IMG/VR virus record: IMGVR_UViG_3300029241_000122
Span: 1 to 6,432 of that record
Strand: one strand, 5' to 3'
DNA length: 6,432 nt
Origin: a virus
Taxonomy: Duplodnaviria > Heunggongvirae > Uroviricota > Caudoviricetes
Part shown: piece after piece, positions 1 to 6,432 of the stretch
How positions within the stretch are numbered: position 1 is the stretch's first letter
How the letters are laid out: each line of letters starts with the position of its first letter
Position numbers and translations under genes: made by a program
The notes under the pieces: model-generated
Seen by the model: the letters and a program-made list of their open reading frames with translations, nothing else
Told to the model about the DNA's origin: nothing
Databases searched by the model: none

Positions 1-221
1 TGATAGAAACAGAAGCCACTGGAGCACCTCAAAAACACCATCATACACTAAATCAGTAAGTTGGCAGCATCACCAACATAATCTGTCGCGAGTGCCGGAA
101 GAGTGAAGCTATGCAGCGTGTACTGGCTTTCTATCAGGGTAATTTTCAGGAGGCGGTACTGTGAGTGAAATTAGCTATCAGGCTTCAATTACCGCTGGCA
201 TTCGCATCAAAGGAGAGGAGC

Positions 222-578
222 ATGGAAATAAAACCAGAGGATGAGTTAAGCAATATCGTTTTATTTCCGGTAAAAGAGGATGACCCTCGTAATCAGGTTA
301 ATTTTCTTTATGAGCCATCGGAAAGACCATATTGTCATCACGCCTCTGTCCGGGTTGACGAAAAAGAGCGTCAGGTCCGCTGTAAAATCTGCGGTGCAGT
401 TGTGGAGCCATTTGACTGGATGCTCTCTGTGGCGAAAAGAGAAACCAGACTGGCAGATGATGTAAGGCTCTTGCGTCAGGAGGAGCGGGAAAGGCGAAAA
501 AATATAGAAAAGCTAATTCAGATTGAGCGTAACGCGAAAGCGCGGATACGCAGGGCGACAAAATCCAGAACTGAATAA
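222..578 (+). CDS. Hypothetical protein, 118 aa, with a Cys/His zinc-ribbon-like motif (PYCHH...x13...CKICG) and a basic coiled-coil-like C-terminus
   Basis: ATG at 222 is preceded by the SD AGGAG (211-215) at 6-nt spacing; stop TAA at 576-578. The ORF track uses an in-frame GTG at 165 (alternative start, 11 nt after AGGAGG 148-153). A 27-codon uORF (GTG 161 to TGA 242-244, SD spacing 7 nt) overlaps the ATG and could be a coupled leader. Function unknown. Confidence 0.6.
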   Translation: MEIKPEDELSNIVLFPVKEDDPRNQVNFLYEPSERPYCHHASVRVDEKERQVRCKICGAVVEPFDWMLSVAKRETRLADDVRLLRQEERERRKNIEKLIQIERNAKARIRRATKSRTE

Positions 579-642
579 TTAAATTTAGCTCTGTTAAAAA
601 TTTAATCCTTAACCGGAGGGATTTCTGCACCCTCAGAACATC

Positions 643-674
643 AGGAGGCCGCCCGAAAGGGCGGTAGTTAAATG
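643..674 (+). promoter_or_regulatory. Structured ribosome-binding site: SD AGGAGG (643-648), then a 6-bp hairpin with GAAA tetraloop (649-664), then ATG (672)
   Basis: CCGCCC GAAA GGGCGG is a perfect 6-bp GC stem with a GNRA loop lying between the SD and the start codon. Linear SD-to-ATG spacing is 23 nt; with the hairpin folded the effective spacing is about 7 nt. No U-tract follows, so it is not a terminator. Confidence 0.35.
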
Positions 675-854
675 CGAAAGTTTAAAATAATTATTGAAAC
701 GGGAATAGCCGGTGGAGATTTCGAGGATGAATTCGAAGTGGATGATGATGCGACGCCTGATGAAATACATGACGAAGCAAAAGATATTTTCTTTAACTAC
801 TGCAATTACTCATATCACGAAATAAAAGACGAAGAGGAAGAACAAAATGGCTGA
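672..854 (+). CDS. Small highly acidic protein, 60 aa (D/E-rich, ends KDEEEEQNG)
   Basis: ORF with ATG at 672 directly after the hairpin-bridged SD. Its stop TGA (852-854) overlaps the next ATG (847) in an ATGGCTGA arrangement. Strongly acidic composition. Function unknown. Confidence 0.6.
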   Translation: MRKFKIIIETGIAGGDFEDEFEVDDDATPDEIHDEAKDIFFNYCNYSYHEIKDEEEEQNG

Positions 855-1023
855 TTTTGGTTCAACTAAATACAACGTCAGTTTTGAAGAATGGCATGAA
901 CTGTTAATGGGCTATGCAGAGTTACGTGGTGGCAGTGCTGCTGATGCTGAAGCATGGCGTGATGATTATGAAGCAGGAAAAACTCCGGTCGAAGCATATT
1001 GTGATGAGTGGGGCGATGAATGA
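847..1023 (+). CDS. Small acidic protein, 58 aa (MADFGSTKYNVSFEEWHELLMGYAELRGG...CDEWGDE)
   Basis: Falls below the 60-aa ORF-track cutoff and was found by hand translation. SD GAGGAAG lies about 7 nt upstream of ATG 847. Its stop overlaps the next ATG as ATGA (1020-1023). Composition is protein-like. Confidence 0.55.
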   Translation: MADFGSTKYNVSFEEWHELLMGYAELRGGSAADAEAWRDDYEAGKTPVEAYCDEWGDE

Positions 1024-1336
1024 GCGAGGTTAATTATCAGGAAGGGCATGAAACGGCGGGGCAAGCAAAAACAGTGGCATGGCGATATCGCTACGTGAAA
1101 AAAAAGGCGTTACGGACTTTCAGGGGAAGTAGTGGTCTGGTGACTGGAAATATGTACCGAAAAAAGAGGATTGTAACGACAGGCCGAACTATGAAATTCA
1201 GGCCTTATTCACTGCCCCGCCAGTCCCGGTTACATCAGAAGAACTGGTTAAAGCTGTGCACTTTTATGAACAACTAAAACGCGAAAATCCACCAGCATCC
1301 GGAAACCTGATTACAGATTCCCAGATAAGGCAATGA
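1020..1336 (+). pseudogene. Frame-disrupted ORF: N-terminal part in frame 0 (MSEVNYQEGHETAGQAKTVAWRYRYVKKK...), C-terminal part in the -1 frame (...DWKYVPKKEDCNDRPNYEIQALFTAPPVPVTSEELVKAVHFYEQLKRENPPASGNLITDSQIRQ, stop 1334-1336)
   Basis: Frame 0 after the A8 run (1098-1105) turns R/K-rich and junk-like. The -1 frame from 1133 to 1336 reads like real protein but has no start codon. Two in-frame A_AAA_AAG heptamers lie at 1100-1106 and 1160-1166. Either a homopolymer frameshift pseudogene or a -1 frameshift site. Confidence 0.4.
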
Positions 1337-1432
1337 GCTACCTGGCGCAGAACGGGCTGATAAGTATGGGGAATGTTTTACGATGAATATTTAGACTAAA
1401 GAGTTTGTAACGCTATGTAAGTGATTTTTTCT

Positions 1433-1460
1433 GGTTTAGATATTTATATGTCCGGCCAAA
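1433..1460 (+). repeat. Left copy of an imperfect ~30-bp direct repeat (GGTTTAG-ATATTTA-TATGTCCGGCCAAA)
   Basis: Matches the right copy at 1704-1735 over the blocks GGTTTAG (7/7), ATATTTA (7/7) and TGT.CCGG.CAAA. The two copies bracket the AT-rich islet that carries the small membrane protein gene. Confidence 0.5.
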
Positions 1461-1506
1461 TTGAGGTGTGTTTAAATGTAATTGCACATTGATTGTAGGA
1501 GGAATA

Positions 1507-1686
1507 ATGAAAAACGCATTGCAGTTTTTGTTTGTTGCGTTCTGGTTGTTCGTATCATGTATGCCCATCATCTTCACAGCAAGGTATATGGAAAAAGTTG
1601 ATGTTTTGATATTAATATTTGGATATATAAATGCCCTTTTTTTAGGGGTGTTCATGGCGGTCATGTGCATTGAATACTGGCGGTAA
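1507..1686 (+). CDS. Small membrane protein, 59 aa, with two predicted hydrophobic helices (MKNALQFLFVAFWLFVSCMPIIF...VDVLILIFGYINALFLGVFMAVMCI)
   Basis: Strong SD AGGAGG (1497-1502) lies 4 nt before ATG 1507; stop TAA 1684-1686. The ORF-track start (GTG 1468) is in frame but lacks an SD. Sits in an AT-rich block between the direct repeats. Confidence 0.6.
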   Translation: MKNALQFLFVAFWLFVSCMPIIFTARYMEKVDVLILIFGYINALFLGVFMAVMCIEYWR

Positions 1687-1703
1687 ATACAGCGAACGCC
1701 ATT

Positions 1704-1735
1704 GGTTTAGTTGGATATTTACTGTGCCGGACAAA
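1704..1735 (+). repeat. Right copy of the imperfect direct repeat (GGTTTAG-TTGG-ATATTTA-CTGTGCCGGACAAA)
   Basis: See the left copy at 1433-1460. This copy carries an extra TTGG and lies just upstream of the predicted hok promoter. Confidence 0.5.
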
Positions 1736-1741
1736 AACGGT

Positions 1742-1769
1742 TTGCGGGGAAATCTTAGTTAAGTAGAAT
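1742..1769 (+). promoter_or_regulatory. Candidate sigma70 promoter of the hok mRNA (-35 TTGCGG 1742-1747, 16-bp spacer, -10 TAGAAT 1764-1769)
   Basis: The predicted transcript start near 1776 begins GGGTGCTTGAGGCTATCTG..., which resembles the 5' end of plasmid R1 hok mRNA (GGCGCTTGAGGCTTTCTG..., recalled from memory). The leader around 1900-1945 also resembles the R1 hok leader (GATAGCCTCTTAC...AAGGAGAAG). Confidence 0.45.
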
Positions 1770-1888
1770 GACTGCGGGTGCTTGAGGCTATCTGTCTCAG
1801 GCATGAACACCAAAAGGCAGATAGAGAAAAGCCCCAGTTAACATTACGCGTCCTGCAAGACGCTTAACATTAATCTGAGGCCATATCT

Positions 1889-1948
1889 ATGCGACACATA
1901 GAGATTAGCCTCTTACGGACCGAAAGGTCAAGGAGAAGCAGGCTATGA
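1889..1948 (+). CDS. mok-like 19-codon leader ORF translationally coupled to hok (stop TGA overlaps the hok ATG in CTATGAAG)
   Basis: ATG 1889 to TGA 1946-1948, 4-nt overlap with the hok start. Position matches mok in hok/sok loci, but the ORF is much shorter than R1 mok. Confidence 0.4.
   Translation: MRHIEISLLRTERSRRSRL
1902..1931 (-). promoter_or_regulatory. Candidate Sok-like antisense promoter (minus strand: -35 TTGACC, 18-bp spacer, -10 TAATCT)
   Basis: The reverse complement of 1902-1931 reads TTGACC-N18-TAATCT. Transcription would run leftward from about 1895, antisense to the mok-like start region, as the Sok RNA does in hok/sok systems. No clean terminator was found for it. Confidence 0.3.
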
Positions 1949-2109
1949 AGCAGCAAAAGGCGATGTTAATCGCCCTGATCGTCATCTGTTTAACCGTCAT
2001 AGTGANNNNNNNNNNNNNNNNNNNNNNNNNNNNNNNCCTCTGCGAGGTATGAATCCGAACCGGCCAGACGGAGGTCGCTGTCTTCACAGCTTACGAACCT
2101 GAGGAGTAA
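1945..2109 (+). pseudogene. hokD: Hok/Gef family type I toxin gene (HokD/RelF-like), interrupted by a 31-N run and carrying an in-frame TGA at 2050-2052
   Basis: N-terminus MKQQKAMLIALIVICLTVIV matches HokD as recalled. After the N-run the frame reads LCEV-TGA-IRTGQTEVAVFTAYEPEE-TAA, i.e. the conserved Hok C-terminus with TGA where Arg (CGA) is expected. SD AAGGAG lies about 10 nt upstream of the ATG. Confidence 0.65.
2006..2036. other. Run of 31 N (unresolved or masked bases) inside the hok ORF
   Basis: Seen directly in the sequence. If the length is exact, the hok frame is preserved across it. Confidence 0.95.
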
Positions 2110-2178
2110 GAGACCTGGCGGGGGAGAAATCCCTCGCCACCTCTGATGTGTCAGGCATCCTCAACGCACCCGCACTTA

Positions 2179-2204
2179 ACCCGCTTCGGCGGGTTTTGTT
2201 TTTT
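2179..2204 (+). terminator. Rho-independent terminator at the hok mRNA 3' end
   Basis: ACCCGC-TTCG-GCGGGT hairpin (6-bp stem, UUCG tetraloop) immediately followed by TTTGTTTTTT. A second GC-rich hairpin lies upstream at about 2113-2136. Confidence 0.8.
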
Positions 2205-2276
2205 CCTGGCATTCTGGTTTACAATTCGCACGTCAGCCTGAACACCTGACACCTGCTGCGCCAGCAGAGAAAACAG

Positions 2277-2549
2277 ATGGCGCACAAAACCAAATTTCAC
2301 AATTCTGATACCGACCTTGCCATCCGGCATGAGCGGCGTTCACACGCATTTAAAACCGACTGGTACCAACACCCACCATGTACTGAAGAACAGGCCGAAT
2401 GGCTGATTCATTCTTACCGCAGGCGCGGGTTCGAGGTTAAGAAAGCTCTCAGTCTCGACTATCGGCACTGGATAATCTCTGTCAGGCTGCCTTATTCCGA
2501 ACGCCCACCACGTCCGTCCCGCACTTTCCAGCAACGGATCTGGAGGTAA
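2277..2549 (+). CDS. Hypothetical protein, 90 aa; possibly the N-terminal part of a disrupted gene that continues in the 2551 frame
   Basis: ATG 2277 has a weak SD and an in-frame stop just upstream at 2247. The C-terminal residues (PPRPSRTFQQRIWR) look out-of-frame, and the next ORF frame is already open from 2476. Confidence 0.35.
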   Translation: MAHKTKFHNSDTDLAIRHERRSHAFKTDWYQHPPCTEEQAEWLIHSYRRRGFEVKKALSLDYRHWIISVRLPYSERPPRPSRTFQQRIWR

Positions 2550-2550
2550 C

Positions 2551-2958
2551 GTGCGGGTATTACTTAGACCTGTTCTGGTGCCTGAGCTTGGGCTGGTGGT
2601 CCTTAAGCCGGGCCGTGAATCCATACAGATATTTCATAATCCTCGAGTGCTGGTGGAGCCGGAACCGAAAAGCATGCGTAATCTGCCGTCCGGGGTTGTT
2701 CCTGCCGTTCGCCAGCCGCTAGTGGAAGACAAAACATTGCTGCCGTTTTTCAGTAACGCACGGGTGATTCGTGCTGCTGGTGGTGCTGGTGCATTGTCTG
2801 ACTGGCTGTTGCGCCATATTAAATCCTGCCAGTGGCCACACGGCGATTATCATCACAGCGAAACCGTCATTCACCGTTATGGTACCGGCGCAATGGTGTT
2901 GTGCTGGCACTGCGACAACCAGCTGCGTGACCAGACAGGCGACCGCAATCATTACTGA
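2551..2958 (+). CDS. Cys/His-rich, zinc-binding-like C-terminal domain protein (CQWPHGDYHH...CWHCDNQ); resembles DUF968-type lambdoid prophage proteins (YdfU/YdaW-like), probably a fragment
   Basis: Starts at GTG 2551; stop TGA 2956-2958 abuts the ATG of the Rz fragment. The family assignment is from memory and unverified. Confidence 0.45.
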   Translation: MRVLLRPVLVPELGLVVLKPGRESIQIFHNPRVLVEPEPKSMRNLPSGVVPAVRQPLVEDKTLLPFFSNARVIRAAGGAGALSDWLLRHIKSCQWPHGDYHHSETVIHRYGTGAMVLCWHCDNQLRDQTGDRNHY

Positions 2959-2959
2959 C

Positions 2960-3265
2960 ATGCAGATACGCCAGCGTGATGTTGCTGCACTCGATGCAAA
3001 ATACCTGAAGGAGTTAGCTGATGCGAAAGCTGAAAATGATGCTCTGCGTGATGATGTTGCCGCTGGTCGTCGTCGGTTGCGCATCAAAGCAGTCTGTCAG
3101 TCAGTGCGTGAAGCCACCGCCACCTCCAGCGTGGATAATGCAGTCTCCCCCAGACTGGCAGACACCGCTGAACGGGATTATTTCACCCTCCGGGAACGAC
3201 TGGTAATGATGCAGGCCCAACTTGAAGGTGCTCAGCAATACATAACCGAACAGTGTTTAAAGTAA
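2960..3265 (+). pseudogene. rzpR: N-terminally truncated Rz i-spanin (lysis gene remnant)
   Basis: Translation ...ITDMQIRQRDVAALDAKYLKELADAKAENDALRDDVAAGRRRLRIKAVCQSVREATA...DYFTLRERLVMMQAQLEGAQQYITEQCLK closely matches the C-terminal two-thirds of lambda Rz. The N-terminal TM segment is missing. The longer track ORF from 2771 is an out-of-frame read of the upstream gene. Confidence 0.75.
3021..3206 (+). CDS. rzoR: Rz1 o-spanin outer-membrane lipoprotein, embedded in the +1 frame of Rz
   Basis: MRKLKMMLCVMMLPLVVVGC with lipobox VVGC, proline-rich PPPPPAW segment, 61 aa, near-identical to lambda Rz1 as recalled. SD AAGGAG lies 7 nt upstream of ATG 3021. Confidence 0.8.
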   Translation: MRKLKMMLCVMMLPLVVVGCASKQSVSQCVKPPPPPAWIMQSPPDWQTPLNGIISPSGNDW

Positions 3266-3402
3266 AATCTTAACTACAATATGATTCATTTTGATGATTG
3301 TTTCATAAGGAACAGTGAAGTAAGATCTAAGAGGAGTTAAATTTTATACAGTATAATCATAATATTGCAGCAAGGTGGTTATAATTGAAAGAATATTTAG
3401 AT

Positions 3403-4860
3403 ATGAATACATCTCATGTAAGAGTTGTTACTCATATGTGTGGGTTCCTGGTTTGGCTCTATAGTCTTTCAATGTTGCCACCAATGGTTGTAGCATTGTT
3501 TTATAAAGAAAAAAGCCTGTTCGTTTTCTTTATAACTTTCGTTATATTTTTTTGCATTGGTGGCGGAGCGTGGTATACAACTAAGAAATCTGGCATTCAA
3601 TTACGTACCCGTGATGGGTTTATTATAATTGTAATGTTTTGGATTTTGTTTTCTGTTATTAGTGCATTCCCTTTATGGATTGACTCAGAACTTAATTTAA
3701 CGTTCATTGATGCTCTGTTTGAAGGGGTTTCTGGAATAACAACAACAGGAGCAACTGTAATTGATGATGTTAGTTCATTACCTCGGGCATATTTGTACTA
3801 TCGGTCACAGTTAAATTTTATAGGTGGTTTAGGAGTTATTGTTCTGGCGGTTGCAGTATTGCCATTATTGGGTATTGGTGGTGCAAAGCTTTATCAGTCA
3901 GAAATGCCGGGGCCATTTAAGGATGACAAACTCACTCCCCGCCTGGCCGATACGTCACGGACACTGTGGATAACTTATTCTTTATTAGGTATTGCTTGTA
4001 TTGTCTGTTATAGACTTGCAGGAATGCCTTTGTTTGATGCTATTTGTCACGGGATTTCCACAGTTTCGCTTGGTGGTTTCTCAACTCATAGCGAGAGTAT
4101 CGGATATTTTAATAACTATTTGGTTGAGCTGGTGGCTGGTGCTTTTTCCCTGCTATCGGCTTTCAACTTTACTCTTTGGTATATTGTTATTAGCAGAAAA
4201 ACGATAAAACCTTTAATCAGAGATATTGAACTTCGTTTCTTTCTGTTAATAGCCTTAGTGGTGATCATTGTTACCTCTTTCCAGGTCTGGCATATAGGTA
4301 TGTATGACTTGCATGGAAGTTTTATTCATTCGTTTTTTCTTGCCAGCTCCATGCTCACTGATAATGGTTTAGCTACGCAAGATTATGCAAACTGGCCCAC
4401 GCACACGATAGTGTTTTTGCTGTTGTCAAGTTTCTTTGGGGGATGTATAGGTTCAACTTGTGGTGGAATTAAGTCACTTCGATTTCTTATACTTTTCAAA
4501 CAAAGCAAACACGAGATAAATCAGCTTTCTCATCCCAGAGCGTTGTTGAGTGTAAATGTAGGAGGGAAGATAGTTACAGATCGTGTAATGAGGTCTGTAT
4601 GGAGTTTCTTTTTTCTTTATACTCTCTTCACGGTGTTTTTTATACTGGTGTTAAATGGTATGGGATATGATTTTCTTACATCATTTGCAACAGTGGCTGC
4701 ATGTATTAATAATATGGGATTAGGTTTTGGGGCTACTGCATCGTCATTCGGAGTGCTTAATGACATTGCAAAATATTTAATGTGCATAGCTATGATTCTT
4801 GGTCGCCTTGAAATTTATCCTGTTATTATATTGTTTTCAGTTTTTTTTTGGCGCTCCTAA
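3403..4860 (+). CDS. trkG: TrkG, Trk-system K+ uptake membrane protein (TrkH/TrkG family), 485 aa
   Basis: Translation from ATG 3403 (MNTSHVRVVTHMCGFLVWLY...) matches E. coli TrkG as recalled and aligns with TrkH motifs (GATxxxxxSLP, EMPGP, GGxGSTxGG). Markedly AT-rich relative to flanks. An upstream TTG at 3385 preceded by AAGGTGG is an alternative start. Confidence 0.9.
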   Translation: MNTSHVRVVTHMCGFLVWLYSLSMLPPMVVALFYKEKSLFVFFITFVIFFCIGGGAWYTTKKSGIQLRTRDGFIIIVMFWILFSVISAFPLWIDSELNLTFIDALFEGVSGITTTGATVIDDVSSLPRAYLYYRSQLNFIGGLGVIVLAVAVLPLLGIGGAKLYQSEMPGPFKDDKLTPRLADTSRTLWITYSLLGIACIVCYRLAGMPLFDAICHGISTVSLGGFSTHSESIGYFNNYLVELVAGAFSLLSAFNFTLWYIVISRKTIKPLIRDIELRFFLLIALVVIIVTSFQVWHIGMYDLHGSFIHSFFLASSMLTDNGLATQDYANWPTHTIVFLLLSSFFGGCIGSTCGGIKSLRFLILFKQSKHEINQLSHPRALLSVNVGGKIVTDRVMRSVWSFFFLYTLFTVFFILVLNGMGYDFLTSFATVAACINNMGLGFGATASSFGVLNDIAKYLMCIAMILGRLEIYPVIILFSVFFWRS

Positions 4861-4943
4861 TATATGGCTGATTTATAATTGTGAGTTTAATATTATATTG
4901 ACTCACTCATTGATCCAATACCTAACTTTACCAGCAACACCTC

Positions 4944-4980
4944 CGCCCCCAGTAGCACTGGCTGCTGGGGTGCGTTTTAT
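4944..4980 (+). terminator. Putative intrinsic terminator downstream of trkG
   Basis: Stem CCCCAGTAGC / GCTGCTGGGG (10 bp with one G-U pair, loop ACTG), extendable by 3 bp with one bulge, followed by TTTTAT. It lies only about 18 nt before the next start codon, so it may be a partial terminator or attenuator. Confidence 0.45.
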
Positions 4981-4997
4981 TCATAAAGCAAGGCTGT

Positions 4998-5786
4998 ATG
5001 AGCGAGAAATTAAAGATAGTCTATCGCCCATTACAAGAATTGTCACCGTATGCGCACAACGCCAGGACGCACAGTACTGAGCAGGTGGCACAACTGGTAG
5101 AAAGTATTAAGCAATTCGGCTGGACTAATCCGGTGCTGATTGACGAAAAGGGCGAAATTATTGCGGGTCACGGTCGTGTTATGGCGGCTGAAATGCTCAA
5201 AATGGATTCTGTTCCGGTCATTGTTCTGTCTGGCCTGACGGATGAGCAGAAAAAGGCGTACCGCTTGGCAGATAATCGCCTACCGATGAATGCTGGCTGG
5301 GATGAAGATCTGTTGCGGATGGAGCTGTCGGTCCTAATCAATGCTGATTTTGATGTCTCCCTGACAGGCTTCGGCCCGACAGAAATTGATGAACTGTTGA
5401 CGGATGTTTTGCCCGGTATAGGAAATAAGGAGGAGCCGTATACGACGAAAATTGATACGCCTGTTTATGAGCCGTCGGGCGGTAAACCGGATATCAGTGA
5501 ACTGTACGACGATACGAAAACTCAGGAGCTGATCAGCCGGATACGTTCGGCGTCCCTTGATCCTGATATTGAGAAATTCCTCCTGTGTGCGGCAGAACGT
5601 CACACGGTGTTTAATTTCAGCAGAATTGCGGACTATTACGCTCATGCCCCCGCTGAAATTCAGTGCCTTTTCGAGGAGTCGGCGCTGGTGATCATTGATT
5701 ATCAGCAGGCTATTGAAAATGGATTTGTCCGAATGACGCAGCGCATGGTGGAGATCATGCATGGCGGGGAGGAGGAATATGCGTGA
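4998..5786 (+). CDS. ParB-like N-terminal domain (ParB/Srx fold, ParB-like nuclease type) protein, 262 aa, with an uncharacterised C-terminal half
   Basis: N-terminal about 95 aa (KIVYRPLQELSPYAHNARTHS...IIAGHGRVMAA...VIVLSGLTDEQKKAYRLADNRL) fits the ParB-like nuclease domain pattern. May correspond to an intact version of the Rac ynaK region (unverified). Its stop overlaps the next gene start. Confidence 0.75.
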   Translation: MSEKLKIVYRPLQELSPYAHNARTHSTEQVAQLVESIKQFGWTNPVLIDEKGEIIAGHGRVMAAEMLKMDSVPVIVLSGLTDEQKKAYRLADNRLPMNAGWDEDLLRMELSVLINADFDVSLTGFGPTEIDELLTDVLPGIGNKEEPYTTKIDTPVYEPSGGKPDISELYDDTKTQELISRIRSASLDPDIEKFLLCAAERHTVFNFSRIADYYAHAPAEIQCLFEESALVIIDYQQAIENGFVRMTQRMVEIMHGGEEEYA

Positions 5787-6381
5787 TGATTTTTGCGCCT
5801 TTATTCTGACTCACGGACGACCGGAAAAAGTTCTGACTTACCGGACGTTGCGTCGTGCTGGCTATACCGGGAAAATTTTTATCGTTGTTGATGATGAAGA
5901 TAAGACACGGCATCAGTACATGGCTGAATTTGGTGAACAGGTGCTGGTATTTTCCAAAGCCGATATCGCCAGTCGTTTTGACGAAGCCGATAATTTTGGT
6001 GACCGCCGCTCAATTTTTTACGCCCGTAATGCCTGTTTCGACCTGGCAAAACTGGTCGGGTGTAAATACTTCATTCAGCTCGATGATGATTATCACGAGT
6101 TCCAGTTTCGGGTGGATCGCAACTATGACCAGGCCTATTTCCCGATAAGGAAACTGGATGCGATCCTTTCTGAAATGCTGGCGTATTACGAATCAATACC
6201 CGCGCTTTCCATCGCTATGTCGCAGGGCGGGGATTTTCTTGGTGACAATGGCGGCCATGCTTCGTGGGTGAAACGCAAGGCAATGAACAGCTTTATCTGT
6301 TCGGTTGATCGACCGTTCTCATTCATGGGGCGCATTAACGAGGATGTGAATACGGGTAATGCTGCCAACTTACTGATTTAG
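5779..6381 (+). CDS. GT-A fold glycosyltransferase-like protein (family-2-like), about 200 aa
   Basis: Motifs CAFILTHGRP...KIFIVVDDED and RRSIFYARNACFDLAKLVGCKYFIQLDDDY fit the GT2 pattern (strand-helix-strand with acidic patch, then ARN...G.Y..LD.DD, the DxD motif). Strong SD GGAGGAGG before ATG 5779, which overlaps the ParB-like stop by 8 nt. An in-frame ATG at 5761 is an alternative start. Confidence 0.6.
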   Translation: MRDDFCAFILTHGRPEKVLTYRTLRRAGYTGKIFIVVDDEDKTRHQYMAEFGEQVLVFSKADIASRFDEADNFGDRRSIFYARNACFDLAKLVGCKYFIQLDDDYHEFQFRVDRNYDQAYFPIRKLDAILSEMLAYYESIPALSIAMSQGGDFLGDNGGHASWVKRKAMNSFICSVDRPFSFMGRINEDVNTGNAANLLI

Positions 6382-6432
6382 TGTATGATGGTGATTTTAA
6401 GGTGCTTGCGTGGCTTCCATTTCCATCAGATG
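6381..6432 (+). CDS. Partial ORF running off the window end (VYDGDFKVLAWLPFPSD...); either a coupled downstream gene or a -1-frame continuation of the glycosyltransferase-like gene
   Basis: GTG 6381 overlaps the TAG stop 6379-6381 by 1 nt. The frame is open from 6360 to the window end. Confidence 0.3.
   Translation, partial: MYDGDFKVLAWLPFPSD

What the first reader, a model, noticed from the sequence alone, without database searches (positions are those of the whole stretch)
672..1023. Tandem, translationally coupled small acidic proteins
Two consecutive ORFs of 60 and 58 aa are extremely rich in Asp and Glu and are linked by overlapping stop/start codons. Small acidic proteins in phage early regions are often DNA mimics or anti-restriction and anti-defence factors such as Ocr or ArdA. 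Their position next to a zinc-ribbon protein in the nin-like region is compatible with an anti-defence or host-takeover cassette. This is a hypothesis only.
Basis: inference. Interest (0 to 1): 0.45.

Follow-up and report, generated by a model that had tools for sequence, protein, structure and literature searches.

The report
Two small acidic prophage proteins
Two adjacent, real and widely conserved genes in a decaying Rac-like E. coli prophage encode small, folded, strongly acidic proteins of unknown function; they are plausible but unproven host-takeover or anti-defence factors and show no relationship to Ocr, ArdA or any characterised protein.

Summary
ORF1 (672-854, 60 aa, 33% Asp+Glu, net charge -15) and ORF2 (847-1023, 58 aa, 26% Asp+Glu, net -11) are the two most acidic ORFs in the window. 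They overlap by 8 nt (ATGGCTGA). Substitution patterns show purifying selection, and each is found in about a third of complete E. coli genomes.

ORF1 belongs to Pfam DUF7167 / phrog_519's neighbour family phrog_1997. ORF2 has no Pfam family and matches only phrog_519. AlphaFold models are confident: ORF1 is a beta-hairpin plus helix, and ORF2 is a three-helix bundle. Fold and sequence searches found no characterised relative, so neither is Ocr, ArdA, a Nin protein or a known defence or anti-defence protein.

Negative charge is conserved across both families. The pairing is confined to E. coli lambdoid prophages. Elsewhere each gene occurs alone, in early or accessory regions of many phage types: beside Ral/cIII/Kil/RecT, next to exonucleases, after P2 gene A, and after the Ackermannviridae capsid gene.

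My best reading, at about 0.4 confidence, is two independent accessory proteins that each block a basic, nucleic-acid-binding surface on a host protein. The DNA-mimic or anti-defence idea is neither shown nor refuted. This prophage copy is defective: it has an IS1 insertion, a 5.6-kb deletion and a frameshifted neighbour. Interest is modest.

The parts
643..648 (+). AGGAGG Shine-Dalgarno-like hexamer, 23 nt upstream of the ORF1 start
   Evidence: Read from the sequence. It is conserved in most related loci.
649..664 (+). Hairpin CCGCCC-GAAA-GGGCGG between the Shine-Dalgarno hexamer and the ORF1 ATG. No T-run follows it, so it is not terminator-like.
   Evidence: RNA fold gives 6 G-C pairs with a GAAA loop; the 76-nt context has z = -2.2. 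The terminator scan does not call it. It travels with ORF1 into other upstream contexts, and one compensatory variant exists, CCACCC/GGGTGG.
672..854 (+). ORF1: 60-aa acidic protein of the Pfam DUF7167 / phrog_1997 family. Predicted beta-hairpin (residues 2-8 and 17-23) plus helix (29-43), then an aromatic segment and an acidic tail.
   Evidence: (55.1 bits against a cut-off of 24.4).
834..838 (+). GAGGA Shine-Dalgarno sequence for ORF2, lying inside ORF1's Glu-rich tail codons
   Evidence: Read from the sequence.
847..1023 (+). ORF2: 58-aa acidic protein with no Pfam family. It matches positions 76-137 of phrog_519. Predicted three-helix bundle (13-27, 34-42, 47-55). This copy carries a rare D22G change.
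222..578 (+). Upstream neighbour: 118-aa protein with a CHH...CxxC motif and a basic C-terminal helix (phrog_1621). This is context, not a conserved partner.
   Evidence: The upstream neighbour differs in other E. coli prophages.
1020..1336 (+). Downstream neighbour: frameshifted pseudogene of a 119-aa hypothetical protein, overlapping the ORF2 stop by ATGA. This is context.
   Evidence: RefSeq annotates it as 'frameshifted; internal stop'. An intact 119-aa version exists in phage vB_EcoM-606R7.

Best explanation
ORF1 and ORF2 are two unrelated, independently mobile phage accessory genes. In E. coli lambdoid (Rac-like and Stx-like) prophages they happen to sit side by side in the delayed-early rightward operon, downstream of the replication genes.

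Each encodes a small, stably folded domain with a hydrophobic, aromatic core and a conserved acidic surface. ORF1 is a DUF7167 beta-hairpin plus helix that probably works as a dimer. ORF2 is a three-helix bundle.

The most likely mode of action for each is a stoichiometric protein-binding inhibitor. In this model the acidic face occupies a basic, nucleic-acid-binding surface of a host (or competing-element) protein early in lytic growth. That is a nucleic-acid-mimic type of host-takeover or anti-defence factor.

Shown here: the genes are real and under purifying selection; the folds are confidently predicted; the acidity is conserved; the genes are separable; and their relatives lie in early or accessory regions. 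Inferred only: that they bind a host protein, which protein that is, and that the acidic face is the interface. They are not members of the Ocr or ArdA families, and they are not an obligate pair.
For: Coding and selection: synonymous changes far outnumber non-synonymous ones; present in about 35% of complete E. coli genomes.

Folded rather than disordered: ORF2 model pLDDT 88.4, pTM 0.71; ORF1 model pLDDT 86.2.

Conserved acidity:
- Every one of the 71 ORF2 relatives and 58 DUF7167 members has a negative net charge.
- ORF2 columns 33, 35, 39, 40, 42 and 53, and ORF1 columns 22, 25, 31 and 38, are about 90-99% Asp/Glu.
- On helical wheels, acidic residues fall opposite the aromatic core positions.

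Autonomy:
- ORF1 relatives occur without ORF2 in Klebsiella Guernseyvirinae, Enterococcus Herelleviridae, Klebsiella phage ST512-KPC3phi13.3 and P22-like phages.
- ORF2 relatives occur without ORF1 in about 185 Ackermannviridae and other phages, and in Enterobacter, Proteus, Aquitalea, Salmonella and Morganella prophages.

Neighbourhoods typical of host-directed early genes:
- A DUF7167 member lies between Ral/Y8K6 and cIII-Kil-RecT, with a Lar-like gene nearby.
- DUF7167 members lie next to exonuclease or RecT modules.
- ORF2 relatives lie among small ORFs with Dam/MT-A70 methylases, in the Ead/Ea22-xis region, and directly after P2 gene A at the edge of the variable locus.

Operon structure: no promoter-like or terminator-like site was called on the + strand between 165 and 2178, which fits one operon.

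Dimer hint: tandem-duplicated DUF7167 proteins (P0224, P0232) suggest a dimeric unit.
Against: There is no direct functional evidence of any kind and no literature on either family.

Most invariant residues are core aromatics (F13, W16, W37, Y41 and W55 in ORF2). No specific interface has been identified.

Model coordinates could not be inspected, so DNA-like charge spacing is untested.

The repeated position next to replication or recombination genes equally fits a phage-internal role.

This particular copy sits in a defective prophage and may never be expressed in a lytic programme.
Confidence: 0.4

Rival explanations
1. The proteins are phage-internal accessory factors of replication or recombination. 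In this model the acidic proteins bind the phage's own DNA-handling proteins (exonuclease, RecT/Erf, SSB, or an initiator such as gpA or O/P-like proteins) to regulate or chaperone them. This would resemble the way the acidic tails of SSB or T7 gp2.5 mediate protein contacts.
For: For ORF1 (DUF7167):
- The gene overlaps the start of a 454-aa PD-(D/E)XK exonuclease gene in Klebsiella Guernseyvirinae.
- It overlaps the end of an exonuclease gene in Enterococcus phages.
- It lies a few genes from RecT/Gp157.

For ORF2:
- Homologues overlap the end of replication gene A in two P2-like lineages.
- They follow SSB in Proteus prophages.
- They follow the replication genes in Rac-like and lambda-like prophages.

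ORF1 also ends in an acidic tail.
Against: No single neighbouring family is conserved across contexts. ORF2 also sits after the major capsid gene in Ackermannviridae and between the lysis and head genes of a Mu-like prophage. The exonucleases next to DUF7167 belong to different families and lie on different sides of it. In E. coli prophages neither ORF is next to an exonuclease or initiator gene.
Confidence: 0.25
2. ORF1 and ORF2 form an obligate two-component cassette: a heteromeric complex, or two steps of one function, made in fixed ratio by translational coupling. This is what the first reader implied.
For: An 8-nt stop/start overlap is present. In E. coli prophage loci the two are adjacent in 160 of 161 cases, and their genome counts are almost equal (1871 against 1904). 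The pair stays together while both flanks are exchanged.
Against: Each gene occurs without the other even among fairly close relatives:
- ORF1 at 70% identity is followed by an unrelated Cys-rich gene.
- ORF2 at 78-86% identity sits behind Ead/Ea22 or DUF1187.
- The wider phage distributions barely overlap: among phage records, 35 hold ORF1 relatives and 198 hold ORF2 relatives, from different taxa.
- One natural allele deletes ORF1 and keeps ORF2 (L009).

The two profiles are unrelated (hhalign probability 0.3%). Both proteins are strongly negative (-15 and -11), which disfavours a mutual complex. ORF2 is tightly packed against whatever gene precedes it in other phages, so an overlap is generic operon packing.
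Confidence: 0.07
3. In this particular genome the two ORFs are silent relics of a decaying cryptic prophage with no current function, whatever their families do in active phages.
For: The window carries an IS1 end (1-74) inserted in the upstream DUF977 gene. A 5.6-kb deletion removes the end of DUF968, RusA, the Q antiterminator and most lysis genes, with the junction at about 2936/2937 (one search compared). The downstream ORF3 is frameshifted. ORF2 here carries D22G, a rare change at a position that is D in nearly all E. coli alleles.
Against: Both reading frames, their start codons and their Shine-Dalgarno sequences are intact and 98-100% identical to those of inducible phages. The same frameshifted ORF3 and intact pair are found in many genomes. 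Cryptic-prophage genes can still be expressed.
Confidence: 0.2
4. They are divergent members of the Ocr (T7 gp0.3) or ArdA anti-restriction DNA-mimic families.
For: The only support is composition: small size, 26-33% Asp+Glu and pI about 4.
Confidence: 0.01

Closest known systems
Pfam DUF7167 (PF23768) / PHROG phrog_1997
   Same: ORF1 matches the full-length model: 55.1 bits against a gathering cut-off of 24.4, and phrog_1997 at E 9e-31. RefSeq names it 'DUF7167 family protein'. An exhaustive search finds 99 cluster representatives at E <= 0.001, mostly stand-alone proteins of 50-60 aa.
   Different: There is no difference in sequence terms; ORF1 is a plain member. The family has no known function and no paper mentions it.
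PHROG phrog_519 (unknown function)
   Same: ORF2 matches at E 3e-23. Relatives of 50-70 aa occur in about 198 deposited phage genomes and many prophages.
   Different: ORF2 covers only positions 76-137 of the 143-position profile. The longer members seen here (P0144 and P0145, 127 aa) look like read-through fusions of an upstream DUF1187 gene with an intact ORF2, because the internal 'MADFGSTK' start is retained. There is no Pfam family.
Small acidic phage DNA-mimic inhibitors as a functional class (e.g. T7 Ocr, T7 gp5.9, phi29 p56, ArdA, several anti-CRISPRs)
   Same: The shared features are small size, high Asp+Glu content, pI about 4, early or accessory gene position, and acidity conserved across the family. 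T7 gene 5.9 lies just upstream of the exonuclease gene 6 (from general knowledge), which resembles the position of DUF7167 upstream of the exonuclease in Guernseyvirinae.
   Different: No homology or fold similarity to any of them was found. No target is known, DNA-like charge spacing was not assessed, and binding was not tested. The resemblance rests on composition and context only.
Lambda-type nin-region and exo-xis-region small ORFs (NinB-NinZ, Ea8.5, Orf60a/61/63/73)
   Same: The genomic niche is the same: small, mosaic, mostly uncharacterised genes between the replication genes and Q, or between the recombination genes and xis.
   Different: Neither ORF hits a Pfam Nin, Ea or Orf family at E <= 1.

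Membership tests
Pfam DUF7167 (PF23768) | Score at or above the Pfam gathering threshold over the full-length model | tested here: met
   ORF1 scores 55.1 bits against a cut-off of 24.4, covering model positions 1-60 of 60. The precomputed Pfam assignment on close relatives agrees.
PHROG phrog_519 | Significant HMM match | tested here: met
   ORF2 matches at E 3.2e-23, but only to profile positions 76-137 of 143.
Ocr (T7 gp0.3) | Sequence match to the Ocr family | tested here: not met
   No Pfam hit other than DUF7167 and a sub-threshold AnkX_ins hit for ORF1, and none for ORF2, at E <= 1. PDB sequence search at E <= 10 gave only unrelated chance hits.
Ocr (T7 gp0.3) | Elongated all-helical dimer fold of about 116 aa (general knowledge) | tested here: not met
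ArdA | Sequence match, and a three-domain fold of about 165 aa (general knowledge) | tested here: not met
DNA-mimic proteins (functional class) | Small size, high Asp+Glu content and low pI | tested here: met
   ORF1 has 33% D+E and pI 4.05. ORF2 has 26% D+E and pI 4.08. The acidity is conserved family-wide. This feature is necessary but not sufficient.
DNA-mimic proteins (functional class) | Surface carboxylates arranged with the spacing of B-DNA phosphates | not testable with these tools
   Model coordinates are not exposed to scripts. Only helical-wheel placement of acidic residues could be examined.
DNA-mimic proteins (functional class) | Competitive binding to the DNA-binding site of a target protein | not testable with these tools
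   This needs co-folding or an experiment.
Known anti-phage defence proteins (PADLOC-DB) | HMM match to a defence-system component | tested here: not met
   ORF1 and ORF2 gave no hits at E <= 1.
Lambda Nin proteins (NinB/E/F/G/H/X etc.) | Pfam match to a Nin family | tested here: not met
   No such hit at E <= 1.
Obligate two-gene cassette (ORF1 + ORF2) | Co-occurrence and adjacency conserved across the families' whole range | tested here: not met
   The two are adjacent in 160 of 161 E. coli-type loci but separate in all more distant contexts.

The most novel reading that the evidence does not exclude
One or both proteins are founding members of new, structurally distinct families of nucleic-acid-mimic inhibitors. 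DUF7167 would be a dimeric beta-hairpin-plus-helix mimic, and the ORF2 family a three-helix acidic mimic. In this reading they neutralise a conserved host DNA-targeting defence or repair enzyme, such as restriction-modification, RecBCD or another nuclease. That would explain why they have spread independently through lambdoid, P2-like, Mu-like, P22-like, Ackermannviridae, Guernseyvirinae and even Enterococcus phages.
Probability: 0.2. Interest if true: 0.6.

Novelty: new member of a known kind. Interest (0 to 1): 0.3.

Why it matters
About a third of complete E. coli genomes carry these two genes. Their families reach into therapeutic-phage groups, including Klebsiella and Salmonella Ackermannviridae and Enterococcus Herelleviridae, yet nothing is known about them. 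If either protein is an inhibitor of a host defence or repair enzyme, it would add a new fold to the anti-defence repertoire and could explain host-range differences. The ORF2 family is not even in Pfam, so defining it would be a small annotation gain. As it stands, the finding is a well-characterised pair of conserved hypothetical genes and a reasonable candidate for an anti-defence screen. It is not a discovery.

Tried and rejected
1. Family libraries. Pfam, NCBIfam and PADLOC scans gave only DUF7167 for ORF1 and nothing for ORF2. Scanning all 71 ORF2 relatives individually against Pfam also gave nothing.
2. PDB sequence search at E <= 10 gave chance hits only.
3. Fold searches of confident AlphaFold models.
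   - Foldseek against BFVD returned only uncharacterised members of the ORF2 family.
4. Literature searches for DUF7167, the RefSeq accessions, LygF, peptide strings, and the supplements of one accessory-gene screen found nothing.
5. The idea that phrog_519 or the DUF1187-ORF2 proteins are a true domain fusion was rejected. The 127-aa proteins retain the internal ORF2 start and look like read-through across an intergenic stretch.
6. The JL22 (P1-like) 'gp101' hit next to a methyltransferase is only a 3' remnant of ORF2, and it is annotated in another frame.
7. Homology between ORF1 and ORF2 was rejected (hhalign probability 0.3%).
8. A profile-based scan of viral contigs with distant DUF7167 members failed because no stretch was conserved enough.
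9. The hairpin upstream of ORF1 was considered as a terminator and rejected. It has no T-run, the terminator scan does not call it, and it sits between the Shine-Dalgarno hexamer and the start codon.

Full report
WHAT THE WINDOW IS. The window is a piece of a Rac-like lambdoid prophage of E. coli. Bases 100-1400 are 100% identical to several complete genomes and match 2744 of 5426 complete E. coli genomes at some level.

In an intact relative (NZ_CP135671), the gene order is as follows: recT-recE-racC-kilR-sieB; repressor and cro-like genes; ydaT; the ydaU/ydaV replication genes; DUF1627; DUF977; a 118-aa hypothetical; DUF7167; a 58-aa hypothetical; a frameshifted hypothetical; hok/sok; DUF968; RusA; the Q antiterminator; lysis genes; and trkG. 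The finding therefore lies in a nin-like position, between the replication genes and Q.

The copy in the window is defective:
- Bases 1-74 are the end of an IS1 element inserted in the DUF977 gene.
- A 5.6-kb deletion joins the DUF968 gene to the Rz gene at about 2936/2937, removing RusA, Q and most lysis genes.
- The ORF after the pair is frameshifted.

THE OBSERVATION. ORF1 (672-854) has 60 aa, 33% Asp+Glu and net charge -15. ORF2 (847-1023) has 58 aa, 26% Asp+Glu and net charge -11. They are the two most acidic ORFs in the window.

They overlap by 8 nt (ATGGCTGA). ORF2 also has its own GAGGA 8 nt upstream of its ATG, so translational coupling is possible but not necessary. ORF2 overlaps the next ORF by ATGA.

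Both are genuine genes:
- RefSeq annotates them.
- Across 47 alleles from about 160 related loci, the diverged alleles differ mainly at synonymous sites, for example 13:2 in ORF1 and 6-8:1 in ORF2.
- ORF1 is present in 1871, and ORF2 in 1904, of 5426 complete E. coli genomes.

No promoter-like or terminator-like site was called on the + strand between 165 and the terminator at 2178-2195, which fits one rightward operon.

WHAT THE PROTEINS ARE. ORF1 is a full-length member of Pfam DUF7167 (55.1 bits against a cut-off of 24.4) and of phrog_1997. ORF2 has no Pfam or NCBIfam family and matches only phrog_519. The two profiles are unrelated to each other.

An exhaustive HMMER search found 99 cluster representatives for DUF7167. 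Most are stand-alone proteins of 50-60 aa, and a few are tandem duplications (P0224, P0232), which hints at a dimeric unit. A profile search found 147 ORF2 relatives of about 50-70 aa in Enterobacterales and in Aquitalea.

The AlphaFold models built on these alignments are confident:
- ORF2 is a three-helix bundle (helices 13-27, 34-42 and 47-55) with pLDDT 88 and pTM 0.71.
- ORF1 is a beta-hairpin (2-8, 17-23) plus a helix (29-43), followed by a conserved aromatic segment and an acidic tail, with pLDDT 86.

Neither protein is disordered. In ORF2 the near-invariant residues are aromatic or hydrophobic: F13, W16, L20, A24, W37, Y41 and W55. These form the core face of the helices, and acidic residues populate the opposite faces.

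The negative charge is a conserved family trait. Net charge has a median of -9 (range -15 to -3) in the ORF2 family and a median of -11 (range -18 to -4) in DUF7167. Several columns are 87-99% Asp/Glu.

COMPARISON WITH KNOWN PROTEINS. Nothing characterised was found:
- PDB sequence searches gave only chance hits.
- Foldseek against BFVD returned only uncharacterised members of the ORF2 family.
- PADLOC gave nothing.
- There are no Pfam hits to Ocr, ArdA or any Nin family.
- No paper mentions DUF7167, the accessions or the peptide strings, and they are absent from the supplements of one accessory-gene screen.

Membership of the Ocr and ArdA families is therefore rejected.

IS IT A CASSETTE? Within E. 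coli lambdoid prophages the two genes are almost always adjacent (160 of 161 loci). They stay together while both flanks change. The upstream neighbour can be the 118-aa Cys/His protein, a 70-aa hypothetical or a SAM methyltransferase. The downstream neighbour can be ORF3 or an Ead/Ea22-like gene.

Beyond that lineage they separate:
- DUF7167 at 70% identity in Klebsiella phage ST512-KPC3phi13.3 is followed by an unrelated Cys-rich gene.
- ORF2 at 78-86% identity follows Ead/Ea22 in Enterobacter prophages, or DUF1187 in some E. coli contigs.
- One allele has deleted ORF1 and kept ORF2.
- Among deposited phages, 35 records carry ORF1 relatives (E. coli lambdoid phages, Klebsiella, Enterococcus Herelleviridae). 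By contrast, 198 records carry ORF2 relatives, mostly Salmonella, Klebsiella and Escherichia Ackermannviridae.

Both proteins are strongly negative, which also argues against a mutual complex (inference). I conclude that the pair is a lineage-specific juxtaposition of two independent modules.

CONTEXT AS A CLUE TO FUNCTION. DUF7167 genes are found in these positions:
- Overlapping the start of a 454-aa PD-(D/E)XK exonuclease gene in Guernseyvirinae.
- Overlapping the end of an exonuclease gene in Enterococcus phages.
- A few genes from GamL/RecT/Gp157.
- In P22/lambda-like early-left operons, between Ral/Y8K6 and cIII-Kil-RecT, with a Lar-like gene further on.

ORF2 relatives are found in these positions:
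- Directly after the major capsid gene in Ackermannviridae.
- In early regions of Lastavirus and Jilinvirus.
- After SSB, among small ORFs and Dam/MT-A70 methylases, in Proteus prophages.
- In the Ead/Ea22-xis region or after O/P in Enterobacter.
- In a Mu-like Aquitalea prophage, next to a gene with a weak Acb2/Tad1-hairpin hit.
- Overlapping the end of replication gene A in two P2-like lineages, at the edge of the variable A-to-portal locus. One of these loci carries an nSTAND1/AAA_16 gene.

There is no conserved partner. The common theme is tightly packed early or accessory operons, the niche of host-takeover and anti-defence genes. This niche also borders the replication and recombination genes.

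MOST LIKELY MECHANISM. I commit to the following, at a confidence of about 0.4. Each protein is an autonomous, early-expressed, stoichiometric inhibitor. Its conserved acidic face occupies a basic, nucleic-acid-binding surface of a host or competitor protein. This is a nucleic-acid-mimic type of host-takeover or anti-defence factor.
- Shown: real genes under selection, confident compact folds, family-wide acidity, separability of the two genes, and accessory or early neighbourhoods.
- Inferred: binding to a host protein, the identity of the target, and the acidic face as the interface.

The rivals are:
- A phage-internal replication or recombination accessory role (0.25).
- An obligate two-gene cassette (0.07).
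- Silent relics in this defective prophage (0.2; this concerns this copy only and is compatible with the others).
- Ocr or ArdA membership (0.01).

NOVELTY AND INTEREST. Both genes are already catalogued as hypothetical proteins: DUF7167 / phrog_1997, and phrog_519. The new points are the family-wide conservation of charge, the predicted folds, the lack of any structural relative, the independence of the two genes, and the breadth of their contexts. None of this is surprising to a phage biologist, and no open question is resolved. They are reasonable candidates for an anti-defence screen, and the ORF2 family merits a Pfam entry. Interest is 0.3. The most novel reading not excluded is that these are new-fold DNA-mimic inhibitors, with probability about 0.2 and interest 0.6 if true.

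Noticed in passing
window 1-74 (and 75-164): The window starts with the terminal 74 nt of an IS1 element inserted into the 3' part of the DUF977 gene. The same stretch matches IS1 copies in 5090 of 5426 genomes, and a few genomes show the same IS1/DUF977 junction. The insertion may be polar on the downstream operon that contains the two acidic ORFs.
   Followed up: partly
window 643-672: The AGGAGG hexamer is 23 nt from the ORF1 ATG, and a 6-bp G-C hairpin with a GAAA loop (649-664) lies between them. Folding would bring the Shine-Dalgarno sequence to about 7 nt from the start, an arrangement reminiscent of split Shine-Dalgarno sites such as T4 gene 38 (general knowledge). The hairpin moves with ORF1 into other upstream contexts and shows one compensatory variant, CCACCC/GGGTGG, in 4 loci.
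   Followed up: partly
window ~2936/2937: This is a deletion junction. Window 75-2937 aligns to L001 8976-11829 and window 2936-4823 aligns to L001 17414-19301. About 5.6 kb is therefore missing: the 3' part of DUF968, RusA, the Q antiterminator, the holin and lysozyme genes, and the start of Rz. The prophage cannot complete a lytic cycle.
   Followed up: yes
window 1020-1336: The ORF after ORF2, which overlaps it by ATGA, is a frameshifted pseudogene of a 119-aa hypothetical protein. The intact version exists in phage vB_EcoM-606R7. The same frameshifted form is present in many genomes.
   Followed up: partly
window 1776-2052 and 2178-2195: A hok/sok type I toxin-antitoxin locus is present. 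The sok RNA matches Rfam RF01794 at 1776-1947 (106.7 bits), and a Hok/Gef ORF lies at about 1945-2052. A run of 31 N (2006-2036) masks part of hok. The only terminator-like site on the + strand follows at 2178-2195.
   Followed up: partly
window 847-1023, codon 22: ORF2 in this window has Gly at position 22, where nearly all other E. coli alleles have Asp (LLMDYAEL). Only 1 of about 160 loci shares the window's allele. The change removes one residue of the acidic stripe on helix 1.
   Followed up: partly
L196 4368-5585 (Salmonella P2-like prophage); L175 4159-4359 (Aquitalea Mu-like prophage): Two neighbours of ORF2 homologues are noteworthy. One is a 405-aa nSTAND1/AAA_16 protein in the P2 A-to-portal variable locus, which is defence-like. 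The other is a 66-aa protein with a weak Acb2_Tad1_hairpin Pfam hit directly after the ORF2 homologue.
   Followed up: no
P0224, P0232 (metagenomic proteins): Tandem-duplicated DUF7167 proteins of 105 and 129 aa exist, which suggests the single-domain proteins act as dimers.
   Followed up: no
window 3385-4860, 4998-5786: trkG (a potassium transporter, the classic Rac prophage cargo gene) is followed by a full-length 262-aa ParB-like (ynaK-type) ORF and a 206-aa ORF.
   Followed up: no

What the first reader, a model, noticed from the sequence alone, without database searches (positions are those of the whole stretch)
1020..1336. Frame-disrupted ORF with two in-frame A_AAA_AAG slippery heptamers
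The gene is split between frame 0 (N-terminus) and the -1 frame (protein-like C-terminus to 1336). Both A-tracts sit on frame-0 codon boundaries as A_AAA_AAG (1100-1106 and 1160-1166), the dnaX/IS911-type -1 slippery sequence. A -1 slip at the second heptamer would join the two parts into a protein of about 105 aa. Alternatives are a homopolymer indel pseudogene or a sequencing error in the A8 run.
Basis: partly seen in the sequence, partly recalled or inferred. Interest (0 to 1): 0.5.

Follow-up and report, generated by a model that had tools for sequence, protein, structure and literature searches.

The report
Decayed prophage gene, not programmed frameshifting
The split reading frame is a small E. 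coli prophage gene of unknown function that was inactivated by a stop codon and a two-base expansion of an A-run; the two "slippery" A-rich heptamers are by-products of that decay, not a recoding signal, so the finding is ordinary.

Summary
An ORF starting at 1020 is split between two frames, and A8 (1098-1105) and A6 (1160-1165) both read A_AAA_AAG in the frame of the ATG.

The programmed-frameshift reading fails. Intact homologs encode the whole 104-aa protein in one frame, with A6 at the first tract. The window therefore carries a +2 expansion (A6 to A8) there, plus a TAG (1130-1132) in the homologous frame between the two tracts.

The real frame break is at the first tract. A slip at the second heptamer would replace 20 strongly conserved residues in the core of a confidently predicted beta-sheet with out-of-frame sequence. 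The second heptamer is absent from most homologs (ACAAAAG). Neither site has a dnaX-type upstream SD-like element or a downstream structure better than shuffled sequence, and Rfam finds no frameshift element.

The first tract is A5 to A9 in copies that carry the TAG. It kept the A6 length in all 26 sampled copies that align through the TAG-free site. The A8 allele is exact in about 326 complete E. coli genomes, including CFT073, so it is not a sequencing error. RefSeq already annotates it as a pseudogene, "frameshifted; internal stop". Verdict: a known, ordinary prophage pseudogene of low interest.

The parts
1020..1336 (+). Whole pseudogene: remnant of a 104-aa prophage protein of unknown function (phrog_660 family).
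   Evidence: RefSeq/PGAP annotates the identical sequence as a pseudogene, 'frameshifted; internal stop', in SK1144, CFT073 and EC24. The intact ortholog L005 is 95% identical in DNA. The intact protein matches phrog_660 at E = 3.6e-31.
1020..1097 (+). N-terminal 26 codons, in the frame of ATG1020 and homologous to the intact protein (MSEVNYQEGHETAGQAKTVAWRYRYV).
   Evidence: The W21-R22-Y23-R24-Y25 motif is invariant or nearly so in 120 homologs.
1098..1105 (+). A8 homopolymer. The ancestral state is A6 (Lys27-Lys28), so this is a +2 expansion, and it is the true frame break.
   Evidence: Alignments show A6 in intact L005; A6, A7, A8 and A9 in TAG-bearing genome copies (L004, L003, window, L002); and A5 in two short Logan contigs.
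1100..1106 (+). First A_AAA_AAG heptamer in frame 0. It exists only because of the tract expansion. A -1 slip here gives GVTDFQGK and then stops at the TAG.
   Evidence: phase and translation; no downstream structure (z = 0.62); no SD-like element near -10.
1106..1129 (+). Codons 29-36 of the ancestral protein (GVTDFQGK), readable only in the -1 frame.
   Evidence: matches the family consensus G29 V30 T31 D32 x Q34 G35.
1130..1132 (+). TAG nonsense codon in the homologous (-1) frame, at the position of codon 37 of the intact protein (CTG/Leu in L005; Pro, Met, Leu or Gln across the family).
   Evidence: PGAP note 'internal stop'. L002, with A9, is back in frame and is annotated with 'internal stop' only.
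1133..1336 (+). Rest of the ancestral coding sequence in the -1 frame (WSGDWKYVPKKEDCNDRPNYEIQALF...IRQ), ending at TGA 1334-1336.
   Evidence: Nearly identical to the intact protein. Includes the conserved W38, G40, D41, W42, K43, Y44, V45 and P46.
1160..1166 (+). Second A_AAA_AAG heptamer in frame 0. In the ancestral frame it is Lys47-Lys48 followed by the G of Glu49. Most homologs have ACAAAAG (Thr47) instead.
   Evidence: phase. L005 and L006 have ACAAAAG; position 47 is T in 110/120 and K in 9/120; no stimulators.
1275..1277 (+). TAA that ends the out-of-frame 85-aa ORF read from ATG1020 without any shift.
   Evidence: The same 258-nt ORF is annotated as a CDS in phage record ON470612.1.
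1020..1023 (+). ATGA start/stop overlap with the upstream ORF 847-1023, typical of tightly packed phage early genes.

Best explanation
Window 1020-1336 is a decaying pseudogene in a defective Rac/Qin-type lambdoid prophage of E. coli.

The ancestral gene encoded, in a single frame, a protein of about 104 aa with unknown function. It has a small beta-sheet module with a PVAWRYRY...W...CN...L motif, often fused elsewhere to DUF551 or Ea22-like modules.

In the lineage of the window a nonsense mutation created TAG at codon 37. The neighbouring Lys-Lys A6 run then changed length by replication slippage, reaching A8 here (+2). The order of these two events is inferred.

Translation from ATG1020 therefore gives 26 native residues, three lysines from the A8 run, and 56 out-of-frame residues ending at 1277. 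The two A_AAA_AAG heptamers are incidental. The first was created by the expansion. The second is a lineage-specific Lys-Lys pair that happens to fall in the slippery phase of the wrong frame.

Shown directly: the lesions, single-frame encoding in homologs, conservation of the inter-tract segment, the tract polymorphism, and the lack of stimulators. Inferred: that no functional product is made.
For: (1) The intact ortholog L005 (WP_001529162.1) reads through in one frame with A6 and CTG where the window has A8 and TAG.

(2) PGAP marks the identical sequence 'frameshifted; internal stop' in three genomes. The A9 allele, which restores the frame, is marked 'internal stop' only.

(3) The window's -1 frame between the tracts (GVTDFQGK*WSGDWKYVPKK) matches residues conserved in at least 94% of 120 homologs: W38, G40, D41, W42, K43, Y44, V45, P46. 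W42 is kept in 50 of 51 distant relatives at 26-62% identity. So the break is at tract 1.

(4) Tract 1 varies only where the TAG is present. In the window's exact 75-nt context there are about 326 A8, about 48 A7, 1 A9 and 0 A6 genomes, plus a large A6+TAG group that differs by one SNP. All 26 sampled rows that align over the full length of the intact-type query, through its TAG-free end, match a 73-nt stretch, meaning no net length change from A6.

(5) There are no recoding signals. Folding downstream of either heptamer is no better than shuffles (z = 0.10 and 0.62). The best hairpin starting 3-10 nt after heptamer 2 is -3.3 kcal/mol, and there is no SD-like element near -10. Rfam finds no frameshift element.

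(6) The neighbourhood is a degraded prophage with a truncated DUF968 gene, a partial Rz and a partial ynaK.
Against: A_AAA_AAG is the most shift-prone heptamer in E. coli (PMC5009743), so a trace of -1 slippage at 1160-1166 cannot be excluded.

Because A8 moves ribosomes out of the frame that holds the TAG, a slip at heptamer 2 would in principle give a full-length chimera.

Two rare alleles (P0005, P0092) restore a 105-aa ORF by a further +1 insertion while keeping A8. This could hint at residual selection for the C-terminal part.

The tract census rests on identity bands and spread samples of BLAST hits, not on a full count over a phylogeny. No expression data were available.
Confidence: 0.9

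Rival explanations
1. Programmed -1 ribosomal frameshifting at the second A_AAA_AAG (1160-1166) joins the frame-0 N-terminus to the -1 frame C-terminus, giving a functional protein of about 105 aa.
For: The heptamer is in the correct phase and is the most slippery one known in E. coli (PMC5009743, PMC1851650). The route avoids the TAG at 1130-1132, which lies in the other frame.
Against: Homologs are encoded in a single frame. The fusion would replace residues 29-48, which are at least 94% conserved at eight positions and contribute the end of one strand and two further strands of a beta-sheet predicted at pLDDT 94-97.

The heptamer is absent (ACAAAAG) from intact homologs. There is no SD-like element near -10, no hairpin 5-8 nt downstream and no Rfam frameshift element, whereas dnaX depends on both stimulators (PMC1851650). 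Heptamers without stimulators reach only 2-10 times a 0.055% background (PMC4066793).

The two frame-restored alleles found in NCBI or longer Logan assemblies restore the frame elsewhere, not at this heptamer.
Confidence: 0.03
2. The A8 run is a sequencing or assembly error in an otherwise intact gene.
For: Homopolymer runs are error-prone. Two 1-kb Logan contigs show several homopolymer length changes in this gene that look like read errors.
Against: The exact 75-nt A8+TAG sequence occurs in about 326 complete genomes from many laboratories, including CFT073, and in phage record ON470612.1, where the 85-aa frame-0 ORF is annotated. Correcting the tract would still leave the TAG.
Confidence: 0.01
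3. The A-run is a contingency (phase-variation) tract, or a transcriptional-slippage site, that switches expression of the gene on and off.
For: The tract length is polymorphic, A5 to A9, among nearly identical prophages. Long A-runs can support transcriptional slippage (PMC5009743).
Against: In every TAG-bearing copy the in-frame state (A6 or A9) runs into the TAG eight codons later, so there is no ON state. Sampled copies without the TAG show no length variation, 26 of 26. The Lys-Lys pair is not conserved in distant relatives.
Confidence: 0.03
4. The locus is being repaired by evolution. A8 moves ribosomes past the TAG in another frame, a second +1 indel then restores the frame, and the A8 allele is a selected intermediate.
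For: P0005 (T inserted right after the TAG; L009, NCBI assembly) and P0092 (A inserted in CCGAAC; L010-L013) both keep A8 and regain a 105-aa ORF.
Against: Both alleles are rare: 2 samples, and 10 contigs from neighbouring run accessions. They were found through a database that holds only called ORFs, so frame-restoring indels are preferentially seen. The restored proteins still carry 10 to 28 out-of-frame residues within the conserved core. The A8-only allele has no full-length ORF and is by far the more common form.
Confidence: 0.04

Closest known systems
E. coli dnaX and IS911/IS3 -1 programmed frameshift sites (A_AAA_AAG)
   Same: The heptamer sequence is identical and sits in the slippery phase relative to the upstream ATG.
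   Different: There is no SD-like element about 10 nt upstream and no stem-loop or pseudoknot 5-8 nt downstream. The heptamer and the two-frame layout are not conserved in homologs. The trans-frame product would lack a conserved core segment.
Prophage pseudogenes annotated by RefSeq/PGAP as 'frameshifted; internal stop' (for example DAECLI1_RS14300 in SK1144, HGG68_RS25130 in CFT073, ACM2ZA_RS12250 in EC24)
   Same: The sequence is identical to the window over 1000-1360 in SK1144 and 100% identical over 97% of the whole window in EC24, with the same lesions.
   Different: Nothing differs. This work adds only which lesions are present (A6 to A8, and TAG at codon 37) and their likely order.
WP_001529162.1 (104-aa hypothetical protein, E. 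coli RIVM_C019217), a member of phrog_660
   Same: It is the intact ortholog, 95% identical in DNA, in the same position between the 58-aa ORF and hokD.
   Different: It has A6 instead of A8, CTG instead of TAG and ACAAAAG instead of AAAAAAG at the second tract, so it reads through in one frame.
Homopolymer-tract phase variation and corrective frameshifting on indel alleles (for example the herpesvirus thymidine kinase G-run, reviewed in PMC5009743)
   Same: A gene is disrupted at a homopolymer whose length varies among isolates.
   Different: No tract length gives a full reading frame here because of the downstream TAG, and nothing indicates that a low-level product is used.

Membership tests
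Programmed -1 ribosomal frameshift site (dnaX / IS911 type) | X_XXY_YYZ slippery heptamer in the zero frame | tested here: met
   A_AAA_AAG at 1100-1106 and 1160-1166, both with the first A at codon position 3 of the ATG1020 frame.
Programmed -1 ribosomal frameshift site (dnaX / IS911 type) | Stimulatory hairpin or pseudoknot starting about 5-8 nt downstream | tested here: not met
   Folding of 1167-1250 gives z = 0.10 and of 1107-1190 gives z = 0.62 against shuffles. The best closed hairpin starting 3-10 nt after heptamer 2 is -3.3 kcal/mol. Pseudoknots were not searched explicitly.
Programmed -1 ribosomal frameshift site (dnaX / IS911 type) | SD-like element about 10 nt upstream (a stimulator in dnaX) | tested here: not met
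   The only sub-matches to the SD sequence are GGTGA at -21 to -17 of heptamer 2 and GTGA at -5 to -2 of heptamer 1. None lies at the dnaX spacing (spacing from PMC1851650).
Programmed -1 ribosomal frameshift site (dnaX / IS911 type) | The heptamer and the two-frame gene layout are conserved among homologs | tested here: not met
   All 120 close and 51 distant homologs are single-frame across this region. Position 47 is Thr (ACA) in 110 of 120. Lys27-Lys28 is not conserved in distant relatives.
Programmed -1 ribosomal frameshift site (dnaX / IS911 type) | A match to a curated frameshift-element RNA family | tested here: not met
   A permissive Rfam scan of the window (E up to 1) returns only sok, a sub-threshold isrK hit and a spurious snoRNA hit.
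Programmed -1 ribosomal frameshift site (dnaX / IS911 type) | The trans-frame protein is detected experimentally | not testable with these tools
   Needs a reporter assay, mass spectrometry or ribosome profiling.
Pseudogene (homopolymer indel plus nonsense mutation) | Intact single-frame orthologs exist at the same locus | tested here: met
   L005 / WP_001529162.1, in the same neighbourhood.
Pseudogene (homopolymer indel plus nonsense mutation) | Disabling lesions relative to the intact form | tested here: met
   A6 to A8 at 1098-1105 and TAG at 1130-1132. PGAP note 'frameshifted; internal stop'.
Pseudogene (homopolymer indel plus nonsense mutation) | The lesions are real and not sequencing artefacts | tested here: met
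   About 326 complete genomes have the identical 75-nt A8+TAG segment. So does a phage record.
Pseudogene (homopolymer indel plus nonsense mutation) | Signs of relaxed constraint after inactivation | tested here: met
   Tract length is A5 to A9 in TAG-bearing copies, against no length change in 26 of 26 sampled copies that align through the TAG-free site. This is sample-based and not placed on a phylogeny.
Pseudogene (homopolymer indel plus nonsense mutation) | No functional product is made | not testable with these tools
   No expression data.
phrog_660 (phage protein family of unknown function) | A significant profile match by the encoded (intact) protein | tested here: met
   E = 3.6e-31, residues 2-99. 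No Pfam family matches the module itself. 9 of 54 relatives also carry DUF551 and one carries Ead/Ea22.

The most novel reading that the evidence does not exclude
The A8+TAG allele is a leaky 'pseudo-pseudogene'. The +2 expansion carries ribosomes past the nonsense codon in another frame, and spontaneous -1 slippage on the unstimulated A_AAA_AAG at 1160-1166 returns a small fraction of them to the native frame. This would give a low level of a chimeric protein that keeps the C-terminal helix and last strand and retains some activity. The rare alleles P0005 and P0092, which fix the same detour at the DNA level, would be the evolutionary follow-up.
Probability: 0.03. Interest if true: 0.35.

Novelty: already known. 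Interest (0 to 1): 0.07.

Why it matters
It matters mainly as a negative result. An in-phase A_AAA_AAG next to a frame break looks like a recoding signal, yet here it is a by-product of pseudogene decay. The case shows that the deciding test is how homologs are encoded, and where exactly the homologous frame changes. Had the frameshift been real, it would have added a small phage accessory gene to the short list of bacterial -1 frameshift genes outside insertion sequences, dnaX and phage tail chaperones. The evidence does not support that.

Tried and rejected
- **Stimulatory RNA structure.** I folded 84 nt downstream of each heptamer and searched for closed hairpins starting 3-10 nt downstream. 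Nothing was better than shuffled sequence.
- **SD-like element at the dnaX spacing.** None found.
- **Rfam, permissive scan of the whole window.** No frameshift element.
- **Function of the ancestral protein.** Pfam gave nothing and PHROGs gave only an unknown-function family. The AlphaFold model is confident for residues 18-63. Foldseek found no PDB match at E <= 0.001 and only weak matches to uncharacterised or Ead/Ea22-like phage proteins. Function remains unknown.
P0065 has the RKK|EDCND junction, but it comes from a single 1-kb Logan contig with A5 and A7 tracts. Its sibling P0063 has three homopolymer changes. I judged these to be probable read errors, although the sequencing platform is not known to me. 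P0005 and P0092 are better supported but restore the frame elsewhere.
- **Exact allele counts from BLAST identity bands.** These needed correcting for about 11 partial 100% matches, so the counts are approximate.
- **First literature search.** It failed on a term-syntax error and was repeated.

Full report
**1. Observation**

An ORF starts at ATG 1020, overlapping the stop of the upstream ORF as ATGA. It contains an A8 run at 1098-1105 and an A6 run at 1160-1165. In the frame of that ATG, both tracts are phased as A_AAA_AAG, at 1100-1106 and 1160-1166. Frame 0 runs to TAA 1275-1277, giving an 85-aa ORF. The -1 frame carries a protein-like sequence ending at TGA 1334-1336.

The heptamer count is not remarkable. 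AAAAAAG occurs 5 times in the window against 2.15 expected, and 9 of 200 shuffles reach 5.

**2. How homologs encode the protein**

A DNA search of 5,426 complete E. coli genomes finds the region in 2,060 of them. PGAP annotates the copy identical to the window as a pseudogene, 'frameshifted; internal stop'. This holds in SK1144, in CFT073 and in EC24, the genome closest to the window at 100% identity over 97% of it.

A copy 95% identical in DNA, L005 from strain RIVM_C019217, has an intact single-frame CDS of 104 aa (WP_001529162.1). The nucleotide alignment shows three differences that matter:
- The intact gene has A6 at the first tract (GTG AAA AAA GGC), where the window has A8.
- It has CTG where the window has TAG.
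- It has ACAAAAG where the window has the second AAAAAAG.

Other copies carry A9 (L002, annotated 'internal stop' only, because A9 restores the frame), A7 (L003), or A6 with the TAG and a 55-bp insertion (L004).

The frame break is therefore a +2 expansion at the first tract, and there is an independent nonsense lesion. The one correction is that the ancestral tract is A6, not A7.

**3. Where the homologous frame changes**

Among 120 homologs, the segment between the two tracts (residues 29-48, GVTDxQGxxWVGDWKYVPTK) is strongly conserved. Counts out of 120 are W38 114, G40 116, D41 115, W42 117, K43 117, Y44 117, V45 116 and P46 113. The window's -1 frame reproduces it (GVTDFQGK*WSGDWKYVPKK).

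An exhaustive search of 1.84 billion representative proteins found 95 relatives. Their shared core is about residues 15-75. In 51 distant members (26-62% identity to the query), W42 is kept in 50. It is in the same frame as the upstream PVAWRYR motif and the downstream C51, N52 and L62. The Lys-Lys codons that make the A-tracts are not conserved in those relatives. Position 47 is Thr in 110 of the 120 close homologs.

An AlphaFold model built on this alignment is confident over residues 18-63 (block pLDDT 94-97). That region forms a beta-sheet with strands at 18-31, 37-39, 43-45 and 57-63. A slip at the second heptamer would replace the end of the first strand and all of the next two.

**4. 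Recoding signals**

- The 84 nt downstream of each heptamer fold no better than shuffled sequence, with z = 0.10 and 0.62.
- The best closed hairpin starting 3-10 nt after the second heptamer is -3.3 kcal/mol.
- No SD-like element lies at the dnaX spacing.
- A permissive Rfam scan finds no frameshift element.

According to the literature read here, dnaX frameshifting depends on an SD-like sequence 10 nt upstream and a stem-loop 5 nt downstream (PMC1851650). In E. coli, heptamers without stimulators reach only 2-10 times a background of 0.055% (PMC4066793). A trace of slippage is therefore possible but cannot be called programmed. A slip at the first heptamer only leads to the TAG eight codons later.

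**5. Population pattern**

I searched with 73-76-nt queries that differ only in tract length, so only exact matches fall in the >=99% identity band. About 11 partial matches had to be subtracted from each band. In the window's exact sequence context the counts are:

| First tract | Complete genomes |
|---|---|
| A8 | about 326, including CFT073 |
| A7 | about 48 |
| A9 | 1 |
| A6 | 0 |

There is also a large A6+TAG group that differs by one SNP, about 40% of a spread sample.

With the intact-type query, all 26 sampled rows that align over its full length, through the TAG-free site, match a 73-nt stretch. That means no net length change from A6.

So tract length varies only where the gene was already disabled by the TAG, which is the signature of relaxed constraint. 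The recurrence of A8 in hundreds of independent complete assemblies rules out a sequencing error. So does phage record ON470612.1, which annotates the 85-aa frame-0 ORF.

**6. Frame-restored alleles**

Four database proteins carry out-of-frame residues and then return to the native frame.
- P0005 (L009, an NCBI assembly) keeps A8 and has a T inserted just after the TAG.
- P0092 (L010-L013, Logan assemblies with neighbouring run accessions) keeps A8 and has an A inserted in CCGAAC, after the second tract.
- P0065 and P0063 come from 1-kb Logan contigs with A5/A7 tracts and A5/G3/A5 runs respectively. Those most likely reflect homopolymer read errors, although I could not check the sequencing platform.

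The two better-supported alleles are rare and restore the frame at places other than the heptamer. They were also found through a database that holds only called ORFs, so I read them as ascertainment of random second-site indels. I keep selection for repair as a low-probability rival.

**7. Context and identity**

The gene lies in the early-right (nin-like) region of a Rac/Qin-type lambdoid prophage. It sits between small ORFs (one a DUF7167 protein, the other a 58-aa hypothetical protein) and the hok/sok locus.

In the window the prophage is degraded. A truncated DUF968 gene abuts a partial Rz/Rz1, followed by trkG and a ParB-like ynaK. In SK1144 the same allele sits in a fuller prophage with RusA, an antiterminator and tRNA genes.

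The intact protein matches phrog_660, of unknown function, at E = 3.6e-31 and has no Pfam family. Nine of 54 relatives also carry DUF551 and one carries Ead/Ea22. Fold searches found no solved structure and only weak matches to uncharacterised phage proteins. The ancestral function is unknown.

**8. Verdict**

The feature is already annotated as a pseudogene in RefSeq. Confidence in the pseudogene explanation is 0.9 and interest is 0.07.

The most novel reading not excluded is a leaky pseudogene rescued at a very low level by unstimulated slippage at the second heptamer (probability about 0.03).

Noticed in passing
window 1776-2100 (N run at 2006-2036): A hok/sok type I toxin-antitoxin locus. 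There is an Rfam sok match at 1776-1947 (106.7 bits against a gathering score of 59) and a Hok/HokD ORF starting at 1945. That ORF is interrupted in the window by a 31-base run of N, so its translation shows X's and its frame cannot be followed across the run.
   Followed up: partly
window 2551-3265: A deletion junction of a degraded prophage. A DUF968-type gene is truncated and abuts a partial Rz lysis gene with an embedded Rz1-like lipoprotein ORF (3021-3206). RusA, the antiterminator, the tRNA genes and the rest of the intervening late region present in the fuller SK1144 prophage (L016) are missing. trkG follows, as in the Rac prophage (the Rac comparison is from my own knowledge).
   Followed up: partly
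L009:1501-1818 and L010-L013 (homologous to window 1020-1336): Rare alleles keep the A8 run but regain a 105-aa ORF through a second +1 insertion: a T after the TAG in L009, and an A in CCGAAC in L010-L013. This is a two-step detour around the nonsense codon. It may be chance plus ascertainment, or residual selection.
   Followed up: partly
L014:344-631 and L015:532-816: Two 1-kb Logan contigs with neighbouring run accessions show several homopolymer length changes (A5, A7, G3) within about 80 nt of this gene. This is probably homopolymer read error that propagated into the protein database as 'proteins' P0065 and P0063. The sequencing platform was not checked.
   Followed up: partly
window 672-1023: Three successive small ORFs overlap at their boundaries: 672-854 (DUF7167), 847-1023, and the pseudogene from 1020. 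The overlaps are 8 nt at 847-854 and ATGA at 1020-1023, which suggests translational coupling in the ancestral operon.
   Followed up: no
window 2118-2199: A weak, sub-threshold Rfam match to the isrK Hfq-binding sRNA (27.2 bits against a gathering score of 50, E = 0.0076), downstream of hok. isrK is a prophage-borne sRNA (from my own knowledge), so this might be a diverged relative.
   Followed up: no
L004:621-1042 and L007:2955-3376: A widespread variant of the same pseudogene has A6, the TAG and a 55-bp insertion near the 3' end. In L007, an assembly labelled DH5alpha, it sits in a Qin-like context: after dicC, and before a truncated ISNCY transposase, ydfW and flxA. The neighbouring DUF7167 gene is also a pseudogene there.
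   Followed up: no
window 165-578: This 137-aa ORF has a weak zinc-ribbon match (Pfam Zn_Ribbon_TF, E = 2.2e-4, below the gathering score) and no NCBIfam family. RefSeq annotates a shorter 118-aa 'hypothetical protein' at this position (WP_000403785.1).
   Followed up: no

Follow-up and report, generated by a model that had tools for sequence, protein, structure and literature searches.

The AT-rich block in front of the hok locus in the stretch of 6,432 nt analysed here (the window) is probably an accessory cassette of the early-right (nin-type) region in Rac/lambdoid prophages of E. coli/Shigella, one of two or more that alternate in this position. We consider it likely that this cassette carries a genuine gene, here called ORF59, for a 59-residue inner-membrane hairpin protein that is unannotated in the RefSeq records examined. 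The two direct repeats of about 30 bp found at this locus were interpreted, with good confidence, as a fortuitous resemblance within AT-rich DNA, or as the decayed trace of an ancient duplication at most, with no role as borders or operators. The coordinates of all features are given in Table 1.

Table 1. Features in and around the ORF59 cassette, in window coordinates.
Feature	Position	Strand	Basis
Upstream gene, phrog_660 family, frameshifted or deleted here	1020..1386	+	PGAP pseudogene call in a 100%-identical record
Conserved 3' end of the upstream gene, left recombination flank	~1356-1386	+	Common to L088
AT-rich mosaic cassette (5' leader, ORF59 and 45-nt tail), 345 bp	1387..1731	+	Comparison with L088 and L002
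Antisense 85-codon 'shadow' ORF, not a gene	1413..1670	-	Without Shine-Dalgarno sequence; broken in the paralogue
Left repeat copy, within the ORF59 leader	1433..1460	+	4 polymorphic sites: 1433, 1450, 1452, 1457
Shine-Dalgarno sequence AGGAGG, 4 nt 5' of the ATG	1497..1502	+	Read from the sequence
ORF59 CDS, 59 aa and stop, predicted two-helix membrane protein (MKNALQFLFVAFWLFVSCMPIIFTARYMEKVDVLILIFGYINALFLGVFMAVMCIEYWR)	1507..1686	+	Sequence; 41%-identical 59-aa homologue P0037/P0043
Right repeat copy, straddles the junction of cassette and hok promoter flank	1704..1735	+	3 polymorphic sites
hok promoter region, right recombination flank	1732..1775	+	Homology with ORF59-less hok loci begins at 1729-1757
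hok promoter hexamers	-35 TTGCGG 1742-1747; -10 TAGAAT 1764-1769	+	Relaxed scan
hok mRNA leader / sok antisense region	1776..1947	+	Rfam RF01794, 106.7 bits, E = 3.2e-24
hok (HokD-type) CDS	1945..2109	+	Read from the sequence; compared with intact HokD in L091 and 90 other loci

The window covers part of a Rac-type lambdoid prophage from E. coli or Shigella. Its open reading frames include a DUF968 fragment, an Rz/Rz1 remnant, trkG and a ParB-like gene, and two IS1 termini in inverted orientation flank it on either side. In the complete relative, phage vB_EcoS-640R1, the ORF59 segment is located in the rightward early pR operon, in the nin-type interval from O/DUF977 to DUF968-rusA-Q. The gene upstream of the cassette encodes a protein of 171 aa in its intact form (WP_001289994.1). 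The hok CDS downstream is masked by N at 2006-2036 in the window and shows an apparent premature TGA at 2050-2052.

An earlier note, made from the sequence alone, had described an AT-rich block in this region, and this was borne out, as the GC content is 0.33-0.38 over approximately 1350-1700 and 0.44-0.50 in the flanks. The borders of the cassette were determined by comparative genomics and lie at 1386/1387 and ~1731/1732. In two ORF59-less loci, L088 (NZ_CP091691) and L002, the identity with the window ends directly after ...TTTTACGATGA (1376-1386) and restarts at AAAACGGTTTGCGGG (~1732), so that the left flank is common through ATGA, the right flank is common from AAAACGG, and an ORF of 81 bp replaces 1387-1731. 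The upstream gene in NZ_CP091691 terminates identically (...CTGATAAG..GGA...TTTTACGATGA), and the hok promoter likewise opens with AAAACGGTTTGCGGG. The 81-bp ORF encodes a TM peptide of 27 residues and is translationally coupled via the ATGA; in prophages of O157:H7 the ORF for the same peptide abuts the hok promoter. Since the flanks are identical in these L088/O157:H7-type prophages with the 27-aa ORF between them, 1387-1731 was taken as the exchanged unit. The alternative cassette was detected in ~1,370 genomes, about as frequently as the ORF59 cassette, and its ORF is without annotation in both RefSeq records examined. The two occupants share the slot between the 3' end of the upstream gene and the hok promoter and are both small and hydrophobic, but the 27-aa peptide is unrelated in sequence, has a single TM segment and is encoded by a GC-rich, ATGA-coupled ORF, whereas ORF59 has its own Shine-Dalgarno sequence. 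Homology between the two was not significant (shuffle p = 0.05 for ORF59 and 0.93 for its paralogue, see below).

Matches to 1337-1728 were obtained in 1,570 E. coli records, all with at least 95% identity and 1,553 of them with at least 80% coverage; the distribution of the cassette in E. coli is all-or-none. Breakpoints at 1312, 1439 and 1946, seen in a few odd loci among 80 from IMG/VR, were rejected as module borders since they correspond to IS insertions. The proposal that the block is an accessory segment was supported insofar as a compositionally deviant block occurs in some related prophages and has been exchanged for another sequence elsewhere, and both the presence or absence among close relatives and the deviant composition are as expected for a moron. 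A comparison with prophages lacking the block had been suggested in order to find an empty site with a single repeat copy. No such site was found among the 1,570 E. coli records, and a pattern of the exact flanks separated by 0-30 nt gave 0 matches in IMG/VR; the alternative state is a different cassette, the one with the 27-aa peptide ORF.

Like the accessory (moron-like) cassettes known from the nin/early-right region of lambdoid phages, the ORF59 cassette lies between the replication genes and Q, deviates in G+C, is present or replaced in collinear prophages and has its junctions in short conserved flanks. It differs from them in that the alternative state is another small ORF and not an empty site, and it may differ from a classical autonomous moron as well, since a scan that misses the hok promoter too showed neither a promoter nor a terminator belonging to it. 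Lambdoid mosaicism is accepted to arise by homologous or homeologous recombination in conserved sequence (PMC2327257, PMC3945230), and the cassettes would have been exchanged by this route within the conserved flanks. Alternative cassettes between short conserved flanks appear here as the normal signature of lambdoid mosaicism, and not as that of an insertion in which the target is duplicated. The arrangement is ordinary for lambdoid mosaics and implies no new mechanism; the cassette does mark a defined slot for recombination before the hok loci of prophages.

ORF59 was found in 1,552 of 5,426 complete E. coli genomes (~29%). An exhaustive HMMER search of 1.84 billion representatives yielded, besides near-identical copies, one diverged relative, which is also 59 aa long, is 41% identical and aligns from residues 1-59 to 1-59. 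This paralogue occurs in 1,045 E. coli genomes (a further 19%), among them Nissle 1917 and also ST131-type strains, where it belongs to a remnant of the Rac prophage flanked by ttcA and uspF, and it is likewise unannotated in the RefSeq records examined. The homologous block in the Nissle Rac remnant corresponds to 1372-1724 of the window. Over the 59 residues of each protein, W13, S17-C18, P20-I21-I22, T24, F38-G39, N42-A43-L44, E56 and W58-R59 are invariant. No clades beyond these two were found in the 1.84 billion representatives or in a metagenome scan, and ORF59 appears to form a two-member family restricted to Escherichia/Shigella. Searches of Pfam, PHROGs, NCBIfam and PADLOC gave no family match for ORF59, Foldseek comparison with BFVD and the PDB returned only generic hairpins (E > 0.7), and no mention of ORF59 was found in the literature on hok, prophages and small membrane proteins or by searching for the peptide string. 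As a candidate family it would add to the under-counted small membrane proteome of prophages.

The earlier note had reported an ORF of 59 aa at this position with a near-perfect Shine-Dalgarno sequence. Both the ORF and the Shine-Dalgarno sequence were recovered, and the start was corrected from 1508 to the ATG at 1507. A GTG-extended form of 72 aa was rejected, because the paralogue contains an in-frame stop 5 codons 5' of the homologous ATG, which fixes the start at this codon. Start, stop and length of ORF59 and the paralogue coincide exactly. Between the two, dN/dS is 0.23 and the identity at codon positions 1, 2 and 3 is 58, 71 and 47%, respectively (position 2 > 1 > 3), and the alignment contains 0 gap columns in the CDS, as compared to 6 in the leader and 4 in the tail. 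ORF59 is intact in 155 of 156 sampled loci; in the diverged, decayed copy L091 it is frameshifted and has lost the Shine-Dalgarno sequence, while hok is intact. We conclude from the pattern of conservation that ORF59 is a real gene that encodes a protein, or was one until recently.

Alternatively, ORF59 could be untranslated, being a chance-open frame in a non-coding AT-rich spacer or hok upstream region, or the real gene could be the 85-codon ORF on the opposite strand. In line with this, none of the RefSeq records examined has a CDS call by PGAP at ORF59, and other pipelines call the opposite strand: the phage records ON470612 and PV340562 annotate the antisense ORF as 'hornerin' (once) or as hypothetical protein. 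Moreover, the nucleotide identity between the paralogues is alike in the CDS (60%) and in the flanks (54-64%), and the changes within each clade are nearly all non-synonymous, with 1 synonymous to 9 non-synonymous changes for ORF59 and 0 to 3 for the paralogue (the frameshifted L091 excluded). Within-clade dN/dS was hence discarded as proof of coding, as it is uninformative or negative; purifying selection at present is not visible in this polymorphism, and in defective prophages the gene may be subject to drift. However, at an amino acid identity of 41% the start, stop and length are still exactly the same without a single indel, while the flanks gather indels, and the pattern of codon positions, the dN/dS between the paralogues and the strong Shine-Dalgarno sequence match the coding frame. 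The antisense ORF lacks a Shine-Dalgarno sequence and is broken in the paralogue, where it is split into pieces of 27 and 33 codons (locus L092), and was therefore rejected as a true gene; it stays open in the window because its frame and that of ORF59 share their third codon positions. An untranslated ORF59 or a gene on the opposite strand is thus considered improbable. With ORF59 taken as the gene, the corrected call would touch thousands of genomes, and the phage GenBank records annotate the wrong strand.

According to the earlier note, the block was bracketed by imperfect direct repeats, which were proposed to be either the boundary of a moron insertion or reiterated regulatory sites. Both copies are present, but the similarity is weak and they do not bracket the cassette. 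Without gaps the pair extends over 25 nt with 72% identity; with gaps it reaches a local score of 25 at the cost of two indels. It is the best direct repeat in 1337-1775 and was equalled or beaten in 5 of 60 dinucleotide shuffles of this 439-nt region (p ~0.08), while a post hoc test of leader versus tail only gave p ~0.001. In the complete prophage of 37 kb the score between the copies is within the range of chance (shuffled maxima 19-26), and neither a third copy nor any other recurrence of the motif was found there. An unrelated pair (D2) in the same 600 bp is equally good (23 nt, 78%).

If the copies were scars of the insertion of ORF59, by target duplication or site-specific recombination, they should sit exactly at the two ends of the segment. 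In fact, 46 nt of the cassette precede the left copy, and the right junction falls within the right copy, whose final bases (GGACAAAA) belong to the flank common to ORF59-less prophages, so that this copy spans two modules of different ancestry. Together with the lack of a one-copy empty site in the E. coli records and in IMG/VR, these junctions led us to reject a repeat-bounded insertion. A second possibility is that the copies are paired sites for a regulator that controls ORF59 and hok together; the right copy does end at the junction of cassette and hok promoter, just 5' of the hok -35 hexamer, and the pair is the top-scoring one in the region with a low p-value in the leader-versus-tail comparison. 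Yet the motif could not be detected in L091 or in the paralogous cassette of the Rac remnant, where the stretch homologous to the left copy is only ~48% identical, and the alternative cassette with the 81-bp ORF is also without it. Furthermore, 7 of the 26 variable sites of the segment fall in the 60 nt of the repeats, making them its most polymorphic part, and for this reason a function as operator is disfavoured. Operators were rejected on the grounds of no recurrence, no conservation and high polymorphism. Taking into account the unbiased regional p-value, a functional or historical role of the repeats of either kind is very unlikely.

The description of the ORF59 product as a hydrophobic two-helix protein agreed with our predictions. 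Hydropathy according to Kyte-Doolittle peaks at residues ~4-25 and 33-56, with the sequence RYMEKVD separating the two hydrophobic stretches, and the AlphaFold2 model is a helical hairpin (H2-26 and H32-58, pLDDT 72). From the distribution of charges, both termini probably face the cytoplasm and the short loop the periplasm. Small phage membrane proteins with two TM segments include the class II (pin)holins and superinfection-exclusion proteins such as T4 Imm. Class II holins and pinholins have two TM domains and a charged C-terminus, and their gene is located in the lysis cassette beside the endolysin. ORF59 resembles these proteins in its size class, its predicted helical hairpin and in being phage-encoded, but it shows no sequence or structural match to (pin)holins or exclusion proteins above chance. 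In addition, it is situated upstream of Q and far from the S/R/Rz lysis cassette, whose position in the complete phage is downstream of Q, and in place of the charged C-terminus of the pinholins it ends in only EYWR.

A different topology would result if ORF59 were a lipoprotein precursor with a signal peptide of residues 1-17 that is cut by signal peptidase II at S17-C18, leaving a lipidated peptide of 42 residues with one C-terminal TM helix. The lipobox rule (PROSITE PS51257) demands [LVI..][ASTVI..][GAS]-C at positions 15-35 and K or R in the preceding n-region. When this rule was applied by eye, a lipobox was recognized in both family members (LFVS-C18 and IVIS-C18, with K2 or R2K3, thus within the first 7 residues), and it includes the invariant S17 and C18. 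The N-terminus of the paralogue also aligned with the signal peptide of the Rz1 lipoprotein of the window (block-shuffle p = 0.002), whereas ORF59 itself did not (p = 0.72). On the other hand, a lipobox-like triplet before a cysteine in a TM segment is common by chance, Cys18 is followed by the hydrophobic stretch MPIIFTA, and helix 1 of the AlphaFold2 model runs on through residue 26, which argues weakly against cleavage. Processing to a lipoprotein therefore seems doubtful at best, and the uncleaved hairpin was retained as the preferred model.

With respect to expression, no promoter- or terminator-like site was detected in 1250-2177 by a consensus scan, which is insensitive and misses the hok promoter too, and a relaxed scan revealed no promoter site conserved with the paralogue. 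An antisense promoter over ORF59 was found in neither the consensus nor the relaxed scan, and no Rfam RNA family covers ORF59, the sok model matching only the hok leader region. Because neither a promoter, terminator or antisense promoter of its own nor an RNA family was predicted, we favour co-transcription of ORF59 with the early genes; an internal promoter in the AT-rich leader may nevertheless exist. ORF59 would then be transcribed together with the upstream early genes after derepression of the prophage and translated from its own strong Shine-Dalgarno sequence, and the protein may act in the inner membrane as a non-essential accessory factor.

The earlier note had further pointed to the immediate proximity of the hok toxin locus and suggested that ORF59 might be another membrane-active toxin or an accessory factor. 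The proximity itself was verified by the Rfam match to the sok/hok leader and by the hok CDS. ORF59 is co-oriented with hok and lies 258 nt 5' of its start codon, and the hok leader adjoins the cassette in 1,550 of the 1,553 E. coli records. In the Rac remnant a 3' fragment of hok comes after the paralogous cassette, and the arrangement of cassette and hok is therefore ancestral to both lineages. Hok/Gef toxins (PF01848) and ORF59 are alike in being small hydrophobic inner-membrane proteins (predicted in the case of ORF59) with a cysteine within the first TM helix. They differ in that Hok/Gef toxins have a single N-terminal TM helix and a periplasmic, Cys-containing C-terminal domain, whereas ORF59 has two predicted TM helices and no soluble tail, and in that hok/sok systems have mok-coupled translation and a Sok RNA, whereas ORF59 is without a mok-like leader ORF, a sok-like RNA or an antisense promoter.

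ORF59 as a homologue of Hok was rejected, as it gave no match to Pfam Hok_Gef at E <= 1 and as its hhalign comparison with the HokD alignment, a shallow one that contains only near-identical HokD sequences, had a probability of 2.3%. A weak in-register similarity between TM1 and the TM helix of Hok was observed (block-shuffle p = 0.009 for ORF59 and 0.08 for the paralogue), which is the kind of signal that hydrophobic helices give. ORF59 nevertheless has the size and hydrophobicity that are generic for type I toxins, and it could act as a second membrane-active toxin or as a partner of Hok (a modulator or immunity factor), the two genes forming a module for membrane damage. Besides the small size, strong hydrophobicity, orientation and distance to hok and the similarity of TM1, this reading would account for the adjacency being kept in two lineages that are only 41% identical and in nearly all records, and for the alternative cassette in the slot likewise encoding a small TM peptide.

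Against it, the persistence of one gene is only loosely tied to that of the other. ORF59 is intact in 44 of 135 loci whose hok start was destroyed by an IS, as well as in the Nissle-type remnant with its hok fragment, hok is intact where ORF59 has decayed (L091), and hok-like sequences occur at ~10,700 places compared to ~1,640 for ORF59, so that most hok loci are without it. Neither the missing Hok_Gef match and low hhalign probability nor the lack of an antisense promoter or RNA family over ORF59 points to a toxin, and simple physical linkage in a mosaic module could account for the adjacency. A role of ORF59 as a second toxin or as a Hok partner is accordingly judged unlikely. Slightly less credence is given to the broader proposal that ORF59 and its paralogue form a new family of prophage membrane effectors working with Hok, either as a pore-forming or depolarising toxin or as a membrane-embedded Hok modulator or immunity factor; in that event prophage hok modules would have a 'partner' position reserved before the hok promoter, in which either ORF59 or the 27-aa TM peptide is found. 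Because ORF59 survives the loss of hok and most hok loci are without ORF59, physical linkage in one mosaic module fits better than functional dependence.

The toxin gene hok, located downstream of the gene for the 59-aa two-helix membrane protein (ORF59), was analyzed for its integrity. Where intact HokD genes carry CGA (Arg33), gaggtaTGAatcc is present at the same place in the readable hok sequence of the window, and this copy is thus probably a nonsense pseudogene, as judged from the sequence. Part of the coding sequence is masked by a run of N, whose length apparently exceeds that of the masked stretch by 9 nt. In a large haplotype group of IMG/VR loci (L053-L081), which accounts for 44 of the 135 informative loci, an IS element is located exactly at the hok start codon (position of window 1946), and ORF59 next to the interrupted hok is still intact. 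On the 3' side of hok a weak match to isrK, an sRNA of the Gifsy-1 prophage, was detected at 2118-2199 (27 bits, below the Rfam gathering score of 50); it spans the hok 3' end and a terminator-like hairpin at 2178-2195, and no other hairpin of this type is present in the region.

An intact ORF59 paralogue, lacking RefSeq annotation, together with a 3' fragment of hok is also kept in the Rac-prophage remnant of E. coli Nissle 1917, which is flanked by ttcA and uspF and from which the rest of the prophage is nearly all gone. This remnant with the paralogue was found in 1,045 of 5,426 complete genomes.

Two prophage loci with the same flanks, L088 (NZ_CP091691) and L002, harbor in the slot of ORF59 an ORF encoding a 27-aa single-TM peptide, MTWPEA[L/F]TTVGIAMAVALVVYSICRWG, which is annotated in neither of the two records. 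The ORF is coupled to the upstream gene by ATGA and abuts the hok promoter at its other end. It occurs in ~1,370 E. coli genomes, O157:H7 prophages included, and its product matches phrog_4612 weakly (E = 0.011). On the strand opposite ORF59, two phage GenBank records list a shadow ORF as a protein, once named 'hornerin'; as a protein gene it was rejected, being a wrong-strand call.

Coordinates of the features described
Feature	Location	Orientation	Remarks
IS1 terminus	window 1-74	inverted relative to other end	sequence comparison of ends
Upstream early gene	window 1020-1386		phrog_660 family; frameshifted
27-aa peptide ORF	L088 3738-3821; L002 2424-2507		slot = window 1387-1731
Antisense shadow ORF of ORF59	window 1413-1670	minus	ON470612.1 23105-23356; PV340562.1 10959-11210
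hok CDS	window 1945-2109		N run 2006-2036; TGA 2050-2052
Rz1 (rzoR-like) ORF	window 3021-3206		intact
trkG gene	window 3385-4860		AT-rich; after DUF968-Rz/Rz1 segment
IS1 terminus	window 6355-6432	inverted relative to other end	sequence comparison of ends
59-aa ORF59 paralogue	L097 (E. coli Nissle 1917, NZ_CP007799.1) 6190-6369		intact

The upstream early gene, whose intact form encodes 171 aa (WP_001289994.1), has lost ~44-57 bp around 1300-1313 compared with many loci. Since a form of 119 aa that differs at the C-terminus also occurs in its family, the compared sequences indicate a further mosaic junction near window 1295.

As IS1 termini (74 nt, 88% complementary) lie at both ends, the window represents a 6.3-kb prophage fragment bracketed by two IS1 copies, as in a composite element; the right copy truncates the ORF at 5761-6381. 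Among complete E. coli genomes no match to the exact IS1/prophage junction was found, suggesting that the source is Shigella-like. At 2551-3265 the DUF968 gene is cut off after ~129 codons and fused to the C-terminal part of Rz; this truncated DUF968-Rz with its Rz1 ORF, followed by trkG, presumably reflects the same deletion architecture as in the K-12 Rac prophage.

What the first reader, a model, noticed from the sequence alone, without database searches (positions are those of the whole stretch)
1742..2204. Apparently complete hok/sok-type regulatory architecture outside a relBE context
The locus has a predicted promoter (TTGCGG-N16-TAGAAT), a 5' leader resembling R1 hok mRNA (GCTTGAGGCT... 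and ...AGCCTCTTAC...AAGGAGAAG), a short mok-like ORF coupled to hok by an ATGA overlap, a minus-strand TTGACC-N18-TAATCT that could drive a Sok-like antisense RNA over the mok start, and a strong terminator. K-12 hokD sits directly downstream of relBE with no sok or mok of its own. Here a HokD-like toxin has its own leader, and no relB or relE lies upstream.
Basis: partly seen in the sequence, partly recalled or inferred. Interest (0 to 1): 0.45.

Follow-up and report, generated by a model that had tools for sequence, protein, structure and literature searches.

The report
Prophage hok/sok locus with broken toxin
This is an ordinary, already known kind of hok/sok toxin-antitoxin cassette in a decayed Rac-type prophage of E. 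coli; its RNA control elements are all intact, but a premature stop codon cuts the toxin gene short.

Summary
These are the hok promoter hexamers (1742-1769), the hok-type leader (1776-1944), a 19-codon mok-like ORF ending in ATGA (1889-1948), the minus-strand TTGACC-N18-TAATCT (1931-1902) and a terminator (2178-2204). Homology to the hok family is firm: Rfam RF01794 gives a full-length match of 106.7 bits. The full-length mRNA folds with its 5' end paired to a 3' fbi box, and that pairing covaries across genera. There is no relBE in the window or within 9 kb upstream in the nearest genome.

The arrangement is not unusual. About 3,500 E. coli records carry a leader at least 90% identical. A close relative, hokW-sokW of prophage Sp5, has been tested experimentally. 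K-12's leaderless relBE-hokD is the derived form, with homology beginning only at window position 1931.

This leaves a 32-residue peptide, which is probably not toxic. The allele is rare: 5 of 5,426 complete genomes. The N-run (2006-2036) hides 22 real bases.

Verdict: already known, low interest.

The parts
1742..1769 (+). Putative hok mRNA promoter: -35 TTGCGG (1742-1747), 16-nt spacer, -10 TAGAAT (1764-1769)
   Evidence: Sequence. The -10 lies 6 nt upstream of the family-conserved mRNA 5' end and is conserved across related loci, whereas the -35 is not. It falls below the threshold of the consensus scan.
1776..2204 (+). Full-length hok mRNA, about 420 nt of real sequence. The window span is 9 nt too long because of the N-run.
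   Evidence: The Rfam sok/hok-leader model starts at 1776 and the terminator ends near 2204. The unmasked equivalent L001:6177-6595 folds at -173.4 kcal/mol, z = -8.2.
1776..1789 (+). tac element (GGGTGCTTGAGGCT) at the mRNA 5' end
   Evidence: Aligns with the 5' ends of R1, hokC and hokB mRNAs. It has three alternative partners: a neighbouring metastable partner from 1793 (-17.8 kcal/mol), ucb (-16.7) and fbi (-21.5).
1821..1895 (-). Predicted Sok-like antisense RNA, about 75 nt. It has a single-stranded 5' tail over the mok start, one long hairpin and a U-rich 3' tail.
   Evidence: The annotated ends of K-12 SokC, SokB and SokE all map by alignment to 1894/1895 (5') and 1821/1822 (3'). The fold is -31.9 kcal/mol, z = -5.7. 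sokW of Sp5 has 71 nt of complementarity to its mRNA (PMC8621323). Expression was not tested.
1902..1931 (-). Putative Sok promoter: -35 TTGACC (1931-1926), 18-nt spacer, -10 TAATCT (1907-1902). The predicted start G at 1895 lies 6 nt downstream of the -10.
   Evidence: Sequence. It occupies the same positions as the Sok promoters of related loci in the alignments. It falls below the threshold of the consensus scan.
1875..1881 (+). mok Shine-Dalgarno region (CTGAGGC), paired with the anti-SD GCCCCAG (1831-1837) in the closed mRNA
   Evidence: MFE structure of the full-length mRNA. The SD/anti-SD concept comes from PMC9841398.
1889..1948 (+). mok-like leader ORF: 19 codons (MRHIEISLLRTERSRRSRL) with a TGA stop that overlaps the hok ATG (ATGA)
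   Evidence: The start lies 56 nt before the hok ATG. Related loci use -56, -57 or -58, so all three frames occur in the family.
1907..1916 (+). ucb box AGCCTCTTAC
   Evidence: Identical to the box in R1-type and most related loci. The duplex with tac is -16.7 kcal/mol, and 4 of 500 shuffles reach that value.
1945..2052 (+). hok (HokD-type) reading frame, cut short by TGA at codon 33 (2050-2052). The product is the 32-residue MKQQKAMLIALIVICLTVIVTALVTRKDLCEV. Positions 2006-2036 are a 31-N mask over 22 real bases.
   Evidence: Pfam HOK_GEF matches only 27 of 42 model positions. RefSeq annotates the same allele as a 32-residue 'Hok/Gef family protein', WP_000813248.
2053..2109 (+). The now untranslated remainder of the ancestral hokD frame (IRTGQTEVAVFTAYEPEE, TAA at 2107-2109)
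   Evidence: It differs by one base (T for C at 2050) from the intact hokD locus of ST131 strain EC958 across 692 bp.
2159..2171 (+). fbi box CCTCAACGCACCC, complementary to the mRNA 5' end
   Evidence: Paired with positions 1-12 in the MFE and centroid structures of the full-length mRNA. The pairing is conserved 45-56 nt after the stop codon in about 38 loci, with compensatory changes.
2178..2204 (+). Intrinsic terminator: AACCCGCTTCGGCGGGTT followed by TTGTTTTTT

Best explanation
The region is a hok/sok-family type I toxin-antitoxin cassette of the HokD/HokW type. It sits in its usual place in a lambdoid prophage, here a decayed Rac-type prophage, between the replication-region genes and the DUF968/RusA/Q block.

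How it would work (inferred from the R1 model):
1. A weak promoter (1742-1769) makes a stable mRNA of about 420 nt. The mRNA is held closed because its 5' tac element pairs with the 3' fbi box.
2. Slow 3' trimming removes fbi, and tac then switches to ucb.
3. This frees the mok ribosome-binding site. Ribosomes translate the 19-codon mok ORF into the hok start region and terminate at AUGA, which lets hok be translated.
4. A short unstable antisense RNA (about 75 nt, 1895 to 1821 on the minus strand) pairs with the mok start region. That blocks translation and triggers RNase III cleavage.

In this copy a CGA-to-TGA change at hok codon 33 removes the 19-residue periplasmic C-terminal part. The RNA circuitry is intact, but the toxin is most likely inactive, so this is a decaying copy.

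Shown here: homology, all sequence elements, the tac/fbi fold and its covariation, absence of relBE, and the nonsense codon and its rarity. Inferred: transcription of both RNAs, 3' processing, translational coupling, and loss of toxicity.
For: - Rfam RF01794 gives a full-length match at 106.7 bits.
- The leader aligns with R1-type hok, hokC and hokB.
- The 692 bp around the locus differ by one base from loci annotated hokD in ST131 and other strains.
- The O157:H7 locus L009 carries four of the five hokW-sokW primer sequences I checked, and its leader is 89.6% identical to the window's. hokW-sokW is experimentally validated (PMC8621323).
- The full-length mRNA MFE and centroid both pair 5' GGGUGCUUGAGG with 3' CCUCAACGCACCC, z = -8.2.
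- The same pairing is kept in about 38 loci with compensatory changes. Position 4 is U:A or C:G (Photorhabdus, Pantoea). Position 7 is U:A or C:G (hokB). Position 11 is G:C or A:U (Citrobacter L055). Position 12 is G:C or A:U (Kluyvera).
- The ends of annotated SokB, SokC and SokE map to 1895 and 1821, and that RNA folds as a Sok-like hairpin.
- In R1, translating mok only as far as the hok start region is sufficient (PMC9841398), so a 19-codon mok fits the model.
- The nonsense allele is an exact match in only 5 of 5,426 genomes, against 1,267 records for the sense allele.
- Loss of toxicity is expected. In R1, 18 of the 20 possible single-substitution stop codons in hok were recovered as loss-of-function mutations. 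Replacing the Gef C-terminal region with PhoA gave a non-toxic protein (cited in PMC8509063).
- The genomic context is the Rac prophage at ttcA.
Against: - No expression data exist for this locus.
- Both promoters fall below a plain consensus threshold.
- In the predicted fold of a 3'-shortened mRNA, the tac/ucb pairing is 6.3 kcal/mol above the MFE, which uses the neighbouring metastable hairpin instead. The activating switch is therefore not reproduced by thermodynamic prediction alone.
- Toxicity of a Hok peptide cut at residue 32 has not been measured directly. The supplementary table listing which R1 stop codons were recovered was not available.
Confidence: 0.85

Rival explanations
1. The locus is a fully active toxin-antitoxin system. 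The 32-residue peptide (transmembrane helix plus RKDLCEV) would still damage the membrane, so the nonsense codon would not matter.
For: The peptide keeps the whole transmembrane segment and matches the first 27 positions of Pfam HOK_GEF. Saturation mutagenesis shows that the HokC transmembrane region contributes to activity (PMC8509063). All regulatory elements are unchanged relative to intact loci.
Against: Premature stop codons in R1 hok were recovered as loss-of-function mutations at 18 of 20 possible codons, and even small C-terminal additions abolish toxicity. Replacing the Gef C-terminal region with PhoA gave a non-toxic protein. The C-terminal Tyr/Cys site linked to a disulfide needed for toxicity is lost (bioRxiv 10.1101/2025.08.07.668861). 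The allele is rare, at 5 of 5,426 genomes, as expected for a recent inactivating mutation.
Confidence: 0.1
2. The whole cassette is an inert relic. Neither RNA is made at a meaningful level in this degraded prophage, and the intact-looking elements only reflect too little time for decay.
For: Both promoters score 8 of 12 and the consensus scan finds none. The surrounding prophage is degraded, with a truncated DUF968 gene fused to an Rz remnant and, in the nearest genome, an IS1. Chromosomal hok loci tested earlier did not mediate post-segregational killing (bioRxiv 10.1101/2025.08.07.668861).
Against: The 692 bp are identical, apart from the one nonsense base, to loci with intact hokD. The homologous hokW-sokW locus has comparably weak hexamers (its Sok -10 reads TAACCT) yet yields detectable hokW and sokW RNAs (PMC8621323). 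hok promoters are typically weak by design (my own knowledge of the R1 system).
Confidence: 0.05

Closest known systems
hokW-sokW of Sakai prophage 5 (Stx2 phage Sp5), E. coli O157:H7 (PMC8621323)
   Same: It is a lambdoid-prophage hok/sok locus with its own leader and no relBE. In O157:H7 locus L009, which carries four of the five hokW-sokW primer sequences I checked, the leader is 89.6% identical to the window's, including the 16-nt extension of the Sok hairpin, and the tac and fbi boxes are the same. That L009 toxin is identical to HokD over residues 1-44. The antisense RNA has about 71 nt of complementarity.
   Different: hokW has an intact 51-residue toxin with a different C-terminus (VDYESEK). 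Its mok start is 57 nt upstream and in frame with hok, whereas here it is 56 nt upstream and gives a 19-codon ORF ending at ATGA. The roughly 20 nt around the mok start, which form the Sok 5' tail, differ. Here the toxin carries a nonsense codon.
hokD (relF) of E. coli K-12, Qin prophage, downstream of relBE
   Same: From window position 1931 to the terminator the two are 87% identical over the alignment, which includes the mask. HokD has the same 51 residues as the un-mutated form of this gene, and the fbi box and terminator are the same.
   Different: K-12 has relE directly upstream and lacks the promoter, tac, mok, ucb and Sok unit. K-12 also has rem downstream, which is absent here. The K-12 toxin frame is intact, while this one stops at codon 33.
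hok/sok (parB) of plasmid R1
   Same: The set of elements is the same and in the same order: tac, metastable partner, mok SD/anti-SD, mok, ucb, hok SD, hok, fbi and terminator, with an antisense RNA over the mok start (model as described in PMC9841398).
   Different: R1 is plasmid-borne. R1 mok is a 70-codon ORF overlapping hok, against 19 codons here. The toxin is only distantly similar, and the Sok hairpin is 16 nt longer here. Post-segregational killing has been shown for R1 only.
hokC (gef)/mokC/sokC of E. coli K-12
   Same: Among the K-12 loci and the R1-type locus aligned, hokC has the leader most like the window's, with the same tac sequence and a very similar hok SD region. The annotated SokC ends map onto the predicted Sok here.
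   Different: hokC is a chromosomal locus outside prophages. mokC is an in-frame N-terminal extension of hokC. The K-12 copy is interrupted downstream by IS186.

Membership tests
[quoted passage not shown] | Hok/Gef-family toxin reading frame (Pfam PF01848) | tested here: met
   The 32-residue product scores 44 bits against a cutoff of 22. The 51-residue un-mutated form scores 82.9 bits.
[quoted passage not shown] | Full-length toxin of about 50 residues, including the periplasmic C-terminal part | tested here: not met
   TGA at codon 33 (window 2050-2052). Only 27 of 42 Pfam model positions are covered. The locus is therefore a family member by descent but probably a toxin pseudogene.
[quoted passage not shown] | Conserved hok mRNA leader (sequence plus structure) | tested here: met
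   Rfam RF01794, model positions 1-157 of 157, 106.7 bits against a gathering score of 59. The alignment with R1-type hok, hokB and hokC agrees.
[quoted passage not shown] | Long-range tac/fbi pairing that closes the full-length mRNA | tested here: met
   Present in the MFE and centroid structures. It is conserved with compensatory changes in about 38 loci.
[quoted passage not shown] | ucb box able to pair with tac after 3' processing | tested here: inconclusive
   The box AGCCTCTTAC is present and complementary to tac: -16.7 kcal/mol, reached by 4 of 500 shuffles. However, the tac/ucb fold of a shortened mRNA is 6.3 kcal/mol above the predicted MFE.
[quoted passage not shown] | mok leader ORF that starts within the Sok target and is translated up to the hok start region | tested here: met
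   A 19-codon ORF at 1889-1948 ends at ATGA. Its start position (-56) lies within the family range of -56 to -58.
[quoted passage not shown] | Cis-encoded antisense Sok RNA with its own promoter, a single hairpin and a U-rich tail | tested here: met
   Met at the sequence level only. The promoter hexamers lie at homologous positions, the ends of SokB, SokC and SokE map to 1895 and 1821, and the fold has z = -5.7. Expression could not be tested.
[quoted passage not shown] | 3' processing of the mRNA, RNase III cleavage of the duplex, and toxicity or post-segregational killing | not testable with these tools
   These require experiments. They have been shown for R1 and partly for hokW-sokW (PMC9841398, PMC8621323).
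relBE-hokD operon arrangement (K-12 Qin type) | relB and relE immediately upstream of hokD, with no hok leader | tested here: not met
   Homology to K-12 begins at window position 1931. tblastn with RelB and RelE finds nothing in the window or in 24 kb of the nearest genome. The upstream ORFs are phage families.

The most novel reading that the evidence does not exclude
The cassette may be kept as an 'antitoxin-only' RNA module. With the toxin dead but the Sok unit and hok leader intact, the resident Sok RNA could silence the identical hok allele of an incoming or co-resident lambdoid phage. For hokW, the toxin helps phage release, so silencing it could serve as a form of prophage-versus-phage interference. 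Alternatively, the 32-residue membrane peptide could have a new, non-lethal role. A related point concerns intact alleles with the same leader, such as ST131. They use a 19-codon mok that terminates exactly at the hok AUG, a natural termination-reinitiation variant of mok-hok coupling that has not been studied.
Probability: 0.06. Interest if true: 0.4.

Novelty: already known. Interest (0 to 1): 0.1.

Why it matters
It matters little beyond annotation. The result shows that K-12's leaderless relBE-hokD is the derived exception and that the self-contained hokD/hokW-type cassette is the usual prophage form. It also flags this copy as a toxin pseudogene whose regulatory RNAs may still be made. 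That is relevant for anyone counting 'active' type I toxin-antitoxin systems, or reading Sok-like antisense transcripts in RNA-seq data from such strains. Finally, the natural spread of mok starts (-56, -57, -58) is comparative support for the published view that mok translation matters and the Mok peptide does not.

Tried and rejected
- The plain sigma-70 consensus scan of 1600-2350 found no promoter on either strand, so the hexamers alone are not evidence. I relied on positional homology instead.
- Folding a 3'-shortened mRNA did not give the tac/ucb structure as the MFE. I left this as inconclusive.
- I looked for the FASTBAC-Seq supplementary table to see which R1 hok stop codons abolish toxicity, but no supplements are held.
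- The weak isrK hit at 2118-2199 (27 bits against a gathering score of 50) is the hok 3' UTR hairpin plus terminator. I treated it as chance.
- I first assumed ORF 2277-2549 was a Rem homologue. tblastn with K-12 Rem found nothing and the ORF belongs to phrog_1212, so I dropped that idea.
- One PHROG call failed because of a wrong frame and was repeated.
- I considered that the TGA might be a sequencing error. I rejected this because five independent complete genomes carry the identical allele.

Full report
**What is in the sequence.** The window is E. coli DNA. Its best match is strain EC24, identical over positions 112-6354. In EC24 the region lies inside the Rac prophage integrated next to ttcA. 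The gene order there is intR, xisR, ralR, recT, recE, racC and kil, followed by the genes of this window and then trkG and ynaK. The finding's region, 1742-2204, contains a run of 31 N (2006-2036). Genomes identical on both sides of the run have 22 bases there, so the mask does not preserve length and positions after 2036 are 9 too high.

**Checking the observation.**
- TTGCGG-N16-TAGAAT at 1742-1769.
- GGGTGCTTGAGGCT at 1776-1789.
- AGCCTCTTAC at 1907-1916.
- AAGGAG at 1930-1935.
- A 19-codon ORF from ATG 1889, whose TGA (1946-1948) overlaps the hok ATG at 1945.
- TTGACC-N18-TAATCT on the minus strand at 1931-1902.
- A terminator at 2178-2204.

The two promoters each match 8 of 12 consensus positions, and the plain consensus scan reports none. 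Taken alone, they are not beyond chance.

The leader is far beyond chance. Rfam family RF01794 ('sok', whose model covers the hok mRNA leader strand) matches 1776-1947 over its whole length at 106.7 bits, against a gathering score of 59.

**Homology and anatomy.**
[quoted passage not shown] It is most like hokC.
- K-12 hokD is homologous only from window position 1931, which is 14 nt before the hok ATG, through to the terminator. Upstream of that point K-12 has relE.
- The annotated ends of K-12 SokC, SokB and SokE all map by alignment to 1894/1895 (5') and 1821/1822 (3') on the minus strand.
- That predicts an RNA of about 75 nt whose first base lies 6 nt downstream of TAATCT. It folds as one long hairpin with a free 5' tail and a U-rich 3' tail (-31.9 kcal/mol, z = -5.7).
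- The hairpin is 16 nt longer than the Rfam consensus. The same extension is present in the O157:H7 prophage loci.

**RNA structure tests.** I folded the unmasked full-length mRNA (L001:6177-6595, identical to the window outside the mask).
- Its first 12 bases pair with CCUCAACGCACCC (window 2159-2171) in both the MFE and the centroid structures (-173.4 kcal/mol, z = -8.2). This is the fold-back (tac/fbi) closure described for R1 (PMC9841398).
- Across about 38 related loci from Escherichia, Shigella, Kluyvera, Citrobacter, Pseudocitrobacter, Photorhabdus and Pantoea, the best partner of the 5' end in the 3' UTR lies 45-56 nt after the stop codon.
- The pairing is kept through compensatory changes. 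Position 4 is U:A or C:G. Position 7 is U:A or C:G in hokB. Position 11 is G:C or A:U in Citrobacter. Position 12 is G:C or A:U in Kluyvera.
- The same 5' element can also pair with the adjacent segment from 1793 (-17.8 kcal/mol, the 'metastable' hairpin) and with ucb (-16.7 kcal/mol, reached by 4 of 500 shuffles).
- In a 3'-shortened RNA the tac/ucb fold is 6.3 kcal/mol above the predicted MFE. The activating switch is therefore plausible but not demonstrated by prediction.

**The mok-like ORF.** In 40-odd related loci an ATG lies 56, 57 or 58 nt before the hok ATG.
- At -57, the commonest position, the ORF is in frame with hok. Examples are mokC and the hokW-type loci.
- At -58 it overlaps hok out of frame and encodes 55-69 residues, as in mokB.
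- At -56 it gives a 19-codon ORF that stops at ATGA. This is the form in the window, in ST131 and also in the hokC loci of E. ruysiae and E. whittamii.

Because hok begins ATG-AAR, any -56 variant ends at ATGA. The ATGA overlap is therefore a by-product of the reading frame and not a special device. Published work on R1 shows that mok must be translated up to the hok start region and that translation beyond it is unnecessary (PMC9841398). A 19-codon mok is thus compatible with normal coupling.

**The toxin.** Unmasking shows the frame MKQQKAMLIALIVICLTVIVTALVTRKDLCEV followed by TGA, where intact loci have CGA (Arg33). The rest of the ancestral frame follows, untranslated.
- Across 692 bp this is the only difference from the locus annotated hokD in ST131 strain EC958.
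- RefSeq annotates the window's allele as a 32-residue 'Hok/Gef family protein'.
- An 84-base probe across the site matches exactly in 5 of 5,426 complete genomes. The sense-codon version matches exactly in 1,267 records.
- The peptide covers 27 of the 42 Pfam HOK_GEF positions.
- Loss of toxicity is inferred from published work. In R1, 18 of the 20 possible single-substitution stop codons were recovered as loss-of-function mutations, and a C-terminal tag abolishes toxicity. Replacing the C-terminal region of Gef with PhoA gave a non-toxic protein (cited in PMC8509063). The C-terminal Tyr/Cys site linked to a disulfide needed for toxicity is lost.

**Is the arrangement unusual?** It is not.
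- The leader (1742-1960) has a best match of at least 90% identity in about 3,540 E. coli records.
- The same cassette sits between the replication genes and the DUF968/RusA/Q block in lambdoid prophages of TUM9803, ST131 EC958 and O157:H7.
- Of the related loci whose upstream sequence I inspected, nearly all carry a leader with the same elements. Two have relE directly upstream instead, an E. coli locus (L013) and a Kluyvera locus (L034).
- The K-12-type relE-hokD junction occurs in 1,173 of 5,426 genomes.
- No RelB or RelE homologue exists in the window or in 24 kb around the nearest genomic match. The neighbouring ORFs belong to phage protein families.
- A close homologue, hokW-sokW of prophage Sp5, has been shown to be a type I toxin-antitoxin system with a detectable Sok RNA that depends on RNase III and Hfq. 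It aids phage release after induction (PMC8621323).
- The O157:H7 locus L009 contains four of the five primer sequences from that paper that I checked, and its leader is 89.6% identical to the window's.
- Enrichment of hok genes in prophages has also been reported (bioRxiv 10.1101/2025.08.07.668861).

**Verdict.** It is not a surprising arrangement, however: it is the common and presumably ancestral form, and K-12's hokD is the truncated derivative. The novelty rating is 'already known' and interest is low.

Noticed in passing
window 2006-2036: The 31-N mask replaces 22 real bases (ACGGCACTGGTAACGAGGAAAGA-type sequence in identical genomes). Coordinates downstream are therefore shifted by +9, and an ORF tool reports 11 unknown codons where there are really 8.
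   Followed up: yes
window 1507-1686 (+): An unannotated 59-residue, strongly hydrophobic ORF (two predicted helices) with an AGGAGG ribosome-binding site lies just upstream of the hok promoter. It has no Pfam or PHROG match, and RefSeq annotates nothing here in the genomes inspected.
   Followed up: partly
window 1880-1900, and loci L001, L009-L011, L014, L017-L019: Among otherwise near-identical prophage hok/sok loci, the most variable transcribed stretch is the roughly 20 nt around the mok start, which is the 5' tail of Sok. This would limit cross-talk between co-resident loci, and it explains why the mok start shifts between -56, -57 and -58.
   Followed up: partly
window 2551-3265: The N-terminal part of a DUF968/HNH-type protein (phrog_96) is fused to the C-terminal part of an Rz spanin (Pfam Phage_lysis). 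An embedded Rz1-like lipoprotein ORF lies at 3021-3206. This deletion joint is like ydaW-rzpR-rzoR of K-12 Rac.
   Followed up: partly
window 4998-6381: A ParB_N-domain protein (ynaK-like) is followed by an ORF matching the TET-associated glycosyltransferase family (PF20691, E = 8e-30), which RefSeq annotates as 'GREB1-related protein'. The pair is reminiscent of phage DNA-modification modules.
   Followed up: no
window 2118-2199 (+): There is a weak match to the Salmonella prophage sRNA family isrK (27 bits, gathering score 50). It covers the hok 3' UTR hairpin and the terminator and is probably only a resemblance in architecture.
   Followed up: no
L034 (Kluyvera sp. CHPC 1.2972), about 1300-1503: A K-12-type junction, with relE-like sequence running straight into the hok start region, also occurs in a Kluyvera genome. 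The relBE-hok fusion is therefore not confined to E. coli.
   Followed up: no
L024 (275 bp) and L029 (431 bp): Near-identical E. coli-type hokD sequence sits on tiny contigs labelled Acinetobacter idrijaensis and Xanthomonas pisi. This is most likely contamination of those assemblies.
   Followed up: no
L003 4652-4903 versus window 2205-2276: K-12 Qin has the rem gene between hokD and the DUF968 gene. The window lacks rem, and its ORF at 2277-2549 belongs to phrog_1212, a region not annotated in K-12.
   Followed up: partly

What the first reader, a model, noticed from the sequence alone, without database searches (positions are those of the whole stretch)
1945..2109. hok toxin ORF carries an in-frame TGA at the conserved Arg position
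After the N-run the reading frame gives LCEV-TGA-IRTGQTEVAVFTAYEPEE, which is the conserved Hok/Gef C-terminus with a stop where CGA (Arg) is expected. That is a single C-to-T nonsense change, leaving a 35-residue TM-only peptide. Either the toxin is inactivated (a pseudogenised type I toxin) or it is a truncated variant. Chromosomal hok loci are often inactivated, but usually by IS insertion or regulatory decay rather than nonsense mutation.
Basis: partly seen in the sequence, partly recalled or inferred. Interest (0 to 1): 0.55.

Follow-up and report, generated by a model that had tools for sequence, protein, structure and literature searches.

The report
Nonsense-mutated hokD toxin gene in prophage
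A small prophage-borne membrane-toxin gene (hokD type) carries a real single-base stop-codon mutation that most likely disables the toxin while leaving its RNA control elements untouched; this is an ordinary, rare, already catalogued allele.

Summary
The TGA at 2050-2052 is in frame with the hok ATG at 1945. Over 452 aligned bases it is the only difference from an intact hokD-type locus (CGA to TGA, R33*).

The 31-N mask stands for 22 real bases. The frame is kept, but the product is 32 aa, not 35. RefSeq already lists it as WP_000813248.1.

The rest of the hok/sok locus is unchanged: leader, a 19-codon mok-like ORF, a Sok-type antisense hairpin, the 5'/3' fold-back and the terminator.

The allele is rare. 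It matches exactly in 5 of 5426 complete E. coli genomes, against 3081 records with CGA. It was absent from the phage, plasmid and species-representative collections. All carriers share one 2.3-kb haplotype, so it arose once. It travels in a lambdoid immunity-to-nin module, found in Rac at ttcA and in a second prophage beside potC.

Published work on related Hok toxins shows that premature stops, C-terminal tags and loss of the distal periplasmic Cys/Tyr abolish toxicity. The best reading is therefore a recent loss-of-function allele. Toxicity of the 32-aa peptide itself is untested. Interest is low.

The parts
1764..1769 (+). Candidate -10 box (TAGAAT) of the hok mRNA promoter, 6 nt upstream of the predicted 5' end
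   Evidence: Read directly; position inferred by analogy with R1 hok. The consensus scan found no full sigma-70 site, so this is an inference only.
1776..2205 (+). Predicted full-length hok mRNA (about 421 nt of real sequence once the mask is resolved)
   Evidence: The 5' end is taken from the start of the Rfam RF01794 match (1776-1947, 106.7 bits against a gathering score of 59). The 3' end is the intrinsic terminator. The region is identical to intact loci except for the one SNP.
1776..1787 (+). tac-like 5' element (GGGUGCUUGAGG) predicted to pair with the 3' fbi-like element
   Evidence: In the MFE fold of both alleles, nt 1-12 pair with nt 375-387.
1822..1897 (-). Sok-type antisense RNA (approximate ends): long hairpin at 1882-1830 followed by a U-rich tail. 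Candidate promoter is -35 TTGACC (1931-1926) and -10 TAATCT (1907-1902)
   Evidence: The minus strand folds at -31.7 kcal/mol, z = -5.26, with 0 of 200 shuffles as good. It lies opposite the mok start region and inside the Rfam sok match. The ends and the promoter are inferred by analogy with R1 Sok.
1889..1948 (+). mok-like leader ORF, 19 codons (MRHIEISLLRTERSRRSRL); its TGA overlaps the hok ATG (ATGA)
   Evidence: Read directly. It is too short for the ORF lists (20-aa minimum).
1930..1935 (+). hok Shine-Dalgarno sequence AAGGAG
   Evidence: Read directly; conserved in K-12 hokD.
1945..2052 (+). Truncated hok ORF: 32 real codons plus stop, drawn as 35 because of the mask
   Evidence: Annotated in RefSeq as WP_000813248.1 'Hok/Gef family protein'. 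Pfam HOK_GEF 44 bits, covering profile positions 1-27 of 42.
2006..2036 (.). Mask of 31 N standing for 22 real bases
   Evidence: Alignment with unmasked identical loci; the record span is 552 for a 561-base query.
2050..2052 (+). Nonsense codon TGA (R33*), from CGA by a C-to-T change at 2050
   Evidence: The allele probes gave 5 exact genomes for TGA against 3081 records for CGA.
2053..2109 (+). Untranslated remnant of the hok C-terminal coding part (IRTGQTEVAVFTAYEPEE*), still identical to intact hokD
2159..2171 (+). fbi-like 3' element (CCUCAACGCACCC) complementary to the 5' end
   Evidence: MFE pairing; sequence.
2178..2205 (+). Intrinsic terminator: stem-loop AACCCGCTTCGGCGGGTT plus tail TTGTTTTTTC
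   Evidence: L001 3470-3497, converted to window coordinates.

Best explanation
This is a hokD-type hok/sok type I toxin-antitoxin locus. It sits in the early-right (nin) part of a decayed Rac-type lambdoid prophage. A single C-to-T transition turned Arg33 (CGA) into a TGA stop. Translation would proceed normally up to that point: the hok mRNA is made and folded back 5' to 3', Sok antisense RNA is made from the opposite strand, and the 19-codon mok-like ORF is coupled to the hok start through an ATGA overlap. Translation then ends after 32 residues. The product keeps the basic N-terminus, the membrane helix and Cys30. It lacks the 19-residue periplasmic tail, including the Tyr47 position that is partly edited to Cys in hokD mRNA. 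The most likely result is a non-toxic or strongly attenuated peptide, that is, a young loss-of-function allele of the toxin with its RNA machinery still intact. Shown here: the mutation, its frame, its rarity, its single origin and the intact surroundings. Inferred: loss of toxicity, and expression of the RNAs.
For: There is one nucleotide difference from an intact locus in 452 bp. The truncated product covers only 27 of 42 HOK_GEF profile positions. All 120 closest relatives keep the C-terminus. The allele is rare: 5 exact matches in 5426 complete genomes against 3081 records with CGA, and none in the phage, plasmid or GTDB-representative collections. All carriers share one 2.3-kb haplotype with 0-2 private SNPs, which is 10 flanking SNPs away from strain 4/0. 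This indicates a single recent origin. The rest of the locus is intact: Rfam sok match, antisense hairpin, 5'/3' fold-back unchanged by the SNP, terminator. Literature: in R1 hok, 18 of the 20 codons that one substitution can turn into a stop were recovered as loss-of-toxicity mutants. M46I, Y48N, stop-codon loss and an 8-aa C-terminal tag also abolish toxicity (PMC9841398). The periplasmic C-terminus was proposed as the toxic domain, and replacing it with PhoA gave a non-toxic Gef (cited in PMC8509063). Toxicity of edited HokB requires C46, and the equivalent position in HokC/D/E becomes Cys by RNA editing (PMC12214031).
Against: Nobody has tested HokD R33* itself. The equivalent R1 codon cannot mutate to a stop in one step, by my reading of the R1 sequence from memory, so the published screen does not cover this exact position. 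Saturation mutagenesis of HokC shows that the membrane helix also carries toxicity determinants. Other type I toxins of 19-35 aa, such as TisB, Ibs and Ldr, are toxic as little more than a membrane helix (own knowledge). A 32-aa helix peptide could therefore keep some membrane activity. The allele has persisted in apparently complete prophages at two integration sites, which is compatible with neutrality but also with some retained use.
Confidence: 0.8

Rival explanations
1. The 32-aa peptide is a functional truncated variant. It would be an attenuated membrane-active toxin, or a helix-only peptide that joins and modulates oligomers of full-length Hok paralogs in the same cell.
For: It retains the complete membrane helix, the basic N-terminus and Cys30. 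HokC toxicity depends partly on the helix. Three of the five carrier genomes hold further hokD-type copies (places per record 2-3). The allele is carried by seemingly complete prophages.
Against: Premature stops, C-terminal missense changes and C-terminal tags in R1 Hok, and C46S in HokB, all abolish toxicity. The allele is very rare and has a single recent origin. There is no sign of selection for it.
Confidence: 0.08
2. The toxin is dead, but the locus is kept because Sok RNA is still useful. A toxin-less, antitoxin-proficient locus could neutralise hok mRNAs of incoming or co-resident hokD-type prophages, acting as anti-addiction or cross-immunity.
For: The leader, antisense hairpin and promoter-like elements are identical to intact loci. 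hokD-type loci are very common, with a median of 1 and up to 9 places per genome in about 4700 of 5426 genomes.
Against: The identity is uninformative. The whole 2.3-kb haplotype has only 0-2 SNPs among carriers, so there has been no time for decay. Rarity argues against any advantage. Sok expression was not measured.
Confidence: 0.08
3. UGA read-through or recoding yields low amounts of full-length Hok (for example R33W), so the locus is a down-tuned rather than a dead toxin.
For: UGA is the leakiest stop codon in E. coli (own knowledge). The downstream 18 codons are still intact and in frame.
Against: The stop context is UGA-A, not the leaky UGA-C (own knowledge). Intactness of the downstream codons is expected for a young mutation. 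The TadA editing motif UACG is absent at the stop, which reads UAUGAA, so A-to-I rescue to UGG is not expected. No recoding signal was looked for beyond this.
Confidence: 0.03
4. The TGA is a sequencing or assembly error, or a frame illusion created by the N mask.
For: The mask length (31) does not equal the real length (22).
Against: 31 minus 22 is 9, a multiple of 3, so the frame holds. The identical allele is in five independent complete genomes from Japan, China, Sweden and Malaysia. The exact protein is recorded on 582 contigs.
Confidence: 0.01

Closest known systems
hokD (relF) of E. coli K-12, Qin prophage
   Same: It is the same gene. From 16 nt upstream of the ATG to the terminator the sequences are near-identical, and the ORF differs only by the C-to-T at codon 33. 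Downstream neighbours are of the same kind (small ORF, then a DUF968 gene).
   Different: K-12 hokD keeps the full 51 codons but has lost the whole leader (tac, mok, Sok target and Sok gene), which is replaced by relBE. The window keeps the leader but has lost the C-terminal 19 codons. These are two different routes to inactivating the same locus.
hokW-sokW of Sakai prophage 5 (E. coli O157:H7), PMC8621323
   Same: It is a hok/sok locus carried by a lambdoid prophage, with a 51-aa Hok. It was shown experimentally to be toxic and to be neutralised by the antisense sokW RNA. It raises phage release about two-fold after induction. Stx and other lambdoid phages carry the CGA form of the same 91-nt stretch, annotated 'gef: phage maintenance protein'.
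   Different: HokW is full length and active. The window's copy is truncated and sits in a prophage that has lost its lysis and antiterminator genes. I could not check the HokW sequence itself, because it is given only in a figure.
hok/sok of plasmid R1 (archetype)
   Same: The architecture matches: fold-back 5'/3' pairing, a leader ORF coupled to hok, an antisense RNA opposite the leader ORF start, and a Hok/Gef protein.
   Different: R1 mok has 70 codons and overlaps hok. Here the leader ORF has 19 codons and stops on the hok ATG. The R1 toxin is intact. R1 is plasmid-borne and acts in post-segregational killing.
Other inactivated chromosomal hok loci of K-12 (hokA, hokC, hokE by IS elements; as summarised in PMC12214031)
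   Same: They are chromosomal or prophage hok loci that no longer make an active system.
   Different: Those are disrupted by insertion elements or rearrangement. This one is disrupted by a single nonsense substitution with everything else intact.

Membership tests
Hok/Gef toxin family (Pfam PF01848) | Significant match to the HOK_GEF profile above the gathering score | tested here: met
   Truncated product 44 bits and repaired product 82.9 bits, against a cut-off of 22.
Hok/Gef toxin family (Pfam PF01848) | Full domain present, including the conserved periplasmic C-terminal part | tested here: not met
   The truncated product covers profile positions 1-27 of 42; the repaired ORF covers 1-42. 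The missing part is still encoded downstream of the stop.
Hok/Gef toxin family (Pfam PF01848) | Basic N-terminus followed by a single hydrophobic membrane helix | tested here: met
   MKQQK followed by AMLIALIVICLTVIVTALV, read directly. No topology predictor was run.
Hok/Gef toxin family (Pfam PF01848) | Toxicity (membrane damage) on expression | not testable with these tools
   Only indirect evidence from literature on R1 Hok, HokB and HokC.
NCBIfam Hok family toxin (NF007279) | Score above the curated cut-off | tested here: not met
   25.7 bits (truncated) and 48.5 bits (repaired HokD) against a cut-off of 73. Intact HokD also fails, so this model says nothing about the truncation.
hok/sok type I toxin-antitoxin locus | Antisense Sok RNA opposite the leader | tested here: met
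   Rfam RF01794, 106.7 bits against 59. The minus strand forms a hairpin plus U-tail with z = -5.26. Expression was not tested.
hok/sok type I toxin-antitoxin locus | Leader ORF (mok) whose translation is coupled to hok | tested here: met
   A 19-codon ORF at 1889-1948 ends in ATGA on the hok start. It is shorter than the 70-codon R1 mok. Coupling is inferred.
hok/sok type I toxin-antitoxin locus | Long-range 5'/3' (tac/fbi) fold-back of the full-length mRNA | tested here: met
   MFE structures of both alleles pair nt 1-12 with nt 375-387. This is a prediction only.
hok/sok type I toxin-antitoxin locus | Intact toxin ORF | tested here: not met
   R33*.

The most novel reading that the evidence does not exclude
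The toxin-dead but RNA-intact locus is not just decay. Either it serves as a pure Sok donor that protects the host against hokD-type addiction modules of other prophages, or the helix-only Hok32 peptide modulates full-length Hok paralogs. Either role could explain why the allele has travelled with an otherwise intact prophage module into two integration sites.
Probability: 0.1. Interest if true: 0.45.

Novelty: already known. Interest (0 to 1): 0.12.

Why it matters
It matters little beyond annotation. The gene should be read as a nonsense allele of hokD: 32 aa, not a distinct short 'Hok/Gef family protein' and not 35 aa. It also gives a clean natural example of a third way, besides IS insertion and leader loss, in which prophage hok loci are silenced. 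The five carriers plus the intact sister alleles would be ready-made material for testing whether the periplasmic tail of HokD is needed for killing, and whether a toxin-less hok/sok locus still gives Sok-mediated cross-protection.

Tried and rejected
1. Frame artefact of the mask: rejected. 31 N stand for 22 bases, a difference of 9.

2. Sequencing error: rejected.

3. Hok proteins naturally ending at this point: rejected.

4. Nonsense loss being recurrent in hokD. The protein cluster holds 'partial' HokD forms of 37, 35, 34 and 28 aa on hundreds of contigs. Probes for the one-step stops that would give the 34- and 37-aa forms, R35* (TGA) and Q38* (TAG), found no exact match in 5426 complete genomes. 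Those forms are probably contig-end breaks at a repeated prophage sequence, not nonsense alleles. A second 32-aa form with I9V (P0007, 11 contigs) could be a recurrence, a recombinant or a fragment. This is unresolved.

5. A-to-I editing rescuing the stop: rejected on motif grounds.

6. The SNP acting through mRNA structure: the MFE structure is unchanged. Only a local C-G pair becomes U-G, costing +1.7 kcal/mol.

The supplementary table of PMC9841398 listing the individual stop mutants is not held. One search was a malformed query.

8. In one search, 7 records fall in the >=99% identity band but only 5 are full-length exact matches. The other two, presumably partial alignments, were not inspected.

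9. A selenocysteine or other recoding signal after the UGA was not searched for.

Full report
**Observation**

The window reads ATG at 1945 and then 20 sense codons. A run of 31 N follows at 2006-2036, then CTC TGC GAG GTA TGA ATC CGA ACC GGC CAG ACG GAG GTC GCT GTC TTC ACA GCT TAC GAA CCT GAG GAG TAA. The ORF finder gives a 35-codon ORF at 1945..2052 containing 11 X.

A megablast of 1700-2260 against 5426 complete E. coli genomes found loci identical on both sides of the mask. The match spans 552 bases in those records for 561 query bases. Aligning the window with one such locus (TUM9803) and with an intact hokD locus (strain 4/0) shows two things:

- The mask replaces 22 real bases (CGGCACTGGTAACGAGGAAAGA). 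The excess of 9 N is three codons, so the frame is preserved.
- The only difference between the two unmasked loci over 452 bases is C to T in codon 33, CGA to TGA.

The translations are MKQQKAMLIALIVICLTVIVTALVTRKDLCEV*IRTGQTEVAVFTAYEPEE* and the same with R in place of the stop.

**What the locus is**

The repaired protein is HokD, identical to the K-12 protein WP_000813254.1. It matches Pfam HOK_GEF over all 42 profile positions. The truncated product still passes the gathering score but covers only positions 1-27.

Rfam places its sok family model on 1776-1947 at 106.7 bits, against a gathering score of 59. That match is on the hok-sense strand, so it describes the hok leader to which Sok is antisense.

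The following elements are present:

- **Sok-type RNA.** The minus strand of 1822-1897 folds into a long hairpin followed by a U-rich tail. The energy is -31.7 kcal/mol, z = -5.26, and none of 200 shuffles folds as well. This is what a Sok-type RNA with its terminator should look like.
- **mok-like leader ORF.** A 19-codon ORF runs from 1889 to 1948 and ends with a TGA that overlaps the hok ATG (ATGA). An AAGGAG lies 9 nt upstream of the hok ATG.
- **Fold-back.** The predicted full-length mRNA, 421 nt of real sequence, pairs its first 12 nt with nt 375-387. This is the tac/fbi type fold-back. The minimum-energy structure is the same for both alleles. The SNP only turns one local C-G pair into U-G, costing +1.7 kcal/mol.
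- **Terminator.** An intrinsic terminator follows at 2178-2205.

Everything that defines a hok/sok locus is present and identical to intact loci. Only the toxin ORF is broken.

**Context**

The best whole-window match is the Rac prophage of E. coli EC24, next to ttcA. Its gene order is intR, xisR, ralR, recT, recE, racC, kil, IS1, then the window's genes, then trkG and ynaK. The window differs from EC24 by one SNP at 1485 and at both ends, so it comes from a sixth, closely related carrier.

This prophage is heavily decayed. The DUF968/HNH gene is cut after about 131 codons and fused to the 3' part of an Rz-type lysis gene. That deletion removes RusA, the antiterminator, the holin and the lysozyme, all of which are present in CH4796.

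K-12's own hokD, in Qin, is homologous to this locus only from 16 nt upstream of the ATG to the terminator. Its leader has been replaced by relBE. The same gene has therefore been disabled in two different ways.

**Frequency and origin**

I used 91-nt probes centred on codon 33, so that one mismatch falls below 99% identity.

| Probe or look-up | Collection | Result |
|---|---|---|
| TGA allele | 5426 complete E. coli genomes | 5 exact, full-length matches |
| CGA allele | same | 3081 records at >=99% |
| TGA allele | phage records | no match at >=99% (78 records carry the stretch) |
| TGA allele | plasmid records | no match at >=99% (440 records carry the stretch) |
| TGA allele (35-nt exact pattern) | species-representative genomes | 0 |
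| Exact 32-aa protein | large protein collection | recorded on 582 contigs |

- The five carrier genomes are TUM9803, TUM10008, EC24, CH4796 and ESBLEC_HM24.
- In the TGA search, two further records fall in the >=99% band with partial coverage and were not inspected.

All six TGA sequences share one haplotype over 2.3 kb, with 0-2 private SNPs. That haplotype is 10 flanking SNPs away from strain 4/0. This indicates a single, recent mutation.

In CH4796 the allele lies in a seemingly complete Rac-type prophage at ttcA. In ESBLEC_HM24 the same immunity-replication-nin module, with mostly identical proteins, lies in a different, lambda-like prophage beside potC/potD. The allele has therefore moved with a mosaic module between prophages. 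In the EC24/window lineage it has also outlived an IS1 insertion and a large deletion.

**Is nonsense loss common in hokD?**

The protein cluster also holds 'partial' HokD forms of 37, 35, 34 and 28 aa on hundreds of contigs each. Two of these lengths could arise from one-step stops: 34 aa from R35* (CGA to TGA) and 37 aa from Q38* (CAG to TAG). Probes for those two alleles found no exact match in the complete genomes. The partial forms are more likely assembly breaks at a repeated prophage sequence.

R33* is thus the only nonsense allele of this gene that I could confirm. A 32-aa form with an additional I9V change exists on 11 contigs and remains unexplained.

**Consequence**

No experiment on HokD R33* exists in the searched literature. 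The indirect evidence is consistent:

- In R1 hok, 18 of the 20 codons that one substitution can turn into a stop were recovered as loss-of-toxicity mutants. So were M46I, Y48N, loss of the natural stop (a 17-aa extension) and an 8-aa C-terminal tag (PMC9841398).
- The periplasmic C-terminus of Gef was proposed as the toxic domain, and its replacement by PhoA gave a non-toxic protein (cited in PMC8509063).
- Toxicity of edited HokB needs C46 and DsbA. The equivalent position of HokC/D/E is a Tyr codon that is edited to Cys in part of the transcripts, 6% for hokD (PMC12214031). That position, Tyr47, lies beyond the stop here.

Against this, the membrane helix of HokC also carries toxicity determinants. 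Several other type I toxins are little more than a helix (own knowledge). Residual activity of the 32-aa peptide therefore cannot be excluded.

A prophage-borne relative, hokW-sokW of Sp5, is toxic and roughly doubles phage release after induction (PMC8621323). That is the function most plausibly lost here. In the window's prophage, which has no lysis genes left, the function would have been irrelevant anyway.

**Verdict**

- It is a rare, young, single-origin nonsense allele (R33*) of the well-known hokD gene, already present in RefSeq as WP_000813248.1.
- Its regulatory RNAs are untouched simply because there has been no time for them to decay.
- I put 0.8 on plain loss of toxin function.
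- The rest is spread over residual activity of the helix peptide, retention as a Sok donor, and read-through.
- Interest is low and novelty is nil at the level of system type.

Noticed in passing
window 1-74 and 6355-6428: Two 74-nt arms, 88% complementary, bracket the whole 6.28-kb hok-trkG-ynaK segment. The left arm aligns with the end of the IS1A copy annotated in EC24. The segment therefore lies between two IS1-type ends in inverted orientation. EC24 has only the left IS1 and differs by about 37 bp at that junction.
   Followed up: partly
window 2551-3265: The 5' third of a DUF968/HNH gene (2551-2943) is fused to the 3' part of an Rz-type lysis gene (2936-3265). Compared with CH4796, the deletion removes RusA, the antiterminator, the holin and the lysozyme.
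   Followed up: partly
window 1507-1686 (+): A 59-codon ORF encoding a very hydrophobic, apparently two-helix peptide lies in an AT-rich stretch just upstream of the hok promoter. It is not annotated in RefSeq and matches no PHROG or NCBIfam family.
   Followed up: partly
window 2047-2052 and 2092-2097: Intact hokD contains the TadA-type editing motif UACGAA twice: at codons 32-33 (GUA CGA) and at the known Tyr47 site (UAC GAA). The nonsense C-to-T destroys the first copy, which becomes UAUGAA. Editing there would be synonymous, so it is probably irrelevant.
   Followed up: no
window 1776-1947 (+): The Rfam family named 'sok antitoxin' matches the hok-sense strand and ends on the hok AUG. As used here it models the hok leader rather than the antisense RNA itself.
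   Followed up: no
window 1888-1944, and proteins P0034, P0059, P0117: Many database 'Hok family toxin' entries are 70 aa. They are HokD with a 19-aa in-frame N-terminal extension (MLVTYRLPLTDRKVKEKQA) from other hokD-type leaders. In the window that frame is closed by TAG at 1906-1908, and the leader ORF is in another frame.
   Followed up: partly
protein cluster (P0003, P0004, P0005, P0006): 'Partial' HokD forms of 37, 28, 35 and 34 aa each occur on about 190-640 contigs, including Shigella flexneri. Probes for R35* and Q38*, the stops that would give the 34- and 37-aa forms, found nothing in complete E. coli genomes. The cause, whether contig ends at a repeat boundary, IS insertion or rearrangement, was not determined.
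   Followed up: partly
window 1020-1336: RefSeq marks the homologous stretch in all carriers, and in strain 4/0, as a pseudogene ('frameshifted; internal stop'). A second broken gene therefore lies about 600 bp upstream of hok, and it predates the hok mutation.
   Followed up: no

What the first reader, a model, noticed from the sequence alone, without database searches (positions are those of the whole stretch)
2006..2036. 31-N gap placed exactly inside the hok toxin coding region
This is the only unresolved stretch in the window and it falls in the middle of the hok ORF (codons 21-31). If the length is exact, the frame is preserved, but the ORF is 3 codons longer than HokD as recalled, so the hidden bases may contain an insertion. 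Toxin genes are sometimes unclonable or masked, which fits this location.
Basis: seen in the sequence. Interest (0 to 1): 0.4.

Follow-up and report, generated by a model that had tools for sequence, protein, structure and literature searches.

The report
Assembly gap inside a truncated hok gene
The 31 unknown bases are an assembly gap of inexact length that almost certainly covers 22 ordinary bases of a well-known prophage toxin gene (hok), with no hidden insertion, and the gene is cut short by a stop codon just after the gap anyway.

Summary
The N-run is real: 31 N at 2006-2036, the only ambiguity in the window, inside a hokD-like ORF (ATG 1945). Its length is not believable. Every relative examined has exactly 22 nt (CGGCACTGGTAACGAGGAAAGA) between the same flanks. 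These include an independent metagenome contig (L009) identical to the window over all 6,401 resolved bases and 120 IMG/VR contigs. In E. coli complete genomes, 4,986 of 4,987 matching records cross this stretch with no length variant. Fillers of 23-50 nt were found nowhere in three public collections. The hidden codons should therefore read (T)ALVTRK(D), the normal end of the Hok membrane helix.

The gap lies in the only internal sequence of the window that is exactly repeated in the closest complete genome (EC24). That is a 112-nt hok core shared with a second, Qin-type hokD. The gap edges lie 77 and 79 nt inside the repeat, and the window ends lie 74 and 78 nt inside IS1. This looks like a k≈77 short-read assembly scaffolded with an estimated gap.

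This rare allele (7 of 4,987 records) truncates Hok to 32 aa. The finding is an ordinary artefact in a known, decaying hok/sok locus.

The parts
2006..2036 (.). Run of 31 N. Read here as a scaffold or assembly gap of inexact length that stands for 22 real bases (CGGCACTGGTAACGAGGAAAGA; with the flanking A and C these give hok codons 21-28, T-A-L-V-T-R-K-D).
   Evidence: every relative has a 22-nt filler; no 23-50 nt filler in any collection.
1945..2052 (+). hokD-like toxin CDS as it now stands: ATG 1945, premature TGA at 2050-2052. It is 35 codons as written and 32 aa once the gap is corrected to 22 nt (MKQQKAMLIALIVICLTVIVTALVTRKDLCEV).
   Evidence: translations. Pfam HOK_GEF 44 bits, profile positions 1-27 of 42. 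RefSeq annotates the same allele as the 32-aa 'Hok/Gef family protein' WP_000813248.1.
2050..2052 (+). Nonsense codon TGA (CGA in ordinary hokD; Arg33→stop).
   Evidence: alignment (C in strain 4/0, T in the window and TUM9803); the T allele is in 7 of 4,987 matching E. coli records.
2053..2109 (+). Untranslated remnant of the hok CDS (former codons 34-51, IRTGQTEVAVFTAYEPEE, plus the original TAA at 2107-2109).
1776..1947 (+). hok mRNA leader, the region targeted by the Sok antisense RNA. The 5' element at 1776-1787 is predicted to pair with 2159-2171.
   Evidence: Rfam RF01794 'sok', 106.7 bits against a gathering score of 59, full model. fold.
1889..1948 (+). 19-codon upstream ORF in the mok position (MRHIEISLLRTERSRRSRL). 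Its TGA overlaps the hok ATG (ATGA).
   Evidence: In the commoner leader type the same ATG is in frame with hok (70-aa call).
2159..2171 (+). 3' fold-back element (CCTCAACGCACCC), predicted to pair with the mRNA 5' end.
   Evidence: the MFE structure closes nt 1-12 with nt 375-387; z = -8.1 against shuffles.
2178..2205 (+). Intrinsic terminator of the hok mRNA (stem-loop 2178-2195 plus T-run).
1929..2115 (.). hok core repeated elsewhere in E. coli genomes. In strain EC24 the second (Qin-type) hokD is exactly identical over 1929-2049 (112 real nt, spanning the gap) and over 2051-2115 (65 nt).
   Evidence: the modal exact extension from the gap edges in 120 IMG/VR copies is 77 nt to the left and 79 nt to the right.
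1..74 (-). Terminal 74 nt of an IS1A copy (inverted-repeat end). The window starts inside it.
   Evidence: 100% match to the IS1A end in EC24..
6355..6432 (+). Terminal 78 nt of a second, divergent IS1 copy in inverted orientation. The window ends inside it.
   Evidence: 87% identity to the IS1A end; L009 continues 49 nt further into it.

Best explanation
The 31 N are an assembly gap, not biology. The window looks like one complete scaffold of a short-read assembly of an E. coli Rac-like prophage remnant. Both of its ends stop about 75 nt inside IS1 copies. Inside the scaffold, two contigs were broken in the hok core, because that core is exactly repeated in another hokD-like copy in the same genome or sample. 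The contigs were rejoined from read-pair information with an estimated gap of 31 N. The true distance is 22 nt, and the hidden bases are CGGCACTGGTAACGAGGAAAGA, which encode the normal end of the Hok transmembrane helix and the TRKD motif. Shown here: the 22-nt filler in all relatives, the repeat, and the positions of the contig ends. Inferred: the assembler, k≈77, and the origin of the N count. [quoted passage not shown] Its toxin ORF carries a CGA→TGA nonsense mutation at codon 33, so it encodes only a 32-aa stub and is probably a non-toxic, decaying copy.
For: Filler length:
- L009, an independent MEGAHIT contig from a human gut metagenome, is 100% identical to the window over 1-2005 and 2037-6432, including both IS1 junctions. 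It has the 22-nt filler.
- Three complete genomes, nine further assembly loci and the second hokD copy of EC24 also have 22 nt.
- 120 of 120 IMG/VR matches have 22 nt, and 117 of them have the identical filler.
- A 71-nt probe spanning the gap matches 4,986 of 4,987 E. coli records over most of its length at ≥95% identity, with no length variant among the best places.
- A pattern allowing a 23-50 nt filler gave 0 hits in genome contigs, metagenome contigs and viral contigs.

Cause of the gap:
- In EC24, the closest complete genome, the only exact repeats of ≥40 nt between the window and the 45-kb stretch holding its Qin-type prophage are the IS1 end, a 68-nt leader piece and the hok core (112 + 65 nt).
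- The left gap edge at 2005 is exactly 77 nt into that repeat, and the right edge at 2037 is 79 nt before its end. The window ends lie 74 and 78 nt inside IS1.
- Two other assemblies break in the same gene. L012 (a k119 contig) starts at window 1986, and L011 (Logan) starts at window 2086.
- Five of the seven genomes with the TGA allele hold more than one copy of the 71-nt stretch.

Locus identity: Rfam sok, 106.7 bits; mRNA fold; terminator; Pfam HOK_GEF.

Truncation. A truncated Hok R1 was non-toxic in bioRxiv 10.1101/2025.08.07.668861.
Against: - The source record was not found. Its assembler, k and gap annotation are therefore unknown, and the hidden bases have not been read in the source itself.
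- The k-mer arithmetic is not perfect. A second copy with C at 2050, as in EC24, would make a pure k=77 graph start the right-hand contig at 1964, not 2037. The four end distances are 74(+3), 77, 79 and 78 rather than one number.
- The tool notes say that some stretches in its collections are masked with N. A data-provider mask cannot be excluded as the origin of the run.
Confidence: 0.85

Rival explanations
1. The run is a mask applied by a database or pipeline (a contamination or vector screen, or deliberate masking of the collection). It is not a scaffolding gap, and the biology underneath is still the ordinary hok sequence.
For: The tool descriptions state that a few stretches of the genome collection are masked as runs of N. 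The right-hand gap edge is not exactly where a simple k=77 graph built from EC24-like copies would put it (reasoning).
Against: A mask normally preserves length, yet 31 differs from the 22 nt found in every relative. No other hok copy fetched from any collection is masked: only single-N positions occur in the 120 IMG/VR loci, and there are none in L001-L013. The left edge sits exactly 77 nt into an intragenomic repeat, and the window ends sit about 75 nt into IS1, which a mask would not explain.
Confidence: 0.08
2. The N count is exact, and the source strain carries a real 9-nt (3-codon) in-frame insertion or duplication at the end of the Hok transmembrane segment.
For: 31 - 22 = 9 is a multiple of three, so the frame is kept as written.
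Against: No 23-50 nt filler was found between these flanks in three public collections. No length variant appears among the best places of 4,987 E. coli records. A contig identical over all 6,401 flanking bases and both IS1 junctions has 22 nt. By chance, one gap estimate in three differs from the truth by a multiple of three.
Confidence: 0.04
3. The gap exists because the toxin gene is unclonable or under-represented in the sequencing library.
For: None from the tools. Toxic inserts can be lost from clone libraries (general knowledge).
Against: The same region is read straight through in thousands of assemblies. Only 22 nt are missing, and both flanks of the gene are present. This allele encodes only a 32-aa stub. 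The locus carries its own leader and Sok-target region. The repeat explanation accounts for the exact edges.
Confidence: 0.01

Closest known systems
hokD (relF) of E. coli, type I toxin HokD, WP_000813254.1
   Same: The resolved coding bases are identical apart from one C→T change. The Pfam family is the same (HOK_GEF, 82.9 bits for the full-length form).
   Different: The window has TGA at codon 33, so the product is 32 aa instead of 51. The relBE-linked copy (L010; the K-12 arrangement, from my own knowledge) loses similarity to the window upstream of 1931, so it lacks this leader. The window keeps a complete hok leader (Rfam sok hit). It also lies in a Rac-like rather than a Qin-like prophage context, next to trkG and ynaK.
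32-aa 'Hok/Gef family protein' WP_000813248.1 in E. coli EC24, TUM9803, TUM10008, CH4796 and ESBLEC_HM24
   Same: This is the same nonsense allele. EC24, TUM9803 and TUM10008 were seen to carry it in the same Rac-like neighbourhood. The flanks are 100% identical.
   Different: Those records are gap-free and show 22 nt where the window has 31 N.
hok/sok (parB) of plasmid R1
   Same: The architecture matches: a long leader targeted by an antisense RNA, an upstream small ORF at the toxin start, predicted pairing of the mRNA's 5' and 3' ends, and a terminator. The element names tac, fbi and mok come from the published R1 work and are recalled, not tested here.
   Different: This is a different sequence lineage. 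The mok-position ORF is only 19 codons and ends on the hok ATG. The toxin is truncated. The Sok transcript and promoter were not demonstrated here.
Repeat-induced contig breaks and estimated-size N gaps in short-read scaffolds
   Same: The flanks are colinear with uninterrupted references. The N count differs from the true distance (31 against 22). The gap lies inside an intragenomic repeat, and the contig ends reach about k nt into repeats.
   Different: The assembler and its parameters are not known, and the right-hand edge is 2 nt off the simplest expectation.

Membership tests
Hok/Gef toxin family (Pfam PF01848) | Protein matches the HOK_GEF profile above the gathering score | tested here: met
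   the gap-filled 32-aa product, taken from L009 and the genomes with identical flanks, scores 44 bits against a cut-off of 22. The as-written sequence with 11 X gives no hit, so membership rests on the relatives' filler.
Hok/Gef toxin family (Pfam PF01848) | Full-length peptide of about 50 aa with the C-terminal (periplasmic) part | tested here: not met
   TGA at codon 33. Only profile positions 1-27 of 42 are covered. The NCBIfam Hok models score below their cut-offs.
[quoted passage not shown] | Conserved hok leader / Sok-target RNA element | tested here: met
   RF01794, 106.7 bits against a gathering score of 59, model 1-157 of 157, at 1776-1947.
[quoted passage not shown] | Long-range 5'-3' fold-back pairing of the mRNA, plus a terminator | tested here: met
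   the MFE structure pairs 1776-1787 with 2159-2171, z = -8.1; terminator at 2178-2195. This is a prediction only.
[quoted passage not shown] | mok-type upstream ORF translationally coupled to hok | tested here: inconclusive
   a 19-codon ORF ends in an ATGA overlap with the hok start. Related copies have a 70-aa in-frame version. Coupling was not tested.
[quoted passage not shown] | Sok antisense promoter and transcript on the opposite strand | tested here: inconclusive
   the consensus scan found no sigma-70-like site. By eye, the minus strand has TTGACC (1931-1926), an 18-nt spacer, then TAATCT (1907-1902). This resembles my recollection of the R1 sok promoter. It is a lead, not a test.
[quoted passage not shown] | Toxicity of the encoded peptide | not testable with these tools
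   The only evidence is by analogy: a truncated Hok R1 construct was non-toxic (bioRxiv 10.1101/2025.08.07.668861).
Scaffold gap of estimated size at a repeat | Flanks colinear with gap-free references, and an N count unequal to the true distance | tested here: met
   the flanks are 100% identical; 31 N against 22 nt.
Scaffold gap of estimated size at a repeat | Gap lies within a sequence repeated in the same genome | tested here: met
   (EC24: a 112-nt exact repeat spanning the gap). (multiple copies in 5 of the 7 genomes with the allele). This was shown in the closest genome, not in the unknown source.
Scaffold gap of estimated size at a repeat | Source record documents scaffolding or a gap type | not testable with these tools
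   The source was not found in the viral, genome or metagenome collections or in the protein-position index.

The most novel reading that the evidence does not exclude
The N count is exact, and the source strain carries a real 3-codon insertion at the membrane-exit end of the Hok helix, in an allele that is also truncated three codons further on.
Probability: 0.04. Interest if true: 0.12.

Novelty: not a real feature. Interest (0 to 1): 0.05.

Why it matters
It matters mainly as a caution. The length of an N-run in a draft scaffold should not be read as codons, and a gap inside a multi-copy gene such as hok is what repeats produce, not a sign of toxicity or hidden sequence. The underlying biology is a prophage hok/sok locus inactivated by a nonsense mutation. 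That fits my recollection that chromosomal hok copies often decay, and the allele is already annotated in RefSeq.

Tried and rejected
- Finding the source record. The left IS1/Rac junction sequence gave 0 hits in viral contigs, genome contigs and metagenome contigs. The exact-protein look-ups returned only other assemblies. The origin of the N-run therefore stays inferred.
- Searching for any real longer filler. A pattern with a 23-50 nt gap gave 0 hits in all three collections.
- IS1 inserted in hok (9 bp is the IS1 target-duplication size, from my own knowledge). Rejected, because the bases that abut the N-run on both sides are hok sequence, not IS1 ends.
- A second copy carrying the same TGA, which would make the k-mer arithmetic exact. 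One IMG/VR contig (L134) has TGA at the same codon, but it is a divergent hok and not an exact repeat. EC24's second copy has CGA. The right-hand edge therefore stays 2 nt, or one unexplained trimming step, away from the simple model.
- The 60-aa minus-strand ORF across the gap (1905-2087). It is antisense to hok, and nothing supports it as a gene.

Full report
**Observation.** The window has a single ambiguous stretch, 31 N at 2006-2036. It lies in a + strand ORF that starts at ATG 1945 and reads MKQQKAMLIALIVICLTVIV, then 11 unknown codons, then LCEV. The N-run runs from the second base of codon 21 to the second base of codon 31, and as written the frame is kept. The ORF as written stops after 35 codons and does not reach the old HokD stop at 2107-2109.

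**What the hidden bases are.** The region 1600-2400 matches thousands of E. coli chromosomes. In all 30 listed hits the 801-base query corresponds to 792 bases of the record. Alignment with TUM9803 and strain 4/0 shows that 22 nt, CGGCACTGGTAACGAGGAAAGA, fill the place of the 31 N.

- The same 22 nt, or 22 nt of spacing, occur in all 12 assembly loci that span the site. These are L001-L010, L012 and L013.
- The second hokD copy of EC24 also has them.
- All 120 IMG/VR matches have a 22-nt filler, and 117 of them have the identical 22 nt.
- The strongest single comparison is L009, a 6,522-nt MEGAHIT contig from a human gut metagenome (ERZ914914). It is 100% identical to the window over 1-2005 and 2037-6432, including both IS1 junctions, and it has the 22-nt filler.
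- A 71-nt probe spanning the gap matches 4,986 of 4,987 E. coli records over most of its length at ≥95% identity. No best place shows a 9-nt length difference.
- A pattern allowing 23-50 nt between the flanks found nothing in genome contigs, metagenome contigs or viral contigs.

The hidden bases therefore almost certainly encode T-A-L-V-T-R-K-D, the ordinary end of the Hok membrane helix. The '3 extra codons' are an artefact of the N count.

**Why there is a gap here.** The window begins 74 nt inside an IS1A end and stops 78 nt inside a second, inverted IS1 end. That is how a short-read contig ends, so the window is probably one whole scaffold.

In EC24, the closest complete genome (6,234 colinear bases, two mismatches), a second, intact hokD sits in a Qin-like prophage. 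The two copies are exactly identical over window 1929-2049, which is 112 real nt spanning the whole gap. They are identical again over 2051-2115. Apart from the IS1 end and a 68-nt leader piece, this is the only exact repeat of ≥40 nt between the window and that 45-kb stretch of EC24, which holds the prophage.

The left edge of the N-run (2005) is exactly 77 nt into the repeat, and the right edge (2037) is 79 nt before its end. Among the 120 IMG/VR copies, the modal exact extensions from the gap edges are also 77 and 79 nt. Together with the 74-78 nt at the IS1 ends, this looks like the footprint of a de Bruijn assembly with k≈77, rejoined from read pairs with an estimated gap.

Two other assemblies break in the same gene. 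L012, a k119 contig, starts at window 1986. L011, a Logan contig, starts at window 2086. L010 keeps the same downstream context but has a relB context upstream that diverges at window 1931. This shows that the hok core is a module shared between different contexts.

This mechanism is inferred. The source record could not be found. With a C-allele second copy, as in EC24, a pure k=77 graph would start the right-hand contig at 1964, not at 2037.

**The locus itself.** The locus is a complete hok/sok-type module.

- Rfam's sok model matches 1776-1947 at 106.7 bits against a gathering score of 59.
- The gap-filled mRNA, taken from L009, folds so that its first 12 nt pair with CCTCAACGCACCC at 2159-2171. 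The z-score is -8.1.
- A terminator follows at 2178-2195.
- A 19-codon ORF in the mok position ends in an ATGA overlap with the hok start. In the commoner leader type the same ATG is in frame with hok, which gives a 70-aa gene call.
- The toxin ORF carries CGA→TGA at codon 33. The 32-aa product still matches Pfam HOK_GEF (44 bits) but covers only profile positions 1-27 of 42.
- The allele is rare, present in 7 of 4,987 matching records. RefSeq annotates it as the 32-aa 'Hok/Gef family protein' WP_000813248.1.
- A divergent hok in IMG/VR (L134) has TGA at the same codon, most simply an independent event.
- A recent survey reports that hok is enriched in prophages. In that survey a few percent of unique hok CDS were degenerate (short or with internal stops), and a truncated Hok R1 was not toxic (bioRxiv 10.1101/2025.08.07.668861).

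I therefore read this copy as an inactivated toxin gene. That is an inference, not a test.

**Context.** The neighbours are Rac-prophage genes: a DUF7167 gene, a DUF968 fragment fused to a lysis-gene fragment, trkG, ynaK and a TAGT-domain gene cut by IS1. The context is E. coli or a very close relative.

**Comparison and novelty.** The N-run hides nothing new, and the claimed feature (a possible insertion, or toxin-related masking) is not real. The underlying gene is a known allele of a known family in a known prophage.

**Limits.** The hidden bases were not read in the source itself. A provider-applied mask (about 8%) or a true 9-nt insertion (about 4%) cannot be strictly excluded.

Noticed in passing
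window 2050-2052: An in-frame TGA (CGA in ordinary hokD) truncates Hok to 32 aa. The allele is rare (7 of 4,987 matching E. coli records), and RefSeq annotates it as WP_000813248.1. A divergent hok in IMG/VR (L134:7659-7789) has TGA at the same codon, most simply an independent event.
   Followed up: yes
window 1-74 and 6355-6432: Both window ends are IS1 inverted-repeat ends pointing outwards: IS1A on the left and a variant 87% identical to it on the right. A 6.28-kb Rac segment (hok, trkG, ynaK) is thus bracketed by inverted IS1 copies, like a composite transposon. The same structure is in L009, and L012 shares the right-hand junction. Target-site duplications could not be checked, because all the contigs end inside IS1.
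   Followed up: partly
window 1928 and 1889-1948: There is one extra T at 1928 relative to the commonest hokD-like leader. Together with small indels near 1893, it puts the upstream (mok-position) ATG out of frame, giving a 19-codon ORF that ends on the hok ATG. In the common type that ATG is in frame, giving a 70-aa extended Hok (L013:1869-2081). On the minus strand the same base makes the candidate Sok -35 hexamer read TTGACC.
   Followed up: partly
window 2551-2958 (junction near 2937): A DUF968 gene is fused by deletion to the 3' part of a lysis (Rz-type) gene, with an Rz1-like lipoprotein ORF at 3021-3206. The antiterminator gene and the genes between it and the lysis cassette (seen in TUM9803, L001) are missing. 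The exact 135-aa chimeric product was indexed in 29 blocks of the public assembly collection.
   Followed up: partly
L010 (ERZ773121 NODE_7663), 322-1100: This metagenome contig joins a relB context upstream of hok to the window's Rac-type downstream context, with the switch at window position 1931. It is either a real recombinant at the hok core or a chimeric assembly through the repeat.
   Followed up: no
window 1020-1277 (L001:4421-4737): RefSeq marks the gene at this position in the matching genomes as a pseudogene ('frameshifted; internal stop').
   Followed up: no

What the first reader, a model, noticed from the sequence alone, without database searches (positions are those of the whole stretch)
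2277..3265. Decayed lysis region: Cys/His-rich protein remnant abuts an N-truncated Rz while Rz1 stays intact
Rz homology begins abruptly near 2935-2960, exactly where the upstream ORF ends (TGA 2956-2958, then ATG 2960). Q antiterminator, holin and endolysin, expected between a DUF968-like gene and Rz in lambdoid phages, are all absent. This points to a single deletion joining the two genes. Rz1 keeps a strong SD, lipobox and full length, suggesting it is retained or still expressed on its own.
Basis: partly seen in the sequence, partly recalled or inferred. Interest (0 to 1): 0.4.

Follow-up and report, generated by a model that had tools for sequence, protein, structure and literature searches.

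The report
Lysis-gene deletion scar in Rac prophage
This is an ordinary scar of prophage decay: one 5.6-kb deletion in an E. coli Rac-type prophage removed the late-gene activator and the cell-bursting genes, joining two broken genes and leaving a small embedded lipoprotein gene intact simply because the deletion stopped short of it.

Summary
The window is a decayed Rac-type prophage of E. coli, near-identical to strain EC24. An undeleted relative (strain TUM9803) matches window 75-2937 and 2936-6354 at 100%. Splicing its two flanks reproduces the window exactly, so there was one 5,586-bp deletion with a 2-bp microhomology (CA, 2936-2937). It joins codon 129 of a 349-aa DUF968/HNH-type gene (GTG 2551) to codon 46 of the 154-aa Rz i-spanin. 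Lost are the DUF968 domain itself, RusA, antiterminator Q, two unknown genes, the holin, YdfR, the lysozyme, and Rz residues 1-45 including its membrane anchor. ORF 2277-2549 is a separate, intact 90-aa gene, not part of the remnant. Rz1 (3021-3206) is intact with a Shine-Dalgarno site (SD) and lipobox. That is not evidence of retention, because the flanks show zero substitutions against the intact prophage, so nothing has had time to decay. A sister deletion (strain LR-28) cuts Rz1. K-12 Rac (ydaW'-'rzpR-rzoR-trkG) is an independent deletion of the same kind. NCBI's annotation pipeline (PGAP) already marks both fragments as pseudogenes. Ordinary, low interest.

The parts
2277..2549 (+). Intact 90-aa gene of unknown function (phrog_1212). 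It normally precedes the DUF968 gene and is not part of the remnant.
   Evidence: phrog_1212 E=4.4e-36. Annotated as the identical protein WP_023141427.1 in EC24, WB61 and TUM9803.
2551..2937 (+). First 129 codons (GTG start, SD GGAGG at 2540-2544) of a 349-aa DUF968/HNH-endonuclease-family gene (YdfU type). The C-terminal 220 codons, including the Pfam DUF968 domain, are deleted.
   Evidence: 100% identical to TUM9803 up to 2937. The full-length protein has DUF968 at aa 160-346. PHROG 96 and phrog_11007 match residues 1-131. PGAP marks it 'missing C-terminus' in EC24.
2936..2937 (.). Deletion junction: a 2-bp microhomology (CA) shared by both parental breakpoints. 5,586 bp are missing here.
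   Evidence: Base-by-base comparison and exact reconstruction from the TUM9803 flanks.
2938..2958 (+). Out-of-frame tail of the truncated DUF968 ORF (GDRNHY, then TGA 2956-2958), read from Rz sequence in the wrong frame.
   Evidence: Translations.
2936..3265 (+). Rz (i-spanin) remnant: codons 46-154 plus the stop codon. The N-terminal 45 codons, including the transmembrane anchor, are deleted. The first in-frame ATG is at 2960 (Met54), with no SD.
   Evidence: Pfam Phage_lysis 1.1e-43 and phrog_13 profile positions 54-154/154. Full Rz has a Kyte-Doolittle (KD) 19-residue hydropathy peak of 2.86 at residue 4, versus 0.27 in the remnant. PGAP marks it 'lysis protein, missing N-terminus' at exactly these coordinates in EC24.
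3021..3206 (+). Rz1 (o-spanin lipoprotein), full length at 61 aa, embedded in the +1 frame of Rz. SD GAAGGAG at 3007-3013; lipobox VVGC with the Cys20 codon at 3078-3080; penta-proline stretch.
   Evidence: Pfam Rz1 1.1e-18 and phrog_3198 2.2e-28. 100% nucleotide identity to the copy in the intact prophage.
2178..2205 (+). Context: an intrinsic-terminator-like hairpin plus T-run at the end of the hok/sok locus, just upstream of the 90-aa gene.
   Evidence: The sok Rfam match is at 1776-1947.
3403..4860 (+). Context: intact trkG (K+ transporter), the cargo gene immediately downstream that every deletion variant examined keeps.
   Evidence: Annotation transfer from EC24 and 100% identity to TUM9803.

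Best explanation
The region is a fresh deletion scar in a Rac-type lambdoid prophage of E. coli. One illegitimate-recombination event using a 2-bp microhomology (CA) removed 5,586 bp. The lost stretch runs from codon 129 of the DUF968/HNH-type gene to codon 46 of Rz. It took out the DUF968 domain, RusA, antiterminator Q, two unknown genes, the P21-type holin, YdfR, the lysozyme, and the membrane anchor of Rz.

Shown: the breakpoints, the deleted gene content, and the identity of both flanks to an undeleted relative.

Inferred consequences:
- The prophage can no longer activate late genes or lyse the cell.
- The 135-aa DUF968 stump and the anchor-less Rz fragment are pseudogenes.
- An Rz fragment made from Met54 would stay in the cytoplasm and could not meet Rz1.
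- Rz1 is an intact bystander, without a working partner and without its normal late-promoter drive.
- Its intactness reflects where the breakpoint fell and how recent the event is, not selection.
For: - Flanks: window 75-2937 and 2936-6354 are each 100% identical to contiguous stretches of strain TUM9803 that lie 5,586 bp apart. Splicing those stretches reproduces window 2037-6354 exactly.
- Independent confirmation of the spacing: strain CH4796 has the same spacing between the two halves.
- Gene content: the intact interval holds DUF968, RusA, Q (Antiterm), holin (Phage_holin_2_1), DUF1327, Phage_lysozyme and full-length Rz.
- Gene order in a real phage: the isolated phage HannyBb has the order Hok-like - small ORFs - HNH/DUF968 - Q - holin - two ORFs of lysozyme and Rz size (annotated hypothetical there).
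- Not an assembly artefact: the identical junction is in an independent complete genome, EC24, where PGAP calls both fragments partial pseudogenes.
- No IS element or filler DNA at the junction.
- Anchor loss: the Rz hydropathy peak (KD19 2.86 at residue 4) is absent from the remnant.
- Literature: lambda Rz is a type II inner-membrane protein with a single N-terminal TMD (residues 1-24) that acts as its anchor. The spanin complex is made of Rz plus Rz1 and is needed to disrupt the outer membrane. The lysis genes are driven by pR' (PMC5295617).
Against: - No intermediate forms were sought, so two or more nested deletions that happen to look like one cannot be formally excluded.
- Non-function of the fragments is inferred, not measured.
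- The truncated DUF968 ORF keeps a good SD and a region that phrog_11007 models as a 134-position family, so a stable N-terminal polypeptide is possible.
- Rz1 keeps a strong SD and could be translated from any read-through transcript.
- A weak promoter-like match lies at 2826-2853, although the scan as a whole is not above background.
Confidence: 0.93

Rival explanations
1. Rz1 (with trkG) is a domesticated module. The orphan outer-membrane lipoprotein would be kept by selection and expressed on its own, which would explain why deletions at this locus stop in the 5' part of Rz.
For: Four of five independent deletions mapped here (Rz nt 28, 36, 76, 136) leave Rz1 intact. K-12 annotates rzoR as a CDS next to the pseudogene rzpR. 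One MALDI study assigned a peak at m/z 4586.76 to RzoR (PMC6115441). Rz1 keeps a strong SD.
Against: - The fifth deletion (LR-28) ends at Rz nt 327, inside Rz1.
- With Rz1 starting at Rz nt 221 of a roughly 520-nt permissible target, 4 of 5 endpoints upstream has a chance probability of about 0.1. This is my own binomial estimate on a non-systematic sample.
- The window shows zero substitutions against the intact prophage, so it carries no signal of selection.
- The MALDI mass equals the unlipidated mature peptide (4586.19 Da). A signal-peptidase-II-processed lipoprotein should carry acyl chains, so that assignment is weak.
- The constraint is explained more simply by the need to keep trkG and its upstream region.
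- Most trkG-linked loci sampled still have a full Rz.
Confidence: 0.05
2. The junction arose by recombination between two different lambdoid prophages, or by several successive deletions, rather than one intra-prophage deletion.
For: E. coli genomes carry several prophages with related DUF968 and Rz genes: a median of 2-3 matching places per genome. Mosaic joints are common, for example alternative lysozyme alleles joining at the start of Rz.
Against: Both flanks are 100% identical to one contiguous prophage in TUM9803, and the same spacing is seen in CH4796. The upstream and downstream context (hok ... trkG) is the same Rac-type element. A single event is the most parsimonious reading.
Confidence: 0.03
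3. A chance chimeric i-spanin. The Rz reading frame stays open 165 nt upstream of the junction (GTG 2771, 164 aa). This gives a new hydrophobic N-terminus (MLLVVLVHCLTGCCAIL) fused to Rz 46-154, which could re-anchor Rz in the membrane.
For: The ORF exists. Its N-terminal KD19 hydropathy is 1.99. In lambda an artificial TMD can replace the native Rz TMD (PMC5295617).
Against: - The GTG lies inside another gene's frame, with only a GGTGAT 2 nt upstream as a possible SD, and the same sequence is present in every intact DUF968 gene.
- There is no positively charged n-region.
- Rz residues 25-45 are missing, and the paper suggests a strict length requirement for the periplasmic domain.
- The chance of 55 stop-free codons is about 7% (my estimate), so the open frame is unremarkable.
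- Without holin and endolysin a spanin has no lysis role.
Confidence: 0.01
4. Assembly or masking artefact: the junction would be a mis-join in the source assembly.
For: The window contains a 31-N run (2006-2036) whose length does not match relatives, which have 22 nt there. So the record has been edited somewhere.
Against: The identical junction occurs in the independently assembled complete genome EC24. The N-run is 900 bp from the junction.
Confidence: 0.01

Closest known systems
E. coli K-12 cryptic prophage Rac: ydaW' - 'rzpR (pseudogene) - rzoR - trkG
   Same: It is the same prophage type and the same downstream context: window 2951-5251 is 98.8% identical to K-12. K-12 also has an N-truncated Rz, an intact embedded Rz1, no Q, holin or endolysin, and trkG retained.
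   Different: It is an independent event. In K-12 the left partner is a DUF1627-type gene (ydaW), the right breakpoint is Rz nt 28 rather than nt 136, and about 9.0 kb is missing, including hok, the 90-aa gene and the whole DUF968 gene. The K-12 junction is in 338 complete genomes, versus 1 for this one.
Phage lambda Rz/Rz1 two-component spanin (PF03245 / PF06085)
   Same: Clear sequence homology, the embedded +1-frame architecture, the Rz1 signal sequence with Cys20, and a proline-rich region (PMC5295617).
   Different: Here Rz lacks residues 1-45, including the TMD that anchors it in the inner membrane. The holin, endolysin and Q-dependent late transcription that give a spanin its role are also absent.
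Undeleted Rac-type prophages (e.g. E. coli TUM9803, CH4796) and phage HannyBb
   Same: TUM9803 is 100% identical on both flanks. Its gene order is hok - 90-aa gene - DUF968 - (RusA) - Q - ... - holin - lysozyme - Rz/Rz1.
   Different: They retain the 5,586 bp that are missing in the window.
Other Rac-locus deletion alleles (OW967003 isolate 624; PK8276/QML220614; LR-28)
   Same: Each removes the holin/endolysin region, ends inside Rz and keeps trkG.
   Different: The breakpoints differ: post-Q intergenic region to Rz nt 36; 90-aa gene to Rz nt 76, annotated as a single 190-aa 'lysis protein' CDS that starts at the 90-aa gene's start; 90-aa gene to Rz nt 327. The last one also truncates Rz1.
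Qin prophage layout in K-12 (relBE-hokD-rem-ydfU-quuQ ... essQ-rrrQ-rzpQ/rzoQ)
   Same: From my own knowledge of the K-12 map, Qin has the same module order of hok, a small gene, a DUF968 gene (ydfU), Q and the lysis cassette. RefSeq annotators reuse the names hokD, rrrQ and ydfU for relatives of this locus.
   Different: Not aligned here. The Qin spanin gene rzpQ is annotated as DUF2514, a different family.

Membership tests
Rz i-spanin (Pfam PF03245 Phage_lysis) | Sequence homology to the Rz periplasmic coiled-coil domain | tested here: met
   E=1.1e-43, profile positions 26-125/126. phrog_13 positions 54-154/154.
Rz i-spanin (Pfam PF03245 Phage_lysis) | N-terminal transmembrane anchor (type II inner-membrane topology) | tested here: not met
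   Residues 1-45 are deleted. The KD19 maximum is 0.27 in the remnant versus 2.86 at residue 4 in the intact protein. The requirement comes from PMC5295617.
Rz i-spanin (Pfam PF03245 Phage_lysis) | Own start codon and ribosome-binding site; position downstream of the endolysin in a lysis cassette | tested here: not met
   The native start is deleted. The first ATG (2960) has no SD. Holin and lysozyme are absent.
Rz1 o-spanin (Pfam PF06085) | Sequence homology, including the proline-rich mature region | tested here: met
   E=1.1e-18. phrog_3198 2.2e-28. PPPPP is present.
Rz1 o-spanin (Pfam PF06085) | Lipoprotein signal peptide with a lipobox Cys | tested here: met
   MRKLKMMLCVMMLPLVVVG|C, with Cys20 as in lambda Rz1 (PMC5295617). 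This is by sequence only; lipidation was not tested.
Rz1 o-spanin (Pfam PF06085) | Embedded in the +1 frame of Rz | tested here: met
   3021-3206 lies inside 2936-3265 in a different frame.
Rz1 o-spanin (Pfam PF06085) | Functional i-spanin partner with which to form the periplasm-spanning complex | tested here: not met
   The only Rz at this locus lacks its anchor. Partners encoded by other prophages in the same genome were not examined.
DUF968 / YdfU-type HNH endonuclease (PF06147; PHROG 96) | Pfam DUF968 domain with the C-terminal HNH-like Cys/His motif | tested here: not met
   No Pfam hit for the 135-aa ORF. In the intact 349-aa protein the domain is at aa 160-346, which is all deleted.
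DUF968 / YdfU-type HNH endonuclease (PF06147; PHROG 96) | N-terminal region homologous to family members | tested here: met
   PHROG 96 positions 1-131/334, E=4.5e-60. 100% nucleotide identity to codons 1-129 of the DUF968 gene encoding WP_053289977.1.
Rac-type cryptic prophage | Rac gene context (intR-xisR-ralR-recT-recE-racC-kil ... trkG-ynaK) | tested here: met
   Seen in the near-identical genome EC24. trkG-ynaK is 98.8% identical to K-12 Rac.

The most novel reading that the evidence does not exclude
Independent deletions in Rac-type prophages repeatedly remove Q, holin and endolysin yet stop within the first third of Rz. This could be because the orphan Rz1 lipoprotein, together with trkG, has been co-opted by the host and is expressed without its spanin partner. 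The window would then be a very young example of that domestication.
Probability: 0.05. Interest if true: 0.45.

Novelty: already known. Interest (0 to 1): 0.1.

Why it matters
It matters little beyond annotation. The finding gives a base-exact example of how a lambdoid prophage is disarmed: loss of late activation and lysis genes while a useful cargo gene, trkG, is kept. It also shows that this locus has been hit by at least five independent deletions in E. coli. This fits the established picture of prophage domestication and the long-annotated K-12 rzpR/rzoR pseudogene pair. The practical lesson is that an intact ORF next to a deletion scar says nothing about selection when the flanks are identical to the undeleted ancestor.

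Tried and rejected
- Pfam on the 90-aa and 135-aa ORFs gave nothing. For the 135-aa ORF this is explained, which shows the DUF968 domain lies in the deleted part. PHROGs did recognise both ORFs.
- Exact-junction scans (36-mer) of genome contigs and metagenome contigs found 0 hits, so the window's source and the wider spread of this allele remain unknown.
- The plasmid search found Rz/Rz1 homologues only from window 2951 onward. No plasmid carries the junction.
- IS1-mediated deletion was rejected for this junction because no IS sequence lies at it. IS1 does explain a different deletion at the left edge of the window.
- The idea that the window shares K-12's ydaW/rzpR junction was rejected: K-12's Rz homology runs 108 nt further upstream and its left partner differs.
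- The promoter/terminator scan found 4 promoter-like sites against 1.7 ± 1.2 expected. That is not informative about Rz1 transcription.
- Literature on rzoR/rzpR expression yielded only a mass-only MALDI assignment that fits the unlipidated peptide. A 2025 NAR paper on Rac transcription does not mention ydaW, rzpR, rzoR or trkG.
- I first computed the deletion as 5,584 bp, which double-counted the microhomology. The corrected figure is 5,586 bp, verified by exact reconstruction.

Full report
**What is in the window**

The 6,432-bp window is a fragment of a Rac-type lambdoid prophage of Escherichia coli, bracketed by IS1 ends. From left to right it holds:
- an IS1 end (1-74)
- four small phage genes
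- a hok/sok locus (Rfam sok at 1776-1947)
- a 90-aa gene (2277-2549)
- a 135-aa ORF (2551-2958)
- an Rz-like ORF with an embedded Rz1 (2960-3265 and 3021-3206)
- trkG (3403-4860)
- a ParB-like ynaK homologue
- a GREB1-related gene, interrupted at 6355 by an IS1-like end

The finding's stretch (window 2100-3400) is 100% identical to the chromosome of E. coli EC24 (pig isolate, China). In that genome it sits in a Rac prophage with intR-xisR-ralR-recT-recE-racC-kil upstream. Over the rest of the window EC24 differs by only two bases and lacks the right-hand IS1-like element.

**Checking the observation**

The named features are all there.
- The ORF from ATG 2960 matches Pfam Phage_lysis (Rz) at E=1.1e-43, but only over profile positions 26-125 of 126.
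- ORF 3021-3206 matches Pfam Rz1 at E=1.1e-18. PHROGs agree.
- Rz1 has GAAGGAG 7 nt upstream of its ATG, a signal peptide ending VVG|C (Cys20), and a PPPPP stretch.
- The upstream ORF ends at TGA 2956-2958.
- No antiterminator, holin or endolysin lies in between.

The 135-aa ORF gives no Pfam hit. It matches PHROG 96 'HNH endonuclease' over profile positions 1-131 of 334 (E=4.5e-60) and phrog_11007.

**Mapping the event**

Megablast of window 2100-3400 against 5,426 complete E. coli genomes showed many genomes matching at 100% only up to window 2937, inside a gene annotated 'DUF968 domain-containing protein'. Only EC24 spans the junction. Searching with the right-hand side showed matches starting at window 2936 and running into trkG.

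Two genomes (TUM9803 and CH4796) hold both halves in the same orientation, about 5.6 kb apart. The TUM9803 interval is annotated as follows: Hok/Gef - 90-aa hypothetical - DUF968 (349 aa) - RusA - antitermination protein - two hypotheticals (346 and 169 aa) - EssD holin - YdfR - lysozyme - 'lysis protein' (Rz, 154 aa) - trkG - ParB - GREB1-related.

Direct comparison gives these matches, both at 100%:
- window 75-2937 equals positions 2684-5537 of the reverse-complemented TUM9803 locus (coordinates used below), apart from the N-run
- window 2936-6354 equals positions 11122-14540

Splicing positions 4637-5537 to 11124-14540 reproduces window 2037-6354 exactly. The missing piece is therefore 5,586 bp, and the only shared sequence at the two breakpoints is CA. 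My first figure of 5,584 bp double-counted that overlap.

**Breakpoints in gene terms**

- On the left, position 2937 is the last base of codon 129 (Thr) of the DUF968-family gene, which starts at GTG 2551 behind a GGAGG.
- On the right, position 2936 is the first base of codon 46 (Gln) of Rz.
- After the junction the DUF968 frame reads six wrong-frame codons (GDRNHY) and stops.
- The TGA at 2956 and the ATG at 2960 both belong to ordinary Rz sequence (ACT GAC ATG = Thr-Asp-Met54). Their near-abutment is a frame effect, not the junction itself.

Pfam on the intact proteins shows what was lost:
- the DUF968 domain proper (aa 160-346, with a weak HNHc_6 match at 271-319)
- RusA
- Q (Antiterm)
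- a P21-type holin
- DUF1327 (YdfR)
- Phage_lysozyme
- the first 45 residues of Rz

Full Rz has a Kyte-Doolittle 19-residue (KD19) hydropathy peak of 2.86 at residue 4. The remnant peaks at 0.27.

An isolated phage, HannyBb, shows a matching order: Hok-like - small ORFs - HNH/DUF968 - Q - ... - holin - two ORFs of lysozyme and Rz size, which that record annotates only as hypothetical. About 130 sequenced phages carry homologues of the retained N-terminal part.

**How it most likely works (or does not)**

Established spanin biology comes from PMC5295617:
- Rz is a type II inner-membrane protein anchored by a single N-terminal TMD (residues 1-24).
- Rz1 is an outer-membrane lipoprotein.
- The two bind through their periplasmic domains to span the periplasm, and the complex is needed for the last step of lysis.
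- The lambda lysis genes are driven by the late promoter pR'.

Here the anchor, the native start codon, the holin, the endolysin and Q are all gone. I infer the following:
- The prophage cannot lyse the cell.
- Any Rz fragment made from Met54 would remain cytoplasmic.
- Rz1 has no working partner at this locus and no normal transcriptional drive.

These functional statements are inferences. The structural facts are shown.

**Is Rz1 'retained'?**

The two flanks together (about 6.25 kb) show no substitution relative to the undeleted TUM9803 prophage. The deletion is therefore very recent, and an intact Rz1 is the null expectation.

I also mapped other alleles at the same locus against the intact reference:

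| Allele | Left partner | Right breakpoint in Rz | Size | Rz1 |
|---|---|---|---|---|
| K-12 | DUF1627-type ydaW | nt 28 | ~9.0 kb | intact |
| Isolate 624 (OW967003) | intergenic DNA after Q | nt 36 | ~3.5 kb | intact |
| PK8276 (QML220614 covers the window in the same shortened span) | 90-aa gene | nt 76 | ~6.0 kb | intact |
| Window / EC24 | DUF968 | nt 136 | 5,586 bp | intact |
| LR-28 | 90-aa gene | nt 327 | ~6.3 kb | truncated |

Rz1 begins at Rz nt 221, so four of the five alleles spare it and one does not. On a rough uniform model that is unremarkable (p about 0.1, my estimate on a non-systematic sample). The endpoints are more simply explained by the need to keep trkG, which is expressed and functional in K-12 though partly silenced by H-NS (PMC9898762).

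In a spread sample of hits, most trkG-linked loci still have a full Rz preceded by a lysozyme gene. The K-12 junction occurs in 338 genomes, many of them laboratory strains.

The only published hint of RzoR protein I found is a MALDI peak assigned by mass (PMC6115441). That mass equals the unlipidated mature peptide (4586.19 Da), which is not what a processed lipoprotein should weigh.

**Rivals**

- A multi-step or inter-prophage origin is not excluded, but it is unparsimonious given the collinear, identical flanks.
- An assembly artefact is excluded by the independent EC24 genome.
- A curiosity: the Rz frame stays open to GTG 2771, giving a 164-aa chimera with a hydrophobic N-terminus (KD19 1.99). 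An artificial TMD can substitute for the native one in lambda Rz. However, nothing suggests that this start is used, and residues 25-45 are missing.

**Comparison with the known**

This is the same kind of object as the annotated K-12 pair rzpR (pseudogene) and rzoR next to trkG, produced by a different deletion. PGAP already annotates the two fragments in EC24 as 'missing C-terminus' and 'missing N-terminus', at window-equivalent 2551-2943 and 2936-3265.

The Rz remnant fails the defining i-spanin features of anchor and start codon. Rz1 meets every sequence-level feature of an o-spanin but lacks a partner. The upstream stump belongs to the DUF968/YdfU family by its N-terminal homology but lacks the DUF968 domain.

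**Verdict**

- The single-deletion interpretation is supported and mapped exactly.
- The suggestion that Rz1 is retained or independently expressed is not supported.
- This is ordinary, already-annotated prophage decay. Interest is 0.1.

Noticed in passing
window 1945-2052 (hok ORF); 1776-1947 (sok): The hok toxin gene carries a premature TGA at 2050-2052, where the WB61 hokD allele has CGA. Hok is therefore cut to 32 aa in this lineage, as also in TUM9803 and EC24. The sok/leader region still scores 106.7 bits against Rfam RF01794.
   Followed up: partly
window 2006-2036: There is a run of 31 N inside hok. EC24 and TUM9803 have only 22 nt at this place, so the masked stretch is 9 positions longer than the relatives' sequence. 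The cause is unknown: either masking or a 9-nt insertion.
   Followed up: partly
window 1-74 and 6355-6432: The window is bracketed by IS1 ends in inverted orientation, and both present the GGTGATGCTGCCAACTTACTGAT-type end to the interior. The left one is 100% IS1A. It sits inside the DUF977 gene, and in EC24 it abuts kil, which implies a second, IS1-associated deletion of sieB-racR-ydaS/T-ydaU-ydaV-DUF1627. The right one is only 87% identical to IS1A, interrupts the GREB1-related gene (ORF 5761-6381), and is absent from EC24.
   Followed up: partly
window 1507-1686: An unannotated 59-aa, very hydrophobic ORF (MKNALQFLFVAFWLFVSC...) with a GGAGG SD lies in an AT-rich island between a frameshifted phage gene and hok. 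It may be a small membrane protein or moron. In WB61 a transposase fragment occupies this area.
   Followed up: no
L004 (K-12) 5203-5208; L006 5156-5157; L007 2677-2681; L008 2190-2201: At least five independent deletions in Rac-type prophages remove the holin/endolysin region (and Q in all but isolate 624). They all end inside the 465-nt Rz gene (nt 28, 36, 76, 136, 327) and always keep trkG. LR-28 also truncates Rz1. The sample is not systematic.
   Followed up: partly
window 2771-3265: The Rz reading frame remains open 165 nt upstream of the junction. This creates a 164-aa GTG-initiated chimera with a hydrophobic, lipobox-like N-terminus (MLLVVLVHCLTGCC...) fused to Rz 46-154. It is probably a chance ORF.
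   Followed up: partly
window 4998-5786: The ParB/Srx-like ynaK homologue reads as a complete 262-aa ORF here, matching the 789-bp CDS in TUM9803. K-12 ynaK is a 264-nt stump, and homology between the window and K-12 ends at window 5251. That is another lineage-specific breakpoint.
   Followed up: no
window 2151-2330 (- strand): RefSeq annotates a 59-aa antisense 'hypothetical protein' (WP_001112736.1) that overlaps the hok terminator and the start of the 90-aa gene. It is probably a spurious call.
   Followed up: no

What the first reader, a model, noticed from the sequence alone, without database searches (positions are those of the whole stretch)
4998..6432. Translationally coupled ParB-like protein plus GT-A glycosyltransferase pair downstream of trkG
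A ParB-like N-terminal domain protein (DNA-binding, nuclease-type fold) overlaps by 8 nt a protein with clear GT2-type motifs including DxD. In phages, ParB-like domains commonly partner DNA-modifying enzymes such as methyltransferases, PAPS-reductase-like proteins, or DpdA in 7-deazaguanine systems. A ParB-like plus glycosyltransferase pairing is not a combination I can match to any known system. It sits at the moron position between the lysis remnant and presumably the packaging genes, where lambdoid prophages carry defence and anti-defence cargo. Hypothesis: a DNA-targeted glycosylation or modification module, or a surface-modifying cargo. The glycosyltransferase-like ORF may also be frame-disrupted at its 3' end.
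Basis: partly seen in the sequence, partly recalled or inferred. Interest (0 to 1): 0.75.

Follow-up and report, generated by a model that had tools for sequence, protein, structure and literature searches.

The report
Phage ParB-partnered glycosyltransferase pair, IS1-truncated
This is a broken copy, cut by an IS1 insertion, of a two-gene phage module found in tailed viruses of bacteria and archaea, in which a ParB-like protein is always paired with a DNA-type sugar-transferring enzyme, yet the phages lack the enzymes that normally prepare DNA for such sugars, so its target is unknown.

Summary
Window 4998-5786 encodes a 262-aa ParB-fold protein (full-length YnaK). It overlaps by 8 nt an ORF starting at 5779 that is a GT-A glycosyltransferase of Pfam PF20691 (TAGT, TET-associated glycosyltransferase; E 7e-30).

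This copy is dead. IS1 cuts the glycosyltransferase after codon 192 of 287, and the Rac prophage fragment has lost its late-gene control region.

The pair is not cargo; trkG is the moron. It is a conserved, translationally overlapping module. All 89 related loci with the glycosyltransferase carry the ParB partner directly upstream. These span E. coli Rac, Lactobacillus, Nocardia and Porphyromonas phages and archaeal virus HHTV-2. The pair usually opens the terminase operon.

The obligate partner is a C-terminal ~110-aa domain plus a Y..P.Y.P motif, not the ParB nucleotide-binding domain. Some phages carry that domain alone, usually inside replication modules. No TET/JBP or thymidylate-synthase homologue was found in any neighbourhood or complete genome checked.

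Best reading: a ParB-assisted DNA glycosyltransferase that modifies progeny DNA, acceptor unknown. Main rival: the enzyme glycosylates its partner's conserved tyrosine motif. I class it as a new variant of a known kind, with moderately high interest at family level.

The parts
4998..5786 (+). Full-length YnaK-type partner protein (262 aa): ParB-CTPase-fold NBD + linker motif + conserved C-terminal domain
   Evidence: ORF. Pfam ParB_N; phrog_620 E 3e-88. AF2 model: NBD confident, linker disordered, CTD helical. Foldseek best matches are Noc and ParB-CDP structures.
4998..5405 (+). ParB/Srx nucleotide-binding domain (residues 1-136) with invariant N21 and the G57-H-G-R60 P-motif; no HTH DNA-binding domain follows
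   Evidence: Alignment A2; model; Foldseek. Residues 3-140 match the N-terminus of phage ParB-methyltransferase fusions, phrog_498, E 4e-50.
5439..5474 (+). Conserved linear motif Y148-T-T-K-I-D-T-P-V-Y-E-P159 (Y..K...P.Y.P) inside the AF2-disordered linker (residues 137-167)
   Evidence: Y148, K151, P155, Y157 and P159 are invariant in 53 orthologues. The Y..P.Y.P core (Y148, P155, Y157) is kept in Lactobacillus, Nocardia, Vibrio and archaeal virus partners; the fourth position is P except for one I in each diverse alignment.
5499..5783 (+). C-terminal domain (residues 168-262), the universally conserved partner domain of this glycosyltransferase clade
   Evidence: phmmer finds 1187 cluster representatives, with the domain always at the C-terminus. 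It occurs alone in Vibrio phage pv27, in L083 and in 33 of 80 IMG/VR loci. In 78 of 80 CTD loci it is directly followed by the glycosyltransferase.
5768..5786 (+). Translational-coupling junction: Shine-Dalgarno GGAGGAGGA (5768-5776), ATG 5779, partner stop TGA 5784-5786
   Evidence: Sequence. Overlaps of 4-29 nt are conserved in c5, HHTV-2, NTR1, Porphyromonas phage and metagenome loci.
5779..6354 (+). N-terminal 192 codons of the TAGT-family GT-A glycosyltransferase (intact length 287 aa); DxD at 6082-6090
   Evidence: Pfam PF20691 E 7e-30. Intact copy is L001 12919-13782. AF2 pLDDT 80.9 with GT-A Foldseek matches. Invariant residues are listed. The lost C-terminal part holds invariant TQ...GGMT..Y..GTY.KSFY...HH.
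6355..6432 (.). IS1 terminal sequence that truncates the glycosyltransferase
   Evidence: Identity to intact Rac ends at 6354. Annotated as an IS1-family transposase element in matching genomes. The same junction is present in E. coli LR-24.
1..74 (.). IS1 end on the other side of the Rac fragment
   Evidence: blastn of the window against L010 IS1 copies, 99-100% identity.
3385..4860 (+). trkG, a low-GC moron inserted between Rz and the pair (not part of the module)
   Evidence: Pfam TrkH E 1.5e-143. GC 0.33-0.41 against ~0.49 for the pair.
4947..4970 (+). Terminator-like hairpin after trkG, 28 nt before the partner start codon
   Evidence: 10-pair stem with 7 GC pairs and a T-rich tail.

Best explanation
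The window holds an inactivated copy of a conserved two-gene phage module. Gene 1 encodes an acidic protein made of three parts: a ParB-type NTP-binding domain, a disordered linker with an invariant Y..P.Y.P motif, and a helical C-terminal domain (CTD). Gene 2, translationally coupled to it, encodes a GT-A glycosyltransferase of the TAGT family. That family includes the T2/T6 enzyme that adds a second glucose to glucosyl-hydroxymethylcytosine; Pyle/Saleh report structural similarity of phage GT-A DNA glycosyltransferases to the trypanosome base-J glucosyltransferase.

Most likely mechanism, in intact phages. The two proteins are made together late in infection, from the first genes of the terminase operon; in some phages they are made with the replication genes instead. 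The CTD and motif dock and activate the glycosyltransferase. The ParB domain, where present, acts as an NTP-gated clamp or adaptor that holds the enzyme on phage DNA. Progeny DNA is then glycosylated before packaging, which would protect it from host nucleases at the next infection.

Shown: the family assignments, the obligate pairing, the conserved catalytic motifs, the genomic positions, and the absence of hydroxymethyl-base enzymes in every neighbourhood and genome checked. Inferred: complex formation, DNA as the target, and the protective role. The acceptor atom is unknown. Because no TET/JBP or thymidylate-synthase homologue accompanies the pair, it would have to be something other than the usual hydroxymethyl-pyrimidine.

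In this window the enzyme is truncated by IS1 and the late-control genes are deleted, so nothing functional remains except an intact partner ORF.
For: Family assignments:
- Glycosyltransferase: PF20691 and phrog_842. PF20691 includes the T2/T6 beta-glucosyl-HMC-alpha-glucosyltransferase.
- AF2 model pLDDT 80.9 with GT-A matches.
- DxD and about 60 other residues are invariant in 65 homologues, and motifs are kept in partners down to 27% identity.
- Partner: ParB-CTPase fold without an HTH. Its NBD is closest to the NBD of phage ParB-DNA-methyltransferase fusions (phrog_498, E 4e-50).
- Parallels with ParB activators of thymine dioxygenases. It has the same NBD / unstructured linker / CTD layout.

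Obligate pairing:
- 89 of 89 TAGT loci in 26 clusters have the partner.
- 78 of 80 CTD-seeded loci have the glycosyltransferase immediately downstream. In the other two, only a sugar-nucleotide-type enzyme intervenes.
- ParB partner and TAGT are the only families shared by all 29 representative loci.
- The pair is present in Rac, L. delbrueckii c5, L. gasseri phi jlb1, Nocardia NTR1, a Porphyromonas phage and archaeal HHTV-2.

Context:
- It is the first element of the packaging operon with three terminase types.
- CTD-only pairs lie among DnaB, DnaA-like, helicase, nuclease and DNA methyltransferase genes.
- The glycosyltransferase is mostly basic (median pI 8.8).
- A histidine phosphatase plus cytidylyltransferase-like enzyme is fused to the partner or inserted in the pair in some lineages. 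This fits a scaffolded glycosylation pathway.
- Precedent: ParB is required for phage thymine dioxygenase activity. Burke 2021 cites the Aravind group's proposal that ParB directs DNA-modification machinery during packaging.
Against: - No enzyme that makes a hydroxymethyl or hydroxy base is linked to the pair. Checked: ten loci with precomputed or tested Pfam annotation, the complete genomes of c5 (31.8 kb) and HHTV-2, and complete Rac. Canonical DNA offers no hydroxyl acceptor, and no GT-A enzyme is known to glycosylate an unmodified base.
- The partner is strongly acidic everywhere (median pI 4.6, net charge -20) and has no DNA-binding domain, so DNA binding would rest on the enzyme.
- The ParB domain is dispensable in many lineages (33 of 80 in a biased sample). 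A clamp mechanism therefore cannot be the core of the system.
- One TAGT-family member, GREB1, glycosylates a protein.
- Pyle/Saleh judged glycosyltransferase contigs without 5mYOX or ThyS 'less likely' to be DNA-hypermodifying.
- No modified nucleoside has been reported for any phage carrying the pair, as far as the held literature shows.
- Complex formation was not modelled.
Confidence: 0.45

Rival explanations
1. Self-contained enzyme-substrate pair. The glycosyltransferase O-glycosylates its own partner on the invariant tyrosines (or a neighbouring Thr/Ser) of the disordered Y..P.Y.P motif, and the helical CTD serves as the docking element. The glycosylated acidic protein then does the real job, for example as a packaged or injected anti-defence factor or a regulator of packaging or replication.
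For: - It explains why no acceptor-making enzyme is needed: the acceptor is encoded next door.
- The motif lies in a disordered segment next to a conserved helical domain and keeps Y148, P155 and Y157 from E. coli to archaeal viruses.
- The CTD plus motif, not the ParB domain, is the universal partner.
- TAGT relative GREB1 O-GlcNAcylates a protein.
- The top Foldseek PDB matches are the peptide glycosyltransferases SunS and ThuS, and glycogenin (Tyr self-glucosylation) also appears.
- The T4-type TAGT, which acts on glucosyl-hmC DNA, has no such partner.
Against: - The Foldseek margins over other GT-A enzymes are small (E about 1e-4, TM about 0.4).
- It does not explain why a substrate would be fused to a ParB NTPase domain homologous to that of DNA methyltransferase fusions. 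Nor does it explain the fusion to a donor-synthesis enzyme.
- The replication, methyltransferase and terminase contexts point to DNA.
- The hydroxyl residue after Y148 is not invariant (Ala or Glu in some members).
Confidence: 0.22
2. Packaging accessory. The ParB-like protein marks or recognises the phage chromosome (cos/pac region) for the terminase, and the glycosyltransferase-like protein has a structural or regulatory role rather than a modifying one.
For: - The pair sits immediately upstream of terS/terL in most lineages and right after cos in phage c5.
- In Nocardia phage NTR1 the large terminase follows directly, with no small-subunit gene between.
- The idea of ParB acting during packaging exists in the literature.
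Against: - The pair moves between three unrelated terminase systems that each keep their own small subunit.
- CTD-only pairs sit in replication modules far from terminase.
- The DxD and other catalytic-type residues are invariant.
- Donor-synthesis genes join the module in some lineages.
Confidence: 0.1
3. The enzyme acts on hydroxymethylated or glucosylated DNA made by something else. This could be invading T-even-type phages (a prophage exclusion function) or a hydroxylase encoded far away or too divergent to recognise.
For: - Known DNA-acting TAGT enzymes use hydroxymethyl-pyrimidine or glucosyl-hmC acceptors.
- Pyle/Saleh raise prophage glycosyltransferases hypermodifying invading genomes as a possibility.
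- The Pfam census shows only the commonest families, so single divergent hydroxylases could be missed.
Against: - Late-operon position, and presence in virulent or lytic-type phages and an archaeal virus whose hosts have no hmC phages known to me.
- The complete 31.8-kb c5 genome and Rac have no candidate.
- The CTD has only one invariant histidine, so it is unlikely to be a hidden oxygenase.
Confidence: 0.08
4. Lysogenic-conversion or surface-glycan cargo: a polysaccharide, O-antigen or teichoic-acid glycosyltransferase carried as a moron.
For: GT-A fold matches in the PDB include polysaccharide and cell-wall enzymes. The pair lies next to the trkG moron in Rac.
Against: - No flippase, GtrA/GtrB-type or other membrane partner is seen in any locus.
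- The same pair (27-43% identity) occurs in Gram-negative, Gram-positive, actinobacterial, Bacteroidota and haloarchaeal viruses with unrelated envelopes.
- GC content matches the phage, not the moron.
- It is always coupled to a ParB/CTD partner.
Confidence: 0.03

Closest known systems
ParB-dependent phage thymine dioxygenases (5mYOX Clade E/C1 plus cognate ParB; O'Toole et al., bioRxiv 2025 / PNAS 2026)
   Same: A phage ParB-fold protein lacking the HTH DNA-binding domain (NBD, 30-50-aa unstructured linker, CTD) is encoded next to a post-replicative DNA-modifying enzyme and is needed for that enzyme's activity. The N-for-Q52 and H/D-for-E93 substitutions appear to be shared (by motif position). 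These systems are often near glycosyltransferases and terminases.
   Different: Here the partner enzyme is a glycosyltransferase, not a dioxygenase, and no dioxygenase is present. The conserved partner element is the CTD plus Y..P.Y.P motif, which also exists without any ParB domain. Dependence of the enzyme on the partner is inferred, not shown.
T2/T6 beta-glucosyl-HMC-alpha-glucosyltransferase and other TAGT (PF20691) DNA glycosyltransferases
   Same: Same Pfam and PHROG family, GT-A fold and DxD motif; phage-encoded.
   Different: The T-even-type homologues share only 23-26% identity and have no CTD or ParB partner. They act on hmC made by a dCMP hydroxymethylase pathway, which is absent here.
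Phage ParB-DNA methyltransferase fusions (phrog_498; ParB-CTPase fold fused to N6_N4 methyltransferase)
   Same: Closely related ParB NBD (E 4e-50 over residues 3-140). From my own knowledge, not checked here, these genes often occupy the same late position just upstream of terminase. They fit the general logic of a ParB domain joined to a DNA-modifying enzyme.
   Different: The enzyme is a separate, translationally coupled glycosyltransferase docked (by inference) through a dedicated CTD, rather than a fused methyltransferase.
Trypanosome base-J glucosyltransferase (JGT) and animal GREB1
   Same: JGT shares the GT-A fold and glucosylates 5hmU in DNA; its TAGT membership rests on my recollection of Iyer et al. 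2013, not on a paper read here. GREB1 is named in NCBI's annotation of this protein ('GREB1-related') and O-GlcNAcylates a protein.
   Different: Very distant in sequence. JGT depends on the JBP hydroxylases. Neither has a CTD-type partner.
Glycocin S/O-glycosyltransferases SunS and ThuS with their peptide substrates
   Same: Best structural matches in the PDB. They show the logic of an enzyme plus an adjacent gene product with a helical docking part and a flexible acceptor loop.
   Different: Similarity is at generic GT-A level (E about 1e-4, 10-13% identity). There is no leader-peptide or bacteriocin context.

Membership tests
TAGT, TET-associated glycosyltransferase (Pfam PF20691; GT-A) | Profile match above the curated threshold | tested here: met
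   104.9 bits against a cut-off of 27.5 even for the truncated ORF. Intact homologue matches phrog_842 at E 2e-102.
TAGT, TET-associated glycosyltransferase (Pfam PF20691; GT-A) | GT-A fold with DxD metal / nucleotide-sugar motif | tested here: met
   AF2 pLDDT 80.9, pTM 0.79; Foldseek matches are GT-A enzymes. DDD 102-104 is invariant.
TAGT, TET-associated glycosyltransferase (Pfam PF20691; GT-A) | Genomic association with a TET/JBP dioxygenase or a hydroxymethyl-pyrimidine pathway | tested here: not met
   No TET_JBP or thymidylate-synthase family in +-10 kb of 8 precomputed loci, in Rac, c5 or HHTV-2, or among 244 neighbouring ORFs scanned. Only the 25 commonest families per scan were visible.
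TAGT, TET-associated glycosyltransferase (Pfam PF20691; GT-A) | Glycosyl transfer to a DNA base derivative | not testable with these tools
   Needs enzymology or nucleoside LC-MS.
ParB-CTPase fold (ParB/Srx, PF02195) | Profile match and fold | tested here: met
   29.3 bits against a cut-off of 26.3. Foldseek matches Noc and ParB-CDP structures, E 1e-5.
ParB-CTPase fold (ParB/Srx, PF02195) | Box II / P-motif GxxR arginine needed for NTP binding | tested here: met
   G57-H-G-R60 is invariant in 53 orthologues. GxxR is kept in all divergent partners that have an NBD.
ParB-CTPase fold (ParB/Srx, PF02195) | NTP (CTP) binding and hydrolysis | not testable with these tools
   The published survey found that nucleotide specificity cannot be predicted from sequence.
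Canonical partition ParB (ParABS) | HTH DNA-binding domain, ParA partner, parS site | tested here: not met
   No HTH in the model: the NBD is followed by a disordered linker and a small helical CTD. TIGR00180 scores 38 bits against a cut-off of 58. No ParA gene in any locus.
ParB-dependent 5mYOX (thymine dioxygenase) system | Cognate 5mYOX/TET-JBP gene adjacent to the ParB gene | tested here: not met
   The adjacent gene is always the glycosyltransferase. No TET_JBP was found.
ParB-dependent 5mYOX (thymine dioxygenase) system | ParB architecture of NBD + unstructured 30-50 aa + CTD, without a DNA-binding domain | tested here: met
   One search compared with the published description.
   None in any neighbourhood. 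trkG is an unrelated K+ transporter found only in Rac.
IS1 insertion sequence (element truncating the ORF) | Terminal sequence matching annotated IS1 copies, with abrupt loss of homology to the uninterrupted locus | tested here: met
   Breakpoint at 6354/6355. A second IS1 end lies at 1-74.

The most novel reading that the evidence does not exclude
The CTD-partner plus TAGT pair is a self-sufficient glycosylation system that needs no hydroxymethyl-pyrimidine precursor. There are two possible forms. (a) It is the first enzyme system that attaches a sugar post-replicatively to a canonical DNA component, as a widespread and so far unseen DNA modification of temperate phages of bacteria and archaea, including about one in six complete E. 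coli genomes. (b) It is a phage protein-glycosylation switch on a conserved tyrosine motif of a ParB-like protein.
Probability: 0.3. Interest if true: 0.85.

Novelty: new variant of a known kind. Interest (0 to 1): 0.6.

Why it matters
If the pair glycosylates DNA without a hydroxymethyl precursor, it would add a new chemistry to phage DNA modification. It would also mean many ordinary temperate phages carry a modification that routine sequencing has not reported. These include Rac-type prophages, present in 914 of 5426 complete E. coli genomes, dairy Lactobacillus phages and haloarchaeal viruses.

That would bear on restriction evasion, phage therapy, dairy phage control and enzyme tools for DNA labelling. 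If the target is instead the partner protein, it would be a new kind of phage protein glycosylation linked to a ParB NTPase.

Either way, the work defines a testable minimal module (CTD + motif + glycosyltransferase). It also extends the recent finding that ParB-fold proteins are cofactors of DNA-modifying enzymes. The specific copy in this window is only a relic.

Tried and rejected
1. CTD as the missing hydroxylase. Rejected: only one invariant histidine (H202), and E200, H216 and E240 are not conserved, so there is no 2-His-1-carboxylate or di-iron pattern.
2. A third conserved gene. All-against-all clustering of ORFs in 29 representative loci found only the partner and the glycosyltransferase in all loci. 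The next families are terminases of separate types. The ~180-aa 'Minor_tail_Z (faint)' neighbour is restricted to the lambda-GpA group.
3. Natural partner-glycosyltransferase fusions, to support a complex. None among 170+ loci or the top 150 CTD representatives. Long CTD proteins are ParB with N- or C-terminal extensions. The one 560-aa fusion is to a His-phosphatase/cytidylyltransferase, not to the glycosyltransferase.
4. Pfam, PDB sequence and NCBIfam searches of the CTD. These gave only recurrent sub-threshold hits to PF23887 Phage_Gene47 (E 0.005-0.05) and noise in the PDB.
5. Literature. Iyer et al. 2013 (the original TAGT paper) is not held. No supplement text was held to obtain 5mYOX, ParB or GT sequences for direct comparison. 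Searches for ynaK, HHTV-2 and ParB + DNA glycosylation gave nothing on this pair.
7. The whole genome of Vibrio phage pv27 was not screened for hydroxymethylase genes. I judged it not decisive.
8. Checked the alternative upstream ATG at 5761 for ORF2. Homologue alignments support the start at 5779 (MRDDF...).
Full report
**What is in the window**

The window is a fragment of the E. coli/Shigella Rac prophage. It is 100% identical to Rac of E. coli TUM9803 over 75-2005, 2037-2937 and 2936-6354.

Three things damage it:
- IS1 ends bracket it at 1-74 and 6355-6432.
- A 5.6-kb internal deletion at about 2936 joins a DUF968 gene remnant to the 3' part of Rz. It removes the antiterminator Q, holin and lysozyme.
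- A run of N at 2007-2036 masks part of a hok-type toxin ORF.

The remaining order is Rz/Rz1 remnant, trkG (3385-4860; GC 0.33-0.41, a moron with a terminator-like hairpin at 4947-4970), then the two ORFs of the finding.

**Observation check**

ORF1 (4998-5786) encodes 262 aa.
- ORF1 matches Pfam ParB_N (29.3 bits against 26.3) and phrog_620 (E 3e-88).
- ORF2 matches Pfam PF20691, the TET-associated glycosyltransferase family, at E 6.9e-30. NCBI names it 'GREB1-related protein'.

The ORF is cut by IS1 after codon 192. The intact protein has 287 aa (L001 12919-13782). The lost third contains invariant motifs (TQ..GGMT..Y..GTY.KSFY...HH). The same IS1 junction exists in E. coli LR-24.

**The proteins**

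The AF2 model of the glycosyltransferase is good (pLDDT 80.9, pTM 0.79). It matches only GT-A enzymes in the PDB, at modest scores: SunS, ThuS, SpsA, GpgS, COLGALT1 and glycogenin, with E about 1e-4. DDD 102-104 and about 60 other positions are invariant in 65 homologues of 59-94% identity.

The partner model has three regions:
- a confident ParB nucleotide-binding domain (residues 1-135);
- a disordered linker (137-167);
- a low-confidence helical C-terminal domain.

Its best PDB matches are Noc, ParB-CDP, KorB and PadC. There is no HTH DNA-binding domain. N21 and G57-H-G-R60 are invariant. Residues 3-140 match the N-terminal domain of phage ParB-DNA methyltransferase fusions at E 4e-50.

**Synteny**

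In intact Rac the order is trkG, partner, glycosyltransferase, an 83-aa terS-like HTH protein, terS, terL, portal. The same overlapping pair sits directly upstream of terS/terL in several settings:
- metagenomic phages with HK97-type or lambda GpA-type terminases;
- right after cos in L. delbrueckii phage c5, as ORF1/ORF2 of a 31.8-kb genome;
- L. gasseri phi jlb1, Nocardia phage NTR1, a Porphyromonas gingivalis phage at 27.5% identity, and the haloarchaeal virus HHTV-2 at 42.5% identity.

With my own HMMs, 89 of 89 glycosyltransferase-bearing loci (26 clusters at 85% identity) have the partner ending at the glycosyltransferase start. Among 29 representative loci these two are the only gene families present in all. 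About 914 of 5426 complete E. coli genomes carry at least 80% of the region.

**The real partner is the C-terminal domain**

Alignment of distant partners shows that two elements are better conserved than the ParB domain:
- the linker motif Y-[TS]-x-K-[IV]-x-x-P-x-Y-E-P;
- the helical CTD (FL..AA.RH.VF.F..IADYYAH....Q.LME.SALVIID...AIE.GF).

In Vibrio phage pv27 (191 kb) the gene before the glycosyltransferase encodes only motif + CTD (139 aa). That pair lies between primase/exonuclease and helicase genes. L083 is likewise CTD-only.

phmmer with the window's CTD against 1.84 billion representatives finds 1187 clusters. The domain is always C-terminal and sometimes stands alone.

A CTD-seeded scan of IMG/VR gave 80 loci:
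- 78 have the glycosyltransferase immediately downstream.
- 33 are CTD-only and 43 are ParB-fused.
- The other two (L164, L166; one lineage) carry a histidine-phosphatase + cytidylyltransferase-like enzyme. In L166 it lies between CTD and glycosyltransferase; in L164 it is fused to the partner.

A cytidylyltransferase-like gene also follows the glycosyltransferase in L084. One locus has two tandem glycosyltransferases (L093). The T4-like Aeh1 homologue has no partner nearby.

**What is missing**

Known DNA-acting TAGT enzymes need hydroxymethyl-pyrimidine or glucosyl-hmC acceptors. I found no TET/JBP or thymidylate-synthase homologue in any of the following:
- +-10 kb of eight loci with precomputed Pfam annotation;
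- the annotations of complete Rac, c5 and HHTV-2;
- the unassigned ORFs of c5 and Rac;
- the commonest families among 244 neighbouring ORFs.

One caveat applies. Those two census scans show only the top 25 families, so isolated divergent hydroxylases cannot be excluded.

Neighbours of CTD-only pairs are DnaB, DnaA-like, AAA_25, PD-(D/E)XK, SNF2/ResIII, ERF and N6/N4 DNA methyltransferases.

**Literature**

Several papers bear on the pair:
- ParB-like proteins are required activators of a subclass of phage thymine dioxygenases. They share the NBD-linker-CTD layout without a DNA-binding domain.
- A survey of phage glycosyltransferases lists ParB and terminase among neighbours. It set aside the 65% of contigs without 5mYOX or ThyS as less obviously DNA-modifying.
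- A ParB-CTPase-fold survey describes phage fusions to methyltransferases but mentions neither glycosyltransferases nor terminases.
- Burke et al. cite the Aravind group's idea that ParB directs modification machinery during packaging.

I found no paper that characterises this pair. The original TAGT paper (Iyer et al. 2013) is not held, so I cannot say whether it already drew this neighbourhood.

**Interpretation**

The best-supported reading is a partner-dependent DNA glycosyltransferase. It would be made late, or with the replication genes, and would modify progeny DNA. The CTD and motif would be the docking and activating element. The ParB domain would be an optional NTP-gated DNA clamp or adaptor.

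The weak point is the acceptor. Three facts also count against a simple clamp model:
- the partner is very acidic (median pI 4.6);
- the enzyme is mostly basic (median pI 8.8);
- the ParB domain is dispensable in many lineages.

The main rival is that the enzyme glycosylates the partner's invariant tyrosine motif. That would explain the self-sufficiency of the two-gene unit. It fits the DNA-centred contexts less well, and likewise the fusion to ParB and to donor-synthesis domains. Roles limited to packaging, action on foreign hydroxymethylated DNA, and surface-glycan conversion are less likely, for the reasons given under the rivals.

**Verdict**

- Observation: confirmed.
The enzyme class, the synteny and a DNA-directed function are right; the 'moron cargo' and 'no known precedent' claims are wrong; and this copy is inactivated.
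- Novelty: a new variant of a known kind. It is a ParB-partnered phage DNA-modification enzyme and a TAGT family member, but it is an orphan of any hydroxylase and is defined by a previously undescribed partner domain.
- Interest: 0.6.

Noticed in passing
window 1-74 and 6355-6432; junction near 2936: The Rac fragment is bracketed by IS1 ends on both sides. It also carries a 5.6-kb internal deletion relative to intact Rac (L001 4491 to 10076) that removes part of the DUF968 gene, Q, holin, lysozyme and the 5' part of Rz.
   Followed up: yes
window 2007-2036 (ORF about 1945-2110, + strand): A run of 30 N lies inside a Hok/Gef-type toxin ORF (MKQQKAMLIALIVICLTVIV...EVAVFTAYEPEE). It looks like deliberate masking rather than an assembly gap.
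   Followed up: partly
L164 3614-5296; L166 1419-2387; L084 4296-4745: In some lineages a histidine-phosphatase + cytidylyltransferase-like (PF00300 + PF01467) enzyme joins the module. It is fused to the C-terminus of the ParB-CTD protein (L164), placed between partner and glycosyltransferase (L166), or present as a cytidylyltransferase-like gene right after the glycosyltransferase (L084). This suggests a dedicated activated-sugar donor.
   Followed up: partly
L093 9136-9996 and 10001-10861: Two tandem glycosyltransferase paralogues follow one ParB-CTD gene in a lambda-like prophage. This hints at stepwise addition of two sugars.
   Followed up: no
L096 (Nocardia phage NTR1) 3-3408: ParB-CTD (Orf1), glycosyltransferase (Orf2) and the large terminase (Orf3) are contiguous, with no small-terminase gene between them.
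   Followed up: no
L003 17837-20316 (also L004): Four consecutive GT2-family glycosyltransferase genes lie just after the major capsid gene of a phage that also has the ParB-TAGT pair. This may be a virion-glycosylation cluster.
   Followed up: no
window 4998-5255 (equivalent to the 87-aa K-12 ynaK remnant): A 2026 overexpression screen in E. coli MG1655 reported that ynaK raised the MICs of six antibiotics (PMC12924614). From my recollection, consistent with the 86-codon pseudogene annotated in L010, the K-12 gene is only the N-terminal part of this ParB domain. No mechanism is known.
   Followed up: partly
L001 6640-8190 (intact Rac of E. coli TUM9803, between Q and the lysis genes): Two ORFs of 346 and 169 aa have no Pfam match and sit at a classic moron or defence position. 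They are absent from the window because of the deletion.
   Followed up: partly
window 5430-5783; L094 5459-5875; L083 7601-8002; P0287: The partner CTD gives recurrent sub-threshold matches (E 0.005-0.05) to the same region of Pfam PF23887 (mycobacteriophage L5 gene 47-like). This may be a remote relationship.
   Followed up: no
L010 (E. coli LR-24) 7001-9250: The identical IS1-glycosyltransferase junction occurs in a degraded prophage next to the bio operon (the lambda attachment region). There ynaK is also annotated as a pseudogene, so the truncated allele is shared between strains.
   Followed up: partly
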